64,000 nt of DNA. It comes from Bacteroidales bacterium (GTDB taxonomy: Bacteria > Bacteroidota > Bacteroidia > Bacteroidales > VadinHA17). The notes under the pieces were generated by a model. The model made no database searches and was not told the origin of the DNA. It saw only the letters and a program-made list of their open reading frames with translations. Positions 1 through 64,000 of the stretch are shown here, one piece after another (positions within the stretch are counted from its first letter, which is position 1; every line of letters begins with the position of its first letter). Where the stretch lies: the NCBI GenBank assembly GCA_050014255.1, contig JBEKDR010000002.1:267-64266 (forward strand), written 5' to 3'. The position numbers were made by a program, and so were the translations under genes.

Positions 1-495
<495 letters not shown>

Positions 496-498
496 TAT

Positions 499-1788
499 AT
501 GTACAATAAACTAATTAATAAGGAGACTAAACTTTCAGTCATAGGCCTTGGTTATGTTGGCCTGCCCATCGCTCTTGAATTTGCAAAGCAAATCAGTGTT
601 GTCGGCTTTGATATTAAACCCGAAAGGGTCGCTTTAATGAAAAAGGGTATAGATCCCAGCCATGAACTTACTTCTGAGGCATTTAAAAATACCGATATTG
701 TTCTTACTAGCGATCCTTCAGATTTAAAAACTGCTTCATTTCATATCATTGCTGTTCCTACTCCTACTACAAAGAATAATCTGCCCGACCTTATGCCGGT
801 TCTTAAAGCATCTGAAACGGTTGGCAGAATCTTAAAGAAAGGAGATTATGTAGTATATGAATCAACTGTTTACCCCGGCTGTACCGAAGATGATTGTATT
901 CCTGTACTGGAGAGGTATTCTGAATTAAAATGCGGCATTGACTTTAAGGTTGGGTTCTCACCTGAAAGAATAAATCCGGGGGACAGTAATCACACTCTGA
1001 CTAAAATTGTAAAAGTTACAAGCGGATGCGATGCTGAATCGGCTGAAAACATCGCCAAAACTTACGAACTTATCATCAAAGCTGGTGTACACAGGGCAAG
1101 CTCAATTAAGGTGGCAGAGTCGGCTAAAATAATTGAAAATACACAGCGTGACATTAATATCGCATTTATGAATGAATTGTCTATTATTTTTAACAGACTG
1201 GGTGTCAATACATATGAAGTACTCGAAGCAGCAGGTACAAAATGGAACTTCCTTAAATTTTATCCTGGTCTGGTTGGAGGACATTGTATTGGCGTCGATC
1301 CTTATTATCTTTCATTCAAGGCAAAAGCACTGGGATATCACCCTCAGATGATTGATTCAGGAAGGTTTGTCAATGATAGCATGGGCGGATATATTGGAAA
1401 ACAGACTGTCAAAAAAATAATTGCTGCAGGTAAGAATATTAAGGATTCACGTGTTCTGATTATGGGGATTACCTTTAAAGAAGATGTTACAGATATCCGT
1501 AATTCTAAAGTAATGGATATTATCAAAGAGCTGGATGATTTCGGTATATCAGTTGATGTAATCGATCCTGGAGCCGGGAAGCATGAGGTTAAGGAAGAAT
1601 ATCAAATTGATCTGAAAGCACAACCCTCAGGAAAATACGATGCTATAATACTGGCCGTAAGTCATAAAGAATATCTAAAACTGGATGAATCATTTTTTGC
1701 TCCTTTGCTGGACAGGGATGGGATTGTTGTCGATGTAAAAGGTGTTCTTCGTGGAAAAATTAAAAATCATAACTACTGGAGCCTGTAA
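499..1788 (+). CDS. Nucleotide-sugar 6-dehydrogenase (UDP-GlcNAc/UDP-GalNAc dehydrogenase type; WbpA/WbpO/TviB-like)
   Basis: 429 aa. N-terminal Rossmann motif LSVIGLGYVGLPIALEFA and catalytic-Cys motif GGHCIGVDPYYL. Sits in a polysaccharide sugar gene context. Confidence 0.85.
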   Translation: MYNKLINKETKLSVIGLGYVGLPIALEFAKQISVVGFDIKPERVALMKKGIDPSHELTSEAFKNTDIVLTSDPSDLKTASFHIIAVPTPTTKNNLPDLMPVLKASETVGRILKKGDYVVYESTVYPGCTEDDCIPVLERYSELKCGIDFKVGFSPERINPGDSNHTLTKIVKVTSGCDAESAENIAKTYELIIKAGVHRASSIKVAESAKIIENTQRDINIAFMNELSIIFNRLGVNTYEVLEAAGTKWNFLKFYPGLVGGHCIGVDPYYLSFKAKALGYHPQMIDSGRFVNDSMGGYIGKQTVKKIIAAGKNIKDSRVLIMGITFKEDVTDIRNSKVMDIIKELDDFGISVDVIDPGAGKHEVKEEYQIDLKAQPSGKYDAIILAVSHKEYLKLDESFFAPLLDRDGIVVDVKGVLRGKIKNHNYWSL

Positions 1789-1874
1789 ATGAAAAAATAA
1801 TTCTGGTAACCGGGGGGACCGGTTATATTGGTTCACATACATCCGTTGAACTGATCGAGGAGGGGTTTGAGGTA

Positions 1875-2819
1875 ATGATTATTGACAACCTGTGCAACTC
1901 TAAAGCAGATGTGGTTGACAGAATACATAAGATAACCGGAGTAAAACCACTTCTGGAAGTTTTCGACCTGTGTGACCGGAAAAAACTTAACAGCTTTATT
2001 CAGAAGCATAAAGACATCTCAGCTGTCATCCACTTTGCAGCCTTTAAAGCTGTTGGTGAGTCGGTCAAAAAACCCCTTGATTATTACCGGAATAATCTTT
2101 TATCATTGATTAATCTGCTGGAAGTAATGAAATGCTATCGTATTCCCGACCTGGTATTCTCATCCTCCTGCACAGTCTACGGACAACCGGAGAAGCTTCC
2201 GGTAACTGAAGATGCTCCACTGCAACCTGCCACTTCCCCGTATGGAAATACGAAACAGATAGGGGAAGCAATAATAAGGGATACAACCATATCCGACAAA
2301 AACGTTAAAGCAATTTCATTAAGATATTTTAATCCGATCGGGGCACACGCTTCGTCTCTGATAGGAGAACTACCGGAAGGTGTTCCGGAAAATCTTGTTC
2401 CATATTTGACGCAAACCGGAATTGGCATAAGGGAAGAACTCAAGGTTTTCGGGGATGATTATGACACACCTGACGGATCATGCATCAGAGATTACCTTCA
2501 TGTTGTCGATCTCGCAAAAGCACATGTAATTGCTTTAAAAAGGCTTATTGAAGGGAAAAACAAGATAAATTATGAAGTCTTTAACCTTGGTACTGGAAAT
2601 GGTGTTTCTGTTCTTGAAGCTATAAAATCATTTGAGCGCGTTTCTGGAATCAAATTGAAGTACAAAATCGTAGGAAGAAGAGCCGGAGATATTGAAAAAA
2701 TATGGGCCGATCCGTCCTATGCGAACAGAGAACTGGGTTGGAGGACCTTAAGTTCTCTTGATGAGGCAATGAAAACAGCCTGGGATTGGGAAAAGGCCGT
2801 CAGGAATAATAAATTGTAA
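1875..2819 (+). CDS. galE: UDP-glucose 4-epimerase GalE; the first in-frame ATG lies downstream of the Rossmann motif, so the true 5' end is probably near 1789 with a 1-nt frame problem in an A6 run
   Basis: 314 aa with the SSSCTVYG and YGNTK (YxxxK) motifs. The same frame is open upstream from 1773 and encodes ILVTGGTGYIGSHTSVELIEEGFEV, but contains no ATG/GTG/TTG. The ATG at 1789 is out of frame by one base. Confidence 0.85.
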   Translation: MIIDNLCNSKADVVDRIHKITGVKPLLEVFDLCDRKKLNSFIQKHKDISAVIHFAAFKAVGESVKKPLDYYRNNLLSLINLLEVMKCYRIPDLVFSSSCTVYGQPEKLPVTEDAPLQPATSPYGNTKQIGEAIIRDTTISDKNVKAISLRYFNPIGAHASSLIGELPEGVPENLVPYLTQTGIGIREELKVFGDDYDTPDGSCIRDYLHVVDLAKAHVIALKRLIEGKNKINYEVFNLGTGNGVSVLEAIKSFERVSGIKLKYKIVGRRAGDIEKIWADPSYANRELGWRTLSSLDEAMKTAWDWEKAVRNNKL

Positions 2820-2821
2820 TT

Positions 2822-3877
2822 ATGAAAAGAACGATTCTCATTACGGGTGGTGCAGGGTTTATTGGCTCGCATGTTGTCAGAAGATTCGTTGGCAAATATC
2901 CTGAATACCTTATTGTTAATGCTGATAAGCTTACTTATGCCGGGAACCTGGAAAACCTCTTCGATATCGAAAATGAAAAGAATTATAGATTTGAAAAAAC
3001 TGATATTGTAGATGAACAATCTGTCCTTGATCTTTTCGAAAAGTACTACTTCGACGGAGTAATACATCTTGCTGCCGAATCCCATGTAGATCGTTCAATT
3101 ACAGGACCTGATGAATTTGTTTTTACTAATATCGTCGGCACTGTAAATCTGCTTAATGCAGCGCTTAATAACTGGAAGAACGCATTCGAAGGAAAGCTCT
3201 TCTATCATATTTCGACTGATGAGGTTTATGGTTCACTCGGTAAAGAAGGGCTCTTCACAGAAAAAACTGCATACGATCCCAGAAGCCCTTATTCTGCCTC
3301 GAAGGCAAGCTCCGACCATATGGTAAAAGCTTATAATCATACATTCGGAGTTCCAGCCGTTATCTCAAATTGTTCTAATAACTACGGGCCAAACCAGTTT
3401 CCCGAAAAACTTATCCCTCTTGCAATAAACAATATAAAGAATAACAAACCTGTCCCTGTTTACGGAAAAGGTGAAAATATACGTGACTGGCTATATGTCG
3501 AAGATCACGCTTCAGCAATTGATCTTATTTTTCATAAGGGGAAGGTTGGGGAAACGTATAATATTGGTGGTAATAATGAATGGAAAAATCTTGATCTGAT
3601 ACTTCTTCTTTGCAGAATAATGGATAAGAAACTTAAGCGTGTCATAGGTACATCCGAAAAGCTTATAACCTATGTAAAAGACAGACCCGGACACGATCTG
3701 AGATATGCAATTGACTCCTCCAAATTACAGAAAGAACTAGGCTGGTCACCGATCCCTGATTTTGCTGATGGTCTGGAAAGGACCGTCGAATGGTATCTTG
3801 CAAATACAAAATGGCTCGACGGGGTACTATCGGGTGATTATAGTAAGTACTATGAACGGATGTATTCAGGCAGATAA
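2822..3877 (+). CDS. rfbB: dTDP-glucose 4,6-dehydratase
   Basis: 351 aa. Motifs ILITGGAGFIGSH and YSASKASSDH (YxxxK). Length and C-terminal region are typical of RmlB. Confidence 0.9.
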   Translation: MKRTILITGGAGFIGSHVVRRFVGKYPEYLIVNADKLTYAGNLENLFDIENEKNYRFEKTDIVDEQSVLDLFEKYYFDGVIHLAAESHVDRSITGPDEFVFTNIVGTVNLLNAALNNWKNAFEGKLFYHISTDEVYGSLGKEGLFTEKTAYDPRSPYSASKASSDHMVKAYNHTFGVPAVISNCSNNYGPNQFPEKLIPLAINNIKNNKPVPVYGKGENIRDWLYVEDHASAIDLIFHKGKVGETYNIGGNNEWKNLDLILLLCRIMDKKLKRVIGTSEKLITYVKDRPGHDLRYAIDSSKLQKELGWSPIPDFADGLERTVEWYLANTKWLDGVLSGDYSKYYERMYSGR

Positions 3878-3908
3878 TACTTCAAATTATTATAACAATC
3901 AGGATAAC

Positions 3909-5744
3909 TTATTCTACGGTTACCGACTTAGCAAGGTTCCTGGGCTGGTCAACATTACACCCTCTTAACACAGCAATATGGTATGAAAGTAATTGAAGTG
4001 GGATCACTGCGAGCAAGCCTGAGAAGATAGGAAGTGTTTCAGGGACTTCAAGAACATAATCAGCCATCTTACTGATTATTTCATCACCTTCTGTGACAAT
4101 TGCGATTACTTTTCCTTTTCTCGCTTTAATCTCCTGAATGTTACTCACAATCTTTTCATAAGTGTCATCTTTTGTTGCAACTACAACAACAGGCATATTT
4201 TCATCGATAAGGGCAATCGGACCATGTTTCATTTCTGCAGCAGGATAGCCTTCAGCATGAATATATGATATCTCCTTCAGTTTAAGAGCTCCCTCAAGTG
4301 CAACAGGGAAGAGATATCCTCTTCCAAGGTAAAGAGCATTATGTGTATTTTGAAAAACTTTTGCAAGTTCAAGAGCCTGGTTGTTTATTTTAAGAGCATT
4401 CTCGATTTTACCCGGAATTGCTGCCAGTTCAGTTATAAGTTCTTTATACGCTGAATCGGAGATGATTCCTTTCTTATGACCGATAACAAATGCCATCATT
4501 GACAGAACCAAAACTTGTGTGGTAAATGCTTTTGTTGATGCAACACCGATTTCCGGGCCCGCATGCGTATAAACACCTGCATCAGTTTCCCGTGGAATAC
4601 TGCTGCCTACAACATTACATATTCCGATGACTTTAGCTCCTTTCTCCTTTGCAAGTTTAACAGCAGCAAGGGTATCGGCTGTTTCCCCGCTCTGGCTTAT
4701 TGCAATTACAAAATCGCCTTTCTTTATTATCGGATTCCTGTAACGGAATTCTGATGCATATTCCACCTCAACCGGAATGCGGGTGTATTCTTCAAAAATA
4801 TATTCCCCAACCAGTCCGGCATGCCAGGAAGTACCACAGGCGATTATTATAATTCTTTCCGCCTGGGTCATTGGCTCAAGAACGCTATGCAGACCTCCAA
4901 GCATTACACCTGAATAATCAGGTAGTACCCTGCCCCTGAAAGTATCATGAATCGCCCTCGGCTGTTCAAAAATTTCTTTCAGCATAAAATGAGCAAAACC
5001 TTCTTTGTCAATCTCCCCAATCTTAAGATCCAGTTCTTTGACTTCAGGCTGGATCTTTTCTGTTCTAATGGTTTTAAGAATAAGTTCATCTTTCTTTATT
5101 ATAGCGATATCGTCATCATTCAGATAGATTACCCTTTGAGTATATTCAACAATCGGTGTGGCATCGGAAGCAATAAAGTTTTCGCCTTCTCCAACTCCTA
5201 TGACAAGAGGGCTTCCTTTCTTGGCAGCAAATAGTCTGTCTGGCTCTTTGGTGCATATTATTACAAGGCCATACGCTCCTTCAACCCTATTGAGGGCCAG
5301 CGTAATAGCCTGTTCAGCAGTGAGATCACCCTCGAGGTACATATGTTCAATTAGATTAGCAAGAACTTCTGTATCTGTCTGACTTGTGAATTTTACACCC
5401 CTGCTCTCCAGGTGTTTCTTGAGACGTGCATAATTCTCAATTATACCGTTATGCACTACAATGAAGTTGCCTTTATAGGAGACCTGCGGATGGGCATTAA
5501 GTTCATTAGGTTCGCCATGGGTGGCCCACCTGGTATGCCCCATTCCTGTTGTACCGTTAAAATTGGATTTATTAACAAGATCCTCCAGGTCTTTTACTCT
5601 GCCTGCGCATTTAAATATTTTTGTTTCTCCGTTTACGAGCGCCATGCCGGCAGAATCATATCCGCGATATTCAAGTCTTTTCAGGCCGGTAATAATTATT
5701 TCACGGGCTTCTTTTGATCCTATATAACCAATAATTCCGCACAT
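3909..5744 (-). CDS. glmS: Glutamine--fructose-6-phosphate aminotransferase (isomerizing)
   Basis: The ORF reads MNMCGIIGYIG. The family needs Cys directly after the initiator Met, so the start is placed at the MCGIIGY Met (5744). Two SIS domains follow, and the C-terminus KSVTVE is typical. Confidence 0.95.
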   Translation of the reverse strand: MCGIIGYIGSKEAREIIITGLKRLEYRGYDSAGMALVNGETKIFKCAGRVKDLEDLVNKSNFNGTTGMGHTRWATHGEPNELNAHPQVSYKGNFIVVHNGIIENYARLKKHLESRGVKFTSQTDTEVLANLIEHMYLEGDLTAEQAITLALNRVEGAYGLVIICTKEPDRLFAAKKGSPLVIGVGEGENFIASDATPIVEYTQRVIYLNDDDIAIIKKDELILKTIRTEKIQPEVKELDLKIGEIDKEGFAHFMLKEIFEQPRAIHDTFRGRVLPDYSGVMLGGLHSVLEPMTQAERIIIIACGTSWHAGLVGEYIFEEYTRIPVEVEYASEFRYRNPIIKKGDFVIAISQSGETADTLAAVKLAKEKGAKVIGICNVVGSSIPRETDAGVYTHAGPEIGVASTKAFTTQVLVLSMMAFVIGHKKGIISDSAYKELITELAAIPGKIENALKINNQALELAKVFQNTHNALYLGRGYLFPVALEGALKLKEISYIHAEGYPAAEMKHGPIALIDENMPVVVVATKDDTYEKIVSNIQEIKARKGKVIAIVTEGDEIISKMADYVLEVPETLPIFSGLLAVIPLQLLSYHIAVLRGCNVDQPRNLAKSVTVE

Positions 5745-5798
5745 ATTCAATAAGTTTTAGAATGCTAGTACGAAATTAGTTATTCCGGTTCACAAAAT

Positions 5799-7190
5799 CT
5801 AGAACTTGGTATAGGTAAATTCAAATTTAACAGAAGTTTTGTTTTTATTGGCGTTCATAACAACATTCTTTGTTCCTGTCCCCTGAAAAATATCGAGCTC
5901 AGGTTCTAAAGTATTTGTAGCATCTTCGAGATATTCCTGGACATATTCAGGTATATTGAAATTATATACATAGGCTATGGAATCGAGCTTCCCGTCAAAG
6001 AAGCTGTGAGTAAGATCTATAGACGATGCCAGTGAATAGTCAGGCACTGTATATTTGGTTCCGCTTTTGCTTCTGTATCTCAGAAAAAGCTGTGAGGGCA
6101 CAAGAGGAGTAATATAGGGATTAATTGTGGTCGCTTTGAAATGGACCGGAACAACCAGCCTGGCTCTGTTGACTGCAATTTTACCTAATGAAATATCATC
6201 TTTTATTTTCCTGAGTCCCGGTAAGTACAATTTTGTATAAACTCCGTCAAGACATTGCACGTAAGAGAGCGTGTCTCTGTAAGTTGTATTTCTGTGCGCC
6301 ATCTTATCTCCAAGGGTGGCAGTACTGAAATCATGAGAGAACATGTTAAAATTTGCGTTCGTGTTCTTAGCGTCCAGCAGGAACGAATATTGTTTTGAAG
6401 TACCTGTTGTATCGTGAGTGAATAAAACAAAATAATTATAATAATTTGTCTGGTTCGATACCAGGCTTATAGAAATGAGGAAGGGATTAGCAGTATATGA
6501 ATTCAACTTAAAATATAATCCCTTGAAAAAAGCCCGGAAATCAGGTGCGTTATTATTGTAAAATAATTTTGTTGTATCGCGTGTAAGATAATTCCCGAAT
6601 GCAATCCCTTTTCCCGGCAAATTCAGTTCAATATCGTTTATTGTATCGGCCCTCAGCGTTGGTAGAGGAATATCGGTCACACTAAAACCTGTCAGAGGTA
6701 CAGGCGTGTTAGGATAGTAGGCAGTATCCAGATAAATCTGGTTTGCTATTTCGTAGAAGCTTAAAGTATTTATAATGTCAGTTATACCCCCCTTATTAGT
6801 CAATATATGCAAAAATAATTTCATTGAATCAACGGTAAATGGTTGACCATCCCATTTAGCGCTGAGTCTTATTTGTGAAACAAATCCGGCCGTGGTGGTC
6901 CCAAAATATGGATCATAATCGGTTCCAATATAAGAAACAGGCGACAGGTCGGTTCGTGCTGAATCATCGTACATTGTATAAGAAAAAACACTTAAGGTAT
7001 CAGTGGATTTTATTGATACAAAATCGCCATTGGGAAGAATATCACTCCCAAGGTTTAATACCTCTTTCTTACATGAACTGGCTAAAACAGTTATCATTGT
7101 AAAAAGTGTCGCGAGGAATATTCTGAAGAGATTTTGAGAGACAGAAACAATTCTGTAAGTGTGTCGGGATCTATTATAATATCTTGTCAT
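5799..7190 (-). CDS. Lipoprotein, DUF4270-like (conserved partner of glmS and the short glgA-like gene in Bacteroidota)
   Basis: Start chosen at Met17 of the ORF (7190). This gives the signal MTRYYNRSRHTYRIVSVSQNLFRIFLATLFTMITVLASSC with a lipobox Cys. The position between the glgA-like gene and glmS matches known synteny. The family call is from memory. Confidence 0.5.
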   Translation of the reverse strand: MTRYYNRSRHTYRIVSVSQNLFRIFLATLFTMITVLASSCKKEVLNLGSDILPNGDFVSIKSTDTLSVFSYTMYDDSARTDLSPVSYIGTDYDPYFGTTTAGFVSQIRLSAKWDGQPFTVDSMKLFLHILTNKGGITDIINTLSFYEIANQIYLDTAYYPNTPVPLTGFSVTDIPLPTLRADTINDIELNLPGKGIAFGNYLTRDTTKLFYNNNAPDFRAFFKGLYFKLNSYTANPFLISISLVSNQTNYYNYFVLFTHDTTGTSKQYSFLLDAKNTNANFNMFSHDFSTATLGDKMAHRNTTYRDTLSYVQCLDGVYTKLYLPGLRKIKDDISLGKIAVNRARLVVPVHFKATTINPYITPLVPSQLFLRYRSKSGTKYTVPDYSLASSIDLTHSFFDGKLDSIAYVYNFNIPEYVQEYLEDATNTLEPELDIFQGTGTKNVVMNANKNKTSVKFEFTYTKF

Positions 7191-7977
7191 AAAAATCATT
7201 ATAGGCATCAATATATTCGGTCTCATCCTTAAATTCAAGAACCGGTTTGTTAACTGTAATCAGGTATTTTTTCAATTCTTCATTAATATCCTCGCTACCG
7301 ATAATGATTCCGTCAGAATATTTGATAGCCAATTTTGACACATTGACAAAATCTGGTTTCTTAACCAATTTAAGGTTTTCCCCATCTATTCCATCGAACC
7401 GCAGTTTATCAGCGAATGTTGATCTAAACGGAGTTTTAAAATCATTATTGTAAATGGAATAGATTATTTTGTAACTATGAAAAAGCGGATCATCATTGTA
7501 TATACTTCGCAGGTAAACCGGCACCAGTGCTGACATCCATCCGTGGCAATGCACAATATCTGGTGCCCATCTTAGTTTCTTAACAGTTTCAATTACACCT
7601 CTTGCAAAAAACAGTGCCCTTTCATCATTATCTTCAAATTCTCTCCCCGAAGCATCGCTGATGATATGTTTTCTCTGGAAATAATCATCATTATCAATAA
7701 AATAGACCTGCATCCGTGCGGATTGAATCGAAGCAACTTTTATTATAAGCGGATGGTCGGTATCGTCTATAATCAGATTCATTCCCGAAAGCCGGATCAC
7801 TTCGTGAAGCTGATTTCTTCTTTCATTGATACAACCATACCGCGGCATGAAAGTCCGGATCTCTTTGCCTCTTTCCTGAATGCCCTGGGGGAGAAATCTT
7901 CCGATCTTCGACAACTTTGTTTCACCTAAGTACGGAGTGATCTCTTGTGAAATGAATAATACCTTCCTGCTTTCCAT
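7174..7977 (-). CDS. Short glycogen/starch-synthase-like protein (GT5 N-terminal domain only)
   Basis: The N-terminus MESRKVLFISQEITPYLGETKLSKIGR resembles the GlgA N-terminus, and HCHGWMSALVP is also present. About 267 aa, as in the Bacteroidota short form. A TAnnTTTG box lies at 8013-8020 on the minus strand. Confidence 0.65.
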   Translation of the reverse strand: MESRKVLFISQEITPYLGETKLSKIGRFLPQGIQERGKEIRTFMPRYGCINERRNQLHEVIRLSGMNLIIDDTDHPLIIKVASIQSARMQVYFIDNDDYFQRKHIISDASGREFEDNDERALFFARGVIETVKKLRWAPDIVHCHGWMSALVPVYLRSIYNDDPLFHSYKIIYSIYNNDFKTPFRSTFADKLRFDGIDGENLKLVKKPDFVNVSKLAIKYSDGIIIGSEDINEELKKYLITVNKPVLEFKDETEYIDAYNDFYDKIL

Positions 7978-8012
7978 TTCCCTGCCTGGATATACCATTT
8001 CGATTTAAGGTG

Positions 8013-8020
8013 CAAAGATA
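8013..8020 (-). promoter_or_regulatory. Bacteroidetes-type -7 promoter box (TATCTTTG) for the glgA-like / DUF4270 / glmS unit
   Basis: The reverse complement of caaagata matches TAnnTTTG. It lies 15-36 nt upstream of the candidate start codons. Confidence 0.45.
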
Positions 8021-8160
8021 GTAAAAATTAATAACATAATAAAAATGCGGATTTTCAAAAAGAACCCATAATTAGCTTTAACCGGGTGACTTTTAAATTT
8101 ATTAATAAAGTCATTCGAGGGATTTTACGAAGGTTTACCAAGATTATGAATTAAACAGAT

Positions 8161-8168
8161 TAAGTTTG
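8161..8168 (+). promoter_or_regulatory. -7 promoter box (TAAGTTTG) for panC
   Basis: Exact TAnnTTTG match 18 nt upstream of the panC ATG. Confidence 0.45.
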
Positions 8169-8185
8169 TAAAAAAATCAAAAATA

Positions 8186-9043
8186 ATGAAGGTCATAAGT
8201 ACTGTCATTGAACTGCAAACCAGGTTAAAAGAAATGCATCTTTCTCCTGTTGGATTTGTCCCAACCATGGGTGCCCTCCATGAAGGTCATTTATCGCTGG
8301 TACAGTGCGCTTCAAAGCAATGTCCGGCAGTCGTTGTAAGCATTTTTGTAAACCCTACTCAATTCAACGACAAAAATGATCTGAAAAATTATCCAAGAAC
8401 ACCTGATAATGATCTTGCACTTCTTGAGAAAGTCCTTAGAGAAACTGATTTTGTATTTATTCCTGACGTCAAAGAGATATACCCCGAAGAAGATAAACGT
8501 AAATTTCATTTTGGGAACCTCGATAATGTAATGGAAGCTCTTCACCGTCCGGGTCATTTTAATGGTGTTGCACAGGTTGTCAGCAGATTATTCGAAATTG
8601 TCAAACCTGATATTGCTATTTTTGGTTTGAAGGACTTTCAGCAACTTGCCGTTATTAAAGCTCTGGTAAAACAGACAGGCAATAAGGTGAAAATAATAAG
8701 CAATCCTATCATCCGTGAGAATGACGGATTGGCGATGAGCAGCAGGAACCGTCTGCTTGAACCGGAAATCAGATCCAAGGCAGCAATAATCTATAAAACT
8801 ATTTCCCCTGTCACCAAGTTGATTAAAAATCACGATATAACTGAAATTAAATCTTTCGTAAGGGACAGTATTGAAGCCGTTCCCGGATTCAAAGTTGAAT
8901 ATTTTGAGATTGTGGATGATACAGACCTGATCCCTCTGGGCACAAAAGATGAAATGAGAAAAGATAAACGGTATTTCGGATGCATTGCGGTAGTTGCAGG
9001 GAATATACGTCTGATAGATAATATTGAAATAGGATTGGTCTGA
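8186..9043 (+). CDS. panC: Pantoate--beta-alanine ligase
   Basis: 285 aa with VPTMGALHEGHLSL (HIGH-like motif) and typical PanC length. Confidence 0.95.
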   Translation: MKVISTVIELQTRLKEMHLSPVGFVPTMGALHEGHLSLVQCASKQCPAVVVSIFVNPTQFNDKNDLKNYPRTPDNDLALLEKVLRETDFVFIPDVKEIYPEEDKRKFHFGNLDNVMEALHRPGHFNGVAQVVSRLFEIVKPDIAIFGLKDFQQLAVIKALVKQTGNKVKIISNPIIRENDGLAMSSRNRLLEPEIRSKAAIIYKTISPVTKLIKNHDITEIKSFVRDSIEAVPGFKVEYFEIVDDTDLIPLGTKDEMRKDKRYFGCIAVVAGNIRLIDNIEIGLV

Positions 9044-9057
9044 ACCAAAAGGTTAAT

Positions 9058-9065
9058 TACATTTG
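9058..9065 (+). promoter_or_regulatory. -7 promoter box (TACATTTG) for panD
   Basis: Exact TAnnTTTG match 33 nt upstream of the ATG at 9098. Confidence 0.4.
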
Positions 9066-9097
9066 CACTTTAATCAGGATTGACAAGATATCAAAAC

Positions 9098-9448
9098 ATG
9101 TTAATAGAAGTAATAAAATCAAAAATCCACAAGGTTACAATTACAGGGGCTAACCTCAATTATATCGGAAGTATAACAATAGACGAGGATCTCATTGATG
9201 CAGCAAACCTGATAGAAAATGAAAAAGTCCAAGTTTTAGACCTTAACAATGGAGAACGTCTTGAGACATATGTAATAAAAGGGGTCCGCGGATCAGGTGA
9301 AATCTGCCTTAACGGCGCTGCAGCCAGAAAGGTTCTTATTGGTGATATTATCATCATTATGTCGTTTGCGTTACTCGATTTTCAGGAAGCGAAATCTTTT
9401 AAACCGACAGTCATTTTCCCCGATACTAAAACCAATAAACTGATCTGA
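9098..9448 (+). CDS. panD: Aspartate 1-decarboxylase
   Basis: [29 protein letters not shown] contains the self-processing Gly-Ser site. The ATG at 9098 is preferred over the upstream TTG at 9080. Confidence 0.9.
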
Positions 9449-9450
9449 AA

Positions 9451-10479
9451 TTGAGAAAAGGTATTCTGCAGACCCTTAAGTTTATAGCTTTCTTTGCCGT
9501 TGGAATGCTCCTGCTGTGGTTCGCATTCCATAATATTGACTTTTCAAAACTTTGGGCAGAATTGAAAGAAGCTGATTATTCATGGCTCTTTCTATCACTT
9601 CTATTTGCATCGTTTGCTTTTATAAGCCGTGCAAGAAGATGGGTACTCCTTGTAAACCCTCTCGGTTACAATCCTTCAACCAGAAATGCTTTTTATGCAT
9701 TGATGACCGGGTACATGGCAAATCTTGCTTTACCAAGGATCGGAGAAATCACACGGTGTGTGGCACTGGGCAAAAAGGAAAAGATTCCTGTCGATCAGCT
9801 GATAGGAACAGTAGTCATTGAGCGCACTATTGACTTTCTCTCCCTTTTGACCATAATGATAATCATGATATTTACCAGCGGAGAAAAAATAGGTTTGTTC
9901 CTCAAAGAAAGTATTCTCTTACCGATCAGGCAAAAAGTATTTTCCATCTTTGGAAACACCTGGATTCTCTGGGTGATTCTCTTTTCGCTTGGAGTAATTA
10001 CCCTGTTTCTTATGATCAGGTACAAAAAAAGGTTGCGTAACATTCGTTTTTTTTCAAAAATGTTCGATCTGGCTCGCGGAATAATTAACGGACTTACAAC
10101 AATTACCAATCTAAAAAGAAAATGGGAATTCATTTTCCATACTATATTCATCTGGATCAACTATACACTTATGACCTGGGTAGTGGTATTCTCACTTCCA
10201 AGTACCTCACATCTGACTTTCGGAAATAGTATTTTCATACTGGTAATTGGAGGGCTTGCCATGTCGGCCCCGGTTCAGAGCGGACTCGGCGCATTTCATT
10301 ATATTGTTTCACGCGGTCTCCTAATTGTTAACGGAATACCTGTTGAAGACGGATTGGCATATGCATTATTAACTCATGAGTCGCAACTGATTTATATTGC
10401 AATTATCGGAGCAATATCATTCTTTACTATTTTCAGAAAAGATAAGGGAAACCCCCCGACTCCCCAGGGGGGCGAATAA
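9451..10479 (+). CDS. Multi-pass membrane protein, flippase-like / lysylphosphatidylglycerol-synthase transmembrane-region family
   Basis: 342 aa with about 8 predicted hydrophobic helices. TTG start 3 nt after the panD stop. The last 8 codons (PPTPQGGE) are encoded by a C6/G6 hairpin repeat. Confidence 0.55.
   Translation: MRKGILQTLKFIAFFAVGMLLLWFAFHNIDFSKLWAELKEADYSWLFLSLLFASFAFISRARRWVLLVNPLGYNPSTRNAFYALMTGYMANLALPRIGEITRCVALGKKEKIPVDQLIGTVVIERTIDFLSLLTIMIIMIFTSGEKIGLFLKESILLPIRQKVFSIFGNTWILWVILFSLGVITLFLMIRYKKRLRNIRFFSKMFDLARGIINGLTTITNLKRKWEFIFHTIFIWINYTLMTWVVVFSLPSTSHLTFGNSIFILVIGGLAMSAPVQSGLGAFHYIVSRGLLIVNGIPVEDGLAYALLTHESQLIYIAIIGAISFFTIFRKDKGNPPTPQGGE
10452..10472. repeat. GC-rich hairpin (CCCCCC-gactcccca-GGGGGG) at the 3' end of the membrane-protein gene
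   Basis: A C6 run at 10452-10457 and a G6 run at 10467-10472 in an otherwise AT-rich context. Same style as the other dispersed C/G hairpins. Confidence 0.6.
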
Positions 10480-10496
10480 GGGTGGAGTAAAAGATT

Positions 10497-11858
10497 ATGG
10501 CAAAAAACAAAACGGTATTCGTCTGTCAGAACTGTGGAGTAGAATCACCTAAGTGGATCGGAAGATGTCCTTCATGTAAAGAGTGGAATACCTACCATGA
10601 AGAGATAATTGCTCCTGCAACTTCACGTGAGGTCTCGTTCGTTATGAGCCAGGGGAAAAAAAAGCCTGAACTTCTTGATAGTATCAAGGCTGATGAACAT
10701 GGCCGTCAGAAAACAGGTATATCAGAACTCGACCGGATACTCGGAGGCGGTATTGTCGGAGGATCACTGATTCTTCTGGGCGGAGAACCAGGCGTTGGCA
10801 AATCGACCCTGGCGCTTCAGCTTGCTCTTGCCCTTAAAGATAAAAATATCCTTTATGTTTCAGGAGAAGAGAGCGAAGAACAGATAAGCCTCAGGGCAAG
10901 AAGGATGAAGAACTCCAATCCCCAATGTTATATACTATGCGAGACGGAACTTGAAAGCATCCTGGCACATGCTGAGAATATTAAACCCGGACTAATAATT
11001 ATTGACTCTATACAGACAATAAGTAATGCTTTGCTTGAATCTTCTGCAGGTTCTGTATCGCAGGTCCGGGAATGTGCCGCTCAGCTACTTAAATACTCCA
11101 AGATAACCGGAATTCCAATAGTTCTGATTGGCCATATTACGAAGGATGGTACACTTGCTGGTCCAAAAGTTCTTGAACATATCGTTGATGTAGTTCTCTA
11201 TTTTGAAGGTGATAACAACTATGTTTACCGCATTCTCCGGTCGGTCAAAAACAGGTTCGGTTCCACTGCTGAATTGGGCATCTTTGAAATGGTTGAAACA
11301 GGATTAAGGGAAGTTGACAACCCTTCTGAAATGTTTATCAATCAGCATGATGAGGCCCTCAGCGGAATATCAATTGCAGCCACTGTTGACGGACTGAGAC
11401 CATTTCTCATTGAGACACAAGCGCTCGTAAGCAGCGCTGTATATGGAACACCTCAGCGGAGTTCCACCGGATTTGATATCAGGAGGCTCAATATGCTGCT
11501 TGCCGTTCTTGAGAAAAGAGCGGGATTTAAACTAGGTGTAAAAGATGTCTTCCTGAATATTGCAGGAGGCATTAAAGTGAATGATCCTGCAATAGATCTG
11601 GCAATTATAAGTTCCGTCCTCTCTTCAAATCTTGATATCCCTATAGGCCGTGAAACATGCTTTTCCGGGGAAACCGGTCTCTCGGGTGAAATAAGACCCG
11701 TCTCGCGTATTGAACAGCGAATCCGTGAAGCGTCAAAAATGGGGTTTAATAAAATATATATTTCAAAATACCATAGAAATATTTCGGCGAAGGGAGTGAA
11801 TATTGAGGTTATACCTGTCGCAAAAATTGAGAATCTGGTAAGGTCGCTGTTTAGTTAA
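10497..11858 (+). CDS. radA: DNA repair protein RadA/Sms
   Basis: N-terminal zinc ribbon CQNCGVESPKWIGRCPSC, Walker A GEPGVGKST, the KNRFG motif and a Lon-like C-terminal domain. Confidence 0.95.
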   Translation: MAKNKTVFVCQNCGVESPKWIGRCPSCKEWNTYHEEIIAPATSREVSFVMSQGKKKPELLDSIKADEHGRQKTGISELDRILGGGIVGGSLILLGGEPGVGKSTLALQLALALKDKNILYVSGEESEEQISLRARRMKNSNPQCYILCETELESILAHAENIKPGLIIIDSIQTISNALLESSAGSVSQVRECAAQLLKYSKITGIPIVLIGHITKDGTLAGPKVLEHIVDVVLYFEGDNNYVYRILRSVKNRFGSTAELGIFEMVETGLREVDNPSEMFINQHDEALSGISIAATVDGLRPFLIETQALVSSAVYGTPQRSSTGFDIRRLNMLLAVLEKRAGFKLGVKDVFLNIAGGIKVNDPAIDLAIISSVLSSNLDIPIGRETCFSGETGLSGEIRPVSRIEQRIREASKMGFNKIYISKYHRNISAKGVNIEVIPVAKIENLVRSLFS

Positions 11859-11862
11859 TCAG

Positions 11863-12052
11863 GAGATTCCTCGTCCGCCAGTTGGCGGACTCGGAATGAC
11901 AAGATAATCAGATGGATATTAGGGGGAAGAAGTGGCGATTCGCAGTTTAAGTGTTATCAAGGGCAAATATTAAAACATCAATCCATGAGTCTTTTATAAT
12001 TCATTATTAACAGATAGATTGTCATTCGGAAGGAACAGAGGACGAGGAATCT
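11863..12052. repeat. Inverted pair of GTCATTCCGA...GAGGAATCTC hairpin units (family B) flanking ~120 bp; MITE-like
   Basis: The reverse complement of 11863-11900 is gtcattccgagtccgccaactggcggacgaggaatctc. Positions 12021-12052 read gtcattcggaaggaacagaggacgaggaatct. The two units are in opposite orientation. Confidence 0.6.
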
Positions 12053-12092
12053 GCTTCTCTCTTCTTCACCTCGTCTTAACTGTTGTTCCGTA

Positions 12093-14444
12093 CTAGTACC
12101 TTACCCTTCTCGAATTATCACCCCGTGAATTGGTTTTCTTAGCCCTGTCGCAATCAAGTTCCATATTGAAATTCGACGGTGCCTCAAATTCGTCAGCCTC
12201 CATAATTCCAAACTGAGGATCAGCATATACCTTTTTCAGAAAAAGAGCCATTATCGGAAGCGCCATATTTGCCCCCGATCCTTCTCCCAGTGTTTCAAAA
12301 TGGATAGCCTGGTCTTCCCAACCGCTCCATACCCCACCCACTAAATTAGGTGTTACCCCCATAAACCATCCGTTTGAATGATTTTGTGTAGTTCCTGTTT
12401 TCCCTCCAATCTGGTTCATAAGGTTATAAGGTTCCTTTCTAATATTCCTTCCAGTTCCGTTTTTTATTACACCCTGCAGCAGATTAAGCATCAGATAGGC
12501 CTGGTTCTCGCTTAATACCTCTTCTATTTTAGGTGTAAACTTCGAAATCGTATTTCCGTTTTTATCTTCAATGCGTGTAACATACATTGGCCTGGTGTAT
12601 ACACCTTTATTGGCAAATGTACCATAAGCTCCCACCATCTCTTCCAGTTTAATATCTGAAGTACCTAAAAATATTGACGGTACAGGATCAATAAAACTTC
12701 TGACCCCCATCTTGTGCATAAGATCCGTCACAGCTGTTGGTTTGAACTGTTTCATTAACCATGCTGAAATATAGTTTTCAGATTCAGCCAGTCCCCAGGC
12801 CAATGTCACCATTCTGCCGTGGTATTCTTTTGGTCCCGTGCTCCTTGGTGACCATGGTACAGTATCGCCGGGGACATCAAATGAACGGGGAATGTTTTCC
12901 ACCTCATAACATGGCGAATACCCGTTTTGCATTGCAACAGTATAAAGAAAAGGTTTAATTGTACTTCCAACCTGTTTCTTCTGCTGGGTTACAGCATCAT
13001 ATTTAAAGTATCTGAAATCGGGACCACCCACATAAGCTTTAACGTTTCCGTTATGAGGATCCTCCACCAGAAATGCTGAACGTATGAAATATTTATAGTA
13101 CCTGATAGAGTCGAGAGGTGTCATTATTGTATCCCTGTCACCTTTCCATGAAAAGACTCTCATTTTAACCCTGGTGTTAAACGCCAGCATGATAGAATCT
13201 TCAGAGATGCCTCTCGCACGCATTATGTAATATCTGTCACTTTGTTTAAGCGAAGCCATTATTAAATCATCAGTCTCTTTTTTAGTCAGATCATCCGAAT
13301 AGGGAGGATTTTTGAAATTTCTTGCCCTTCTGTAGAAATCAGGCTGGACCTCTTTGGAAAGATGTTCGGCCAATGCCTCTTCTGCATATTTCTGCATACG
13401 GGAATTAATCGTTGTATATATTTTCAGCCCGTCCTTGTAAACGTCATAGCTGGTCCCGTCAGGTTTTTTATTTTTATTGCACCAGCCATAAAGAGCATTG
13501 TTATTCCATTCCCATAATGCATCATCATATGACGATTGCTGAACATATTTATTCCTGTCAGGTTCAGGCTTTCTCATTATGTTTGTTAAGTATTGCCTGA
13601 GATAAGTTGCCAGGCCGCTATTATGATCTTCTACCCTGAAAACGACCTCGATCGGCAATTTCATTACTGAATCCGCAAAAGAAGTTTTGATATAACCATA
13701 TTTTGCCATCTGGGAAATCACGACATTTCGCCTCTGAAACATAAGGTCATAATTTCTCATCGGGTTATACCTTGTTGATGCTTTGAGCATTCCGATCAGA
13801 ACCGCTGCCTGCTGAAGATTTAGGGAATCGGGTGTTGTATTGAAGTACACTTTTGCTGCAGATCTGATTCCGATAGCATTGTAACTGAAATCGAACTTAT
13901 TGAGATACATTGTTATTATCTCTTCTTTTGTATAACTCCTTTCAAGTTTAACAGCTGTCTGCCATTCTTTGAATTTTGAAACACCAAGTTTGATCCTTCT
14001 CATAATTGAAGAATTTCTTGCTGTGTCTCTCGGATAAAGCTGCTTGGCAAGTTGCTGCGTAATTGTACTTCCTCCCCCCGTGCTCTGACCCAGCAAAATT
14101 GTACGTACAGCCGCACGGGCAAGACCCCTGATATCAATACCGGAATGTCTGTCATAACGGATATCTTCTGTAGCAATAAGTGCTCCTGTAAGATAAGGTG
14201 ATAAATCTTTATACTCTGTCCATGTCCGATTCTCGATACTGATTTTTCCCAGCAGTGCGCCATCTTCAGAAATTACCTGGGCTGCTAAATAGTATTCCGG
14301 ATTTTCCAGATCTTCGAAAGAGGGCATGGGACCAAGTTTCCCCTTTGAAATAAGTATGAACAATATTATGACAACAATGAACGGAAAAATGAATAGTGCC
14401 CAGAACCAGATCAGGTATTTTTTGTTGTTTGAATTGCCTTTCAT
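12093..14444 (-). CDS. mrcA: Penicillin-binding protein 1A (bifunctional transglycosylase/transpeptidase)
   Basis: Glycosyltransferase motifs EDIRYDRHSGID and GGSTITQQ. Transpeptidase motifs STIKP, SEN and KTGTT. N-terminal membrane anchor. Confidence 0.9.
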   Translation of the reverse strand: MKGNSNNKKYLIWFWALFIFPFIVVIILFILISKGKLGPMPSFEDLENPEYYLAAQVISEDGALLGKISIENRTWTEYKDLSPYLTGALIATEDIRYDRHSGIDIRGLARAAVRTILLGQSTGGGSTITQQLAKQLYPRDTARNSSIMRRIKLGVSKFKEWQTAVKLERSYTKEEIITMYLNKFDFSYNAIGIRSAAKVYFNTTPDSLNLQQAAVLIGMLKASTRYNPMRNYDLMFQRRNVVISQMAKYGYIKTSFADSVMKLPIEVVFRVEDHNSGLATYLRQYLTNIMRKPEPDRNKYVQQSSYDDALWEWNNNALYGWCNKNKKPDGTSYDVYKDGLKIYTTINSRMQKYAEEALAEHLSKEVQPDFYRRARNFKNPPYSDDLTKKETDDLIMASLKQSDRYYIMRARGISEDSIMLAFNTRVKMRVFSWKGDRDTIMTPLDSIRYYKYFIRSAFLVEDPHNGNVKAYVGGPDFRYFKYDAVTQQKKQVGSTIKPFLYTVAMQNGYSPCYEVENIPRSFDVPGDTVPWSPRSTGPKEYHGRMVTLAWGLAESENYISAWLMKQFKPTAVTDLMHKMGVRSFIDPVPSIFLGTSDIKLEEMVGAYGTFANKGVYTRPMYVTRIEDKNGNTISKFTPKIEEVLSENQAYLMLNLLQGVIKNGTGRNIRKEPYNLMNQIGGKTGTTQNHSNGWFMGVTPNLVGGVWSGWEDQAIHFETLGEGSGANMALPIMALFLKKVYADPQFGIMEADEFEAPSNFNMELDCDRAKKTNSRGDNSRRVRY

Positions 14445-14462
14445 TTAATAAAAAGTTTGGCC

Positions 14463-14470
14463 CAAAAATA
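14463..14470 (-). promoter_or_regulatory. -7 promoter box (TATTTTTG) for the PBP1A gene
   Basis: The reverse complement of caaaaata matches TAnnTTTG, 19 nt upstream of the ATG at 14444. Confidence 0.45.
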
Positions 14471-14562
14471 GTAAATAATAAAGAATCTTAACGGTTTATT
14501 TTGAAGTTTGGTACCTAATTGATTTACTTTGTCGTCTGAAAAAAAGAATAAATATCTGCTGT

Positions 14563-16866
14563 ATGATCGAAAATCTTGTAATTGTTGAGTCGCCCGCCAA
14601 AGCGAAAACTATAGAAAAATTCCTGGGAAAAGATTTCCGTGTTGTGTCGAGTTTCGGGCATATCAGAGACCTGTCTAAAAAGAACCTTGGTATTGACATA
14701 AAAAATAACTTCGAACCCGATTATGAGGTTCCCAGGGAAAAAACAAAAGTTGTAAGCGAGCTGCGCAAAGCTGCTGCAGATTCGAAAAATATCTGGATCG
14801 CATCTGACGAGGACCGTGAAGGAGAGGCTATTGCCTGGCATCTTGCCAGCGTTTTGAAACTTGATCTGCTGACAACGAAAAGAATTGTATTTCATGAAAT
14901 AACCAGAGAAGCTATATCGGATGCCATTGAGAACCCGAGGAAAGTTGATATGAATCTTGTCAATTCGCAGCAGGCACGCCGCATTCTTGACAGGCTTGTC
15001 GGTTTTGAGATATCTCCTGTGCTCTGGAAAAAGGTACAGCCATCGCTGTCTGCCGGCAGGGTTCAGTCGGTAGCCGTGCGCCTGATTGTTGAAAGGGAAA
15101 GAGAGATTATCTCCTTTGAATCAGAATCCACATTCAGGGTAACAGCAATTTTCACAATCGATTCAGCTAATGGAGAGAATGCCACTCTGAGGGCAGAAGC
15201 TTCCAAAAGGTTCCCTGATGAAAAAGAGGCTCTTAAATTCCTGGAGCTGTGCAATAATTCAAAATATTCTATTGCCAGTATCAGTATTAAACCCGGTACT
15301 CGTTCTCCTGCTCCGCCATTTACAACTTCGACATTGCAACAGGAGGCATACAGGAAACTGGGATTTTCTGTTGCCCAGACAATGGCTGTTGCGCAGAAGC
15401 TCTATGAAGCAGGGAAGATTACATATATGAGAACCGATTCAACAAATCTTTCAAGCCTTGCACTTGTTAAATCGCGGGAGATGATTATTGCTGAATTTGG
15501 TGAAAAATACTCAAAGACGCGACAGTTTAAAACCAAAACAAAAGGTGCCCAGGAAGCTCACGAAGCTATTCGTCCCGCTTATCTGGACAATTCTACAACC
15601 GCTGGCAGCCAGAATGAGAAAAAACTATATGAACTGATCTGGAAACGAACCGTAGCTTCCCAGATGGCAGATGCAGTAATAGAGAAGACATCTATTTCAA
15701 TTGATATGAATAACTCTCCGGTTACGTTCCAGGCTAACGGGGAAGTTATTAAGTTCGATGGATTCTTAAAAGTTTACACTGAATCGTCCGATCAGGAAAA
15801 CACAGATGAAGACAGATATGTGATCCCTCCGGTGACCAAAGGTATGCCTCTCTCGTATAACAATATGACAGCAACACAAAAATATACCTTACCTCCTCCA
15901 AGATATACCGAAGCCAGTCTTGTCAAAAAGCTGGAAGAATTAGGCATCGGACGGCCCTCAACTTACGCTCCCACTATATCAACTATTCAGAATCGCGGAT
16001 ATGTTTCGCGTGAGGACAGACCAGGAGAAAAACGGCATATAAAAATTATTGCTCTTCAGAGCGGTAAGTTTACAAATTCGACCAAAACAGAAATAACAGG
16101 AAAAGAAAAATCTAAACTTTTCCCACAGGATATCGGAATGATAGTAAATGATTTTCTTATTGAAAATTTCTCTGAAATCGTTGATTATCATTTCACTGCC
16201 GAGGTGGAAGAACAATTCGACGAGATAGCTCTCGGGAATCTTAAATGGACCGGGATGCTTGAAAAATTTTACTCGCCATTTCATAAAACAGTCACAAATA
16301 CTCTTGAAAAGAAAGATAGAAAAACCGGGGTTAGAGTGCTGGGAAATCATCCTGAAACAGGTGAACCGATCACTGTAAGGATGGGACGGTTTGGCCCGGT
16401 TGCCCAGATAGGCGATTCAGGAAACGAAGAAAAACCAAGATTTGCAAGTCTGTCGAAAAACCAGTTGCTCGAAACGATAACCCTTGAGGAAGCGTTAAAT
16501 CTCTTCCGCCTTCCTCGCTCCCTGGGTGAATATGATGGTGGAGAGATGGTGGTTGGCATTGGCAAATTCGGTCCGTATATCAGATTTAAAAGCAAATTCT
16601 TTTCTTTAAAAAAAGGAGTGGATGACCCTTATAGCGTGACATTTGAAAGAGCGGTTGAGATTATCCTTGAAAAGAATGAGAACGATAAAAAAAAGATTCT
16701 GAAAGACTTTGGCGATATTATGCTCCTGAACGGGAGATATGGACCTTACCTTGTTAAGGATAAACAAAACTACAGACTCCCGAAGGGCACAGATGCAGAA
16801 AAACTAACCAAAGAAGATTGCGATAAAATTATCGAAAAGAGTGATAAAACCAAAAAGAGTTCTTAA
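14563..16866 (+). CDS. topA: DNA topoisomerase I
   Basis: TOPRIM N-terminus LVIVESPAKAKTIEKFLG, the active-site region ITYMRTDS, and a lysine-rich C-terminal tail. Confidence 0.95.
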   Translation: MIENLVIVESPAKAKTIEKFLGKDFRVVSSFGHIRDLSKKNLGIDIKNNFEPDYEVPREKTKVVSELRKAAADSKNIWIASDEDREGEAIAWHLASVLKLDLLTTKRIVFHEITREAISDAIENPRKVDMNLVNSQQARRILDRLVGFEISPVLWKKVQPSLSAGRVQSVAVRLIVEREREIISFESESTFRVTAIFTIDSANGENATLRAEASKRFPDEKEALKFLELCNNSKYSIASISIKPGTRSPAPPFTTSTLQQEAYRKLGFSVAQTMAVAQKLYEAGKITYMRTDSTNLSSLALVKSREMIIAEFGEKYSKTRQFKTKTKGAQEAHEAIRPAYLDNSTTAGSQNEKKLYELIWKRTVASQMADAVIEKTSISIDMNNSPVTFQANGEVIKFDGFLKVYTESSDQENTDEDRYVIPPVTKGMPLSYNNMTATQKYTLPPPRYTEASLVKKLEELGIGRPSTYAPTISTIQNRGYVSREDRPGEKRHIKIIALQSGKFTNSTKTEITGKEKSKLFPQDIGMIVNDFLIENFSEIVDYHFTAEVEEQFDEIALGNLKWTGMLEKFYSPFHKTVTNTLEKKDRKTGVRVLGNHPETGEPITVRMGRFGPVAQIGDSGNEEKPRFASLSKNQLLETITLEEALNLFRLPRSLGEYDGGEMVVGIGKFGPYIRFKSKFFSLKKGVDDPYSVTFERAVEIILEKNENDKKKILKDFGDIMLLNGRYGPYLVKDKQNYRLPKGTDAEKLTKEDCDKIIEKSDKTKKSS

Positions 16867-16874
16867 AATTTACC

Positions 16875-18044
16875 ATGGTAGACCTGAATGATTATTTTAA
16901 TCCTGTAAGCATCGAGAGCCCTGATTTTGAGCACCTTACATCACAAGCAGGCTTCCCGCATAATATCACTATTCATACTGATAACACAGCTGTTAAAGAT
17001 ATCAGTAAGTACAAAATTGCGCTATTTGGAGTGCCCGAGGGCAGGAACTCTCCAAATCCGGGTTCATTAAGAGCACCCGATATGATCAGAGGGCAACTGT
17101 ATAAACTTGCAAAAATCCCCGGAAGATCTAAAATAATTGACCTCGGGAACATGAAACAGGGTGTCACTTTCAATGATACCATTGCCGGTCTTACAGATAT
17201 TTTATCTTTATTGATGAGTGAAAATATTTTCCCGGTAATCATCGGAGGCAGCAGTGCCCTCATCCCGGCTATTGACAAATCTGTTTCGCAGCTTTTCACC
17301 AGATATACATTAACGGCTGTGGATCCGCGGATTGATTTCAGCAACGAAAGGAAAGAGCCTGATTCTTTTAATTATTTAAATACTATCATCAATAATCACA
17401 AAAGTACCTTCTCCCATTACATCAATATAGGTTACCAGACCTATCTTAATGACCAACAAATAATAAACAGATTTCTGAAACGGAGGTCGGAACTTCTCAG
17501 AATAGGTGATGTAAGACAGGCAATCTACCTTACGGAGCCTCTCTTCAGGGATTCTGATGTAGCAATATTTGATATTTCTTCTGTGAGACAATCGGATGCA
17601 CCTGGTACCATCAGTCCTTCCCCCAATGGATTCTACGGAGAAGAGATCTGCCTGCTTTCAAGATACGCGGGAATATCTGATAAACTGAAAGTATTTGGCC
17701 TGTTTGATGTCAATCCCGAATTTGATATCCGTAACCAGACCACCGGTCTTGCTGCACAGATCCTCTGGTTTTTCCTGGAAGGCTTTTCCCAAAAGCAATA
17801 TGAGACCCCTGTTTTGAATACCAGCAATTCCGGGCGATTTATCAAATATCATGTCCGGGTAACGGATCTGGATGATGATCTTATATTTGTAAAAAGCAAT
17901 CTTACTGACAGATGGTGGATCGAACTTCAGGCTGAAAAAGATCAGACGCTTTATGTTGCATGCTCTCATGAAGATTATCTTAAGGCCAACCGTAACGAAG
18001 TTCCTGACAGATGGGTTCAGGCAGTGGAAAGACTTAAGTCCTGA
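16875..18044 (+). CDS. Arginase/formimidoylglutamase-fold protein with degenerate metal-binding motifs
   Basis: The block order matches the ureohydrolase fold, but the canonical motifs are altered. GGDHS reads GGSSA, DAHxD reads DPRID, and SxDxDxxDP reads FDISSVRQSDAPG. Confidence 0.6.
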   Translation: MVDLNDYFNPVSIESPDFEHLTSQAGFPHNITIHTDNTAVKDISKYKIALFGVPEGRNSPNPGSLRAPDMIRGQLYKLAKIPGRSKIIDLGNMKQGVTFNDTIAGLTDILSLLMSENIFPVIIGGSSALIPAIDKSVSQLFTRYTLTAVDPRIDFSNERKEPDSFNYLNTIINNHKSTFSHYINIGYQTYLNDQQIINRFLKRRSELLRIGDVRQAIYLTEPLFRDSDVAIFDISSVRQSDAPGTISPSPNGFYGEEICLLSRYAGISDKLKVFGLFDVNPEFDIRNQTTGLAAQILWFFLEGFSQKQYETPVLNTSNSGRFIKYHVRVTDLDDDLIFVKSNLTDRWWIELQAEKDQTLYVACSHEDYLKANRNEVPDRWVQAVERLKS

Positions 18045-18218
18045 AATTCCTGTATCGTACCTTAAATAAATGTGCCTTGTGCAACAAACAAAATCTTAGT
18101 CCGTTCGTATAACAGGTATTTCTAAATTTTAAATAAATACCGGTAAATTTGTATTCGACTCAGATTTTTATTTATTTTACTTGTTCAATAAATGTGCATC
18201 GCACCTGCAAATAAAGAG

Positions 18219-19163
18219 ATGAAAAAGCTAAATATTGCATTTCTTTTTTTAATCCTGATTATACGGCCGGTTTTATCGCAACAAGATCCCTTATCGAGTC
18301 AATACATGTTTAATACCCTTACTTTTAATCCGGGTGTGGCAGGTGCTTCAGGAATGATCTGTGCAACTGCTCTTAATCGCCAGCAATGGGTCGGATTTAA
18401 AGGAGCTCCTTCAACAACACTCTTTAACGTAAGTGCTCCTGTTTCGCTTTTCGGCATCAAAAGCGGGGTAGGCCTTGTAGTTGAAAGCGATAATATAGGT
18501 TTTGATAAAGACATAAATCTTTCTGCGTCTTACTCCTATCTTATGGACCTTGGCATGGGAAAACTTGGCATCGGTATAAGTCTGGGTATGCTTAATACTA
18601 CACTTAATCCGACCTGGGATATACCTTCAGATGATGAACATACTCCGGCTTCCGGTGATCCTTTGATACCTGAAAATAAAGAGAGTTATGTTGCTTTTGA
18701 TGCAGGTTTGGGTCTCTATTATAAAGCTGATAAATACTACGCTTCTCTTTCAGTAACGCACATTAATGAGCCAAAAATCAAGTTCAGTAAAGGTACTCCA
18801 TATGTCAGCAGACAATATTATCTGACAGGTGGTTATACTTTACAAATGGCAAATCCGGCACTTGAATTAATTCCTTCCCTTTTTGCATACAGTGACGGGA
18901 AGGTGGCTCAGTTTACTGTTACTTCATTGGTCAGATACAATAAAAAAGTATGGGGAGGCGTTTCATACAGAGCCGGAGATGCGTTGATCGGAATTATAGG
19001 ACTGGAACTTTTTAATGGAATCAGACTGGGATATTCTTATGATTTCACAATTTCTGATATGGGAAAAGCAAGCGGAGGGTCGCATGAATTCATGGTCAAT
19101 TATTGTTTCGACCTGAACCTGGGCAAAAGTCCGATGAAATATAAAAGTATCAGATTTTTATGA
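18219..19163 (+). CDS. porP: Type IX secretion system membrane protein PorP/SprF
   Basis: The signal MKKLNIAFLFLILIIRPVLSQQ is followed by the family motif DPLSSQYMFNTLTFNPGVAG. It ends with an aromatic residue (RFL) and sits immediately upstream of gldK. Confidence 0.8.
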   Translation: MKKLNIAFLFLILIIRPVLSQQDPLSSQYMFNTLTFNPGVAGASGMICATALNRQQWVGFKGAPSTTLFNVSAPVSLFGIKSGVGLVVESDNIGFDKDINLSASYSYLMDLGMGKLGIGISLGMLNTTLNPTWDIPSDDEHTPASGDPLIPENKESYVAFDAGLGLYYKADKYYASLSVTHINEPKIKFSKGTPYVSRQYYLTGGYTLQMANPALELIPSLFAYSDGKVAQFTVTSLVRYNKKVWGGVSYRAGDALIGIIGLELFNGIRLGYSYDFTISDMGKASGGSHEFMVNYCFDLNLGKSPMKYKSIRFL

Positions 19164-19210
19164 TTATTGAAAAAAAATAACTTACTTGCAATATAAAATT
19201 CTAAAGTATT

Positions 19211-20554
19211 ATGAAAAAGGTAACCCTATCTGCTCTAATATTGATAGTCCTGTTAACTGGTTGTGGCTCTTCAAATAACGGAGAGTTAACTGGCGTTCAA
19301 GGGCGGAAAAAATTCTTTGAACCGGAACCCTTTGAAATGGCATTCATTCCTGCCGGGAATTTTATGATGGGACCAAGCGATCAGGATGCTGTATGGGCAA
19401 TGAACAGTATCTCTAAGTCTGTAACTGTAGACGCTTTCTGGATGGATCAGACAGAAATCACAAATAATAAATATCGTCAGTTTGTATATTACGTCCGCGA
19501 TTCTATTCTGAGGACGAAACTTGGAAATGCCAGTGTTCCTGACAGACAGTATTTTATGGTTGATAAAGATGGAAATGTTATAGAACCAAATGTGATTAAC
19601 TGGGATGAAAAGATTGATCCAAGAGAAGAGACTACAAAAGCAACAATTGAGGAGATGTATTATCCGCCTGAAGAAAGATTCAACGGGAAAAAACAGATTG
19701 ATGTCAGAAAGCTAAACTATTCTTATTTCTGGGTTGATTATCAACAGGCTGCAAAATCAACCTATAAGTATGATTACGCAAATAATACAGGTAAATATGA
19801 AGGTAAGGTTACAAATCTCGATGGCACACGCACGGATGTAAAAGACCGGTCATCATTTATAAAACACAACATCATTAATGTTTATCCCGATACTCTGTGC
19901 TGGATACGTGATTTTACTTATTCATTCAACGATCCTCAGGCCTCACTTTACTTCTGGCATCCCTCTTTTGATGACTATCCTGTAGTGGGTGTATCATGGG
20001 TACAGGCCACAGCATTCAGTATCTGGAGGACAAACTACATGAACACTGCTCTCAGAAAGAATGGAGTAGCCGATGTGCATGCATACAGGCTGCCACTTGA
20101 AACAGAATGGGAATATGCAGCAAGAGGAGGTCTTGACCTTTCAATGTACCCTTGGGGCGGACCATATACCCGTAACTACAAAGGTTGCTTCCTTGCCAAC
20201 TTTAAACCATTGCGTGGTAATTATATTGACGATGGAAATGTGTATACAGGAAAAGTAGGATCATATGAACCAAACGAATATGGATTGTATGATATGTCAG
20301 GAAACGTTTCTGAGTGGACATGCTGTGCATACTCCCCTTCAGCATACATCTTCCAGCACGATCTTCAACCAAACTATGAATATAATGCCACACCACAGGA
20401 TCCCCCGATAATGAAAAGGAAAGTAATCCGTGGCGGATCATGGAAAGACATTGCATATTTCCTTCAAACCAGTGCAAGAGATTATGAATATCAGGATTCT
20501 ACAAAATCATATGTCGGTTTCCGTAATGTAAGATCTTATATTGGAGTAAATTAA
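19211..20554 (+). CDS. gldK: T9SS lipoprotein GldK/PorK (formylglycine-generating-enzyme fold)
   Basis: Lipobox LLTGCGSS, FGE/SUMF1-type motifs (YRLPLETEWEYAARGG, RGGSW), and its position before gldL/M/N. Confidence 0.9.
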   Translation: MKKVTLSALILIVLLTGCGSSNNGELTGVQGRKKFFEPEPFEMAFIPAGNFMMGPSDQDAVWAMNSISKSVTVDAFWMDQTEITNNKYRQFVYYVRDSILRTKLGNASVPDRQYFMVDKDGNVIEPNVINWDEKIDPREETTKATIEEMYYPPEERFNGKKQIDVRKLNYSYFWVDYQQAAKSTYKYDYANNTGKYEGKVTNLDGTRTDVKDRSSFIKHNIINVYPDTLCWIRDFTYSFNDPQASLYFWHPSFDDYPVVGVSWVQATAFSIWRTNYMNTALRKNGVADVHAYRLPLETEWEYAARGGLDLSMYPWGGPYTRNYKGCFLANFKPLRGNYIDDGNVYTGKVGSYEPNEYGLYDMSGNVSEWTCCAYSPSAYIFQHDLQPNYEYNATPQDPPIMKRKVIRGGSWKDIAYFLQTSARDYEYQDSTKSYVGFRNVRSYIGVN

Positions 20555-20590
20555 ATAAAATTAGATATAACCCTAAAATAATCAGGTAAA

Positions 20591-21478
20591 ATGAGCCTAG
20601 CAGAATTAGTACAAAGCAGCGGGTGGAAAAATTTCATCGCTAAACTATATGGTTTAGGTGCTTCCGTAGTTATTATTGGTGCACTTTTTAAAATACAGCA
20701 CTGGCCACTGGCAGGAACCATGCTTACTATTGGCCTTCTGACTGAAGCAGTGATTTTCTTCTTTTCAGCTTTTGAACCATTACATGAAGAGGTTGACTGG
20801 TCTCTGGTATATCCTGAGCTTGCAGGAATTCCGGAAGATGAGACCCCGGAGCTTGCAGCACATGGAGGAAAATACCATGGTGGTGTTTCTGGCGGCGGCG
20901 GAGGTTATGGTGGCGGTTCCGGAGCAGTTGCCCTTGCTAAATTTGATGAGATGCTTGAGAAGGCAGAAATTTCTCCTGATTTATTCCAAAAACTGGGTGT
21001 CGGAATGAAAAAGCTTAGCGAATCAACCGCTAACATTAATGCCATGGGAGATATCTCAGCAGCTTCTTCAAAGTATATGAATACCATTAACAATGCTAAT
21101 GATTCACTTGGAAAACTATCAGACTCATACCAGTCAACAGCAAAATTAATTAATGAAACAGGTTCAACATATCGTAATATGGCTGATTCATTATCAGTTA
21201 TTGAAGTAGGTGGAAAATCATATCAGCAACAACTTGAATCACTTAATAAAAACCTTTCTGCGCTCAATGCAGTTTATGAACTCCAGCGTAAAGGAGCAGA
21301 TGCACATCTGAAAGAATCTGATTCGCTCTATAAAGGAATTCAGGGCTTAATGAAAGATCTTTCAGAATCAGCCGGTGATACTAAAAAATACCGCGAACAG
21401 ATAACTAAGCTTAACGATAACCTTTCGGCATTGAACAATGTCTATGGGAATATGCTCGCTGCTATGAATGTTAAATAA
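20591..21478 (+). CDS. gldL: T9SS motor component GldL/PorL
   Basis: The N-terminus WKNFIAKLYGLGASVVIIGALFKIQHWP has two TM helices. A Gly-rich linker and a coiled-coil-like C-terminus follow. Confidence 0.85.
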   Translation: MSLAELVQSSGWKNFIAKLYGLGASVVIIGALFKIQHWPLAGTMLTIGLLTEAVIFFFSAFEPLHEEVDWSLVYPELAGIPEDETPELAAHGGKYHGGVSGGGGGYGGGSGAVALAKFDEMLEKAEISPDLFQKLGVGMKKLSESTANINAMGDISAASSKYMNTINNANDSLGKLSDSYQSTAKLINETGSTYRNMADSLSVIEVGGKSYQQQLESLNKNLSALNAVYELQRKGADAHLKESDSLYKGIQGLMKDLSESAGDTKKYREQITKLNDNLSALNNVYGNMLAAMNVK

Positions 21479-21513
21479 CGTGGCTTATTTTATCTAACTA
21501 AACTACCTACAAA

Positions 21514-23118
21514 ATGGCTCACGAAAAGCTATCTCCGCGGCAAAAGATGATCGGTATGATGTACCTGGTCCTTACCGCTATGCTTGCACTTAATGTTTCA
21601 AAGGAGGCTGTTGAAGCATTTAGAAAAGTTGATAACGGTCTTACTCAGACGATTAAAAACTATTCACTGAAAAATGATGTAATATATCGCGATTTCGACA
21701 GAGCTGCTGCTGAAAACCCCACAAAAGCAGGCAAATACAAAACACTTGCATACCAGGTTAAAGATCGGGCAGATGAGGCATACAATTTTATACAGGGCCT
21801 TAAGATCGAAATAATCAAAAAAACTGAAAAGGATCCTGAAACTCCGGCCGTTAAAGGAAATGAAGTTATTATGGACAAAGTTGAAAGGCATATCGATGAT
21901 ACCAACGTACCATCTGAAATTCTGATCGGAGCCAATGAAAACGGGAAAGCAAACGATCTTAAAGCTCTTCTTGCTGAGTACCGACAATTTCTTATTACAA
22001 CACTTGACGGTAAAAATCCTACGGCTGAAGCGGCTTTGAAAAAAAGCCTTAGCACCGATGACGGGATAAATAAAGATGGCGAAAAGGAACGCTGGGAAAA
22101 TTTTAATTTCCAGACTTTACCTCTTGTTGCAGTTATTTGTATTCTGTCAGAATATCAGGTAAACGTGAGAAACGGGGAGACTGAAGTTCTTAACTATCTC
22201 TATTCTCAGATTGATGCATCATCGTTTAAGTTTACTTCGCTCAAACCTATTGTTATGGCAAATTCCAATTATGTGACAGTGGGAAGCGATTATGAAGCCA
22301 GGGTATTTATCTCTGCTACCGATACAACACAATCCCCTGTAATTACTGTAAACGATGCCGTGCTGCCTCTTGATGAAACAGGAAAAGGGATATACAAAGT
22401 TCATGCAAGTTCGGTCGGGACTAAAAAATGGGGTGGGATAATTGCTCTTAAAGCTCCCAATGGCAGTACAATTAACTACTCCTTTGATGAATCATATGTT
22501 GTTGGTGAACCAAATGTTATTGTGTCTCCCACAGCAATGAATGTTATGTACATAGGTATCCCTAACCCCATTGACGTTTCTGTACCAAGTATAAGTCCTG
22601 ATAAGATAAAGATAAAAGTTGTTAATGGTAGTTTTTCTACAGACAGAGTTAAAAAGTCGGGTGGACAGGATTATTTTAAAGGCAGCTGGGCTGTTAAGCC
22701 AAATGCTGTCGGACAGGATGTTCAGGTTATTGTAACAGCCGATATTAATGGTAAACTAACTCAGTATGCTCCCTACCCATTCAGGGTAAAACCTCTTCCA
22801 ACTCCTATTGCTCAGTTTGCACAAAAAAGCACGGGAAGTGTTCCAAGGGCTACAGCTGCAGCTCAACAGGGAGTGTTTGCGACCATGCCGGATTTCGACT
22901 TTGATCTTCAATACACGGTTACCGGATTTACAATCCTTTATTCGGATAAGGGTAACGATTATGAAGAATCAAGCACAAACAGCAATCTTACTCCTAAACA
23001 AAAAGACCTGATCAGCAGGCTGACAAGAGGTAAATACTTAACTATAAAAGATATTAAGGCGCTCGGACCCGATGGCAAGACAAAAGACCTTCAGCCAGTA
23101 ATTTTGAAGATTGATTAA
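21514..23118 (+). CDS. gldM: T9SS component GldM/PorM
   Basis: The N-terminus KLSPRQKMIGMMYLVLTAMLALNVSKE is the hallmark GldM TM segment. 534 aa. Confidence 0.9.
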   Translation: MAHEKLSPRQKMIGMMYLVLTAMLALNVSKEAVEAFRKVDNGLTQTIKNYSLKNDVIYRDFDRAAAENPTKAGKYKTLAYQVKDRADEAYNFIQGLKIEIIKKTEKDPETPAVKGNEVIMDKVERHIDDTNVPSEILIGANENGKANDLKALLAEYRQFLITTLDGKNPTAEAALKKSLSTDDGINKDGEKERWENFNFQTLPLVAVICILSEYQVNVRNGETEVLNYLYSQIDASSFKFTSLKPIVMANSNYVTVGSDYEARVFISATDTTQSPVITVNDAVLPLDETGKGIYKVHASSVGTKKWGGIIALKAPNGSTINYSFDESYVVGEPNVIVSPTAMNVMYIGIPNPIDVSVPSISPDKIKIKVVNGSFSTDRVKKSGGQDYFKGSWAVKPNAVGQDVQVIVTADINGKLTQYAPYPFRVKPLPTPIAQFAQKSTGSVPRATAAAQQGVFATMPDFDFDLQYTVTGFTILYSDKGNDYEESSTNSNLTPKQKDLISRLTRGKYLTIKDIKALGPDGKTKDLQPVILKID

Positions 23119-23138
23119 TATCAAAATAAATAACCATC

Positions 23139-23963
23139 ATGAATAGGAAAATTCTTTTTGGAATTATAGCACTTTCACTTTCAGGTATTGTAAATGCCCA
23201 GAGTTTCGGGGATATTTACAAGAAATCGATTGTGGATGCAAAAAAGATTGAATACCCTTATCTGCGTGAAGCCGATGTTATCTGGGCCAGATATTATTAC
23301 CGCCTGATCGATCTGCGTGAAAAGATCAATCAACCATTGTACTATCCAACGGAACCAACTCTCGACGGGAGGAAAAGTTTTATAAATATCCTGCTTGATG
23401 AAATTAAAGCCGGCAGACTTACAGCATATGATCCTCTTAACACAAAGGCGCCTACAACTTACAGTGATATTGAGTTAAAAATGGGAGCCACCTCAAAAAC
23501 TGAATCAATAACTATCAATGCCGCCGGAGCCTCACGGGATACCGTTATTAAGCAGGATGCAAAACCGGAGGAAGTAAAACTATTGCTGCTTTATGAAGAA
23601 TGGTATTTTGATAAAAAACTATCTAGACTCGATGTAAGAATAATTGCTATTGAACCATATTATGTGGCTTTTGATGTGCAGGCCAATAAAGTCCTCAGGA
23701 AGCCCTTGTTCTGGATTAAATATGATGAAGTGAGAGACGTTCTCGCAAAACAGGAGGTTTATATGAATAATAATGATGCTCAGAGAATGTCTTATGACGA
23801 TCTTTTTATGCAACGAAGATTCGAGGGTGTAATTGCCGGTGAATCAAATGTCTATAACGACCGTATGATTAATCAATACGAGGTTGGAAAGGCAACTCTT
23901 TTTGAAGCTGAACGTATTAAAACCGAACTGTTTAACTTTGAACACGATCTTTGGGAATACTAA
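23139..23963 (+). CDS. gldN: T9SS periplasmic ring component GldN/PorN
   Basis: Signal peptide, 274 aa, and last gene of the gldKLMN unit. Assignment rests on family resemblance plus synteny. Confidence 0.75.
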
Positions 23964-23974
23964 ATATATTGTAT

Positions 23975-24010
23975 AAAAAAAGAGGCTGTTCTTCAACAGC
24001 CTCTTTTTTT
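23975..24010. terminator. Rho-independent, potentially bidirectional terminator after gldN
   Basis: The sequence is aaaaaa-AGAGGCTGTT-cttc-AACAGCCTCT-ttttttt. This is a perfect 10-bp stem with an A tract upstream and a T tract downstream. Confidence 0.8.
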
Positions 24011-24014
24011 GTCC

Positions 24015-24117
24015 CTATCTTAAACCCCCCTGCCCCTCTAAAGGGGGGTTAAATCTCGATTTTAAGAATATTTTCTTTATGTAAGAAGTTAGCCCCCCTT
24101 TAAGGGGGATGGGGGGC
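24015..24117. mobile_element. MITE-like element, family A, copy 1
   Basis: Left arm cccccctgcccctctaaaggggggttaaatctcg. Right arm ttagcccccctttaagggggatggggggc. The arms are imperfect inverted repeats. It lies between the convergent gldN and manC. Confidence 0.6.
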
Positions 24118-24121
24118 TCTT

Positions 24122-25207
24122 CTACAGATATTTTTCTTTAGTCGAGTTCTTTACATCCTCAAGGTATTGCTTGATATTTTGTTCTTCCTCCTTTTTTACT
24201 ATCAAAAGGACATCATCTGAATCAACTACAATATAATCTTTGAGTCCCTGGAGAACAGCAATTTTCCCTGGAGAAATATTAAAAATATTCCTTTCATTTT
24301 CGTACGAAAATACTTCTCCCCTGATCAACGAGTTTCCCTCTATGTCGACAGACGAATGTTCATAAAGCGAACTCCAGGTTCCAAGATCGGACCAACCTAT
24401 ATCTGTACACATAACATATACATTCCCCGCTTTTTCCATAATCCCGTAATCAATTGAAATGCTTCTGCATTCAGCATAAGTCTTTCCAATAAAGTTCTTT
24501 TCCTGTTTTGTTCCAAACAGATCTTTGCCTTCATTGAACACGGTATACATATCAGGCATATGTCTCTCAAATGCCGAAAGTATTGCCTTTATATTCCAGA
24601 TGAATATTCCTGAATTCCAGTAAAAGTCACCACTTTCAATAAAGACCTTTGCAAGGTCAATATCCGGTTTTTCTGTAAATGTCTTAACCTTCAAAAGGTT
24701 TTTATGGCCTTTGACTGGTTTCTTCTGATCGGCCTGTATATACCCGTATCCAGTCTCGGGTCTGTCGGGTTTTATTCCAAGAGTAATAAGTGCATCATTC
24801 CCTTCCGCAAAGTCAAAGCAGTTTTGAATAACATCGCTGAATTTTTCTTCTTTAACAATCAGATGATCAGCCGGAGTAACTACAATTACCGCATCCGGAT
24901 TTTCCTTTAAAATCCTGAATGTTCCATAGGCAAGACATGGTGCAGTATTTCGGCGAAAAGGTTCTCCAAGTACTTGGGCAGGATCGATCTCCAGTTGTTC
25001 AATTACAATATCTTTATGTTCAGCATTTGTAACTACAAAAATATTTTTTTCAGGACAGCTTTTTTTAAATCGCCTGTACGTTTGTTGAATCAGGGTTTCC
25101 CCATTTCCGACAATATCGAGAAATTGTTTAGGTCTTTCACGACGGCTCAGAGGCCAGAAACGGCTTCCTACCCCTCCTGCCATAATAATTACATACCTGT
25201 TATCCAT
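24122..25207 (-). CDS. manC: Mannose-1-phosphate guanylyltransferase
   Basis: The motif IIMAGGVGSRFWPLSRRERPKQF is the nucleotidyltransferase signature. At 361 aa it has no cupin/PMI domain. Confidence 0.85.
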   Translation of the reverse strand: MDNRYVIIMAGGVGSRFWPLSRRERPKQFLDIVGNGETLIQQTYRRFKKSCPEKNIFVVTNAEHKDIVIEQLEIDPAQVLGEPFRRNTAPCLAYGTFRILKENPDAVIVVTPADHLIVKEEKFSDVIQNCFDFAEGNDALITLGIKPDRPETGYGYIQADQKKPVKGHKNLLKVKTFTEKPDIDLAKVFIESGDFYWNSGIFIWNIKAILSAFERHMPDMYTVFNEGKDLFGTKQEKNFIGKTYAECRSISIDYGIMEKAGNVYVMCTDIGWSDLGTWSSLYEHSSVDIEGNSLIRGEVFSYENERNIFNISPGKIAVLQGLKDYIVVDSDDVLLIVKKEEEQNIKQYLEDVKNSTKEKYL

Positions 25208-25234
25208 TAGAAATATTTATTACAAAAATTTGTA

Positions 25235-25242
25235 CAAATATA
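25235..25242 (-). promoter_or_regulatory. -7 promoter box (TATATTTG) for manC
   Basis: The reverse complement of caaatata matches TAnnTTTG, 28 nt upstream of the manC ATG. Confidence 0.45.
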
Positions 25243-25301
25243 TAATTAATTATGCATACAGGATTCAAAATCCTTATTAACGGAAATACCATAAATATTA
25301 G

Positions 25302-25309
25302 TAATTTTG
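25302..25309 (+). promoter_or_regulatory. -7 promoter box (TAATTTTG) for mlaE
   Basis: Exact TAnnTTTG match 21 nt upstream of the ATG at 25330. This supports the shorter mlaE start. Confidence 0.45.
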
Positions 25310-25329
25310 AGGTTCTTAAATATAAAAGA

Positions 25330-26073
25330 ATGATTAAATTCCTTACACAACTCGGGCGTTATTTCCTGCTCCTGAAGAAGGTATTTTCAAAGCCGGAAAA
25401 ACCGGTTCTTTATTACAAACAAACAATGAGGGAGTTTGTATTTCTGGGTCTGAATTCAATTGGTATCATTGCCATTATCTCCTTCTTTATGGGAGCGGTT
25501 ATAACATTGCAAACAGCTTATAACACAGAAAATCCTATTTATCCCAAGTATCTTATCGGTCTCGGTTGCCGCGATTCAATGATCCTTGAGTTTTCATCCA
25601 CGATTGCTGCACTCATCCTGGCCGGAAAAGTCGGTTCTAATATCGCATCTGAAATCGGAACAATGAGGGTTACAGAACAAATAGACGCACTTGAGATAAT
25701 GGGAGTAAATTCTGCTTCTTACCTGATACTTCCAAAAATGATTGCAACCCTTGTCTTTAATCCGTTTCTGACTCTGCTCGCAATAATTATCGGGATTTTC
25801 GGTGGGTGGATAGCCGGCACTCTTGCCGGAGTAATTACTTCGGAGAATTTTATTTATGGAATCCAATATGCATTTATACCTTACTATATTACATATTCAT
25901 TAATAAAAACGGTATTCTTTGCCTTTATAATAACCAGTGTTTCCGCTTTTCAGGGATACTACGTTGATGGCGGATCACTTGAAGTAGGTCGTGCAAGCAC
26001 GAAAGCTGTTGTCTACAGCAGTGTATTAATATTACTATTCAATGTAATACTGACTCAAATTCTGCTTTCATGA
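25330..26073 (+). CDS. mlaE: ABC transporter permease, MlaE family
   Basis: MIKFLTQLGRYFLLLKKVFSKPEK is a typical MlaE N-terminus. Multi-pass membrane protein with an ATGA overlap onto the ATPase gene. Confidence 0.8.
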   Translation: MIKFLTQLGRYFLLLKKVFSKPEKPVLYYKQTMREFVFLGLNSIGIIAIISFFMGAVITLQTAYNTENPIYPKYLIGLGCRDSMILEFSSTIAALILAGKVGSNIASEIGTMRVTEQIDALEIMGVNSASYLILPKMIATLVFNPFLTLLAIIIGIFGGWIAGTLAGVITSENFIYGIQYAFIPYYITYSLIKTVFFAFIITSVSAFQGYYVDGGSLEVGRASTKAVVYSSVLILLFNVILTQILLS

Positions 26074-26825
26074 TAAGTATTAAAAACCTAAATAAATCAT
26101 TCAATGGAAAATTAGTCCTTGACAATATCTCGGTTAACTTCGAAGCTGGAAAAACCAACCTTATAATTGGCAGGAGCGGGTCTGGAAAAACTGTGTTGCT
26201 TAAATCTATCGTAGGACTTCATGAGATTGATAGCGGAGAAATCTGGTACGAGGACCTGTTATTTAATAAACTCGATTTTGCCGGGAAAAAAAAGATCAGG
26301 AGCGAGATGGGAATGCTATTTCAGGGTAGCGCCCTGTTCGATTCATTGACAGTCGAACAGAATGTCCGGTTTCCTCTCGATATGTTCACGGATAGTTCCG
26401 AAGAAGAGAAAACTGAAAGAGTAAATTTTTGTCTCAACAGAGTCGACATTATCAATGCCAACAATCTATTTCCTTCTGAATTATCCGGGGGAATGAAGAA
26501 AAGAGTGGCAATCGCAAGGGCAATAGCATTAAATCCCAAGTATCTCTTTTGTGATGAACCCAATTCCGGTCTCGATCCCATTACAGCCATCCTTATTGAT
26601 GCACTTATCAAAGAACTGACAGAAGAGTATACAATGACAACAATTGTAAATACTCACGATATGAATTCCGTAATGGAGAATGGAGAAAAAATCATTTTTA
26701 TAAGTGAAGGCGTTAAATGCTGGGAAGGGAATAAAAATGAAATTCTCAATTCAGACTGTGGAACACTTAATGATTTTGTATTTGCAAACTCTCTCGCGAA
26801 AAAGCTTAGAAAAGTAAGTAAATAA
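26070..26825 (+). CDS. mlaF: ABC transporter ATP-binding protein, MlaF family
   Basis: Walker A GRSGSGKT, ABC signature LSGGMKKR and Walker B LFCDEP. Confidence 0.85.
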   Translation: MISIKNLNKSFNGKLVLDNISVNFEAGKTNLIIGRSGSGKTVLLKSIVGLHEIDSGEIWYEDLLFNKLDFAGKKKIRSEMGMLFQGSALFDSLTVEQNVRFPLDMFTDSSEEEKTERVNFCLNRVDIINANNLFPSELSGGMKKRVAIARAIALNPKYLFCDEPNSGLDPITAILIDALIKELTEEYTMTTIVNTHDMNSVMENGEKIIFISEGVKCWEGNKNEILNSDCGTLNDFVFANSLAKKLRKVSK

Positions 26826-26834
26826 CCGTGAGCT

Positions 26835-27023
26835 CTATTTTTTAATTTCTTCGTAGTCGATATATTCACCTATTTCCTTGGAAACCTTTTTGGGAGGCAT
26901 ATTATTTTTTCTATCCGTTTTGTTTATGCGTGATGAAGACCTCCCCTCTTTCCCGAAATTTATGAAAGATCTGATTATCAGATAACCAATTATGCTAATT
27001 AATATATATCGAATTAGAATCAT
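26835..27023 (-). CDS. Small membrane protein, DUF4834-like
   Basis: Start taken at the internal Met (MILIRYILISIIGYLIIRSF, one TM helix). A basic linker is followed by the C-terminal GEYIDYEEIKK, which resembles the DUF4834 C-terminal motif. The family call is from memory. Confidence 0.45.
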   Translation of the reverse strand: MILIRYILISIIGYLIIRSFINFGKEGRSSSRINKTDRKNNMPPKKVSKEIGEYIDYEEIKK

Positions 27024-27126
27024 ATGTTTTTTAATCGTCCTTCTTCCCTTTGTGTCACTTTGTGCGTACTTCGTGTTCCCACTCAAAGGATAACACTAAG
27101 GTTCACAAAGGTATTTTTAATCTCCT

Positions 27127-28599
27127 CTATTCCATCAGAATCATTGGCTTATCATTTTTTTCCTTGGATCTGTTCCCAAATACCAGGTTCATTCCTAACC
27201 TTAAATTAAATGTATTCCAGTTAGCCGGAAGAGGAATGGAGCTGTTATCATTTTTAATTATATTCCACATAATTGGAATTCTGTCGGTGACCAGATAAAA
27301 CTGAGCTACGCCGGCTCTGAAGGCCAGTCCTGCGCCAAGATTATCCCACTGATAATTTTCAGCTGTATAACTCAGACTTGTTGAAAAAGCATTACCGAGG
27401 TTAATATTTGCAGATAAAGTCAGAGCTTCTCTTATCTGGCTTCCAATTATCTTGCTGTATGATAGCAGGCCTAAAGTGATTTGTTTTGTAACATTATAGC
27501 TTCCACCAAGTAAAATACCAAAAGGAAGATAAGTTGTAAATGGTGCTTTCGTCTGCGAAACAACGAATGCGTTCTTAAGCGAATCAAGCATATCTTTTCC
27601 AACTTCATCAATAGTTTTTGTTCCATTAAAAACATCCAGCATATTTAAGCCACTGAATTCAAATTGGTTATTGGCCTTTAAGTTTGTTATATCTTTAGTC
27701 CATCTTATAAATCCGAGATCAGTAATGGAAGCTGAAATAACTATCCTGTCAGTAAGATCATAAGTAGCCCCGATATCCAGACCCAGACCCGTGTTCTTTT
27801 TTCCTGAAAAAAAGTCAGATATGCCACTGGATGTCTTAAACCTGTTATTATCAAACACAACACTGTCGATATTATGTTTTGAATCCATATAAACATTCAC
27901 CGGACCACTTATATTAACAGCCAGGTTCGCATCGAAAATATGACTGTAATCATCATTCACAGTTACCCCTAATGACTTGTTGTCAATTGAGGCGTCAGCA
28001 ATTCCGAATAGCAGTTTGCCCTTTATTCCAATCCTTAATTTATCAGTAAAATTTCTTGAATATCCTACTCCAAACTCCCGGTAATATTTTATATCGCCCC
28101 TCAGGGAGGATAGATCTATTTTGCTCCCAACAAATTCTTCATTCCCTTTTAAAGCAAGTTTAAAAAGATCTCCCGGCAGCACAATATTTCCATCAATCCG
28201 GTCATTTATATCGAGAAAAACATACCCGTCTTTCCCAACTGAAAATCCAACTCCCAATAATTGAATTGTAGCTTCAGGTTCTATTGAATTTTTGTCCTTT
28301 ATCTTGGCAAGGAACTTATCAACATCATAATCGGGATGAAGAAATGAAATTATTGAATCTTTTGGCTGACCCTTCATGAATATATCCGAAAAGTTCACAA
28401 AATTGTTGTTTATATTCAGATTAATGCCTGATACTACCGGTAATCCGATATATACAGAATTGGAAGGTCTTAATGCAGGATTTAACATATGATTCTGAGG
28501 CAGGTTCATAAAGTACATTACCTGACTGTTCTGAGCTGATGCGTCAGAAAGGATAACTGCCAATATTAAGATAAGAATATATGTTTTTTTCCCAGTCAT
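27127..28599 (-). CDS. Outer-membrane beta-barrel protein with a PorP/SprF-like N-terminal motif (possibly DUF5723-type)
   Basis: The signal peptide ends ASAQ. It is followed by NSQVMYFMNLPQNHMLNPALRP, comparable to SQYMFNTLTFNPGVAG in porP. Alternating beta-strand-like sequence runs throughout. Confidence 0.5.
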   Translation of the reverse strand: MTGKKTYILILILAVILSDASAQNSQVMYFMNLPQNHMLNPALRPSNSVYIGLPVVSGINLNINNNFVNFSDIFMKGQPKDSIISFLHPDYDVDKFLAKIKDKNSIEPEATIQLLGVGFSVGKDGYVFLDINDRIDGNIVLPGDLFKLALKGNEEFVGSKIDLSSLRGDIKYYREFGVGYSRNFTDKLRIGIKGKLLFGIADASIDNKSLGVTVNDDYSHIFDANLAVNISGPVNVYMDSKHNIDSVVFDNNRFKTSSGISDFFSGKKNTGLGLDIGATYDLTDRIVISASITDLGFIRWTKDITNLKANNQFEFSGLNMLDVFNGTKTIDEVGKDMLDSLKNAFVVSQTKAPFTTYLPFGILLGGSYNVTKQITLGLLSYSKIIGSQIREALTLSANINLGNAFSTSLSYTAENYQWDNLGAGLAFRAGVAQFYLVTDRIPIMWNIIKNDNSSIPLPANWNTFNLRLGMNLVFGNRSKEKNDKPMILME

Positions 28600-28618
28600 A
28601 TAATTTGCTTATAAAAGT

Positions 28619-29782
28619 TCAATTTAGGTTTATTACCGGTTTAACAACCAGGGAGGCATTGAAACTAATCCTGTAATCGGAATAGATCTTAACTTCCTGT
28701 GATCCGTTCCCTGTAGTGCTGAAAGTAAACCTGAAGATGATCTTATCAGCATTATTGACATAGCTGAAAAACTCTCTGGTAAATTCGACGGTGGTAGAAG
28801 TTTCCGTGACACCAGTGACTTTGCCGTTACTGTCGACTGGTGCAGGATCAAGAATATCTGTTGCCTCAACAGTACTTTTAATAGAATTCGTCGATGAATC
28901 ATAGAGGTTCATTTTCAGGGCAGCCCCGAGAGGGAACCCGTTTTTTGCTGAAATATTAATACGCAACGACTGGAAGTCTTCCGGTTTCACAGGATTATTC
29001 TTCCCATTGCTCTTTTCTTGTAAGAAATTATCGACAGTATCTGTAAACTGAAGATTATTTATCTCTAAATCCATAGGTATATCAATTTCGAGCGATCCGG
29101 TGAGATGGTTGGGACCTAAAATATTGTCGCCGGTCTGACTGCTTTTCACTGATGAAGTCATTATCGCAGTACCTGAAAAATTAACCACTTCGGGAGGAAT
29201 TGAAATTATATCCGGTAAATTGGAGTTGGTCTTATCTATTATATATGAAGCTGTTATCTCCTGCTGGATCGGGATATTCGGGACAGCCAGGGGAAATGGC
29301 GCCAGATTGAGATTAATTGTTTTATTTTCCCCTGTTCCTGAGGCAATTAAATTAATTTTAATGGAATCCGGAAAAGAATTGGAATAATTAAATTTTATTG
29401 AAGGATTCAGAAACTGAAAATTTCCCGTGATGTGATTTAAAATTTTATGAATATTCAGATCGTAGCTGGTCGGATCAATAATTGCTGTCTTCTTAACGAG
29501 AGTTCCTTTTGAAAAATCGGACATCTTTAACTCGACCACAGAGTCTTTTTTGAAGACGAGTGTAACAAAGTTGTTCTGATCGTATACTACAGTATCATTA
29601 GCTTTTACAATGTCACTGAGTGAAATATCACCCTTAACCGCAGATATCGCCAGAGTAGGTGAAAGAATCGCCTGTTTCGAGAGCATATTCATATTGTAGG
29701 TCTCTTTTATGCAACAGGTCAGTGAGAGAGTCATTATAATTGAAATAAACAGGAATGATCTTTTAATCATAATCTTTCTCAT
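28619..29782 (-). CDS. Hypothetical lipoprotein
   Basis: The signal MRKIMIKRSFLFISIIMTLSLTCC contains Cys. The start overlaps the upstream gene's stop as ATGA. No family recognised. Confidence 0.45.
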   Translation of the reverse strand: MRKIMIKRSFLFISIIMTLSLTCCIKETYNMNMLSKQAILSPTLAISAVKGDISLSDIVKANDTVVYDQNNFVTLVFKKDSVVELKMSDFSKGTLVKKTAIIDPTSYDLNIHKILNHITGNFQFLNPSIKFNYSNSFPDSIKINLIASGTGENKTINLNLAPFPLAVPNIPIQQEITASYIIDKTNSNLPDIISIPPEVVNFSGTAIMTSSVKSSQTGDNILGPNHLTGSLEIDIPMDLEINNLQFTDTVDNFLQEKSNGKNNPVKPEDFQSLRINISAKNGFPLGAALKMNLYDSSTNSIKSTVEATDILDPAPVDSNGKVTGVTETSTTVEFTREFFSYVNNADKIIFRFTFSTTGNGSQEVKIYSDYRISFNASLVVKPVINLN

Positions 29783-32457
29783 TTAATTTCTGTGTCTATT
29801 TTATAATTATAAAGGAATCTGTCAGTGCCGCCAACGATAAGATGCCAGCCACTTTTATCCGACAACTTTCCGATTGAGAACATCGATGCCCCTCTGAGAG
29901 GGAATCCATTCATTGTTTTTCCGTTCTTCCCGATCAAATAGATCAGATTCTTTTTCATATCAAACACCCCGATTTTTCGATCAGTAGATGAGAATATAAA
30001 ATTAATTGGTCCACCAAGATCATCTGAGGCAAATTCCCTTGTAAAAATTTCCGATTTGTTATGGTTATAAAGATACAATATACCTTTATCAATAAAAACA
30101 TATTCGCCAAAACCATCACCATCTACGTCAAAAATATCGAATGAATGTTCACCAGAAAATTTTCTGATGCTGAATTTTTTAACACTGCCATCAAAATATA
30201 TCTGTTGTATTGTTCCATCGGGAGATGAACAGACCACGTAGGGGTCCGATGACATAATTAAACGCATTGATGACCCTGCAGCTTTAGTAACAGGCTCTTT
30301 CAGGTTCATCCTTCTATTCCCGCTCCGGTCAAGAAAATAGAGGGCGTTCTCATCAGCTGCTACAATATAATCTTTCCCTGAAACTTTAAAATAATTTATC
30401 TCTGCCTTTACTAAGCCCGCGGTTCTGAAAGGTGCCCATCCTTTTACAACATTACCAGTTTTGTCGTACGAATAAATCATCTTGTCTTCGCCGGCAATAA
30501 ATAGCCTGTAGCTCAGGTTATTGTCATAGTCGAACATTGCCATGGAGTTTGTTGCCGGGGATCTGAGTTTTACAGGATATCTCTCAACATAGTTGCCGTT
30601 TCTATCGAGAAGATGAATATAATTCCTTCCGGAGAACAGTAACTGATACTTCCCGTTCCTGTAATAATCAATCATATAAATTGTGCTTACAATCCTCTCA
30701 TTCAGTGGTACCTTCCACAAAACACGACCGGCTGCATTTATCAGGTATGTATTGTTCTTCATATCCTGAATGAAAATCTCTTTAGCCCCGGTTATATGAT
30801 TTGTAAAAAAGAATGGTTTTATGCTTGCCACAGTATCGAGCAAGGTTTCCCATTCCGTGGTAGATTCTTCCCTGGCCTCTTCCCTGAATTTTAATGACAA
30901 GCTGTTATATATCATTCCATTACTCGATGCGAACTGGTAGCCGGCAGCCTGAATTTTTTTGAGTGAGTTTTTATTCGATTTGAGAGCATTAATGATATCT
31001 TCATTCAGGAACCCTGCCAGGTAATCGATAATACGCGACGGAATACAAAAGAAATAATATCCGGCACGACTTGGCAGGGTATTCTGGAAATCGCGATATG
31101 TAAGATCATTTGCCAGTGTTTTGTTGAGGATATTGTCGTATAGTAATTTTGAAATGGTAGAATATGAGGTTCCTGCAACCATAAAATGATCATAAAATGC
31201 AAAATAGGTCTCATTAAAATCGGGTGCAAATCCTGGCAGCAGAACTCTTATCAGTCCTTTGAAAGAGGTTCTGTAAACAGGGATTTTAACCTGATCATCG
31301 GGTTCAAAATAGAGAATTTCATTTTTTGCACCAGGTTCTTCAATAAAAAGTTGCTCTACCTGGACACGGTTAGTTAATTCATAGATAATCAAAGTATTAT
31401 CTATAACCGGCCTTCCTTTCATATCAATTATTGCGCGGGTTATCTCTCCGCCAGTATATGGTTTAATCTTACATGCAAGATCTGCTGCTTCCCTTGATAC
31501 AGATGTATCAGACACATTGTGAAGATTCAGAGTGGGAAGAATCAGCGTTTCGAAAAGCACCGTTGATGAAGGCAAAATCTTATAAGTATGAAAATCCCTT
31601 GATGGAAGCGTTTTATATTTGTAAAGAAATTCAGATGAATCAGGACTTTCGGTATACCCGCTCAGAACGAGTCCGTCTTCACTGATATAAATATCTCCTC
31701 CTGCTGTTCCGGCGAGCCTGGCAACCTTATCTGAAAATTTTTTTCTTCCTTCAATCAACAGAGGCCTGAGAAGGTCAGGTAGATTACGAAAAACAACAAA
31801 TATTTTATCCACATTTTTCCCGGATGCCAGTAATACTCTTGAAAATCCCGGTACATTTCTGACATCATTACCCCTGCCTGTCTGAACAGCTGCTCCTTCA
31901 ACCATCGTTTTCGAATTACTGAATACCATTAATCCGGAAATAAGAGAAATATATGCAGTGTCTTTCCGGCTGCCGGCATTAAAAGGAATCTCAATAATTG
32001 AATTCCCATTAAATTTGATTTCTGTTACATCCTTAATCCCTGATGAACTCAACATCTCTTTTATGTGCCTTGACCGAATGTCGCCTGATACCGGCTTAGA
32101 GAGCACAGGAATGATTCTCCCTTTTCTGTCGGGATGAAATGATATTATTGCAGTTCCCTCATTAAACAACTTTTTAAAATTCTGCTTATTCAACAGGTCA
32201 GCAAGATATTTCAGCTCCTGGTTAAACCTGTCCAGTTCCTTTACCTTTCCTAATTCTCCAAATAATCCTCTTCCGGTTGTCAGTGAATTCAGGAAACTCT
32301 TAAGGTCAACTGTTTCTATGACAATACAGGCATCCGGAGAAATCGCTTTGTAAGGATCTGTAAACAGATTCTTCCTGCCCTTCTGGAGAAAATATCCCAT
32401 TATGGCAAGACCTGAAATCAGGAGTATCACCAATATGATAGCGATTCTCTTACCCAT
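29779..32457 (-). CDS. Large N-terminally anchored protein with a C-terminal beta-propeller-like repeat region
   Basis: N-terminal hydrophobic anchor IAIILVILLISGLAIMGYF. The C-terminal ~350 aa carry repeated motifs such as LLDRNGNYVERYP, YSYDKTGNVVKGW, YFLDRSGNRR and FDVDGDGFGEYVF (FG-GAP/PQQ-like). Confidence 0.5.
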   Translation of the reverse strand: MGKRIAIILVILLISGLAIMGYFLQKGRKNLFTDPYKAISPDACIVIETVDLKSFLNSLTTGRGLFGELGKVKELDRFNQELKYLADLLNKQNFKKLFNEGTAIISFHPDRKGRIIPVLSKPVSGDIRSRHIKEMLSSSGIKDVTEIKFNGNSIIEIPFNAGSRKDTAYISLISGLMVFSNSKTMVEGAAVQTGRGNDVRNVPGFSRVLLASGKNVDKIFVVFRNLPDLLRPLLIEGRKKFSDKVARLAGTAGGDIYISEDGLVLSGYTESPDSSEFLYKYKTLPSRDFHTYKILPSSTVLFETLILPTLNLHNVSDTSVSREAADLACKIKPYTGGEITRAIIDMKGRPVIDNTLIIYELTNRVQVEQLFIEEPGAKNEILYFEPDDQVKIPVYRTSFKGLIRVLLPGFAPDFNETYFAFYDHFMVAGTSYSTISKLLYDNILNKTLANDLTYRDFQNTLPSRAGYYFFCIPSRIIDYLAGFLNEDIINALKSNKNSLKKIQAAGYQFASSNGMIYNSLSLKFREEAREESTTEWETLLDTVASIKPFFFTNHITGAKEIFIQDMKNNTYLINAAGRVLWKVPLNERIVSTIYMIDYYRNGKYQLLFSGRNYIHLLDRNGNYVERYPVKLRSPATNSMAMFDYDNNLSYRLFIAGEDKMIYSYDKTGNVVKGWAPFRTAGLVKAEINYFKVSGKDYIVAADENALYFLDRSGNRRMNLKEPVTKAAGSSMRLIMSSDPYVVCSSPDGTIQQIYFDGSVKKFSIRKFSGEHSFDIFDVDGDGFGEYVFIDKGILYLYNHNKSEIFTREFASDDLGGPINFIFSSTDRKIGVFDMKKNLIYLIGKNGKTMNGFPLRGASMFSIGKLSDKSGWHLIVGGTDRFLYNYKIDTEIK

Positions 32458-32566
32458 TCACAGATTATCAATAGTTTCATTCAAAAGTAACAAATAAAAG
32501 TTTATGCAGGCTGCAGACAGTAATTTAACAATAAATAGTCAAGATTCCTTTGGAACCTGATCCATT

Positions 32567-32581
32567 TGGCACGTAATTTGA
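32567..32581 (+). promoter_or_regulatory. Sigma-54-type promoter candidate (TGGCAC-gtaat-TTGA)
   Basis: The -24 element TGGCACG is perfect and the spacing is exact. The -12 element is TTGA instead of TTGC. rpoN is encoded in this window. Confidence 0.35.
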
Positions 32582-32591
32582 AATATGGAAT

Positions 32592-32663
32592 TTAAACAGA
32601 CAATCTCAATCATATCCCTGTTCTCTCAGGGCAGCCAGGCCAAAACCCTGGCTTTCTTTTTTT
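32592..32663 (+). ncRNA. Candidate ~70-nt small RNA (two stem-loops plus a U tail)
   Basis: Bounded by the sigma-54-like promoter and a plus-strand intrinsic terminator, between two minus-strand genes. Stem-loops are ccctg-ttctct-caggg and agccagg-ccaaaac-cctggct, followed by ttcttttttt. Confidence 0.25.
32633..32663 (+). terminator. Intrinsic terminator hairpin with a T tract on the plus strand (may also stop trpS transcription from the opposite side)
   Basis: AGCCAGG-ccaaaac-CCTGGCT followed by ttcttttttt. It abuts the trpS stop codon at 32666-32668. Confidence 0.6.
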
Positions 32664-32665
32664 AA

Positions 32666-33655
32666 TTAAAACGGCCGGTACCCGATTATTTCTCTCACTT
32701 CTCTTACAGTTTTAGATGCGCTGGCCCGGGCTTTTTCCGCACCATCTGTAACTACCTTTGAAAGATATTTATTATCAGAAAGTATATCATTGATCCTCAG
32801 CCTTATTGGTTCTGTAAACTTTATAATATCCTCAGCAAGTTGCTTCTTCATATCTCCATAGCGGATTTCGCATGAAGCAAATTTATCCATGAAATATTTT
32901 ACAGTATCCTGATCTGAAACTACATTCATTATTGTAAACAGGTTCTTCACCGGCTCTGATGGCTCCTGACCCGGTGCCGTCGGACCGGTATCGGTAACCG
33001 CTCTCATCACTTTTTTCTTTATCTCCTTAGGAGTATCAGCAAGAAAAATCCCGTTACCTTCGCTTTTGCCCATTTTCCCTGTGCCATCCAGACCAGGTAT
33101 TTTTACAAGTTGCTGTCCGAAATTATATGCATCAGGCTCCGGAAAATAATTTACCTCGTACATCATATTAAATCTCCTTGCAAATCTTCGTGTCATCTCT
33201 AGGTGCTGCTCCTGGTCCTTTCCAACAGGTACTTTATCGGCCTTGTGAATTATTATATCAGCAGCCATAAGTACCGGGTAGGTCAATAATGCTGCATTAA
33301 TATTATCGGGTTGTTTTCTTATTTTCTCTTTGAACGATGTTGTCCTTTCAAGTTCTCCCACATAGGCATTCATATTCAGTAAGAGATATAACTCAGATAC
33401 TTCCGGAACATCACTCTGAATGAAAACTGTTGCAATTTCAGGGTCAATTCCGCAAGCAAGATATTCTGCCAAAATCTGTTTGATATTCCCGTGGAGGTCT
33501 TCAGGTTTTGGATGAGTTGTAAGCGCATGATAATCAGCAATAAAGAAAAAACAGTTGTTCTCTTTCTGCATTTTGAGAAAGTTCTTAATAGCACCGAAAT
33601 AATTTCCAAGATGCAGATTTCCCGTCGATCTGATACCGCTAACAACAGTGTCCAT
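32666..33655 (-). CDS. trpS: Tryptophan--tRNA ligase
   Basis: HIGH-type motif GNLHLGNY and KMSKS-type motif KMGKS. 329 aa. Confidence 0.95.
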   Translation of the reverse strand: MDTVVSGIRSTGNLHLGNYFGAIKNFLKMQKENNCFFFIADYHALTTHPKPEDLHGNIKQILAEYLACGIDPEIATVFIQSDVPEVSELYLLLNMNAYVGELERTTSFKEKIRKQPDNINAALLTYPVLMAADIIIHKADKVPVGKDQEQHLEMTRRFARRFNMMYEVNYFPEPDAYNFGQQLVKIPGLDGTGKMGKSEGNGIFLADTPKEIKKKVMRAVTDTGPTAPGQEPSEPVKNLFTIMNVVSDQDTVKYFMDKFASCEIRYGDMKKQLAEDIIKFTEPIRLRINDILSDNKYLSKVVTDGAEKARASASKTVREVREIIGYRPF

Positions 33656-33680
33656 TGTAATTTATAATAAAAATTAAGTG

Positions 33681-33688
33681 CAAAGCTA
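33681..33688 (-). promoter_or_regulatory. -7 promoter box (TAGCTTTG) for trpS
   Basis: The reverse complement of caaagcta matches TAnnTTTG, 26 nt upstream of the trpS ATG. Confidence 0.45.
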
Positions 33689-33756
33689 GCTATTTTTTCG
33701 AAATCATGAATTTAGTATAACTTCCTTTACCTGATTTTTATGCCTTATCCCCCTCA

Positions 33757-34200
33757 CCCCCTTCTCCCAGGAGCTACCCTTTATACACATCTTTTTGATG
33801 TCACTGAACGTTTATTGTCACATGCACTTATTTTTTCAATTATCATATGTTATTATCCTGGGTTTATTATATTAACCTGTTTTTCATAATTATATTCTTA
33901 CTATAGATTAGGAGATCCCTCACTGCGTTCGGGATGACAATTGTTTAGTTTGGCATAGCTTTGGGGAGGGAAGCAGGGGCGTTTTGAATAAGAGTTCTCG
34001 TAGGGCAATATTGTGAAATCGAAACGCCCCTGCTTCCCTCCCCCTGTAAATTAAAATTATTTGTCATTCCGAACGCAGTGAGGAATCTCCTGAAGCTGAT
34101 AATAATTTGATAAACACTCTTTTACGAAAGCCTTCACAAAGAAGGAGAAATTCTAATTCAAAAAAATGTGTATAAAGGGTAGCCCAGGAGAGAAGTGGGT
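33757..34200. repeat. Triple-nested inverted-repeat structure (composite or nested MITEs)
   Basis: Outer arms are 33757-33790 and 34166-34200 (shared core gctaccctttatacacat). Middle arms are family-B units at 33911-33938 and 34063-34090 (28 of 30 nt complementary). Inner arms are a perfect 22-bp pair, ggggagggaagcaggggcgttt at 33963-33984 and its complement at 34022-34043. Confidence 0.75.
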
Positions 34201-34312
34201 AACTCATTGTTTATTATTTATATAGCCCCTCCCTCCTGGGAGAGGGGTTGGGGAGAGGCACAAGGAAGGGAAACAGGTTGGAGATTAACCGGCAAAATTC
34301 TGCAAAAAATTG

Positions 34313-34320
34313 TACCTTTG
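34313..34320 (+). promoter_or_regulatory. -7 promoter box (TACCTTTG) for rbfA
   Basis: Exact TAnnTTTG match 17 nt upstream of the ATG at 34337. Confidence 0.45.
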
Positions 34321-34336
34321 CCCGATTAAAATAAAA

Positions 34337-34681
34337 ATGGCCATGGAATCGACAAGACAGAAAAAAGTATCGCGTTTAATACAGAAAGAACTGGCCGATA
34401 TCTTTCTTAAAAGAGGAAACGAATTTGCCCATGGTAAATTAGTATCAATAACAAGGGTCAGGGTCAGTCCCGACCTCTCATTTGCTAAAGTCTATATAAG
34501 TATTTTCCCCGCAACAAACCAGGATGATATACTAAAGGCAATTGAGGAACACAGTTCAAAGATCAGATTTAACCTCGGTCAGAAAGTAAGGTCCCAACTC
34601 AGGATAGTACCAGACATTGCTTTCCATATTGATGACAGCCTTGACTATATTGATAAAATAGACAAGTTGCTGAAATCCTGA
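34337..34681 (+). CDS. rbfA: Ribosome-binding factor A
   Basis: MAMESTRQKKVSRLIQKELADIF is a typical RbfA N-terminus. The ORF-track TTG start at 34310 overlaps the promoter box, so the ATG at 34337 (or 34343) is preferred. Confidence 0.85.
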   Translation: MAMESTRQKKVSRLIQKELADIFLKRGNEFAHGKLVSITRVRVSPDLSFAKVYISIFPATNQDDILKAIEEHSSKIRFNLGQKVRSQLRIVPDIAFHIDDSLDYIDKIDKLLKS

Positions 34682-34686
34682 CACAT

Positions 34687-35505
34687 ATGCAGTACGAGCC
34701 AATAAAAAGATCACTTGGCAGATTCTTCACCGGATCTCTGTTTTTGAGAAAGATCCTCTATTTTCTTCTTGACCTGCTGTTACTCCGCGCCTGGCATGTT
34801 AAAAAAGCATTAAGGAAGATTTCCCGTCAGTATTCCGGAGAAGCATCTGTTCTGGATGCCGGTTCAGGATTTGGACAATATACCTGGCGAATGAGCAGGA
34901 TGAACAGCAGGTGGAGGTTCAGATCTGTTGATATCAATAAAGAACAGATTGACGACTGTAACATTTTTTTCGGAAAAGCAGGATTGTCGGACAGGGTTTC
35001 TTTTAACATCTGCGATCTCACAACTCTGAATGACATCGGTTGTTATGATATAATTTTGTCGGTAGATGTAATGGAGCATATTGAAGAAGATAAACTGGTT
35101 TTTAAGAATTTCTACAAATCACTTAAAAACAATGGTATATTGCTGATATCCACCCCCTCGGATAAAGGAGGGTCGGATGTGCACAGCGAAGAGGAAGAAT
35201 CATTTATCGATGAACATGTCAGAGACGGATACAGCATAAATGATATAACTGAAAAACTTTCAATTGCAGGTTTCAGAGCTATTGAGGCAGGTTATACTTA
35301 CGGAAAACCGGGGAATATATCCTGGCGATTGTCAATGAAATATCCGATTAAGATGCTGAATGTCTCTTACCTGTTTTTCCTGCTTCTTCCTTTTTATTAT
35401 TTGATTTTTTTCCCTGTCTCAATAATTCTTAACATTTTTGATCTCTGTTTAACTCATAAAACCGGAACCGGGTTGCTGGTTATTGCCAGAAAGCAAGAAA
35501 AGTGA
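34687..35505 (+). CDS. Class I SAM-dependent methyltransferase with a C-terminal membrane segment
   Basis: Motif I VLDAGSGFGQY and an acidic post-I motif. C-terminal hydrophobic stretch YLFFLLLPFYYLIFFPVSIILNIF. GTGA overlap with the next gene. Confidence 0.7.
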   Translation: MQYEPIKRSLGRFFTGSLFLRKILYFLLDLLLLRAWHVKKALRKISRQYSGEASVLDAGSGFGQYTWRMSRMNSRWRFRSVDINKEQIDDCNIFFGKAGLSDRVSFNICDLTTLNDIGCYDIILSVDVMEHIEEDKLVFKNFYKSLKNNGILLISTPSDKGGSDVHSEEEESFIDEHVRDGYSINDITEKLSIAGFRAIEAGYTYGKPGNISWRLSMKYPIKMLNVSYLFFLLLPFYYLIFFPVSIILNIFDLCLTHKTGTGLLVIARKQEK

Positions 35506-36728
35506 AGCTCTCATTATACATAGCAAAAAGATACCTGTTCGCAAAAAAATCGCGGAATGCAATAAATATTATTTCGGCGGTTTCTGTGGCCGGAGTAGCA
35601 GTTGGCACAATGGCGCTGATAATTATTCTTTCCGTTTTTAACGGACTTGAAACAATGGTAAGCGCCATCTTCAACACTTTTGATCCGGATATTAAAATAA
35701 CGGCTGCAGAGGGCAAAACATTTATTCCGGACACTGCACGTCTGAAGCTTCTTGCAAAAGTTGAAGGATTATCCTGTTATTCTCTTACAATTGAAGACAA
35801 TGCCCTGCTCAAATATGGTTCGCGCCAGTATATTGCCACTATTAAAGGCATTGATGACAACTATGCCATGGTTTCAAATATCGACAGTTCCATGTGGGAG
35901 GGTGTTTTTATGCTCAGGAACGATAAAGGCCGTCCATACGCTGTCCCGGGTATCGGGGTTGCCCAATATCTTGGAATAAGGGTCAACTTCATAACTCCTC
36001 TGGAAATAATTTTCCCGAGAAAGACCGGTTCCGGTACAAACATCAATGCCGAAAACTCATTAAATCATAAGTTTATATTCCCGTCAGGGATTTTTGAAGT
36101 TGAAAAAGAATATGATTCCAAATATGTTTATATCCCTATTGATTTCGCACGTGAACTGACTGAAACAGAAAAAGGAGTAACTACCATTGAGATCAAATTC
36201 AGAGAGCATGCCGATCCGCAGACTGTGCAAAAGGACATTATAAAAATCTTCGGGAAGGGCTTCACAGTTCAGAACCGATATGAACAGCAGGCCATATTTT
36301 ACAAGGTGATGCGATCCGAAAGGCTTGCTATTTTCTTCATCCTTACACTTATTCTTATTATTGCTTCATTCAATATAATCGGCTCCCTCACTATGCTGAT
36401 AATCGAGAAAGAGCGTGATATTGAGATACTAAAGAGTCTGGGAGCTGATAACAACCTTATCAGGAAGATTTTCATATTTGAAGGCTGGCTGATTTCGATA
36501 ATCGGTGCACTTGCAGGAATTATTCTGGGTTTTGTCGTCTGCTGGCTGCAGCAGACTTACGGACTTGTAAAGCTTCATAGTCAATCACTTATCATGGATT
36601 CATACCCGGTTGTAATGAAGATTAAGGACTTTATAATTGTTCCCGGAACGGTTCTTTTAATCGGATATTGGGCAGCATGGTACCCGGTGAGGTTTCTCAC
36701 GAAAAAGTATTTGAATAAAGATGTTTGA
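35502..36728 (+). CDS. FtsX-family ABC transporter permease (LolC/E-like)
   Basis: GTG start. The N-terminus KLSLYIAKRYLFAKKSRNAINIIS is typical of LolE. A periplasmic MacB-like domain and 3 C-terminal TM helices follow. Confidence 0.8.
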   Translation: MKLSLYIAKRYLFAKKSRNAINIISAVSVAGVAVGTMALIIILSVFNGLETMVSAIFNTFDPDIKITAAEGKTFIPDTARLKLLAKVEGLSCYSLTIEDNALLKYGSRQYIATIKGIDDNYAMVSNIDSSMWEGVFMLRNDKGRPYAVPGIGVAQYLGIRVNFITPLEIIFPRKTGSGTNINAENSLNHKFIFPSGIFEVEKEYDSKYVYIPIDFARELTETEKGVTTIEIKFREHADPQTVQKDIIKIFGKGFTVQNRYEQQAIFYKVMRSERLAIFFILTLILIIASFNIIGSLTMLIIEKERDIEILKSLGADNNLIRKIFIFEGWLISIIGALAGIILGFVVCWLQQTYGLVKLHSQSLIMDSYPVVMKIKDFIIVPGTVLLIGYWAAWYPVRFLTKKYLNKDV

Positions 36729-36803
36729 TAATCAATTATTATATTTACTGAATATCCTGCTTTACAAAAACCAAATGAGAAAAACCCTTAATAATATTAC
36801 GCT

Positions 36804-37580
36804 ATGAACAAGTTTGGGTTTCTCATATTGATCATTATCTCATTAATGACTGTATCTTGTTCCGGCAGAAAGCAAAAACTGGACAATAAAAATCTGATCC
36901 CTGAAAAAGACCTGGTTTCATTATTGACCGATATCCATATTGCAGATGGACTTCTTTCACTTCCGAAGATTAATTCCTGGGCTTCTTCCTTAGACTCCAT
37001 CTCATCTTATTATCAGGTCATTGAAAAACATGGATATACAAAAGAAATCCTGGACAAAACAATGAACTACTATTTTTTAAATAATCCCAAAAAACTAAAT
37101 AAAATATATGATCAGGTTCTTGGGATATTAAGTGAGATGGAATTGCGTGTCGAAAAAGAATCTATTTTAGAGACGGCACGTACTTCGAACATGTGGACGG
37201 GTAAGGATTTTTATTCAATTCCTTCTCTTTCTGGCAACGATTCGACTTTGTTTAATATGACACTTCCCAGAAGCGGCAGTTATACACTTTCATTCTCTGC
37301 TACTCTTTTTCCTGATGACCAGTCGATTAATCCCAGAGTAACTTTGTATTCATGTTCTCCTGACAGTATAGATACAGGAAAAAGACAATACGTAAAATCA
37401 ATTAATTACTTAAAAGATGGCCGACCGCATAAATATAAGCTTACTTTAATTATTCCTAAGAATACAATTCGTCATTTAAGAGGATGGTTCTATGATTTTG
37501 ATAACTCTCCTTCCGGTCTTGAGAAACATATTAAAATAGAGAATATCTCTCTTTCCTATAGCTCAATAATGCCTGTATGA
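36804..37580 (+). CDS. Lipoprotein with a DUF4296-like N-terminal domain
   Basis: Lipobox LMTVSCSG. LIPEKDLVSLLTDIHIADGLL resembles the DUF4296 motif. The family call is from memory. Confidence 0.45.
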   Translation: MNKFGFLILIIISLMTVSCSGRKQKLDNKNLIPEKDLVSLLTDIHIADGLLSLPKINSWASSLDSISSYYQVIEKHGYTKEILDKTMNYYFLNNPKKLNKIYDQVLGILSEMELRVEKESILETARTSNMWTGKDFYSIPSLSGNDSTLFNMTLPRSGSYTLSFSATLFPDDQSINPRVTLYSCSPDSIDTGKRQYVKSINYLKDGRPHKYKLTLIIPKNTIRHLRGWFYDFDNSPSGLEKHIKIENISLSYSSIMPV

Positions 37581-38752
37581 AACGCTTAACGGCTCAATAC
37601 ATCATTACCAATTCCGGGCCTTCGCTTAAAAGAGCTGTAATAACAACTGAAGATGACGGGACAATAATCAGTGTTGAAGAAACAAAAGGTGATCTGAAAG
37701 AAAAATATTCCACGGAGTTTTATAATGGAATCATAATTCCCGGCTTTGTCAATTGTCATTGCCATCTGGAGCTATCTCACCTGAAAGGATACATTTCAAA
37801 AGGAATGGGACTTGGAAGTTTTATCGAACAGATCAGAAGGACCAGGGATAATAACAAAGAAAAAATATTCTCTTCCGCTTTTTCTGCTGATGATTATATG
37901 TTTAAGGAAGGAACAGTTTTATGTGCAGATGTATGTAATACATCAGATACCTTCAAAATAAAAAAAGAGAGCAGGATCAGTTACTTCAACCTTCTTGAAG
38001 TTTTTGGCCTTGATCCGGATAAAGCCGGAAAGAGAATTGATGAAATACTAAATATTGCCGAAACATCTAAAGATATGGAGCTCCCTTTTTCACTTGTTCC
38101 ACATTCGGCATATTCTATGTCGCTGACTCTTTTCAGGCTTCTCAGAAATGAAAGTTTAAACAACAGGATCACTTCCATCCATTTTATGGAGACTGAAGGG
38201 GAAGAAACTTTCCTTAAAAGCCAGGCCGGACCGCTGATGTCATCATACAAACGATCAGGATTGATACCCTCGCGGCTGGAAACAGCCAAAAATCATGCTG
38301 ATGTAGTACTGAATGAGATAACGAAATCGGGCAACCTGATTCTTGTCCACAGTACTTTTGCTGACAGAAACACTGTAAGGCGGATTAAGGAGAGGGGGAA
38401 TTTATTCTGGTGTCTCTGTCCCAACTCAAATATTTATATAGAAAATAAAACTCCGCCGCTGAATTTGCTGATTGAGGAGGGTTGTGAGATTGTCATCGGA
38501 ACTGACAGTCTGGCTTCGAATTCTAATCTAAGTATTCTTGAAGAGCTCAAAACGCTACAGTTTAGTTTTCCTGAAATAGTTATTGAAGATATGGTCGAAT
38601 GGGGTACAATAAATGGTGCAAAAGCTATGGGAGAAGAAGAGCGTTTTGGAAGGATTGAATCAGGTAAAAAACCAGGCCTTCTGCTTCTTGAGAATGTTGA
38701 CCTGCAGAATATGAAGTTACTGCCTGAAAGTTTTGTAACGAGACTCATTTAG
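37577..38752 (+). CDS. Amidohydrolase-family metal-dependent hydrolase (deaminase/chlorohydrolase-like)
   Basis: GFVNCHCHLELSHL (HxH metal motif), later HS and HF histidines, and an acidic GTDSLASN motif. ATGA overlap with the upstream gene. Confidence 0.7.
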   Translation: MKRLTAQYIITNSGPSLKRAVITTEDDGTIISVEETKGDLKEKYSTEFYNGIIIPGFVNCHCHLELSHLKGYISKGMGLGSFIEQIRRTRDNNKEKIFSSAFSADDYMFKEGTVLCADVCNTSDTFKIKKESRISYFNLLEVFGLDPDKAGKRIDEILNIAETSKDMELPFSLVPHSAYSMSLTLFRLLRNESLNNRITSIHFMETEGEETFLKSQAGPLMSSYKRSGLIPSRLETAKNHADVVLNEITKSGNLILVHSTFADRNTVRRIKERGNLFWCLCPNSNIYIENKTPPLNLLIEEGCEIVIGTDSLASNSNLSILEELKTLQFSFPEIVIEDMVEWGTINGAKAMGEEERFGRIESGKKPGLLLLENVDLQNMKLLPESFVTRLI

Positions 38753-38774
38753 TATGAGTTTCTCTCCTTTTTTT

Positions 38775-38870
38775 GCCCCCCTGCCCCCCTAAAGGGGGGT
38801 TAATCCTCGTTATTTTAGGAAACATTTGTAATGTGTCCGAATTAGCCCCCCTTTAGGGGGGTTGGGGGGC
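38775..38870. mobile_element. MITE-like element, family A, copy 2 (archetype)
   Basis: The element is gcccccctgcccccctaaaggggggttaatcctcg, then ~33 nt, then gaattagcccccctttaggggggttggggggc. The arms are complementary at about 27 of 30 nt. Confidence 0.65.
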
Positions 38871-38884
38871 ACAAAAATTTATGT

Positions 38885-38892
38885 TAATTTTG
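38885..38892 (+). promoter_or_regulatory. -7 promoter box (TAATTTTG) for the radical SAM gene
   Basis: Exact TAnnTTTG match 23 nt upstream of the ATG at 38915. Confidence 0.45.
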
Positions 38893-38914
38893 ACCGCCGT
38901 AAAAGAATACGAAA

Positions 38915-39697
38915 ATGGCCACATTTCTTTTTAATGAGATAATATTCGGACCTGTCAAAAGCAGACGGCTGGGTGTCTCACTAGGAATAAATTTGTTGCC
39001 AACTAAAAAAAAGATCTGCAATTTCAATTGCATTTACTGTGAATGCGGATGGACAAGGGACATTGAGAAAGCCGTCAGCCGGCTTCCCCGGCGTGAAGAA
39101 GTTTATAAAGCTCTTGAGCTCAAACTATTATATCTGTATAAAAAAAGCCATATTCCCGAAGTAATAACTTTTGCCGGTAACGGAGAACCCACTCTTCACC
39201 CGGAATTCACGGGGATTATTGATGACAGTATAGCATTGAGAAATAAGTACTTACCTCAAGCCAGAATAGCTGTATTGTCAAATGCTACAACAATTTCAGA
39301 TCCAATGATAAAAACGGCCTTATTAAAAATCGATATGAACATTCTCAAACTCGATTCCGCGTTTGATTCCACTATTAAAATACACAACCAGCCAAGAGTT
39401 AATATTAAAGTTGAGGATCTTATTAACAACCTAATCGGATTCAACGGAAGAGTAATTATCCAGACACTCTTTCTGCGTGGGATACATAACGGAAAAGTAA
39501 TAGATAATACAACTCCGGTTGAAATTAAAGAATGGCTTAAAGCAATTGAAAGAATAAAACCCTCTGAAGTAATGATTTATACAATTTCCAGGGATATTCC
39601 GGAGGGTGCCAGATTAAATAAAGTACCGCTCATTGAACTTAAGGGAATAGCTGCACTGGTAGAATCGATAGGCATCAGAACACAGGTTTCCGGTTAA
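38915..39697 (+). CDS. Radical SAM protein
   Basis: The cluster CNFNCIYCECG is the CxxxCxxC [4Fe-4S] motif. It is preceded by GPVKSRRLGVSLGINLLP. 260 aa. Confidence 0.8.
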   Translation: MATFLFNEIIFGPVKSRRLGVSLGINLLPTKKKICNFNCIYCECGWTRDIEKAVSRLPRREEVYKALELKLLYLYKKSHIPEVITFAGNGEPTLHPEFTGIIDDSIALRNKYLPQARIAVLSNATTISDPMIKTALLKIDMNILKLDSAFDSTIKIHNQPRVNIKVEDLINNLIGFNGRVIIQTLFLRGIHNGKVIDNTTPVEIKEWLKAIERIKPSEVMIYTISRDIPEGARLNKVPLIELKGIAALVESIGIRTQVSG

Positions 39698-39699
39698 GA

Positions 39700-40794
39700 T
39701 TGAATAAAAGTTACAACATACTCATATGTCCCCTGGAGTGGGGATTGGGTCATGCCGCCCGAATGATCCCGCTGGCAAGGAAACTTCGGGAGATGAAGAA
39801 TAATGTTATTATTGCCTCGGGAGAGGAACATTTATCAATGTTCCGGAACGAATTGCCCGGATTATCTTATATCAACTTCCCGGGTTTCAAACCCGCTTAC
39901 TCCGGATTCTTTCCTCAATATCTTTCCCTGTTATTTAAAATACCTGTTCTTCTGTATCATATAATTGTGGAACACTACAGGTTAAAAAGAATTATCGAGG
40001 AATACTCGCTTGATATAATAGTCAGTGATAACCGGTTCGGGTTATGGAACAGGAAAGTCACCACGGTGTATGTAACTCATATGCCTCTCATCCCTTTCCC
40101 AAAGCCTCTGAATTTTCTGGAGCCCATAGGAGTTTTACTGCACAGAGGAATAATTAAAAAATATTCTCTTTGTTTTATTCCTGATTTGCCAGGTGATCTG
40201 AATCTTTCCGGCAGGTTATCGCATGGGATCAAACTGCCTGATAATGTAAGGTATATCGGTATCCTGTCAAAGTTTATTAATCCCGGGCAATCCCTGAGAG
40301 AGACTCAGGTAAAGTTACATTATAACACGGTAATCCTTTCAGGACCGGAACCTCAGAGGGAAATTCTTAAACAGAAACTTGTGTCACTCCTGAAAGACAA
40401 AGAACCACATACTATTATGTTTGAAGGGAATCCATCGAAGAGTGGGGAGATTGCCAGTAACGGAAACATTACTTTCTATAGTCATCTTTCCGCTTCCCGG
40501 ATGAAAGAGATTATAGAAGGCAGTGACAGCATTATCACCAGGTCGGGGTACACTACGATAATGGAGCTTGTCAGTCTGAACCGCACCGCGTTGATTATTC
40601 CCACACCGGGACAGACCGAACAGGAATACCTGGCAGAATACCTTTCAGAAAAAGGGTATTTCTATACTGTTTCCCAGAGCGAAATAAATGCGGAAAATTT
40701 ACTCCGACAGGGTAAAACTGTATGGCAGGGTGAAATAAACAGGCAAAGCAGTATCCTTCTAACTGAAGCGTTAGATGAGCTTCTGGAAAAGTAA
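39700..40794 (+). CDS. Glycosyltransferase (MurG / GT28-GT1-like fold)
   Basis: TTG start 2 nt after the radical SAM stop. The N-terminus ILICPLEWGLGHAARMIPLARKL and the C-terminal RSGYTTIMELV...PGQTEQEYLA resemble UDP-sugar binding motifs of MurG-like enzymes. Confidence 0.55.
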   Translation: MNKSYNILICPLEWGLGHAARMIPLARKLREMKNNVIIASGEEHLSMFRNELPGLSYINFPGFKPAYSGFFPQYLSLLFKIPVLLYHIIVEHYRLKRIIEEYSLDIIVSDNRFGLWNRKVTTVYVTHMPLIPFPKPLNFLEPIGVLLHRGIIKKYSLCFIPDLPGDLNLSGRLSHGIKLPDNVRYIGILSKFINPGQSLRETQVKLHYNTVILSGPEPQREILKQKLVSLLKDKEPHTIMFEGNPSKSGEIASNGNITFYSHLSASRMKEIIEGSDSIITRSGYTTIMELVSLNRTALIIPTPGQTEQEYLAEYLSEKGYFYTVSQSEINAENLLRQGKTVWQGEINRQSSILLTEALDELLEK

Positions 40795-41415
40795 CATAAA
40801 CAGGGATAATCCAAAAAATCCGGCTGACAACCCGATCCACACCTGTTGAGGGTTATGGAGATTAAGTCTCAATCGGGAGGAAAGGACCAATCCTCCTGCA
40901 ATTATCGCTGGTATCAGATACCATTCTAACGGAGTTAACATTTTTAACGAAAGGATTATTACCAGGCTTATAATGGCGCCTGCACCTACAGAATGAAGCG
41001 ATATTTTCCACCAGAAATTGATCACGGTTACCATCAGTGCAAGAAATGCAGAACCAAAAATAAATGATTTCAAAAACACAGGAATAGGGAACCTGAAAAT
41101 TATAAATGAAGTAGCGCAATAGAGGATAGTTGTAATTATCAGTGGAATATTCCTTTCTTTCCTTTCCCTGATAGTCCATGAGGTGATAATATTCCTGTGA
41201 ATGAAAAAAGGTAAGAAAGAAAGTGGTAATAAAATATTATTTATCAGAATAATAAGCAATAACAGTTTCTTCACATTAAAAGGAAGATATTCAAACAATG
41301 TCGGTGCTGAAAAAATAATTGCCATTCCATAAACAGGCATCAGCAACGGATGAAAAATTATGGCAAGTATTTTTGCCAGTGTATCGAGAAAATTTTTCGG
41401 TTTGTCTGTTGTCAT
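40771..41415 (-). CDS. Multi-pass membrane protein, PAP2-phosphatase-like (weak)
   Basis: Six hydrophobic segments. SLHSVG and SRLRLNLHNPQQV resemble PAP2 motifs 2 and 3. The 3' end overlaps the convergent glycosyltransferase gene by 24 nt. Confidence 0.4.
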   Translation of the reverse strand: MTTDKPKNFLDTLAKILAIIFHPLLMPVYGMAIIFSAPTLFEYLPFNVKKLLLLIILINNILLPLSFLPFFIHRNIITSWTIRERKERNIPLIITTILYCATSFIIFRFPIPVFLKSFIFGSAFLALMVTVINFWWKISLHSVGAGAIISLVIILSLKMLTPLEWYLIPAIIAGGLVLSSRLRLNLHNPQQVWIGLSAGFFGLSLFMLLFQKLI

Positions 41416-41480
41416 TCAGGGTGTGTAATAATTTCTATATAATAATATGAATCAATATTTAATGTTTCCTGTTACACACC

Positions 41481-42935
41481 CTAAATCTCCCTTCTCAATC
41501 TTGCGACAGGAATATTCAGTTGTTCACGGTATTTTGCTACAGTCCGGCGTGCTATCTGGTACCCCTTTTCCTGGAGTATATCTGTGAGACTCTCATCTGT
41601 CAGGGGTTTGCGTTTTTGTTCATTTTCAATACAATCCTGCAAAATCCGTTTTATCTCCCTTGTCGATACCTCTTCGCCGCTATCGGTTTGCAGACCTTCT
41701 GAAAAGAAATACTTCAGTGGAAATATCCCAAAATGAGTTTGAACAAATTTACTGTTGGCTACCCTTGAGACGGTTGAAATATCGAGACCTGTCATCTCAG
41801 CAACATCTTTCAGAATCATTGGTTTAAGTTTTGTTTCATCGCCGTCAATGAAGTACTCCTGCTGGTATTCGAGAATAGCATTCATTGTCAGAAGCAAAGT
41901 GTTTTGTCGCTGTTTAATAGCGTCTATAAACCATCTGGCAGAGTCGATTTTCTGCTTCACAAAAAGTACAGCATCTTTCATCTCTTTTTTCTGGCTTTTG
42001 TCTTTGCTGTAAGAATGAAGCATTTCGCTATAGGCGGAACTTAATCTTAGTTCTGGAAGGTTTTTAGAATTAAGATGAAGGTCAAAACCGTCTTCAGAAA
42101 ACTCAAGGATGAAATCAGGGATTATCGGTTGTGATGTTTTGTTAAATGGATCGCTGTAAACGCCTCCCGGTTTGGGGTTTAGTCTTAAAATCTCATCTAT
42201 GGCAGCTTTAAGTTCATCTTCGGTGATACCAAGGCGGGAAATGATTTTATCGTAATGCCTTTTTGTGAATTCTTCAAAATGCAATTCGAGAATTGATTGT
42301 GCAAGCTTCATGGAAGGTTGTGAATTGTCGCGTTTTTCAATCTGCAGCAAAAGGCATTCCCTCAGGTTACGAGCACCTACTCCTGCAGGTTCGAGATCCT
42401 GAATTATCTGAAGAACCTCTTCAAGTTCACTTTCAGTTGTCTCAACATTCTGAAGAAAAGCAAGATCATCAACGATGTTTATCAGTTCTCTTCGCAGGTA
42501 TCCATCTTCATCGATATTTCCCAGGATGTATTCTCCAAGAATTTTCTGTTTATCGGTAAGATCCCTCAGACCAAGTTGTGATTCGAGATGCTCATGAAAT
42601 GAAAATCCTACTGAAAAGGGTATCTCGGTCCTTTTGTCTTCATCCTTACTGTAGTTTTTTTCCTGAAGGCGATAATCAGGGATATCGTCTTCTTCAATAT
42701 AATCATCGATTGTGAATTCCTCCTGGTCTTTATCATTTTCCTCGAACTGTTCTTCTTCGGCTTCTTCCGGAATCTCTTCTTCCTCGGTGCCTTCCTCAAG
42801 AGCAGGGTTTTCCTCGAGTTCCTTTTTAATACGCTGTTCAATCTGCAAAGTAGGAACTTCCAGCAGCTTGATCATCTGTATCTGCTGTGGTGAAAGTTTC
42901 TGTAGCAATTTCTGCTGTAACCTTTGCTTTAACAT
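41481..42935 (-). CDS. rpoN: RNA polymerase sigma-54 factor
   Basis: N-terminal Gln/Leu-rich region I, an acidic region II, and the C-terminal RpoN box ARRTVAKYR. Confidence 0.95.
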   Translation of the reverse strand: MLKQRLQQKLLQKLSPQQIQMIKLLEVPTLQIEQRIKKELEENPALEEGTEEEEIPEEAEEEQFEENDKDQEEFTIDDYIEEDDIPDYRLQEKNYSKDEDKRTEIPFSVGFSFHEHLESQLGLRDLTDKQKILGEYILGNIDEDGYLRRELINIVDDLAFLQNVETTESELEEVLQIIQDLEPAGVGARNLRECLLLQIEKRDNSQPSMKLAQSILELHFEEFTKRHYDKIISRLGITEDELKAAIDEILRLNPKPGGVYSDPFNKTSQPIIPDFILEFSEDGFDLHLNSKNLPELRLSSAYSEMLHSYSKDKSQKKEMKDAVLFVKQKIDSARWFIDAIKQRQNTLLLTMNAILEYQQEYFIDGDETKLKPMILKDVAEMTGLDISTVSRVANSKFVQTHFGIFPLKYFFSEGLQTDSGEEVSTREIKRILQDCIENEQKRKPLTDESLTDILQEKGYQIARRTVAKYREQLNIPVARLRREI

Positions 42936-42975
42936 CTTTTTCTATCCGGATTGTCTATCCGGGAATTATATTTTT

Positions 42976-44373
42976 TTAAAATTCAGCATTCCTGGGTGTT
43001 CTTGGGAATGGTATTACATCCCGTATATTTGACATCCCTGTAACAAATAAGATTAACCTTTCAAAGCCAAGACCAAATCCACTGTGAGGCGCAGATCCGA
43101 ACTTTCTTGTGTCGAGGTACCACCAGAAATCCTTTTCCTGCAACTTCAACTCCTTAATACGTGAAAGCAATCTGTCATATTGTTCTTCTCTCTGAGATCC
43201 GCCTATTATTTCACCGATCCCGGGGAAAAGAACATCCATGGCTCTTACCGTTTTACCATCCTCATTCTGTTTCATATAAAATGCCTTTATTTCTTTGGGA
43301 TAATCAATAAGAATTACAGGCTTTTTGAAATGCTCTTCAACCAGATACCTTTCATGTTCAGCCTGCAGGTCGCGGCCCCAGCCGACCTGGTATTCCCATT
43401 TTTTCCCTGAGGATGTCAGTATTGAAATTGCCTCTGTGTATGTAATTCTTATAAATTCATTCTCAACCACAAATTTAAGCCTTTCCAGAAGAGCTTTATC
43501 AATCATATTATTAAGAAACTCAAGATCTTCCTTGCAGTTATCAAGTGCATATCTGATCAGGTACTTAACAAAATCTTCTGCAAGATCCATGTTATCAGTC
43601 AGGTCGTAAAATGCCATTTCCGGTTCAATCATCCAGAATTCGGCAAGGTGTCGTGGTGTGTTGGAATTTTCAGCCCTGAAAGTTGGTCCGAATGTGTAGA
43701 TATCTCCTAAAGACAGAGCACCAAGTTCACCTTCGAGCTGACCGGAGACTGTCAGATTTGTCTCTTTTCCGAAAAAATCGTTGTTGTAATTTACAGAACC
43801 ATCCTCGTTACGAGGCATGTTCTTCAGATCCATTGTAGTAACATGGAACATTTCCCCGGCTCCTTCACAATCGCTTCCGGTAATAATAGGTGTATGAAGA
43901 TAGAAGAAGCCTTTATCATTAAAGTATTTATGAATAGCGAAAGCCATTGCATGCCTTATCCTGAATACAGCACCGAATGTATTGGTTCTGAAGCGCAGAT
44001 GGGCATTTTCTCTGAGGAACTCCATTGAATGCCCTTTCTTTTGCAGAGGGTATGTTTCAGCATCGCTCTTCCCATAAAGTTCAATAGATACTGCGCCTAT
44101 TTCGATATTCTGACCCTGTCCCTGCGATTCATTAAGCTTACCTTTAACAGCTATGCAGGCTCCTGTAGATATCTCTTTCAAAAGATTCTCATCAAAAGAT
44201 GCGGTTTCCACTACAACCTGGATATTATTTATTGTTGAACCGTCATTGAGAGCAATAAAGAGGATGTTTTTGTTCCCCCTTTTGGTTCTTACCCATCCTT
44301 TCACCAGTACATCTGATCCCAACACCGGGCCGGATAACAGGTTTTTTATCTTAATTCTATTCATCATGAGCAT
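42976..44373 (-). CDS. asnS: Asparagine--tRNA ligase
   Basis: OB-fold N-terminus and class II motifs ([34 protein letters not shown]). 465 aa. Confidence 0.95.
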
Positions 44374-44395
44374 TTAATATCAAAAAACAGATGTG

Positions 44396-44403
44396 CAAAA
44401 ATA
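44396..44403 (-). promoter_or_regulatory. -7 promoter box (TATTTTTG) for asnS-rpoN
   Basis: The reverse complement of caaaaata matches TAnnTTTG, 23 nt upstream of the asnS ATG. Confidence 0.45.
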
Positions 44404-44450
44404 ATAAAATGTTAGCCGCAAGTGCAGATTGGCTTTCATTTATTTCTTTA

Positions 44451-44465
44451 TGGCACTATTTTTGT
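44451..44465 (+). promoter_or_regulatory. Sigma-54-type promoter candidate (TGGCAC-tattt-TTGT)
   Basis: Perfect -24 hexamer with exact 5-nt spacing to TTG. Located in the plus-strand intergenic region upstream of usp. Confidence 0.3.
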
Positions 44466-44586
44466 AAGTCAGAGTCTTCTTTTTCAGTTTATTTGACCGT
44501 TGTTAATAATAAATACCCTATATGAGAGTTAATTATTAATAACTCAAGACGCAATTACTTTACTTTTCAAAATACCCTCTTTCCCG

Positions 44587-44706
44587 TTTCCCCCAAGGGG
44601 GAAAAGCTGCACCTTCCCCCGTGGGGGAAGGATGGGAAGCGGGTCATTGGAAAATGAGCTGTCATTCCGAATGGATCCGCCGAAAGGCGGAGGAATGAGG
44701 AATCTC
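44587..44706. repeat. Tandem array of three GC-rich hairpin modules
   Basis: Module 1 is tttccccc-aa-gggggaaa (44587-44604). Module 2 is cttccccc-gt-gggggaag (44613-44630). Module 3 is the family-B unit gtcattccgaatggatccgccgaaaggcggaggaatgaggaatctc (44661-44706). Confidence 0.7.
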
Positions 44707-44779
44707 ATGGGGGAAAGACTGAGTTAAAAAGAAATAGAGTCCATATAACATATTGATTTGAAAATTGGTAAAATCTGAA

Positions 44780-44787
44780 TAACTTTG
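44780..44787 (+). promoter_or_regulatory. -7 promoter box (TAACTTTG) for usp
   Basis: Exact TAnnTTTG match 29 nt upstream of the ATG at 44816. Confidence 0.45.
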
Positions 44788-44815
44788 GATATATAATTGA
44801 AAATAATCAGAAGCT

Positions 44816-45667
44816 ATGGAAGAACCGAAGAAACTTATAGTTGTGCCATGGGATTTTTCTCATGTTGCTGAACACGCATTAGCGCATGCAGTTAAGATAA
44901 GCCGCATGGTAGGCAATGATATATGTCTTTTACATATTGTAAGTACAGGCATTACTCCCAAAGCCTATGCGGAAAAAACCACGCATCTGAAACGGTTAGT
45001 TGAGGAAAACGGCAAAAAATATAATGTGCCCATCACCTACCATGTTTCTAAAGGAAGTATATTTTCTGCAATAGCTGAATTTGCAAATGAGAAAGAAGCC
45101 AACCTGGTGGTTATGGGTACACATGGGATGAAAGGTATGCAAAAGCTTACCGGCAGCTGGGCATTAAAAGTCATTGTAAAATCAAAGATCCCGTTTATTG
45201 TCGTGCAGGATCCTCCTGCCGATCAGGAAAGGTATCATAATATTGTCTTCCCTGTTGATTTCAGGGGTGAGAATAAGGAAAAAATAAAAATGGCCATTTT
45301 TATGGGGAAATACTTTGATTCAAAGGTCCATATGGTTGTTTCCGTAAGCAGCGATAAAACCATATTAAGAAAGACAAAAACTAATCTGAATTTTGCTATC
45401 AAATACCTTATTCAGAATAATATAGATTATGAGATCCACGATATGCCAAGAGGGAAGATAGCTGAACAGACTATTGATTTTGCGCAAAAGATTAATGCCG
45501 ACCTGATCCTGATAGTGACTACAAAGAATATTACGTTTGCTGATTATGTGGTAGGAGCCTCTGAACAATATATTATTGCCAACAGTTCCAGGATACCTGT
45601 TTGTTGTGTAAATCCAAAAGCATCGTTTGCAAGTGTAGGACAATTTATGGGTGGCTGGGGATCATAA
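44816..45667 (+). CDS. Universal stress protein (tandem Usp domains)
   Basis: Two Usp-like halves. The first contains LVVMGTHGMKG. 283 aa. Confidence 0.75.
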   Translation: MEEPKKLIVVPWDFSHVAEHALAHAVKISRMVGNDICLLHIVSTGITPKAYAEKTTHLKRLVEENGKKYNVPITYHVSKGSIFSAIAEFANEKEANLVVMGTHGMKGMQKLTGSWALKVIVKSKIPFIVVQDPPADQERYHNIVFPVDFRGENKEKIKMAIFMGKYFDSKVHMVVSVSSDKTILRKTKTNLNFAIKYLIQNNIDYEIHDMPRGKIAEQTIDFAQKINADLILIVTTKNITFADYVVGASEQYIIANSSRIPVCCVNPKASFASVGQFMGGWGS

Positions 45668-45723
45668 AAGAATCCCCTTACATTATCTTTACAACAGGTA
45701 ATGAAAAAAATAATATCCAGGTT

Positions 45724-46638
45724 ATGTCCATTGTAGTTCAGGGTGTTTCAAAATTCTATGGCCAACAAAAAGCTCTCGATAATATCTCGTTCGAAGTAAA
45801 GACCGGCGAAATAGTCGGATTTATTGGCCCAAATGGAGCCGGCAAGTCGACGATGATGAAGATCATTACCGGCTTCATCCCTGCATCAGCGGGAAAAGTC
45901 TGCGTTAATGGTCTTCCCGTTGAAGCTGATAATCTCGAAGTCAAAAAGCAAATAGGATATCTTCCTGAAAATAATCCTCTTTACCCGGAAATGTATGTCA
46001 GGGAATACCTGGGTTTTGTGGCTTCAATTTATAAGTCAGGCATATCCGGGAAAAAGCAGACAGATAGTATAATTGCACTGACCGGACTCTCACCTGAACA
46101 GAATAAAAAGATTGGTTCTCTCTCAAAAGGATACCGGCAAAGGGTCGGATTGGCCCAGGCTCTTATCCACAATCCTGCTGTACTGATACTCGACGAGGCT
46201 ACCACAGGCCTTGACCCGAATCAGATTGTCGAGATACGAAATCTTATTAAAGAAGCCGGAAAGCAGAAAACGGTTATGATTTCTACGCATATTATGCAGG
46301 AGGTAGAGGCAATATGCGACAGGGTGATAATAATTGATAAAGGGGTGATCGTAGCTGATGAAGAAAAGAGCAAAATTTATTCTAAAATTAAGCGCCCTAA
46401 ACAAGTTATACAGGTTGAGTTCGATAAGGAAACGATGGATTCATCTCTGGCAGAAATTAAAAACGTGAGCAGTGTAAAAAAAATCCGGAACAATATTTGG
46501 GTAATCGAGGCAGAAGGGGATGAGGATATCCGTCCCTCGGTTTTCAACTTTGCAGTAAAAAATAATCTGACTGTTCTTTCTCTGAATAAACAGGAAAGTA
46601 ATCTTGAAGAGGTTTTCAGACATCTGACCAATGGATAA
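45724..46638 (+). CDS. gldA: ABC transporter ATP-binding protein, GldA-like
   Basis: Start at MSIVVQGVSKFYGQQKALDNISF (ATG 45724). Walker A GPNGAGKST, signature LSKGYRQR and Walker B LILDEATTGLD. The N-terminal region closely resembles GldA, but no gldF or gldG lies adjacent. Confidence 0.6.
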   Translation: MSIVVQGVSKFYGQQKALDNISFEVKTGEIVGFIGPNGAGKSTMMKIITGFIPASAGKVCVNGLPVEADNLEVKKQIGYLPENNPLYPEMYVREYLGFVASIYKSGISGKKQTDSIIALTGLSPEQNKKIGSLSKGYRQRVGLAQALIHNPAVLILDEATTGLDPNQIVEIRNLIKEAGKQKTVMISTHIMQEVEAICDRVIIIDKGVIVADEEKSKIYSKIKRPKQVIQVEFDKETMDSSLAEIKNVSSVKKIRNNIWVIEAEGDEDIRPSVFNFAVKNNLTVLSLNKQESNLEEVFRHLTNG

Positions 46639-46807
46639 ATTTTTTGCTTTTCCGATTTTTTTTTGTTGCTTTGTACTCTAATAGATTAGTGGAAAGATTT
46701 GTGCTGATTGCAACCACAGGAAAAAAATGCTAAACCGCGGATAATTTCCTTTTTACAATCAACCAATCTTCCTTAATGATGTTAAATAATAAATTAATAA
46801 TATTATT

Positions 46808-48151
46808 ATGGGATATTTATTTACTTCCGAATCAGTTTCAGAAGGCCACCCCGATAAGGTAGCCGATCAGATATCAGATTCTCTGCTTGACGAATTCCTT
46901 CGCTGGGACCCTGAATCAAAAGTTGCCTGCGAGACATTTGTAACAACCGGACTGGTTGTCTGTGGCGGAGAAGTCCGTACAACAGGCTGGGTTGACCACC
47001 AGGAGAGTGCCAGAGGTGTAATACGTAACATCGGATATACAAAAGCCGAATACCGTTTCGATTGTGACTCATGTGGTGTTATCTCAACGATTCATGAACA
47101 GTCAAGCGATATAAATCAGGGCGTTGTTCGAGATAAACCTGAAGAACAGGGAGCAGGCGACCAGGGAATGATGTTTGGTTATGCCTGCCGTGAAATGGAT
47201 AACTATATGCCTTTAACAATTGAGCTTGCCCACAGACTTCTTCAGGAACTGGCGGCAATCAGGCATGAAGGCAAACAGATGAAATATCTAAGACCCGACA
47301 GTAAATCGCAGGTTACGGTTGAATATGATGACAATAACAAACCTCTTCGGATCAATACAATAGTTATCAGCACCCAGCATGATGAATTTGTTCTGCCAAA
47401 AGACAAATCGCATAAAGCTGAACTGGCTGCTGAAAAAGCTATGCAGAAAAAGATAGGCGAAGATCTTGAGAAGTTTCTAATGCCAAGAGTTAAAAAAACA
47501 CTTCCTGCACGAATTCAGAAACTTTTTAATAGTGATTATAAACTGCTGGTTAACCCCACTGGTAAATTTGTCATAGGAGGTCCTCATGGGGATACCGGGC
47601 TGACAGGCCGTAAGATCATTGTTGATTCATATGGTGGACATGGAGCTCATGGCGGAGGTGCATTTTCGGGAAAGGACTCATCTAAAGTTGACAGATCAGC
47701 TGCTTATGCTGCGCGTCATATTGCCAAAAACCTGGTGGCTGCCGGCGTTTGCGACCAGGTATTGGTCCAGGTAGCTTATGCTATCGGTGTTGCCCAGCCT
47801 GTTGGTCTATATGTAAATACTTATGGCAGCGCGAAGGTAAAGGATAAAAAAGGCAATTTTATTCACGATGGAGAGATTGCCCGGTCAGTTAATAAACTTT
47901 TCGATATGCGACCGTATTCAATAGTCCAGCGTTTTGGTCTGAAAAATCCTGTCTTCCTTCCAACAGCGTCATACGGACATTTCGGACGTGAAAGTTATTC
48001 CAAAACTGTTGATGTATATTACGAAGTGCCCGGAAGCAAACCTAAAGCTCTCAATGGAAACGGGAAAAAGGTTTACCAGAAAAAAGTCGAATTCTTCGCC
48101 TGGGAAAAGCTGGATTATGTTGATAAGATAAAGAAGGCGTTTAAGTTGTAG
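46808..48151 (+). CDS. metK: S-adenosylmethionine synthase (long Bacteroidota form)
   Basis: Motifs [32 protein letters not shown] and GGGAFSGKD. 447 aa. Confidence 0.95.
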
Positions 48152-48177
48152 GACTCGATTCATCTCCCCAGTTTTTT

Positions 48178-48273
48178 GCCCCCCTGCCCCCCTAAAGGGG
48201 GGTTAATACTCGTATTTTGCACATATTTTCTTAATCTGACGGAATTAGCCCCCCTTTAGGGGGGATGGGGGGC
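48178..48273. mobile_element. MITE-like element, family A, copy 3
   Basis: The element is gcccccctgcccccctaaaggggggttaatactcg ... gaattagcccccctttaggggggatggggggc. It lies between the convergent metK and metF. Confidence 0.65.
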
Positions 48274-48302
48274 CGAAAACAAGAGGTGATGGCGACATCC
48301 TA

Positions 48303-49256
48303 TTAGAATGAGGCTTTAACAATCCTGGCGATATTATCAGACCTTCCCAGTGTGTAATAATGGATGCCCGGTACGCCTAGCTTAATTAAATCTTTTGATT
48401 GCGCTACAGCCCACTCTATTCCTGCCTCTCTTGCCTCAGCGTCATTTTTGCATTTCTGCACTGCAGAAAACAGATCATTTGGCAGGTCAATATGAAATGT
48501 CTGGGGAAGCAGTTTAATATCATTAAGTGCCGAGATAGGTTTAATTCCCGGTATTATCGGAACAGTTATCCCTGTCTTTTTGCACTCATCCCTGAATCTG
48601 CAGAATTTATTATTATCAAAAAACATCTGGGTCACAATATAACTTGCTCCGGCATCAACTTTTCGTTTCAGGTTCTCCATGTCTACCTGCCTGTTAGCCG
48701 CTTCAAAGTGTTTTTCGGGATAACCTGCCACTCCGATGCAAAAATTTGTAGGATCGGCATTTTCAAGATTATCCTCAAGATATTTACCTTTGTTCATGTC
48801 AACAATCTGCTGCACAAGCTCATATGTATGAGTATGACCATTCTTCTCCGGAATAAATATATGGCTTCCTTTCTGCGGATCACCCCTTAATGCAAGAACA
48901 TCATCTATCCCGAGAAACCTCATCTCTATAAGAACATTCTCTGTTTCCTCTTTGGTGAAGCCCCCGCAAAGTACATGCGGAACTACAAGTATATTGTACT
49001 TATATTTAACTGCTGCAGCAAGAGCAAATGTGCCAGGACGGAGGCGTACCACTCTCTTCTCAAGAAGACCGTCGGGCCGTTCCCTTAAAATGGTCTCATT
49101 ACGGTGAGATGTGAAGTTAATATAAGCAGGTTCATACTCCATGAGCCTGTCAATTGCTGCATAAGTTCTCTCTATGCTATGCCCTTTCAGGGGAGGAAGG
49201 AGCTCAAATGTGAATAAAGGTCCTTTTGCGTTATTAATCTTTTCTATTACAGTCAT
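48303..49256 (-). CDS. metF: Methylenetetrahydrofolate reductase
   Basis: 317 aa. FTFELLPP and TSH-type motifs are typical of MetF. It lies 13 nt downstream of metH. Confidence 0.9.
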   Translation of the reverse strand: MTVIEKINNAKGPLFTFELLPPLKGHSIERTYAAIDRLMEYEPAYINFTSHRNETILRERPDGLLEKRVVRLRPGTFALAAAVKYKYNILVVPHVLCGGFTKEETENVLIEMRFLGIDDVLALRGDPQKGSHIFIPEKNGHTHTYELVQQIVDMNKGKYLEDNLENADPTNFCIGVAGYPEKHFEAANRQVDMENLKRKVDAGASYIVTQMFFDNNKFCRFRDECKKTGITVPIIPGIKPISALNDIKLLPQTFHIDLPNDLFSAVQKCKNDAEAREAGIEWAVAQSKDLIKLGVPGIHYYTLGRSDNIARIVKASF

Positions 49257-49268
49257 TTCAGAGTGATA

Positions 49269-52200
49269 TCATAAATTTGGAGCGAGCCATTTAGCAGCTT
49301 CATCTTTCGTAAAGTTCTTTCTCTTAGCCCAATCTTTCAACTGATCAGAGTCTATTTTTCCTAAATTAAAATATGTTGATCCCGGATGTGAAAAAATATA
49401 ACCGCTTACCGATGCAGGTGGTATCATTGCAAAATTTTCCGTGAGTCTTGCACCTATTGCTTTCTCTGCTCCAAGAAGGTCAAATATAACTTGTTTTTCT
49501 GTATGATCGGGACAGGCAGGGTAACCCGGAGCCGGTCTTATCCCCCTGTACTTCAGTTTAAGCAAATCGTCAATTGTAAGATTCTCATGTTTTTCATAAC
49601 CCCAGTATTCAGTTCTGATCTTTTGATGCAGCCATTCAGTTGCTGCTTCAGCTATCCGGTCGCTAAGTATCCTGATCATTATGGTAGCATAATCATCCTC
49701 TTTATATTTAGCAAATGCATCATTATCAATATCTGCTGTGACTACAAAAGCTCCGATCCAATCAGTCAACCCTGTCGTCTCAGGAGCAATATAATCAGAT
49801 AGTGAAAGATTGGGAACACCTTTATCTTTTGGCTCCTGGTTCCTTAAAAATCTGAAAACAGTTTTTATCTTCTTTTTGCTTTTATCCAAAAATACCTTAA
49901 CATCATCCCCCTCCGATATTGCGGGGAATAACCCAAAAACAGCTTTTGCTGTCAGAAGCTTCTCATTTATAATTTTCTTCAGATAAATCTGTGCATCATC
50001 AAACAACTTCTTCGCCTCAGCACCCTTTACAGGATCACTGAAGATTGCAGGGTATTTTCCCGATATTTTCCATGCAAAGAAAAAGTAAGTCCAGTCGACA
50101 TAATTCTTAAGTTCATTAAGATTTATATCGTGGAAAATATGAAGTCCGGGCTTCTTCGGTTCAGAAATTTTAAAAGCCTTCCAGTCTGTAGCATACTTAT
50201 TTTTTCTTGCTTCGTTTAATGAAAGAAAATCCTTTCCTGTCTGACGTGAATTATGGTCTTCCCGCAACTTTTTATACTTTTCCTTTACTAAGGAGACATA
50301 AGAATTGTTGTCTTTCTGAAAAAGTGATGAGAGGACTCCGGCTGCCTTTGATGCATCTTTAACGTGAATTACGCTATTTGAATATACCGGTGCAACTTTT
50401 ACGGCAGCATGGATCTCGGAGGTTGTCGCTCCTCCTATTAGCAGAGGCAGCGTGATTTTTCTCCGTTCCATTTCCGTAGCAACATGAACCATTTCCTCGA
50501 GAGAAGGGGTTATCAATCCGCTGAGACCAATAATATCAACTTTTTCATTAACAGCAGTGTCAATGATCTTTTCAGCCGGTACCATGACTCCAAGATCAAT
50601 AATCTCATAGTTATTACATGACAATACAACTCCGACGATATTCTTACCGATATCATGAACATCCCCCTTGACAGTTGCAAGAAGAACTTTTCCGGCAATT
50701 TTCTTCTCCTTACCTTCACTCTCCTGTTCAATATATGGAGCAAGTTTTGAAACTGCTTTTTTCATTACCCTGGCACTTTTAACGACCTGTGGAAGAAACA
50801 TTTTCCCTGATCCGAAAAGATCTCCAACTTCATTCATCCCACCCATCAACGGTCCTTCAATTAGCTCAATTGACCGGCCGAAAAGAGGCCTAGCCTCCTC
50901 AACATCCTGTTCAATGAATTCATCGAGGCCCCTTATCAGAGAATGCTTGATGCGTTCAATGACATGCAGCTGACGCCAGGCATCTTCCTTCTCCTCTTTC
51001 CTGCCTTCGTTTTTTATCCCTTCTGCAAATTTCACAAGCCTTTCAGTGGAATCTTTTCTCCTGTTCAGCACAACATCTTCGACAAGATGAAGAAGATCGG
51101 GTTCTATTTCAGTGTAAACCTGCAACATACCGGGATTAACAATTCCCATATCCAGCCCTGCTTTAATTGCCCAGAAAAGGAATACTGAGTGCATCGCTTC
51201 GCGAACCTTGTCAGTGCCCCGGAATGAAAATGAAAGATTACTTATTCCCCCGCTTACCCTGGCATAAGGAAGGTTTTGTTTAATCCATTCTGTCGTTTTG
51301 ATGAAATCAACAGCATAGTTATTATGTTCTTCAATCCCTGTTGCAATTGCCAGCACATTAGGATCGAATATTATATCCTCAGGGGGGAAAGCCAGTCTGT
51401 CAATAAGAAGCCGATAGCATCTTTCAGCAATGCTGATTCTTTTTGCTAATGTGTCGGCCTGACCGGTTTCGTCAAATAACATAACTACGGCAGCAGCTCC
51501 ATATTTCCTTAATGTACGGGCATGGTCAAGAAATACTTTTTCTCCTTCCTTCAGACTTATAGAATTTACAATTGATTTTCCCTGTATGCATTTAAGTGCC
51601 GATTCAATAGTTTTCCAGCGCGAAGAATCAATCATCAACGGAAGTTTGGAGATATCCGGCTCAGCCATGATCAGATTAACAAACTTCACCATTGCTTTTT
51701 CCGAATCAAGCATAGCTTCATCCATACAGATATCAATTATCTGCGCTCCTCCTTCAACCTGATTCCGGGCGATCGCGAGCGCCTCATCATATTTTTCTTC
51801 CCTGATGAGCCTTGCAAATTTTATTGATCCCGATACATTGGTCCGCTCGCCAATATTCACGAAGTTAGTCTCAGGTGTAATAGTCAGTGCCTCAAGGCCG
51901 CTGAGCCTGGTACATTTCTTAATTTCAGGCCTTTTTCTTGGTTTATAATGTACTGATGCTTCAGCAATTTTTCTGATGTGCTGAGGAGTTGTGCCGCAAC
52001 AACCCCCGATAATATTTACCCATCCCTCTTTCATAAAATCCTCTGCAATCAAGGCCATAAATGAGGCTGACTGATCATACTCGCCAAACTGGTTCGGAAG
52101 GCCGGCATTTGGATGAGCTGAGACATAAAACCCCGACTTCAGAGATAGTTCTTCAACGAATGGCCTAAGCTGTTCAGCTCCAAGGGCACAGTTCAATCCA

Positions 52201-52919
52201 ATGCTGAAGAGAGGAAAATGTGAGACAGACACCATGAATGCTTCAAGAGTCTGACCCGTCAGGGTCCTCCCGCTGGCATCCGTAATTGTACCTGAAACCA
52301 TCACCGGAAGTGTTTTACCCTTCTCCTCAAATACTGAATCAATTGCGAATAAGGCAGCCTTGCAGTTCAGAACATCAAATATCGTCTCAACAAGCAGGAT
52401 ATGTACTCCTCCGTCGATAAGTCCACGAGCCTGTTCGGAATAAGCTTCAACCAGTTCATCGAAAGATATTGCCCTGGCACCCGGATCGCTGACATCCGAC
52501 GACATTGATGCGGTACGGTTTGTCGGTCCCAGAGTTCCTGCAATAAAATGTCCTTCCGGTTCAGTTGAATTTTCAAATTCCGTGATCGCTTCGGCAGCCA
52601 GATGAGCAGCATGAAGATTCAGATTATAAACCTGTTCCTCCATTCCATAATCCGACATGGATATCCTGTTAGAATTAAATGTATTTGTCGTAATTATATC
52701 TGCCCCTGCTTCAAGATATTGCCTGTGTATACTCTTTATTATTTCAGGTTTTGTGATTGATAACAGATCGTTATTCCCCTTTTGAAGCTTTGGATGATCT
52801 CTGAACTTATCACCACGATAATCATTTTCCAGAAGCCTGTGTTTCTGGATCATGGTCCCCATCGCCCCATCAAGGATTAGGATCTTGTGTTGAATGATAT
52901 CCTCAAGTTTTCTCTTCAT
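49269..52919 (-). CDS. metH: Cobalamin-dependent methionine synthase
   Basis: 1216 aa. Hcy-binding domain (GGCCGTTP), pterin-binding domain, B12-binding DxHxxG (GDVHDIGKN) and a C-terminal AdoMet activation domain. Confidence 0.95.
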
Positions 52920-52977
52920 TTCACAAAATTAGCTTTTAGTACTTTATGCCAAATTATCACTCATTTACCTTTTTTTG

Positions 52978-53071
52978 ACCCCCAATCCCGCAAAGCGGGA
53001 CTAATTCTCATGCATTTAGAAAATACTCTAACAAAACGAGGATTAACCCCCCTTTAGGGGGGCAGGGGGGC
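52978..53071. mobile_element. MITE-like element, family A, copy 4 (inverted orientation, inside the met operon)
   Basis: Positions 53037-53071 (cgaggattaacccccctttaggggggcaggggggc) are the exact reverse complement of the copy-2 left arm. The other arm has diverged to gacccccaatcccgcaaagcgggactaattc but still forms a hairpin. Confidence 0.65.
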
Positions 53072-53076
53072 GGATC

Positions 53077-54279
53077 CTATTGTATAACTTTTCTTCCTGT
53101 ATTGACTATAAAAACATCTAAATTCCGAAGTTGTTCCCGTAAAGTGTAAAGTCTTTCCAGATTTACTATTCCGATTACATATTTATAAAATCTCCCGCTA
53201 AAGTATTCCGACACTTCTTCAAATCCAAATAATTCTTTATCCTTTTCATCATTATACCTTAAGTATACCTCAAGTTTGAAGTCGCGGGTGTATTTAGATA
53301 CTGTCCCCTGCCTGAACTTTTTATATTCATACTTATAACCATATGAGTTCGCTGAAATGTCAGACAGAACTGCGCTACCAGTGGCATGACCCCCTGCTCC
53401 CTTTCCGCTGAAAAACTGTTTATCGGCAAAAGCAGCCTCTGTAATTACTCCATTATACTCATAATCGACGTTATAGAGGTATTTATCCGACGAAATAAAC
53501 CGAGGAAGAACGAAACTGGTTATGGTGTTTTCATTTGTCTTGCCGACATACGGGACCAGCTTAATCTTGAATCCCTTTTCTTTGGCATACTGTATATCAA
53601 ATTTAGATATAGTATTGATCCCATAGTGAAAGACCAGGTCGGGCTCGAGAAACAATCCGTAAGCATGACCGGTAATTATACAGAGCTTGTATTTTGCATC
53701 CCAGCCTTCAACATCCAGAGTCGGATCAGATTCTGCAAAACCTTTTTCCTGCGCTTCTTTCAATGCTTCTGCGTATGGTAATCCTTCGTTATGCATTTTT
53801 GTAAGGATATAATTGGTTGTCCCATTAAGAATACCACGCAATGAGTACAGCAGCTCATTATCATAATATTCCTCAAGATTTCTTATTATGGGAATACTGG
53901 CTCCTGCTGAGGCTTCATAAAGAAGCGATACTTTGTTCTCTGCCTGCAGCTCGACAAGTTCCTTAAAATGTTTTGCTACCATCATTTTATTGGCAGTAAC
54001 AACATTTTTCCCGCTTCGCATTGCTGTTGTAACAATGTTGAATGCTTCATCCGGATCATTAATTAACTCAACCACAAGGTTGATTGAAGAATCATTCAGG
54101 ATATCATTTTTATCGAAGGTGAAATTTGTCATCGGGATCCTTCTCTTTTTTGTACGATCCTTGACGCAAATCTTCACGATATCGGCTTTGAAACCTTTAC
54201 TGCTGTTCAGTACATCATGCAGTCCCTGACCAACGCAGCCGTAACCGAATAAACCAATTCTTAATTTTTCCTGTGTCAT
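53077..54279 (-). CDS. hom: Homoserine dehydrogenase
   Basis: Motifs IGLFGYGCVGQG (NAD binding) and ANK. A C-terminal ACT-like region is present. 400 aa. It lies 2 nt downstream of metY. Confidence 0.85.
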   Translation of the reverse strand: MTQEKLRIGLFGYGCVGQGLHDVLNSSKGFKADIVKICVKDRTKKRRIPMTNFTFDKNDILNDSSINLVVELINDPDEAFNIVTTAMRSGKNVVTANKMMVAKHFKELVELQAENKVSLLYEASAGASIPIIRNLEEYYDNELLYSLRGILNGTTNYILTKMHNEGLPYAEALKEAQEKGFAESDPTLDVEGWDAKYKLCIITGHAYGLFLEPDLVFHYGINTISKFDIQYAKEKGFKIKLVPYVGKTNENTITSFVLPRFISSDKYLYNVDYEYNGVITEAAFADKQFFSGKGAGGHATGSAVLSDISANSYGYKYEYKKFRQGTVSKYTRDFKLEVYLRYNDEKDKELFGFEEVSEYFSGRFYKYVIGIVNLERLYTLREQLRNLDVFIVNTGRKVIQ

Positions 54280-54281
54280 GG

Positions 54282-55643
<1,362 letters not shown>

Positions 55644-55779
55644 TTAATACCGGTTGTTAACTGAGAAAATGGCTGATTGCAAATCAAAGCTTTTACCGGC
55701 ACATGCACATAGGCATGAGCGGCATGATAAAGTTGTTGTGTGTCAAATGAATCGAATTCATGGTTTCCGTGTTAAATTT

Positions 55780-55887
55780 TTATCATCTCCCGTCTTTCCG
55801 GGATTAGGTTTTGGCACCGTTCCCCGCCAGTTGGCGGATTGGTTGCCAGGGTTTCGCAGAGCCTAATCTCTTCACCCTTCTTAATAA
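55780..55887 (-). promoter_or_regulatory. SAM-I (S-box) riboswitch aptamer controlling metY-hom-metH-metF
   Basis: The minus-strand RNA reads UUAUUAAGAAGGGUGAAGAGAUUAGGCUCUGCGAAACCCUGGCAACCAAUCCGCCAACUGGCGGGGAACGGUGCCAAAACCUAAUCCCGGAAAGACGGGAGAUGAUAA. P1 pairs UUAUUA with UGAUAA. The conserved GGCAACC and GGUGCCAA elements are present, as are the P3 and P4 hairpins. Confidence 0.8.
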
Positions 55888-55932
55888 AAACCAAACACCC
55901 TTTTAAAGGAAGGAATATTTGATTTGTGGGGT

Positions 55933-55963
55933 CAAAGGTAAAAATGATTTTTTGAAATACAAA
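55933..55963 (-). promoter_or_regulatory. Bacteroidetes-type promoter (-33 TTTG, 19-nt spacer, -7 TACCTTTG) for the riboswitch-led met operon
   Basis: The minus strand reads TTTG-tatttcaaaaaatcatttt-TACCTTTG. The -7 box ends about 45 nt upstream of the aptamer. Confidence 0.5.
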
Positions 55964-55997
55964 ATATTTAGGTTAATTACACTAAAACAGTAAGTGT

Positions 55998-56193
55998 TTT
56001 TCCCCCCTTGGGGGGAAATAAAAAGGGGGTGCAAGGGATCTCAGAATATCCCTCGATGGTCTTCTTCTCTCATTGTAAAACCCCTCTGTCAGCTGCGCTG
56101 ACATCTCCCCCGGGGGGGGAGAAAAACCTGTATTTTTAGTTGAATTACACTTGGATGCACAGTATTAGCCCCCCTTTAGGCGGGTTGGGGGGC
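55998..56193. repeat. Field of GC-rich hairpins, including a solo family-A right arm
   Basis: Four modules are present. They are ttttcccccc-tt-ggggggaaa (55998-56019), tgtcagc-tgc-gctgaca (56087-56103), tctccccc-ggg-gggggaga (56104-56122) and attagcccccctttaggcgggttggggggc (56165-56193). Confidence 0.65.
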
Positions 56194-56213
56194 AAAAGAA
56201 TAAATATTTACCT

Positions 56214-56221
56214 TACTTTTG
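56214..56221 (+). promoter_or_regulatory. -7 promoter box (TACTTTTG) for cysS
   Basis: Exact TAnnTTTG match 21 nt upstream of the ATG at 56242. Confidence 0.45.
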
Positions 56222-56241
56222 TCATACCAAACAGTTAAACA

Positions 56242-57714
56242 ATGCCGAATAACTTTACCATCTATAACACCCTTTCAAAAAAGAAAGAGCTTTTCAGACC
56301 CCTTCATCCGCCATTTGTTGGTATATATGTGTGTGGTCCGACTGTCTACAGCCATGCCCATCTCGGTCATGCCCGACCAGCAATAACATTCGATTTATTA
56401 TTCCGCTATCTGACTCATCTTGGATATAAGGTACGTTATATCCGAAACATTACTGATGTCGGGCATCTTGAAAATGAGACGCTTGGAGAGGGAGAAGATC
56501 GTATTGAAAAAAAAGCCAGACAGGAACATATCGAACCAATGGAAGTCGTGCAAAAATATGTGAACACTTACCATAAAAATATGGATCAGCTAAACACACT
56601 GTCTCCTTCAATCGAACCTAGAGCGACCGGACATATAATCGAACAGATTGAACTCATCAAGGTCCTGATTAAGAGCGGCTATGCTTATGAATCAAATGGC
56701 TCTGTCTATTTTGATATACTGAAATATAATCAGAAATATCAGTATGGGAAATTATCGGGCAGGGTTCTGGATGAACTCATCAGCAATACGCGTGATATAG
56801 AAGGACAGGATGAAAAACGGAACCCATTCGATTTTGCTCTATGGAAAAAGGCGAGCCCTGAACACCTTATGAGATGGCCTTCTCCCTGGAGCGATGGTTT
56901 TCCCGGCTGGCACCTGGAATGTTCTGCAATGAGTATCAAATATCTTGGTGAGGAGTTTGATATTCACGGAGGAGGAATGGATCTCATGTTTCCCCACCAT
57001 GAATGCGAAATAGCCCAGTCGACTGCCGCCCTTGGCAAAGAATCAGTTCATTACTGGATGCACAATAATATGATAACTATTAACGGACAGAAGATGGCCC
57101 GTTCACTCGGAAATTTTATTACTCTCGATCAGCTTTTCAGCGGTGATCATCCTGCATTGGAGAAAGCATATTCGCCCATGACCATAAGGTTTTTCATCCT
57201 GCAGGCTCATTATAGAAGCACTCTTGATTTCTCCAATGAAGCACTGCAGGCTGCAGAAAAAGGATTCCAGAAACTCATGAATGCTGTGGATTCGCTTAAC
57301 AAACTCAAGCCGTCAGATCATTCAACAATTGATGTTGTTAAACTCAAAGAAAAATGCTATGAGGCACTCGATGATGATCTTAATAGCCCTGTTTTATTGT
57401 CTCATCTCTTTGAAGGAGTGAGAATTGTCAATTCAGTTATAGACGGAACTGAGAAAATTGATGCTCCGGGTCTTGAATCATTAAAAGCACTTTTCAGCAC
57501 ATTTGTTTTTGAGATCCTGGGGCTGAAGGATGAAAAATCAGGAAAGAATGATGAAAAGCTAACCGGAGACCTGATTAATATAATTGTCAATTTGAGGCAA
57601 GATGCAAAGAATCGTAAGGAATTTGATGTTTCAGATAAAATCAGACAGGAACTTAATAAACTTGGAGTTATAATAAAGGATCGAAAGGATGGTGTAGATT
57701 GGCATAAAGACTGA
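56242..57714 (+). CDS. cysS: Cysteine--tRNA ligase
   Basis: HIGH-type motif [15 protein letters not shown]-type motif KMARSLGN and zinc-binding Cys residues. 490 aa. Confidence 0.95.
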
Positions 57715-57731
57715 GGATGTGAGTCAGACCT

Positions 57732-57816
57732 CCTATGATCCCCCAAAGGGGGGATAAATTTTGGTCAGTTGTGGTTGGGATCTGAACCCCCTATGATCCC
57801 CCCAAGGGGGGATAAA
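57732..57816. repeat. Direct repeat of a hairpin unit (cctatgatccccc-aaa-ggggggataaa), two copies, upstream of the DUF559 gene
   Basis: Copies at about 57732-57758 and 57790-57816. Each contains the palindrome gatccccc..gggggatc-like. Confidence 0.7.
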
Positions 57817-57844
57817 AACACAGATATTAAGGAATTTACAGGAT

Positions 57845-58243
57845 ATGGGTTACTACGGAAACAGGGAAATAGTTAGAAGAGCCAGGGTATTAAGGAGTAA
57901 TATGACCAGGGCAGAAATAATTCTTTGGTCCAGGTTGAGATCAAAAAAGATTAATGGTTACAAATTCAGACGACAACAGCCACTTTTTGATTATATCGTA
58001 GATTTTTATTGTGATAAGCTTAAGCTAATTATTGAAGTTGATGGAGAGATACATTCTTTTTCAGAAAGAGCAAATTACGATTCGAAACGTGACAACATAC
58101 TTAAGATCAATGGATATCATATTATCCGGCTATCCAATTTAGAAATTGAAACCGAAATCAATTCAGCGATTAATAAGATAATCTTATATATTTCTGAGAA
58201 TTTGTCCCCCTCCCAGGGGGACCACAGGGGGTTAAACATATGA
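57845..58243 (+). CDS. DUF559 (Vsr/very-short-patch-repair-like) endonuclease-domain protein
   Basis: Family pattern RARVLRSNMTRAEIILWSRLRSKKINGYKFRRQQPLFDYIVDFYCDKLKLIIEVDGEIH...RDNILKINGYHIIRLSN. The last 13 codons come from the 33-nt repeat. Confidence 0.8.
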   Translation: MGYYGNREIVRRARVLRSNMTRAEIILWSRLRSKKINGYKFRRQQPLFDYIVDFYCDKLKLIIEVDGEIHSFSERANYDSKRDNILKINGYHIIRLSNLEIETEINSAINKIILYISENLSPSQGDHRGLNI

Positions 58244-58297
58244 AAAACAACATAGAAGAGGCGGATTTGTCCCCCTCCCAGGGGGACCACAGGGGGT
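58200..58297. repeat. Perfect 33-nt direct repeat (atttgtccccctcccagggggaccacagggggt), two copies separated by 32 nt
   Basis: Copies at 58200-58232 and 58265-58297 are identical. Each contains the hairpin gtccccc-tccca-gggggac. The spacer holds the DUF559 stop and the ispG ATG (ATGA overlap). Confidence 0.9.
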
Positions 58298-60144
58298 CTT
58301 CGTATAAGTCCTCAGTGATTCATATCGGCTCCACTCCACTCGGAGGCGACTATCCAATCCGTATCCAGTCGATGACAAACACAGATACTCTTGATACCAA
58401 AGCATCTGTTGCACAATGTATAAGGATTATTGAGGCCGGAGCTGATTATGTGAGACTGACCGCACAAGGCATCAGGGAAGCGGAGAACCTTGCTGTTATA
58501 AAAAAAGAGCTACGAAAAGCCGGTTTTGACACTCCTCTGATAGCTGATATCCATTTCAATCCAGTCGCTGCAGAGACAGCCGCCCGGATTGTTGAAAAGG
58601 TAAGGATCAATCCCGGGAACTATGCAGATAAAAGAGCATCATTTGAAAAGCAGGAGTTCACTGAGAAAGAATACAACGAGGAACTTGAGAGAATCCACAA
58701 GAAACTGCATCCTCTGATAAATATATGCCGCGAAAATAAAACAGTCATTCGTATCGGAATAAATCATGGGTCCCTCTCCGATCGTATTATGACACGTTTC
58801 GGGAACACTCCGGAAGGAATGGTATTTTCTGCACTGGAGTTTATCAAAATATTTCGTGCAGAGAATTTCAATGATCTTGTCCTGTCGATGAAATCATCCG
58901 ACACGGCAATAATGATCGAAGCGACCCGGATGCTTGTAAAGATGCTTAAAAGTGAAGAATTATCTTATCCCATTCATCTTGGTGTCACGGAAGCCGGTGA
59001 AGGTGAAGACGGCAGGATCAGATCAGCTGCAGGAATCGGAGCCCTTCTGGCAGAAGGGATAGGCGATACAATAAGGGTCTCTTTATCAGAAGATCCGGAA
59101 AAAGAGATTCCTGTTGCAGCAAAACTTGCCGGTTATTATCCCAGAGAAGTACAACAGAAGCCGCCGGATAAACCTTTAAGTTATAAAGCTCCTCCATCCA
59201 AACCGGGAATTCTAAAACGAATAAATGGTCCGCTGGTGGTTTCAAATATGACATCTTATCATGACCTGGATGCAGAAGGATATAAGAATGCAGGGTATGG
59301 TGTCGACCCTTTAACCGGTGAGATTAAAAAAACCGACAGTTCAGCAGACCTGATTATAGTTAAAAATTGTCCTGAAAAAATCCCTGAAAATGTTTCCCTG
59401 GTGCTTCCTTATAAAATCTGGTACGAAAAGAAGGAAGGTGACAGATTATATCCTTTATTCTCTCCCGAGATATTCCATGAAAGCAAATACAGATCTGAGA
59501 ATTTAAATGTCTTGCTGACAGTTCCTGATTATAATATTGAATATCTTAAAGATCCCGATCCGGACACAACTCTGGTTATGTTCACTTTTAATCCTGATAA
59601 AGAGCAATATGCTGCCGATTATTTTCTTAATGCCCTTGAAGAAAACAACCTGAGTCAGAATATAATTCTAAATCCTGTTTTCCGGGAAAACAATCTGGAA
59701 GATCTTCAAATTAAAGCTTCCTCCCTTCTCGGTCGTTACATTATCGACAGAAGAATTGTGGGGATTTCTGTCTCCAATATCGGAAAAGTTGATTTCAGAG
59801 ACATTACTGCACTTGCCTTTTCCATACTTCAGTGTACCGAAACCCGCATCACCCGGACAAGGTATCTCTCATGCCCGACATGCGGACGCACAAAATTCAA
59901 TCTGCAGGAATCTGTTAAAAAAGTAAAAGAAGCGACAGGTCATCTGAAGGGGCTGAAAATAGCTGTTATGGGATGTATTGTAAATGGTCCGGGAGAGATG
60001 GCAGGAGCCGACTACGGGTATGTCGGAGCTGCTGATGGAAAGGTCCATATATATAAAGGTACCGTTCCGGTTCTGAAAAACATTCCTGAGAAAGATGCTG
60101 TGGAGGAATTGGTTAGAGTCATTGAGAGAGATCTCGCTGAATAA
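58240..60144 (+). CDS. ispG: 4-hydroxy-3-methylbut-2-en-1-yl diphosphate synthase (long form with an insert domain)
   Basis: PLGGDYPIRIQSMTNTDT, the TIM-barrel region, a ~270-aa insert, and the C-terminal CPTCGR...GCIVNGPGE Fe-S motifs. N-terminal residues 10-19 (LSPSQGDHRG) are repeat-encoded. A GTG at about 58315 is an alternative start. Confidence 0.9.
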   Translation: MKNNIEEADLSPSQGDHRGSSYKSSVIHIGSTPLGGDYPIRIQSMTNTDTLDTKASVAQCIRIIEAGADYVRLTAQGIREAENLAVIKKELRKAGFDTPLIADIHFNPVAAETAARIVEKVRINPGNYADKRASFEKQEFTEKEYNEELERIHKKLHPLINICRENKTVIRIGINHGSLSDRIMTRFGNTPEGMVFSALEFIKIFRAENFNDLVLSMKSSDTAIMIEATRMLVKMLKSEELSYPIHLGVTEAGEGEDGRIRSAAGIGALLAEGIGDTIRVSLSEDPEKEIPVAAKLAGYYPREVQQKPPDKPLSYKAPPSKPGILKRINGPLVVSNMTSYHDLDAEGYKNAGYGVDPLTGEIKKTDSSADLIIVKNCPEKIPENVSLVLPYKIWYEKKEGDRLYPLFSPEIFHESKYRSENLNVLLTVPDYNIEYLKDPDPDTTLVMFTFNPDKEQYAADYFLNALEENNLSQNIILNPVFRENNLEDLQIKASSLLGRYIIDRRIVGISVSNIGKVDFRDITALAFSILQCTETRITRTRYLSCPTCGRTKFNLQESVKKVKEATGHLKGLKIAVMGCIVNGPGEMAGADYGYVGAADGKVHIYKGTVPVLKNIPEKDAVEELVRVIERDLAE

Positions 60145-60158
60145 TACCAATCAATCAA

Positions 60159-62294
60159 CTAATTATCTGCCAATCGGTAATCGAGCTGTTTCTTCTGAAG
60201 ATCAGCCTTTACGACTTCAATATTGATCCGGTCTCCAAGAGTGTAGATTTTACCCGTTGAACGTCCTTTTATACAGTAATTCTCTTCATCATATTCATAG
60301 AAATCATCTGCAAGCTCACGGATATGGATCATCCCTTCACATTGATTTTCAACAATCTCTACATAGATTCCCCATTCCGTAACTCCCGAGATGACTCCTT
60401 CAAATACCTTCCCGGTCTTATCGCTCATATACTCAACCTGTTTATATTTGACTGAGGCCCTTTCTGCCTCAGCAGCCAGCCTTTCCATTTTTGATGAGTG
60501 GTTGCACAGTTTTTCGTACTTATCCTGGCTGCCAGGATTTTCTTCAGCAAGATAAGCAGACATAAGCCTGTGTACCATCATATCGGGATAACGTCTTATG
60601 GGTGAGGTAAAATGTGTATAATATTTAAATGAAAGTCCGTAATGACCGATGTTGTCTGTTGAGTAGATAGCCTTTGCCATCGACCGGAGAGCAAGTGTTT
60701 CAATAATATTTTGCTCCTTTTTCCCTGTGACTGAATTCAAAAGCTTATTCATTGCTTTTGGAAGCGATGTATGATCATCCTCAATCAGCTTATAACCAAA
60801 ACGGGTAATGAAATGGCTGAAGTTGCTTATCTTCTCCGGATCAGGTTTATCATGAATACGGTAGACAAAAGTTTTTCCCCGTCGCTTTTTCCCGACATAT
60901 TCCGCAACCCGCTTATTTGCCAGAAGCATGAATTCCTCAATAAGCTGGTTAGCTGTACCCATCTCGCGGAATTTTATCCCGAGTGGTTTTCCTGATTCAT
61001 CAAGTTCAAACCTCACTTCAATCTTCTCAAAAGCAAAAGCACCTGACGCAAATCTTTTTGCCCTGAGTTGCTGTGCCAGACGGTGAAGTAAAAGGACCTG
61101 TTCCTTCATATCGCCTTCTCCGGTATCAATCACCTGCTGAGCTTCATTGTATGAGAATCTTTTATCGGAATTGATAATTGTTCTTCCAAACCATTCATCA
61201 ATTACTTCAGATTTATCATTCAGTTCAAAAACAGCTGAATATGTAAGTTTATCTTCAGAAGGGTTGAGTGAACAGATATGATTTGAAAGTCTTTCAGGGA
61301 GCATTGGTACAACCCTGTCAACCAGGTAAATTGATGTGGCTCTCTGCTTAGCTTCCTCTTCAACTAAGGAATCCATTTTCACATAATGGGTCACATCAGC
61401 AATATGAACCCCTATTTCCCAGTTGCCATTTTCCAGCTGTTTGAGAGAAAGGGCATCATCAAAATCCTGAGCATCGACCGGATCGATCGTAAAAGTTGGT
61501 ATTTTGCGGAAATCGCGACGAACCTTAATATCATTCTCAGTGATCTCTCCCTGAATTTTTTCAGCATCGGCTACGACCTCTTCAGTAAATTTATAAGGAA
61601 GTTCAAACTCTGCAAGAATGGCATGCATCTCTGTTTCGTGAAGGCCAGGATAACCAAGAACATTAATGATCTCCGCTACAGGATTTTTTGATTTAGGATC
61701 CCAGTCGACCACCTTTGCAACAGCTTTTTGCCCCTGTTTTGCACCATTTAGTTTTGATGTCGGGATGAACAGGTCAAATGGCATGTTCTTATTATCTGGA
61801 ATAAGAAATGCAAAGTTGGGCATGATTTCAACTGTGCCTACAAATGAAGTCCTCCATCTTTCAATGATCTCCACGACTTCGCCCTCGGGTCTGGCTCCTT
61901 TCCTCTTCGCATAAAGCCATACTTTAACTTTGTCACCGTGAAGAGCTGTTTTCAAGTTTTTAGCCGTGACAAATACATCGTCATCAAGATCGTCGGTTGA
62001 GATGAATCCGTATCCCATCCTCGTCATGTCGACTGTACCGGTGATATACCCGCGCGCTACCTTGACTTTGTATTTACCATGATATATTTCCTGTAGGCTT
62101 CCCTGTTTAGCAAGATCTCCCAGGATATCTGATATCATCTGCCTTCCGGGAGCATCAGTAATATTCAATCGTTTGGCGATCTGTTTATAATTAAACCCCT
62201 GTTCGGGGGTTTTTGTCAATGTTGCAAGTATTTGTCCGATAAGTGATTCCCTTGAAATGCCGGAATCTCTTTTGTCCCTTCCCTTCTTACTCAT
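60159..62294 (-). CDS. rnr: Ribonuclease R
   Basis: 711 aa. RNB catalytic domain (TIDPVDAQDFDDALS) and a C-terminal S1 domain. Confidence 0.95.
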   Translation of the reverse strand: MSKKGRDKRDSGISRESLIGQILATLTKTPEQGFNYKQIAKRLNITDAPGRQMISDILGDLAKQGSLQEIYHGKYKVKVARGYITGTVDMTRMGYGFISTDDLDDDVFVTAKNLKTALHGDKVKVWLYAKRKGARPEGEVVEIIERWRTSFVGTVEIMPNFAFLIPDNKNMPFDLFIPTSKLNGAKQGQKAVAKVVDWDPKSKNPVAEIINVLGYPGLHETEMHAILAEFELPYKFTEEVVADAEKIQGEITENDIKVRRDFRKIPTFTIDPVDAQDFDDALSLKQLENGNWEIGVHIADVTHYVKMDSLVEEEAKQRATSIYLVDRVVPMLPERLSNHICSLNPSEDKLTYSAVFELNDKSEVIDEWFGRTIINSDKRFSYNEAQQVIDTGEGDMKEQVLLLHRLAQQLRAKRFASGAFAFEKIEVRFELDESGKPLGIKFREMGTANQLIEEFMLLANKRVAEYVGKKRRGKTFVYRIHDKPDPEKISNFSHFITRFGYKLIEDDHTSLPKAMNKLLNSVTGKKEQNIIETLALRSMAKAIYSTDNIGHYGLSFKYYTHFTSPIRRYPDMMVHRLMSAYLAEENPGSQDKYEKLCNHSSKMERLAAEAERASVKYKQVEYMSDKTGKVFEGVISGVTEWGIYVEIVENQCEGMIHIRELADDFYEYDEENYCIKGRSTGKIYTLGDRINIEVVKADLQKKQLDYRLADN

Positions 62295-62338
62295 ATTTCA
62301 GTTTTTGCGAAGGTACAAAAAGGAACCATAAATTTTAA

Positions 62339-62346
62339 TACATTTG
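62339..62346 (+). promoter_or_regulatory. -7 promoter box (TACATTTG) for the PqqD-like / kinase / peptidase unit
   Basis: Exact TAnnTTTG match 19 nt upstream of the ATG at 62365. It overlaps the ORF-track TTG start at 62344. Confidence 0.45.
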
Positions 62347-62364
62347 GTCGATAATTGGAAAGCA

Positions 62365-62649
62365 ATGACCGGTTTGAAATCGATACTTTCACAATCTGCT
62401 TCAGTTGTTACCCGGAAAACCGGAAATGAATATGTGCTTGTGCCCATCACAAACAACATAGCAGATATGAACAGCGTTTATACTCTGAATGAGACAGGTG
62501 CTTTCATATGGGAACAAATTGACGGGAAAAGAAGTATTGAAGATATAATCATTGAATTGGTGAATGAGTATGATATTGATAAACAAAATGCGGAATCTGA
62601 TGTTTATACTTTTATTGAAAATATGAGTAAATATTTGATTGTCCATTAA
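62365..62649 (+). CDS. PqqD-family protein (RiPP recognition element / peptide chaperone-like)
   Basis: About 94 aa. The pattern EYVLVPI...VYTLNETGAFIWEQIDGKRSIEDIIIELVNEYDID...AESDVYTFIENM matches the PqqD winged-helix family. Confidence 0.7.
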   Translation: MTGLKSILSQSASVVTRKTGNEYVLVPITNNIADMNSVYTLNETGAFIWEQIDGKRSIEDIIIELVNEYDIDKQNAESDVYTFIENMSKYLIVH

Positions 62650-62722
62650 TTATATGGTTCTGTATTAATGCTATTTATGCCACCAAGGCACAAAGGATTC
62701 CATAGAAAATACTCGGTAAAAT

Positions 62723-63610
62723 ATGAGGAAATATAATTTAAATATTGCGGGATATAACATTGGGTTTGAGGCTGTAGCAAACGGGCCCGAACTTAAGCCC
62801 TCCTCAAGATTCCTCAGAAACATCAATCCGAATATCGGTTCCGATATTCTTATCCGGGTCCATTCAGAACCCTTTAATCTGCCAAAAGGAGCCGAAAGAG
62901 TTTTCCGCGCTCCATACGTTGAAGAGATAAATGGCATCCAGTTCAATAATGAGACTAACTTCTGGAGTGTCTGGAAATATCGCTCTGAGCTCTATATCTG
63001 GACAATCTTTCCGCTCTCTGCCTCAGAGAAAAATGCAGTACTGAAATTCTCGCTTACATCAAGGGAATGGGACCTTTGGATTTATGGTTCACAGAATGAG
63101 ACAGATCCTTTTGAGTATCCCCTCGATGGACTGATACTATATTATATGACAGTTATAAATGGGGATATAATGATCCATGCATCGGGAATTAACATTGCAG
63201 GACACGGTTATATTTTCAGCGGAGTATCCGGAAAAGGGAAATCAACAATGGCAAAGCTCTGGGATAATTCAGGAGCGAAAGTAATCCACGACGACAGGCT
63301 TATCTTAAGAAATAACGGAAACGGTTACAAAATGTTTAATACACCGGTTTATAATAATGATGAACCTCGTGAATCAATCCTCAACAAGATCTTCATTATT
63401 GAACATGGCAATGAAAATATGCTGGTCCCATTAAAAGGAGCCAATGCTGTGACCCAGGTACTGGCTAACTGCATCCAGCATAACTGGAGTGCTGACATTA
63501 TTGCCCGGCTTCTTGGTTCAATTTCGATTATGTGCGGTACGATACCAACATCAAAGCTTTATTTCAAACCCGACAGAAGTGTAATTGACCTTATCCTTGA
63601 CAATGAATAA
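62723..63610 (+). CDS. HPr-kinase-C-terminal-domain-like P-loop kinase (HprK-related)
   Basis: IHASGINIAGHGYIFSGVSGKGKSTMAKL matches the HprK/P C-terminal domain signature (HAS...G.SG.GKS). There is no HprK N-terminal domain. Confidence 0.65.
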   Translation: MRKYNLNIAGYNIGFEAVANGPELKPSSRFLRNINPNIGSDILIRVHSEPFNLPKGAERVFRAPYVEEINGIQFNNETNFWSVWKYRSELYIWTIFPLSASEKNAVLKFSLTSREWDLWIYGSQNETDPFEYPLDGLILYYMTVINGDIMIHASGINIAGHGYIFSGVSGKGKSTMAKLWDNSGAKVIHDDRLILRNNGNGYKMFNTPVYNNDEPRESILNKIFIIEHGNENMLVPLKGANAVTQVLANCIQHNWSADIIARLLGSISIMCGTIPTSKLYFKPDRSVIDLILDNE

Positions 63611-64000
63611 TTGGCGGAACAATCATGCGGTTGTGAAAGATATCAGTCTTACTCTACTCACCGAAGGAAAAACCATCAGGATCAAAGCTCATGGATATAG
63701 CATGTATCCTTCTATTAAACCCGGTTCTCTGATACTGATCGAACCATTGAATATCAAGGGGATGCCCCGTCCCGGAGAGATTATTGCAATTCGGAGAGAG
63801 AGCGGACTTATTGTCCACCGTCTTTCTAAAATAATAAACAAGAATGGCATTGCATTCTATATCGCAAGAGGAGATAGTAATGCATACGCCGATAACCCGG
63901 TTAGGATCGATAAAATAGCAGGAAGGATTGTGCGGGCTGAATCAACCGGGGAAAACCCCGTTCCTGCTGATATCAGGATTAATACAAAACCAAATTATTT
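63603..64000 (+). CDS. S24/S26-family serine peptidase (signal peptidase I / LexA-like), 3' end outside the window
   Basis: An open frame not listed in the ORF track (no stop before the window end). The ATG at 63603 overlaps the kinase gene by 8 nt. Motifs are GYSMYPSIKPGSLILIE (nucleophile Ser) and ARGDSNAYADNP (GDN-type box). Confidence 0.6.
   Translation, partial: MNNWRNNHAVVKDISLTLLTEGKTIRIKAHGYSMYPSIKPGSLILIEPLNIKGMPRPGEIIAIRRESGLIVHRLSKIINKNGIAFYIARGDSNAYADNPVRIDKIAGRIVRAESTGENPVPADIRINTKPNY

Follow-up and report, generated by a model that had tools for sequence, protein, structure and literature searches.

A five-gene operon that starts near the end of the DNA analysed (the window, a stretch of 64,000 nucleotides) belongs, with a probability that we put at about 0.6, to a conserved Bacteroidota cassette for the maturation and export of a ribosomal peptide, by steps that we infer. 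A pathway that derives from lasso biosynthesis and would yield linear peptides explains the data best, its biochemistry being inferred throughout. The cassette most likely makes a modified secreted peptide, because in relatives it adjoins small precursor-peptide genes. The initial annotation had suggested RiPP maturation by a system related to lasso pathways but using another protease, and this proposal is supported by the genes downstream, by the conservation of the cassette, by gene fusions and by the presence in homologous cassettes of precursors carrying the motif YxxPx[IVL].

Operon layout and gene products

Positions 62339-64000 of the window comprise the promoter and the first three genes of the operon. 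Their features are the following:

62339..62346, + strand: −7 promoter box of Bacteroidetes type, TACATTTG (fits TAnnTTTG; from the sequence and its conserved position in relatives)
62365..62649, + strand: PqqD-family protein, 94 aa, encoded at the head of the operon; likely recognition element (RRE) for a leader peptide (Pfam PqqD)
62723..63610, + strand: ScmC-family protein (Pfam PF27840, precomputed), 295 aa, putative peptide Ser/Thr kinase
63176..63298, + strand: predicted active-site segment of the kinase-like protein (motif, conservation)
63176-63178, + strand: His152 of the kinase-like protein
63221-63247, + strand: P-loop G167-V-S-G-K-G-K-S-T175 of the kinase-like protein
63287-63298, + strand: His189-Asp-Asp-Arg192 of the kinase-like protein
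63603..64000, + strand: S24/S26-clan serine peptidase closest to Sec11/SipW, putative leader peptidase (TIGR02228, Pfam S24)
63699..63875, + strand: predicted catalytic residues of the peptidase (conservation in related domains)
63699-63701, + strand: Ser33 in G-Y-S-M-Y-P of the peptidase
63816-63818, + strand: His72 in V-H-R-L of the peptidase
63870-63875, + strand: Gly90-Asp91 of the peptidase

The box and the three same-strand genes described previously were all confirmed, as were the 8-nt overlap between genes 2 and 3 (63603-63610) and the running of gene 3 off the window; the contig gives a peptidase of 149 aa in all, with the final 17 codons lying beyond the window. The box lies 26 nt 5′ of the PqqD ATG at 62365. 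As a bare motif, TAnnTTTG is not significantly enriched in the window (76 matches vs 63 ± 8 expected). Of 76 related loci, however, 67 have a TAnnTTTG box 24-30 nt ahead of their PqqD gene, and its position is kept even where the upstream flank differs.

A continuation of the operon downstream had been anticipated, an exporter and a nucleotidyltransferase being among the genes to be sought there. On the source contig beyond the window are located an MsbA-like ABC exporter of 595 aa, whose only Pfam domains are ABC_membrane and ABC_tran, with no C39 peptidase domain at the N-terminus, and then an NTP_transf_5 nucleotidyltransferase with invariant catalytic residues K113, G114, D132 and D134. 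The contig has no lasso cyclase in the 10 kb to the left or to the right and no radical SAM gene, and no Pfam family of transglutaminase-like B2 proteases is listed for it or for related contigs. The two peculiarities noticed in the window, lack of a cyclase and an S24/S26 peptidase instead of the B2 protease, hold on the contig extension as well. Rfam and tRNA scans 3′ of the operon gave no hit. A few kb further downstream the contig carries a true C39 PCAT locus.

The product of gene 1 matches the Pfam PqqD profile (PF05402) above the gathering score (E = 7.7e-19, 68.2 bits vs 23.4; profile positions 1-63 of 67), in agreement with its previous assignment. Among NCBIfam models the lasso PqqD chaperone matches it best (E = 5.7e-13), under the cut-off. 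The contig annotation includes the gene, and nearly all related loci have it. The protein is likely a leader-binding chaperone; homologous cassettes adjoin peptides with a lasso-type YxxPx[IVL] motif.

The 295-aa product of gene 2 is composed of an N-terminal beta-rich domain followed by a P-loop domain of HprK/PEPCK fold. From its earlier designation as an HprK-like enzyme, the catalytic motif, the PEPCK/HprK fold and membership of the ScmC family were substantiated, whereas the match to Pfam Hpr_kinase_C stays below threshold (16 bits vs 33.3, E = 0.009, 51 residues only). PF27840 (ScmC) is precomputed for exactly this protein and nearly all its homologues. In a library clustered at 50% identity, 1,491 representatives of the kinase-like family were counted at E ≤ 1e-10. 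The motif IHASG...GVSGKGKST...IHDDR displays the succession of a His, a Walker A sequence G-x-S-G-x-G-K-[ST] and [HN]-D-D-R. Residues H152, G167, S169, G170, G172, K173, T/S175 and H189-D190-D191-R192 are invariant among 35 homologues (down to 35% identity); in 28 distant representatives this invariance extends to the His, to the P-loop and to Asp 2 of the pair, Asp 1 being at least 90% conserved. We assume that Asp190 and Asp191 are equivalent to D158 and D159 of PsmK, a predicted metal-binding site whose D158A/D159A substitution leads to loss of activity (PMC6993621). All NCBIfam kinase models score under their cut-offs, including HprK_rel_B (E = 8e-9). Since these models and Hpr_kinase_C fall short, the protein is a putative kinase on the basis of motif, modelled fold and ScmC family.

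Single-sequence PDB searches with the kinase-like protein and with the peptidase gave no meaningful match, and profile and fold searches were therefore needed. For the kinase-like family, the profile search matched 1jb1 (E = 0.003), and the best Foldseek matches of the AlphaFold model (pLDDT 88.8) were PEPCK 1oen (E = 2.5e-5) and Lactobacillus casei HprK/P 1kkm (E = 6.6e-5). For the peptidase, the profile search retrieved human SEC11C (7p2q, E = 4e-5), and Foldseek with the AlphaFold model (pLDDT 75) gave SEC11C as the best match, followed by LexA C-domains.

The S24/S26 assignment of gene 3 is borne out by scores above the cut-offs of two profiles: NCBIfam TIGR02228, the archaeal/ER-type signal peptidase I, by a narrow margin (53.7 bits for the part in the window and 53.3 at full length; cut-off 51.85), and Pfam Peptidase_S24 (27.9 bits vs 23.3). 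The NiSOD maturation protease model matches more weakly than TIGR02228. In 63 related peptidase domains, 35 of them fused to ABC exporters and 28 standalone, no exception occurs at residues G31, S33, M34, P36, H72 and R73, whereas G90 and D91 are kept in 62/63, with one gap; the predicted catalytic residues are also invariant in 23 kinase::peptidase fusions. The protein had been described as a Ser-Lys peptidase, and this has to be corrected: the predicted general base is the invariant His72 of VHRL, as in Sec11/SipW, and not a Lys such as that of LexA or bacterial signal peptidase I. The N-terminal helix modelled at residues 3-20 is polar and of low confidence; no hydrophobic N-terminal anchor is evident, and the candidate substrates have no hydrophobic core.

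Conservation, fusions and variants of the cassette

The five-gene cassette occupies one chromosomal site in 80 Bacteroidales genome loci, in the order CysS-IspG-RNaseR(−)-PqqD-ScmC-S24-ABC-(NTP5). Synteny holds down to 50% identity of the kinase-like protein, and across the 80 species-level genomes, which span 50-92%, the ORFs are intact and the catalytic residues invariant. The start-stop overlap of ScmC and S24 (translational coupling) is conserved among the Bacteroidales loci. All five genes are present in 36 of the 52 close loci with enough flank; NTP5 is missing in 15 and S24 in two. In the lineage of the window the neighbours are the housekeeping genes cysS, ispG, rnr and metH, and the operon is inherited vertically. 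An entire Bacteroidales lineage living in peat, fen and sediment possesses the cassette as a constant trait. In other places its genes are found in other orders and contexts (L087, L090, L092-L171), so that the co-occurrence of the trio, formerly suggested as a check, extends to the 80 Bacteroidales loci and to reordered cassettes, with exporter and nucleotidyltransferase retained; the three genes are not neighbours by chance. Peat metatranscriptome contigs, which come from relatives 88-99% identical and may contain DNA, cover all three window genes, one of them crossing the ScmC/S24 junction. A plasmid tblastn search yielded nothing useful.

Some relatives have selfish genes and a restriction-modification system inserted within the operon, and in locus L060 PqqD is broken and ScmC truncated.

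ScmC::S24 fusion proteins exist, and 35 related loci encode ABC exporters of about 745 aa that begin with an S24 domain. These natural kinase::peptidase and peptidase::exporter fusions tie the peptidase to the pathway. They bear also on the view that the operon is a degenerate phosphorylated lasso-peptide cluster, deprived of cyclase, B2 protease and precursor, a view inspired by the fact that PqqD (best match, the lasso B1 chaperone), HprK-like kinase, nucleotidyltransferase and exporter make up the accessory set of paeninodin, pseudomycoidin and Bsf. However, S24 is nearly always present, even fused to its partners, as corresponds to a stable architecture and not to decay, and the more than 160 related loci show no recurrent gene of cyclase-like or transglutaminase-like type. 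Specifically, there is no lasso cyclase in the 80 syntenic loci nor among the recurrent neighbours of 80 metagenome loci (the metagenome scan used a 7-sequence alignment as query). The degenerate cluster is already largely refuted and deserves almost no credence.

In variant cassette L090 the set is enlarged by a radical SAM enzyme and by a precursor rich in Cys, whose leader is of the same type. L090 and L091, where the radical SAM gene is placed between PqqD and ScmC, are the only variants with such a gene. Taken with the Pfam ScmC membership of the 295-aa protein and with low-scoring matches in NCBIfam, to ScmC (E = 1.2e-6) and to ScmD (E = 5.5e-10), they could indicate a SynChlorMet-type pathway, in which a radical SAM partner and the precursor would be encoded elsewhere and the ScmC-like protein would be a non-kinase accessory. 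Nevertheless, those matches are far under the equivalog cut-offs (28.1 bits vs 125 for ScmC, 39.3 vs 100 for ScmD), radical SAM genes are absent from the Bacteroidales loci and do not recur near the cassette in the 80 metagenome loci, most cassettes adjoin precursors devoid of Cys, and the P-loop, His and Asp-Asp are invariant, as expected of an active phosphotransferase. Such a pathway is thus highly improbable.

Precursor peptides and proposed pathway

Related metagenome cassettes stand, in 41 loci, beside one to five small genes (25-88 aa). The 58 small precursor ORFs of these loci are usually placed just 5′ of PqqD, in up to five tandem copies, and share a lasso-type leader motif, K-[KR]-x-Y-x-x-P-x-[IVL]. 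In the 54 unique precursors the Tyr and the Pro at +3 are invariant, Asp at +11 occurs in 53, and a Ser or Thr at +20 from the Tyr in every one. Further features are a D-x-E-I-S motif and a Pro-rich middle, followed by an N-D-P-F-K or N-P-L-K-W-F-K tail or by a stop directly after the conserved Ser. Pro comes directly after this Ser in 13 of the 54, which argues against a signal-peptidase-type cut exactly there. Neither Pfam nor NCBIfam has a family for these peptides.

We propose the following model for the cassette. The chaperone would bind the K-[KR]-x-Y-x-x-P-x-[IVL] leader motif of the small precursor, and the kinase would phosphorylate the conserved Ser/Thr about 20 residues past the Tyr. 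In an optional step, the nucleotidyltransferase may put a sugar or a nucleotide on the phosphate. The leader would be removed by the serine peptidase, at the exporter, and the linear product secreted by the ABC protein. As there is no cyclase, no ring is expected in the product. The phosphorylation site, the cleavage site and the chemistry of NTP5 are assigned by analogy only. One point against the model is the fixed chromosomal site among housekeeping genes in the lineage of the window, an uncommon setting for natural-product genes.

Each small ORF lies, in about 30 metagenome loci, directly 3′ of a gene for type IX secretion (T9SS) cargo (700-2300 aa) with a Por_Secre_tail domain. This arrangement, together with the fixed, vertically inherited place among cysS, ispG, rnr and metH and the lack of a precursor in cis, would suit a cell-biological role instead of a free natural product, the cassette for example producing or processing a partner, signal or cofactor peptide for T9SS cargo, or acting on a protein substrate, with a housekeeping function here. 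On the other hand, T9SS cargo genes are missing beside the precursors of other subfamilies (L132, L130 with its five copies in tandem, and the type of L139/L152, next to a CPBP protease), no T9SS-tail protein is encoded in the window, and a leader motif, an RRE of PqqD type and an exporter of its own are hallmarks of RiPP pathways. We regard this role as unlikely; it concerns the function of the product, and the same enzymology is compatible with it.

No precursor gene accompanies the present copy, in accordance with what had been noted from the window. Neither a precursor of this family nor an alternative conserved small ORF was found in the 64-kb window or about 10 kb downstream, nor in the flanks (≤10 kb) of 85 related Bacteroidales loci; the YxxPx[IVL]...D-x-E-I-S family, sought by regular expression and by profile, gave no match in the window or in L001-L089, and the orphan metagenome cassettes have no alternative small ORF. 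Four candidates were rejected: ORFs in the PqqD-ScmC gaps of relatives correspond to a 129-aa GxxExxY-like selfish gene, the 3.6-kb insert of L076/L079 is a restriction-modification system, a conserved 69-aa ORF after NTP5 encodes a helix-turn-helix protein, and the GG-leader peptides downstream are part of the separate C39-exporter locus. In the preferred reading, the precursor of the window's lineage must be encoded elsewhere. At least one precursor is present in 18 of 25 long metagenome loci and none in cis in the other seven, hence trans-encoded precursors may be normal for the family.

The absence of a precursor within reach could also mean that the cassette is an orphan, its precursors lost and the operon decaying or kept for another use such as peptide export or detoxification. 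The losses of NTP5 (15/52) and S24 (2/52) in close loci, the insertions within the operon of some relatives and the damaged copy in L060 would fit such a scenario. Against it stand the intact ORFs and invariant catalytic residues over the 80 species-level genomes at 50-92% identity, the conservation of promoter box and translational coupling, the transcript fragments in peat metatranscriptomes, and the seven long metagenome loci equally devoid of a cis precursor. We consider an orphan cassette improbable and maintain the maturation and export of a ribosomal peptide as the preferred reading.

A more far-reaching proposal, which we advance tentatively and at somewhat less than even odds, is that the cassette defines an undescribed Bacteroidota class of linear phosphorylated peptides, in most lineages decorated further, whose recognition and tailoring enzymes would be of lasso origin, with a Sec11-like leader peptidase that many lineages would have built into the exporter, a novel type of exporter that cleaves leaders, and with products perhaps linked to T9SS cargo. 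No description of the cassette was found in the full-text literature or among curated families; literature searches returned unrelated acronyms only for SynChlorMet/ScmC and an unrelated paper only for PF14907. Its genes are today mostly annotated as 'hypothetical protein'. RiPP pathways are classed by their class-defining enzyme, and genome mining finds lasso clusters through the cyclase and the B2 protease. Rules based on these two presumably miss the cassette because it has neither, although it is common. If the chemistry is true, a class of phosphorylated linear peptides would be added to the phosphorylated RiPPs, of which only a handful are named in a 2025 paper (PMC12639078), and the first Sec11-like peptidase acting as a RiPP leader protease would be at hand. 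The link with T9SS cargo genes, if true, could indicate a physiological rather than an antibiotic role.

Comparison with known systems

The cassette resembles the phosphorylated and phosphoglycosylated lasso clusters of paeninodin (pade), pseudomycoidin (psm) and Bradymonas bsf in its discrete PqqD-type RRE, HprK-superfamily kinase, nucleotidyltransferase (N) and ABC exporter (D) (PMC6993621, PMC10368454, PMC8498205). Lasso leaders carry YxxPxL at positions −17 to −12 (PMC10368454), and YxxPx[L/I/V] is common to the phosphorylated lasso clusters and to the precursors of related cassettes. BsfK, an HprK-type kinase that requires the RRE protein BsfB1, phosphorylates core Ser3, which is Tyr+19 (PMC10368454); the Ser is thus about 19 residues past the Tyr in bsf, compared with the invariant Ser/Thr at +20 in the cassette precursors. 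In the psm cluster a Ser is the target of PsmK, and the resulting phosphate receives a hexose from PsmN, an uncharacterised nucleotidyltransferase (PMC6993621). NTP_transf_5 (PF14907) of the cassette is likened to PsmN as a nucleotidyltransferase, not by sequence. Unlike lasso clusters, the cassette has neither an Asn-synthetase-like cyclase nor a B2 cysteine protease, so its product cannot be a lasso, and contains a Sec11/SipW-like serine peptidase, sometimes fused to kinase or exporter. Its precursors differ from lasso ones in the added D-x-E-I-S, the Pro-rich middle, and the N-D-P-F-K/N-P-L-K-W-F-K tail or the stop after Ser.

The HPr-rel-A system is computationally defined by NCBIfam HprK-related kinase A (TIGR04352) and PqqD_rel_X (TIGR04353). 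As in its Sphingomonas member L172, the cassette has a PqqD chaperone, a ScmC-family kinase, an adjacent NTP_transf_5 and no lasso cyclase; the L172 operon differs in having no S24 peptidase, no ABC exporter and a different 134-aa partner. L172, a genuine member, scores 242.9 and 56.6 bits with TIGR04352 and TIGR04353, respectively, while the window protein reaches 17.6 bits with HprK_rel_A (cut-off 200) and PqqD_rel_X is not matched. The SynChlorMet (SCM) cassette consists of ScmC, ScmD and the radical SAM proteins ScmE and ScmF. Pairing of a PqqD homologue with a ScmC-family protein is common to both, and variant L090 adds radical SAM and the Cys-rich precursor; in contrast to SCM, the window cassette has no radical SAM genes, and its peptidase, exporter and nucleotidyltransferase are outside the SCM definition.

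The peptidase shares with Sec11/SipW (S26B) and with the cytoplasmic S26 NiSOD protease the motifs G-x-S-M-x-P, x-H-R-x and G-D. It differs from Sec11/SipW in its size of 149 aa, in the lack of an evident N-terminal anchor and in being encoded, or fused, within a peptide-modification operon; unlike Sec11/SipW substrates, its candidate substrates show no signal-peptide-like hydrophobic core. With respect to the PCATs of double-glycine-leader bacteriocins, the peptidase is a Ser/His enzyme of clan SF where PCATs have a cysteine peptidase of family C39, GG motifs are missing from the leaders, and the lineage of the window encodes peptidase and exporter as two proteins. In the 35 related loci with exporter fusions, however, S24 sits where C39 sits in PCATs, which, if the proposed function is true, would be a second, independent way to couple leader cleavage with ABC export, parallel to that of the C39 PCATs.

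Gene layout and protein families of the cassette

The 3′ end of the window carries three genes on the forward strand, divergent from the RNase R gene and preceded by a promoter-like box. The initial annotation had described the box, the common strand and an 8-nt overlap between the second and third genes, and all were confirmed in the window sequence.

60159-62294, reverse strand: RNase R gene, divergent from the three-gene set
62339-62346, forward strand: promoter box TACATTTG, fitting TAnnTTTG, 5′ of the PqqD gene
62365-62649, forward strand: 94-aa PqqD ORF, first gene
62723-63610, forward strand: 295-aa ScmC-family ORF, second gene
63603 to beyond the window end, forward strand: S24/S26 peptidase ORF, starting 8 nt before the preceding stop

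The bare TAnnTTTG motif is of little weight, with 76 matches in the window versus 63 ± 8 in shuffles. In 67 of 76 related loci, some of them with a different upstream flank, a TAnnTTTG box is placed 24-30 nt 5′ of the PqqD start; given this conserved spacing, the TACATTTG box acts as a genuine Bacteroidetes −7 promoter element would.

Protein 1 clearly belongs to the PqqD family (Pfam, E = 7.7e-19), as initially assigned; its top NCBIfam match, the lasso-peptide PqqD chaperone, stays under the cut-off (E = 5.7e-13). The HprK assignment of protein 2 is based on motif, fold and family membership. The match to Hpr_kinase_C is weak and under threshold (16 bits against 33.3 in Pfam), and those to NCBIfam HprK_rel_B and ScmC are both under their cut-offs, but the protein is placed in the recent Pfam family ScmC (PF27840), carries the motif, and its AlphaFold model (pLDDT 88.8) finds its best structural matches in PEPCK and HprK/P. 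All 35 homologues, down to 35% identity, have His152, the P-loop G167-x-S-G-x-G-K-[ST]175 and His189-Asp-Asp-Arg192; all 28 distant representatives have the His, the P-loop and the second Asp, and the first Asp is at least 90% conserved among them. The family is large: a 50%-identity library contains 5,408 representatives at E <= 1e-3, of which 1,491 reach E <= 1e-10.

Protein 3 matches Pfam Peptidase_S24 and passes the NCBIfam archaeal/ER-type signal peptidase I model (53.7 bits versus 51.85), which upholds its S24/S26 assignment. The Ser/Lys dyad initially read in it was not borne out, the conserved residues being Ser33 and His72; judged from sequence, the arrangement is the Ser/His one of Sec11/SipW. 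G31, S33, M34, P36, H72 and R73 are invariant among relatives and G90 and D91 nearly so, the profile of the protein matches human SEC11C (7p2q, E = 4e-5), and SEC11C is also the top structural match of the model. The full peptidase, completed on the source contig L001, has 149 aa and ends 52 nt beyond the window.

L001, a peat-metagenome contig of 89 kb, includes the window and codes for the identical 295-aa protein; adding 52722 to an L001 coordinate gives the window coordinate. There, genes for an MsbA-like ABC exporter (595 aa) and an NTP_transf_5 nucleotidyltransferase (NTP5; 390 aa; Pfam E = 4e-44) lie 3′ of the peptidase. Next in line are a 69-aa helix-turn-helix (HTH) gene, a transposase and, as a separate unit in convergent orientation, a GG-leader bacteriocin locus. 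The extension past 64000 called for initially thus supplied an exporter and a nucleotidyltransferase, but downstream L001 contains no Asn-synthetase-like lasso cyclase, transglutaminase-like B2 protease, radical SAM gene or small precursor-like ORF. A variable spacer just 5′ of where the exporter is called to start encodes, in the exporter's reading frame, KERKERKER (L001 11349-11380), apparently a 9-nt tandem repeat. The 69-aa HTH protein (L001 14614-14823), directly 3′ of the operon, is conserved in 39 related loci and is a possible regulator. A paralogue of it, an HTH protein of 114 aa, is encoded in the bacteriocin locus (L001 17564-20888, ~3.6-6.9 kb past the window end), along with a C39-peptidase ABC exporter, a CPBP/Rce1-like protease and two double-glycine-leader peptides of 51 and 56 aa. 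The DDE transposase (L001 15857-17389) separates operon and bacteriocin locus, and similar bacteriocin loci occur 3′ of the operon in several relatives.

In four peat or soil metatranscriptome runs, assembled contigs match parts of each of the three window genes at 88-99% identity, and one spans the ScmC/S24 junction (63492-63642); they derive from relatives, and DNA carry-over is possible.

Conservation, fusions and inserts

Scanning a single genome for each species yielded 80 loci. Nearly all carry the label of a Bacteroidales or Rikenellaceae MAG, and their sources include fen, peat, sediment and digester samples. The gene order in these is CysS-IspG-RNaseR(−)-PqqD-ScmC-S24-ABC-(NTP5)-(HTH), even where identity of the kinase-like protein falls to 50%, so the trio does co-occur in other genomes, and most retain the ScmC/S24 overlap. 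All five genes are present in 36 of the 52 loci with enough flank, NTP5 being absent from 15 and S24 from 2. A sister Bacteroidales clade has the set in two parts: ABC-NTP5 is 5′ of cysS, and PqqD comes after rnr together with a ScmC::S24 fusion protein. Two more distant cassettes have the order NTP5-PqqD-ScmC-S24-ABC (L087) or an added radical SAM enzyme (L090).

Besides the standalone form of the window, the peptidase occurs C-terminal to the kinase-like protein (fusions of 430-577 aa) and N-terminal to the ABC exporter (~745-aa proteins, 35 of 80 metagenome loci). In the latter the S24 domain holds the position that C39 domains occupy in bacteriocin exporters. None of the three architectures shows a change at the catalytic Ser or His, and Asp D91 is missing only from one gapped sequence. 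These natural fusions argue that kinase, peptidase and exporter belong to one process.

Inserts inside the operon were considered as precursors and rejected, being selfish elements. The PqqD-ScmC gap holds a 129-aa GxxExxY-like gene in eight loci (L005, L007, L018, L022, L031, L036, L037 and L048), in some of which flanking sequence encodes 'PPRHQGTK'-like repeats; a 3.6-kb restriction-modification system lies between ScmC and S24 in L076 and L079. In a close relative (L060, 9565-10887) PqqD is frameshifted into two pieces and ScmC is disrupted N-terminally, through either an assembly error or operon decay in that genome. In the window itself, a DUF559 gene (57845-58243) is flanked by direct repeats of 31-33 nt, arranged in two pairs (57728-57816 and 58200-58297) and having CCCCC...GGGGG hairpin cores. 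The end of DUF559 and the start of IspG both include a translated copy of one repeat, LSPSQGDHRG being present twice, and the unit resembles a small element that is mobile or associated with insertion.

Precursor peptides in relatives and a proposed pathway

Many metagenome loci have a small ORF just 5′ of PqqD. A profile built from 20 of these finds 58 in 41 loci, in up to five tandem copies, and at least one in 18 of 25 long metagenome loci. Across the 54 unique peptides, Tyr and Pro(+3, counted from Tyr) are invariant and [IVL](+5) nearly so, Lys/Arg stands at −3 and usually also at −2, and Asp(+11) (53/54), Ile(+14) (49/54), Ser/Thr(+15) (49/54) and Ser/Thr(+20) (54/54) follow. Long precursors (47-88 aa) extend further through a Pro-rich stretch to a tail of the form N-D-P-F-K or N-P-L-K-W-F-K; short ones (25-30 aa; L130, L132) terminate at, or at most 2 residues past, Ser(+20). 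The radical SAM variant has a Cys-rich peptide with a leader of the same type. NCBIfam and Pfam hold no model for these peptides; public records call them hypothetical proteins or leave them unnamed, apart from one evidently wrong insulinase-like peptidase, and one related exporter is labelled Paludibacter sp.

In ~30 metagenome loci each precursor gene lies directly 3′ of a gene for a 700-2300-aa type IX secretion (T9SS) cargo with a Por_Secre_tail domain, the pairs forming repeated modules 5′ of the PqqD operon (e.g. L095, L106, L112, L117, L125, L156, L162 and ~23 others). In another subfamily a CPBP protease adjoins the precursor instead. The cargo link may hint at a physiological role of the peptide; the window encodes no T9SS-tail protein.

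Profile and relaxed-pattern searches found no family member in the window, the ~10 kb downstream or L001-L089 (mainly Bacteroidales genome loci), and clustering of downstream small ORFs returned only the HTH gene and GG-leader peptides. Seven long metagenome cassettes likewise lack a precursor, with no alternative small ORF found. We infer that the gene for the substrate of the window operon lies at another genomic site.

Precedents exist for several steps. B1 proteins recognize YxxPxL, at −17 to −12, as the leader motif of lasso precursors, and in the Bsf system an HprK-type kinase dependent on the B1 protein BsfB1 phosphorylates core Ser3, equivalent to Tyr+19 (PMC10368454). PsmK, an HprK-type kinase, phosphorylates a Ser, and D158A/D159A at its predicted metal-binding site abolished activity; PsmN, an uncharacterized nucleotidyltransferase, adds hexose to the phosphate and is inactive as D134A/D136A (PMC6993621). 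By analogy with PsmK, PsmN and the BsfK/BsfB1 pair, the PqqD protein would bind the leader and the kinase-like protein would phosphorylate Ser/Thr(+20), or possibly Ser(+15). NTP5, in which K113, G114, D132 and D134 are invariant, would then modify the phosphate, the Ser/His peptidase would remove the leader at the exporter, and a linear product would be secreted. Pro directly after Ser(+20) in 13 of 54 precursors is evidence against a signal-peptidase-like cut at that bond.

Relation to known systems

Literature searches found no publication describing the cassette, and the phosphorylated RiPPs listed in a 2025 paper include nothing like it (PMC12639078). It is not a lasso cluster, since cyclase, B2 protease and local precursor are all absent, nor an SCM cassette, since radical SAM genes are absent and scores fall below the cut-offs. 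An uncharacterized 'HPr-rel-A system' (NCBIfam) of Sphingomonas combines PqqD, an ScmC-family kinase and NTP_transf_5 with no cyclase; the cassette proteins fall outside its equivalogs. In Sphingomonas sp. contig JBELLZ010000020.1 (L172, 7334-9871) PqqD_rel_X and HprK-related kinase A precede the NTP_transf_5 gene; a 134-aa protein of no assigned family lies 5′ of these genes, and the locus has no cyclase, S24 peptidase or exporter. The occurrence of the cyclase-free triad there marks it as the older common core. The conserved cassette, the fusions and the precursors in relatives support, at the level of comparative genomics, the initial interpretation of a RiPP maturation system with a different protease. 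The cassette most resembles the tailoring-plus-export half of phosphorylated lasso pathways, but with a different protease.
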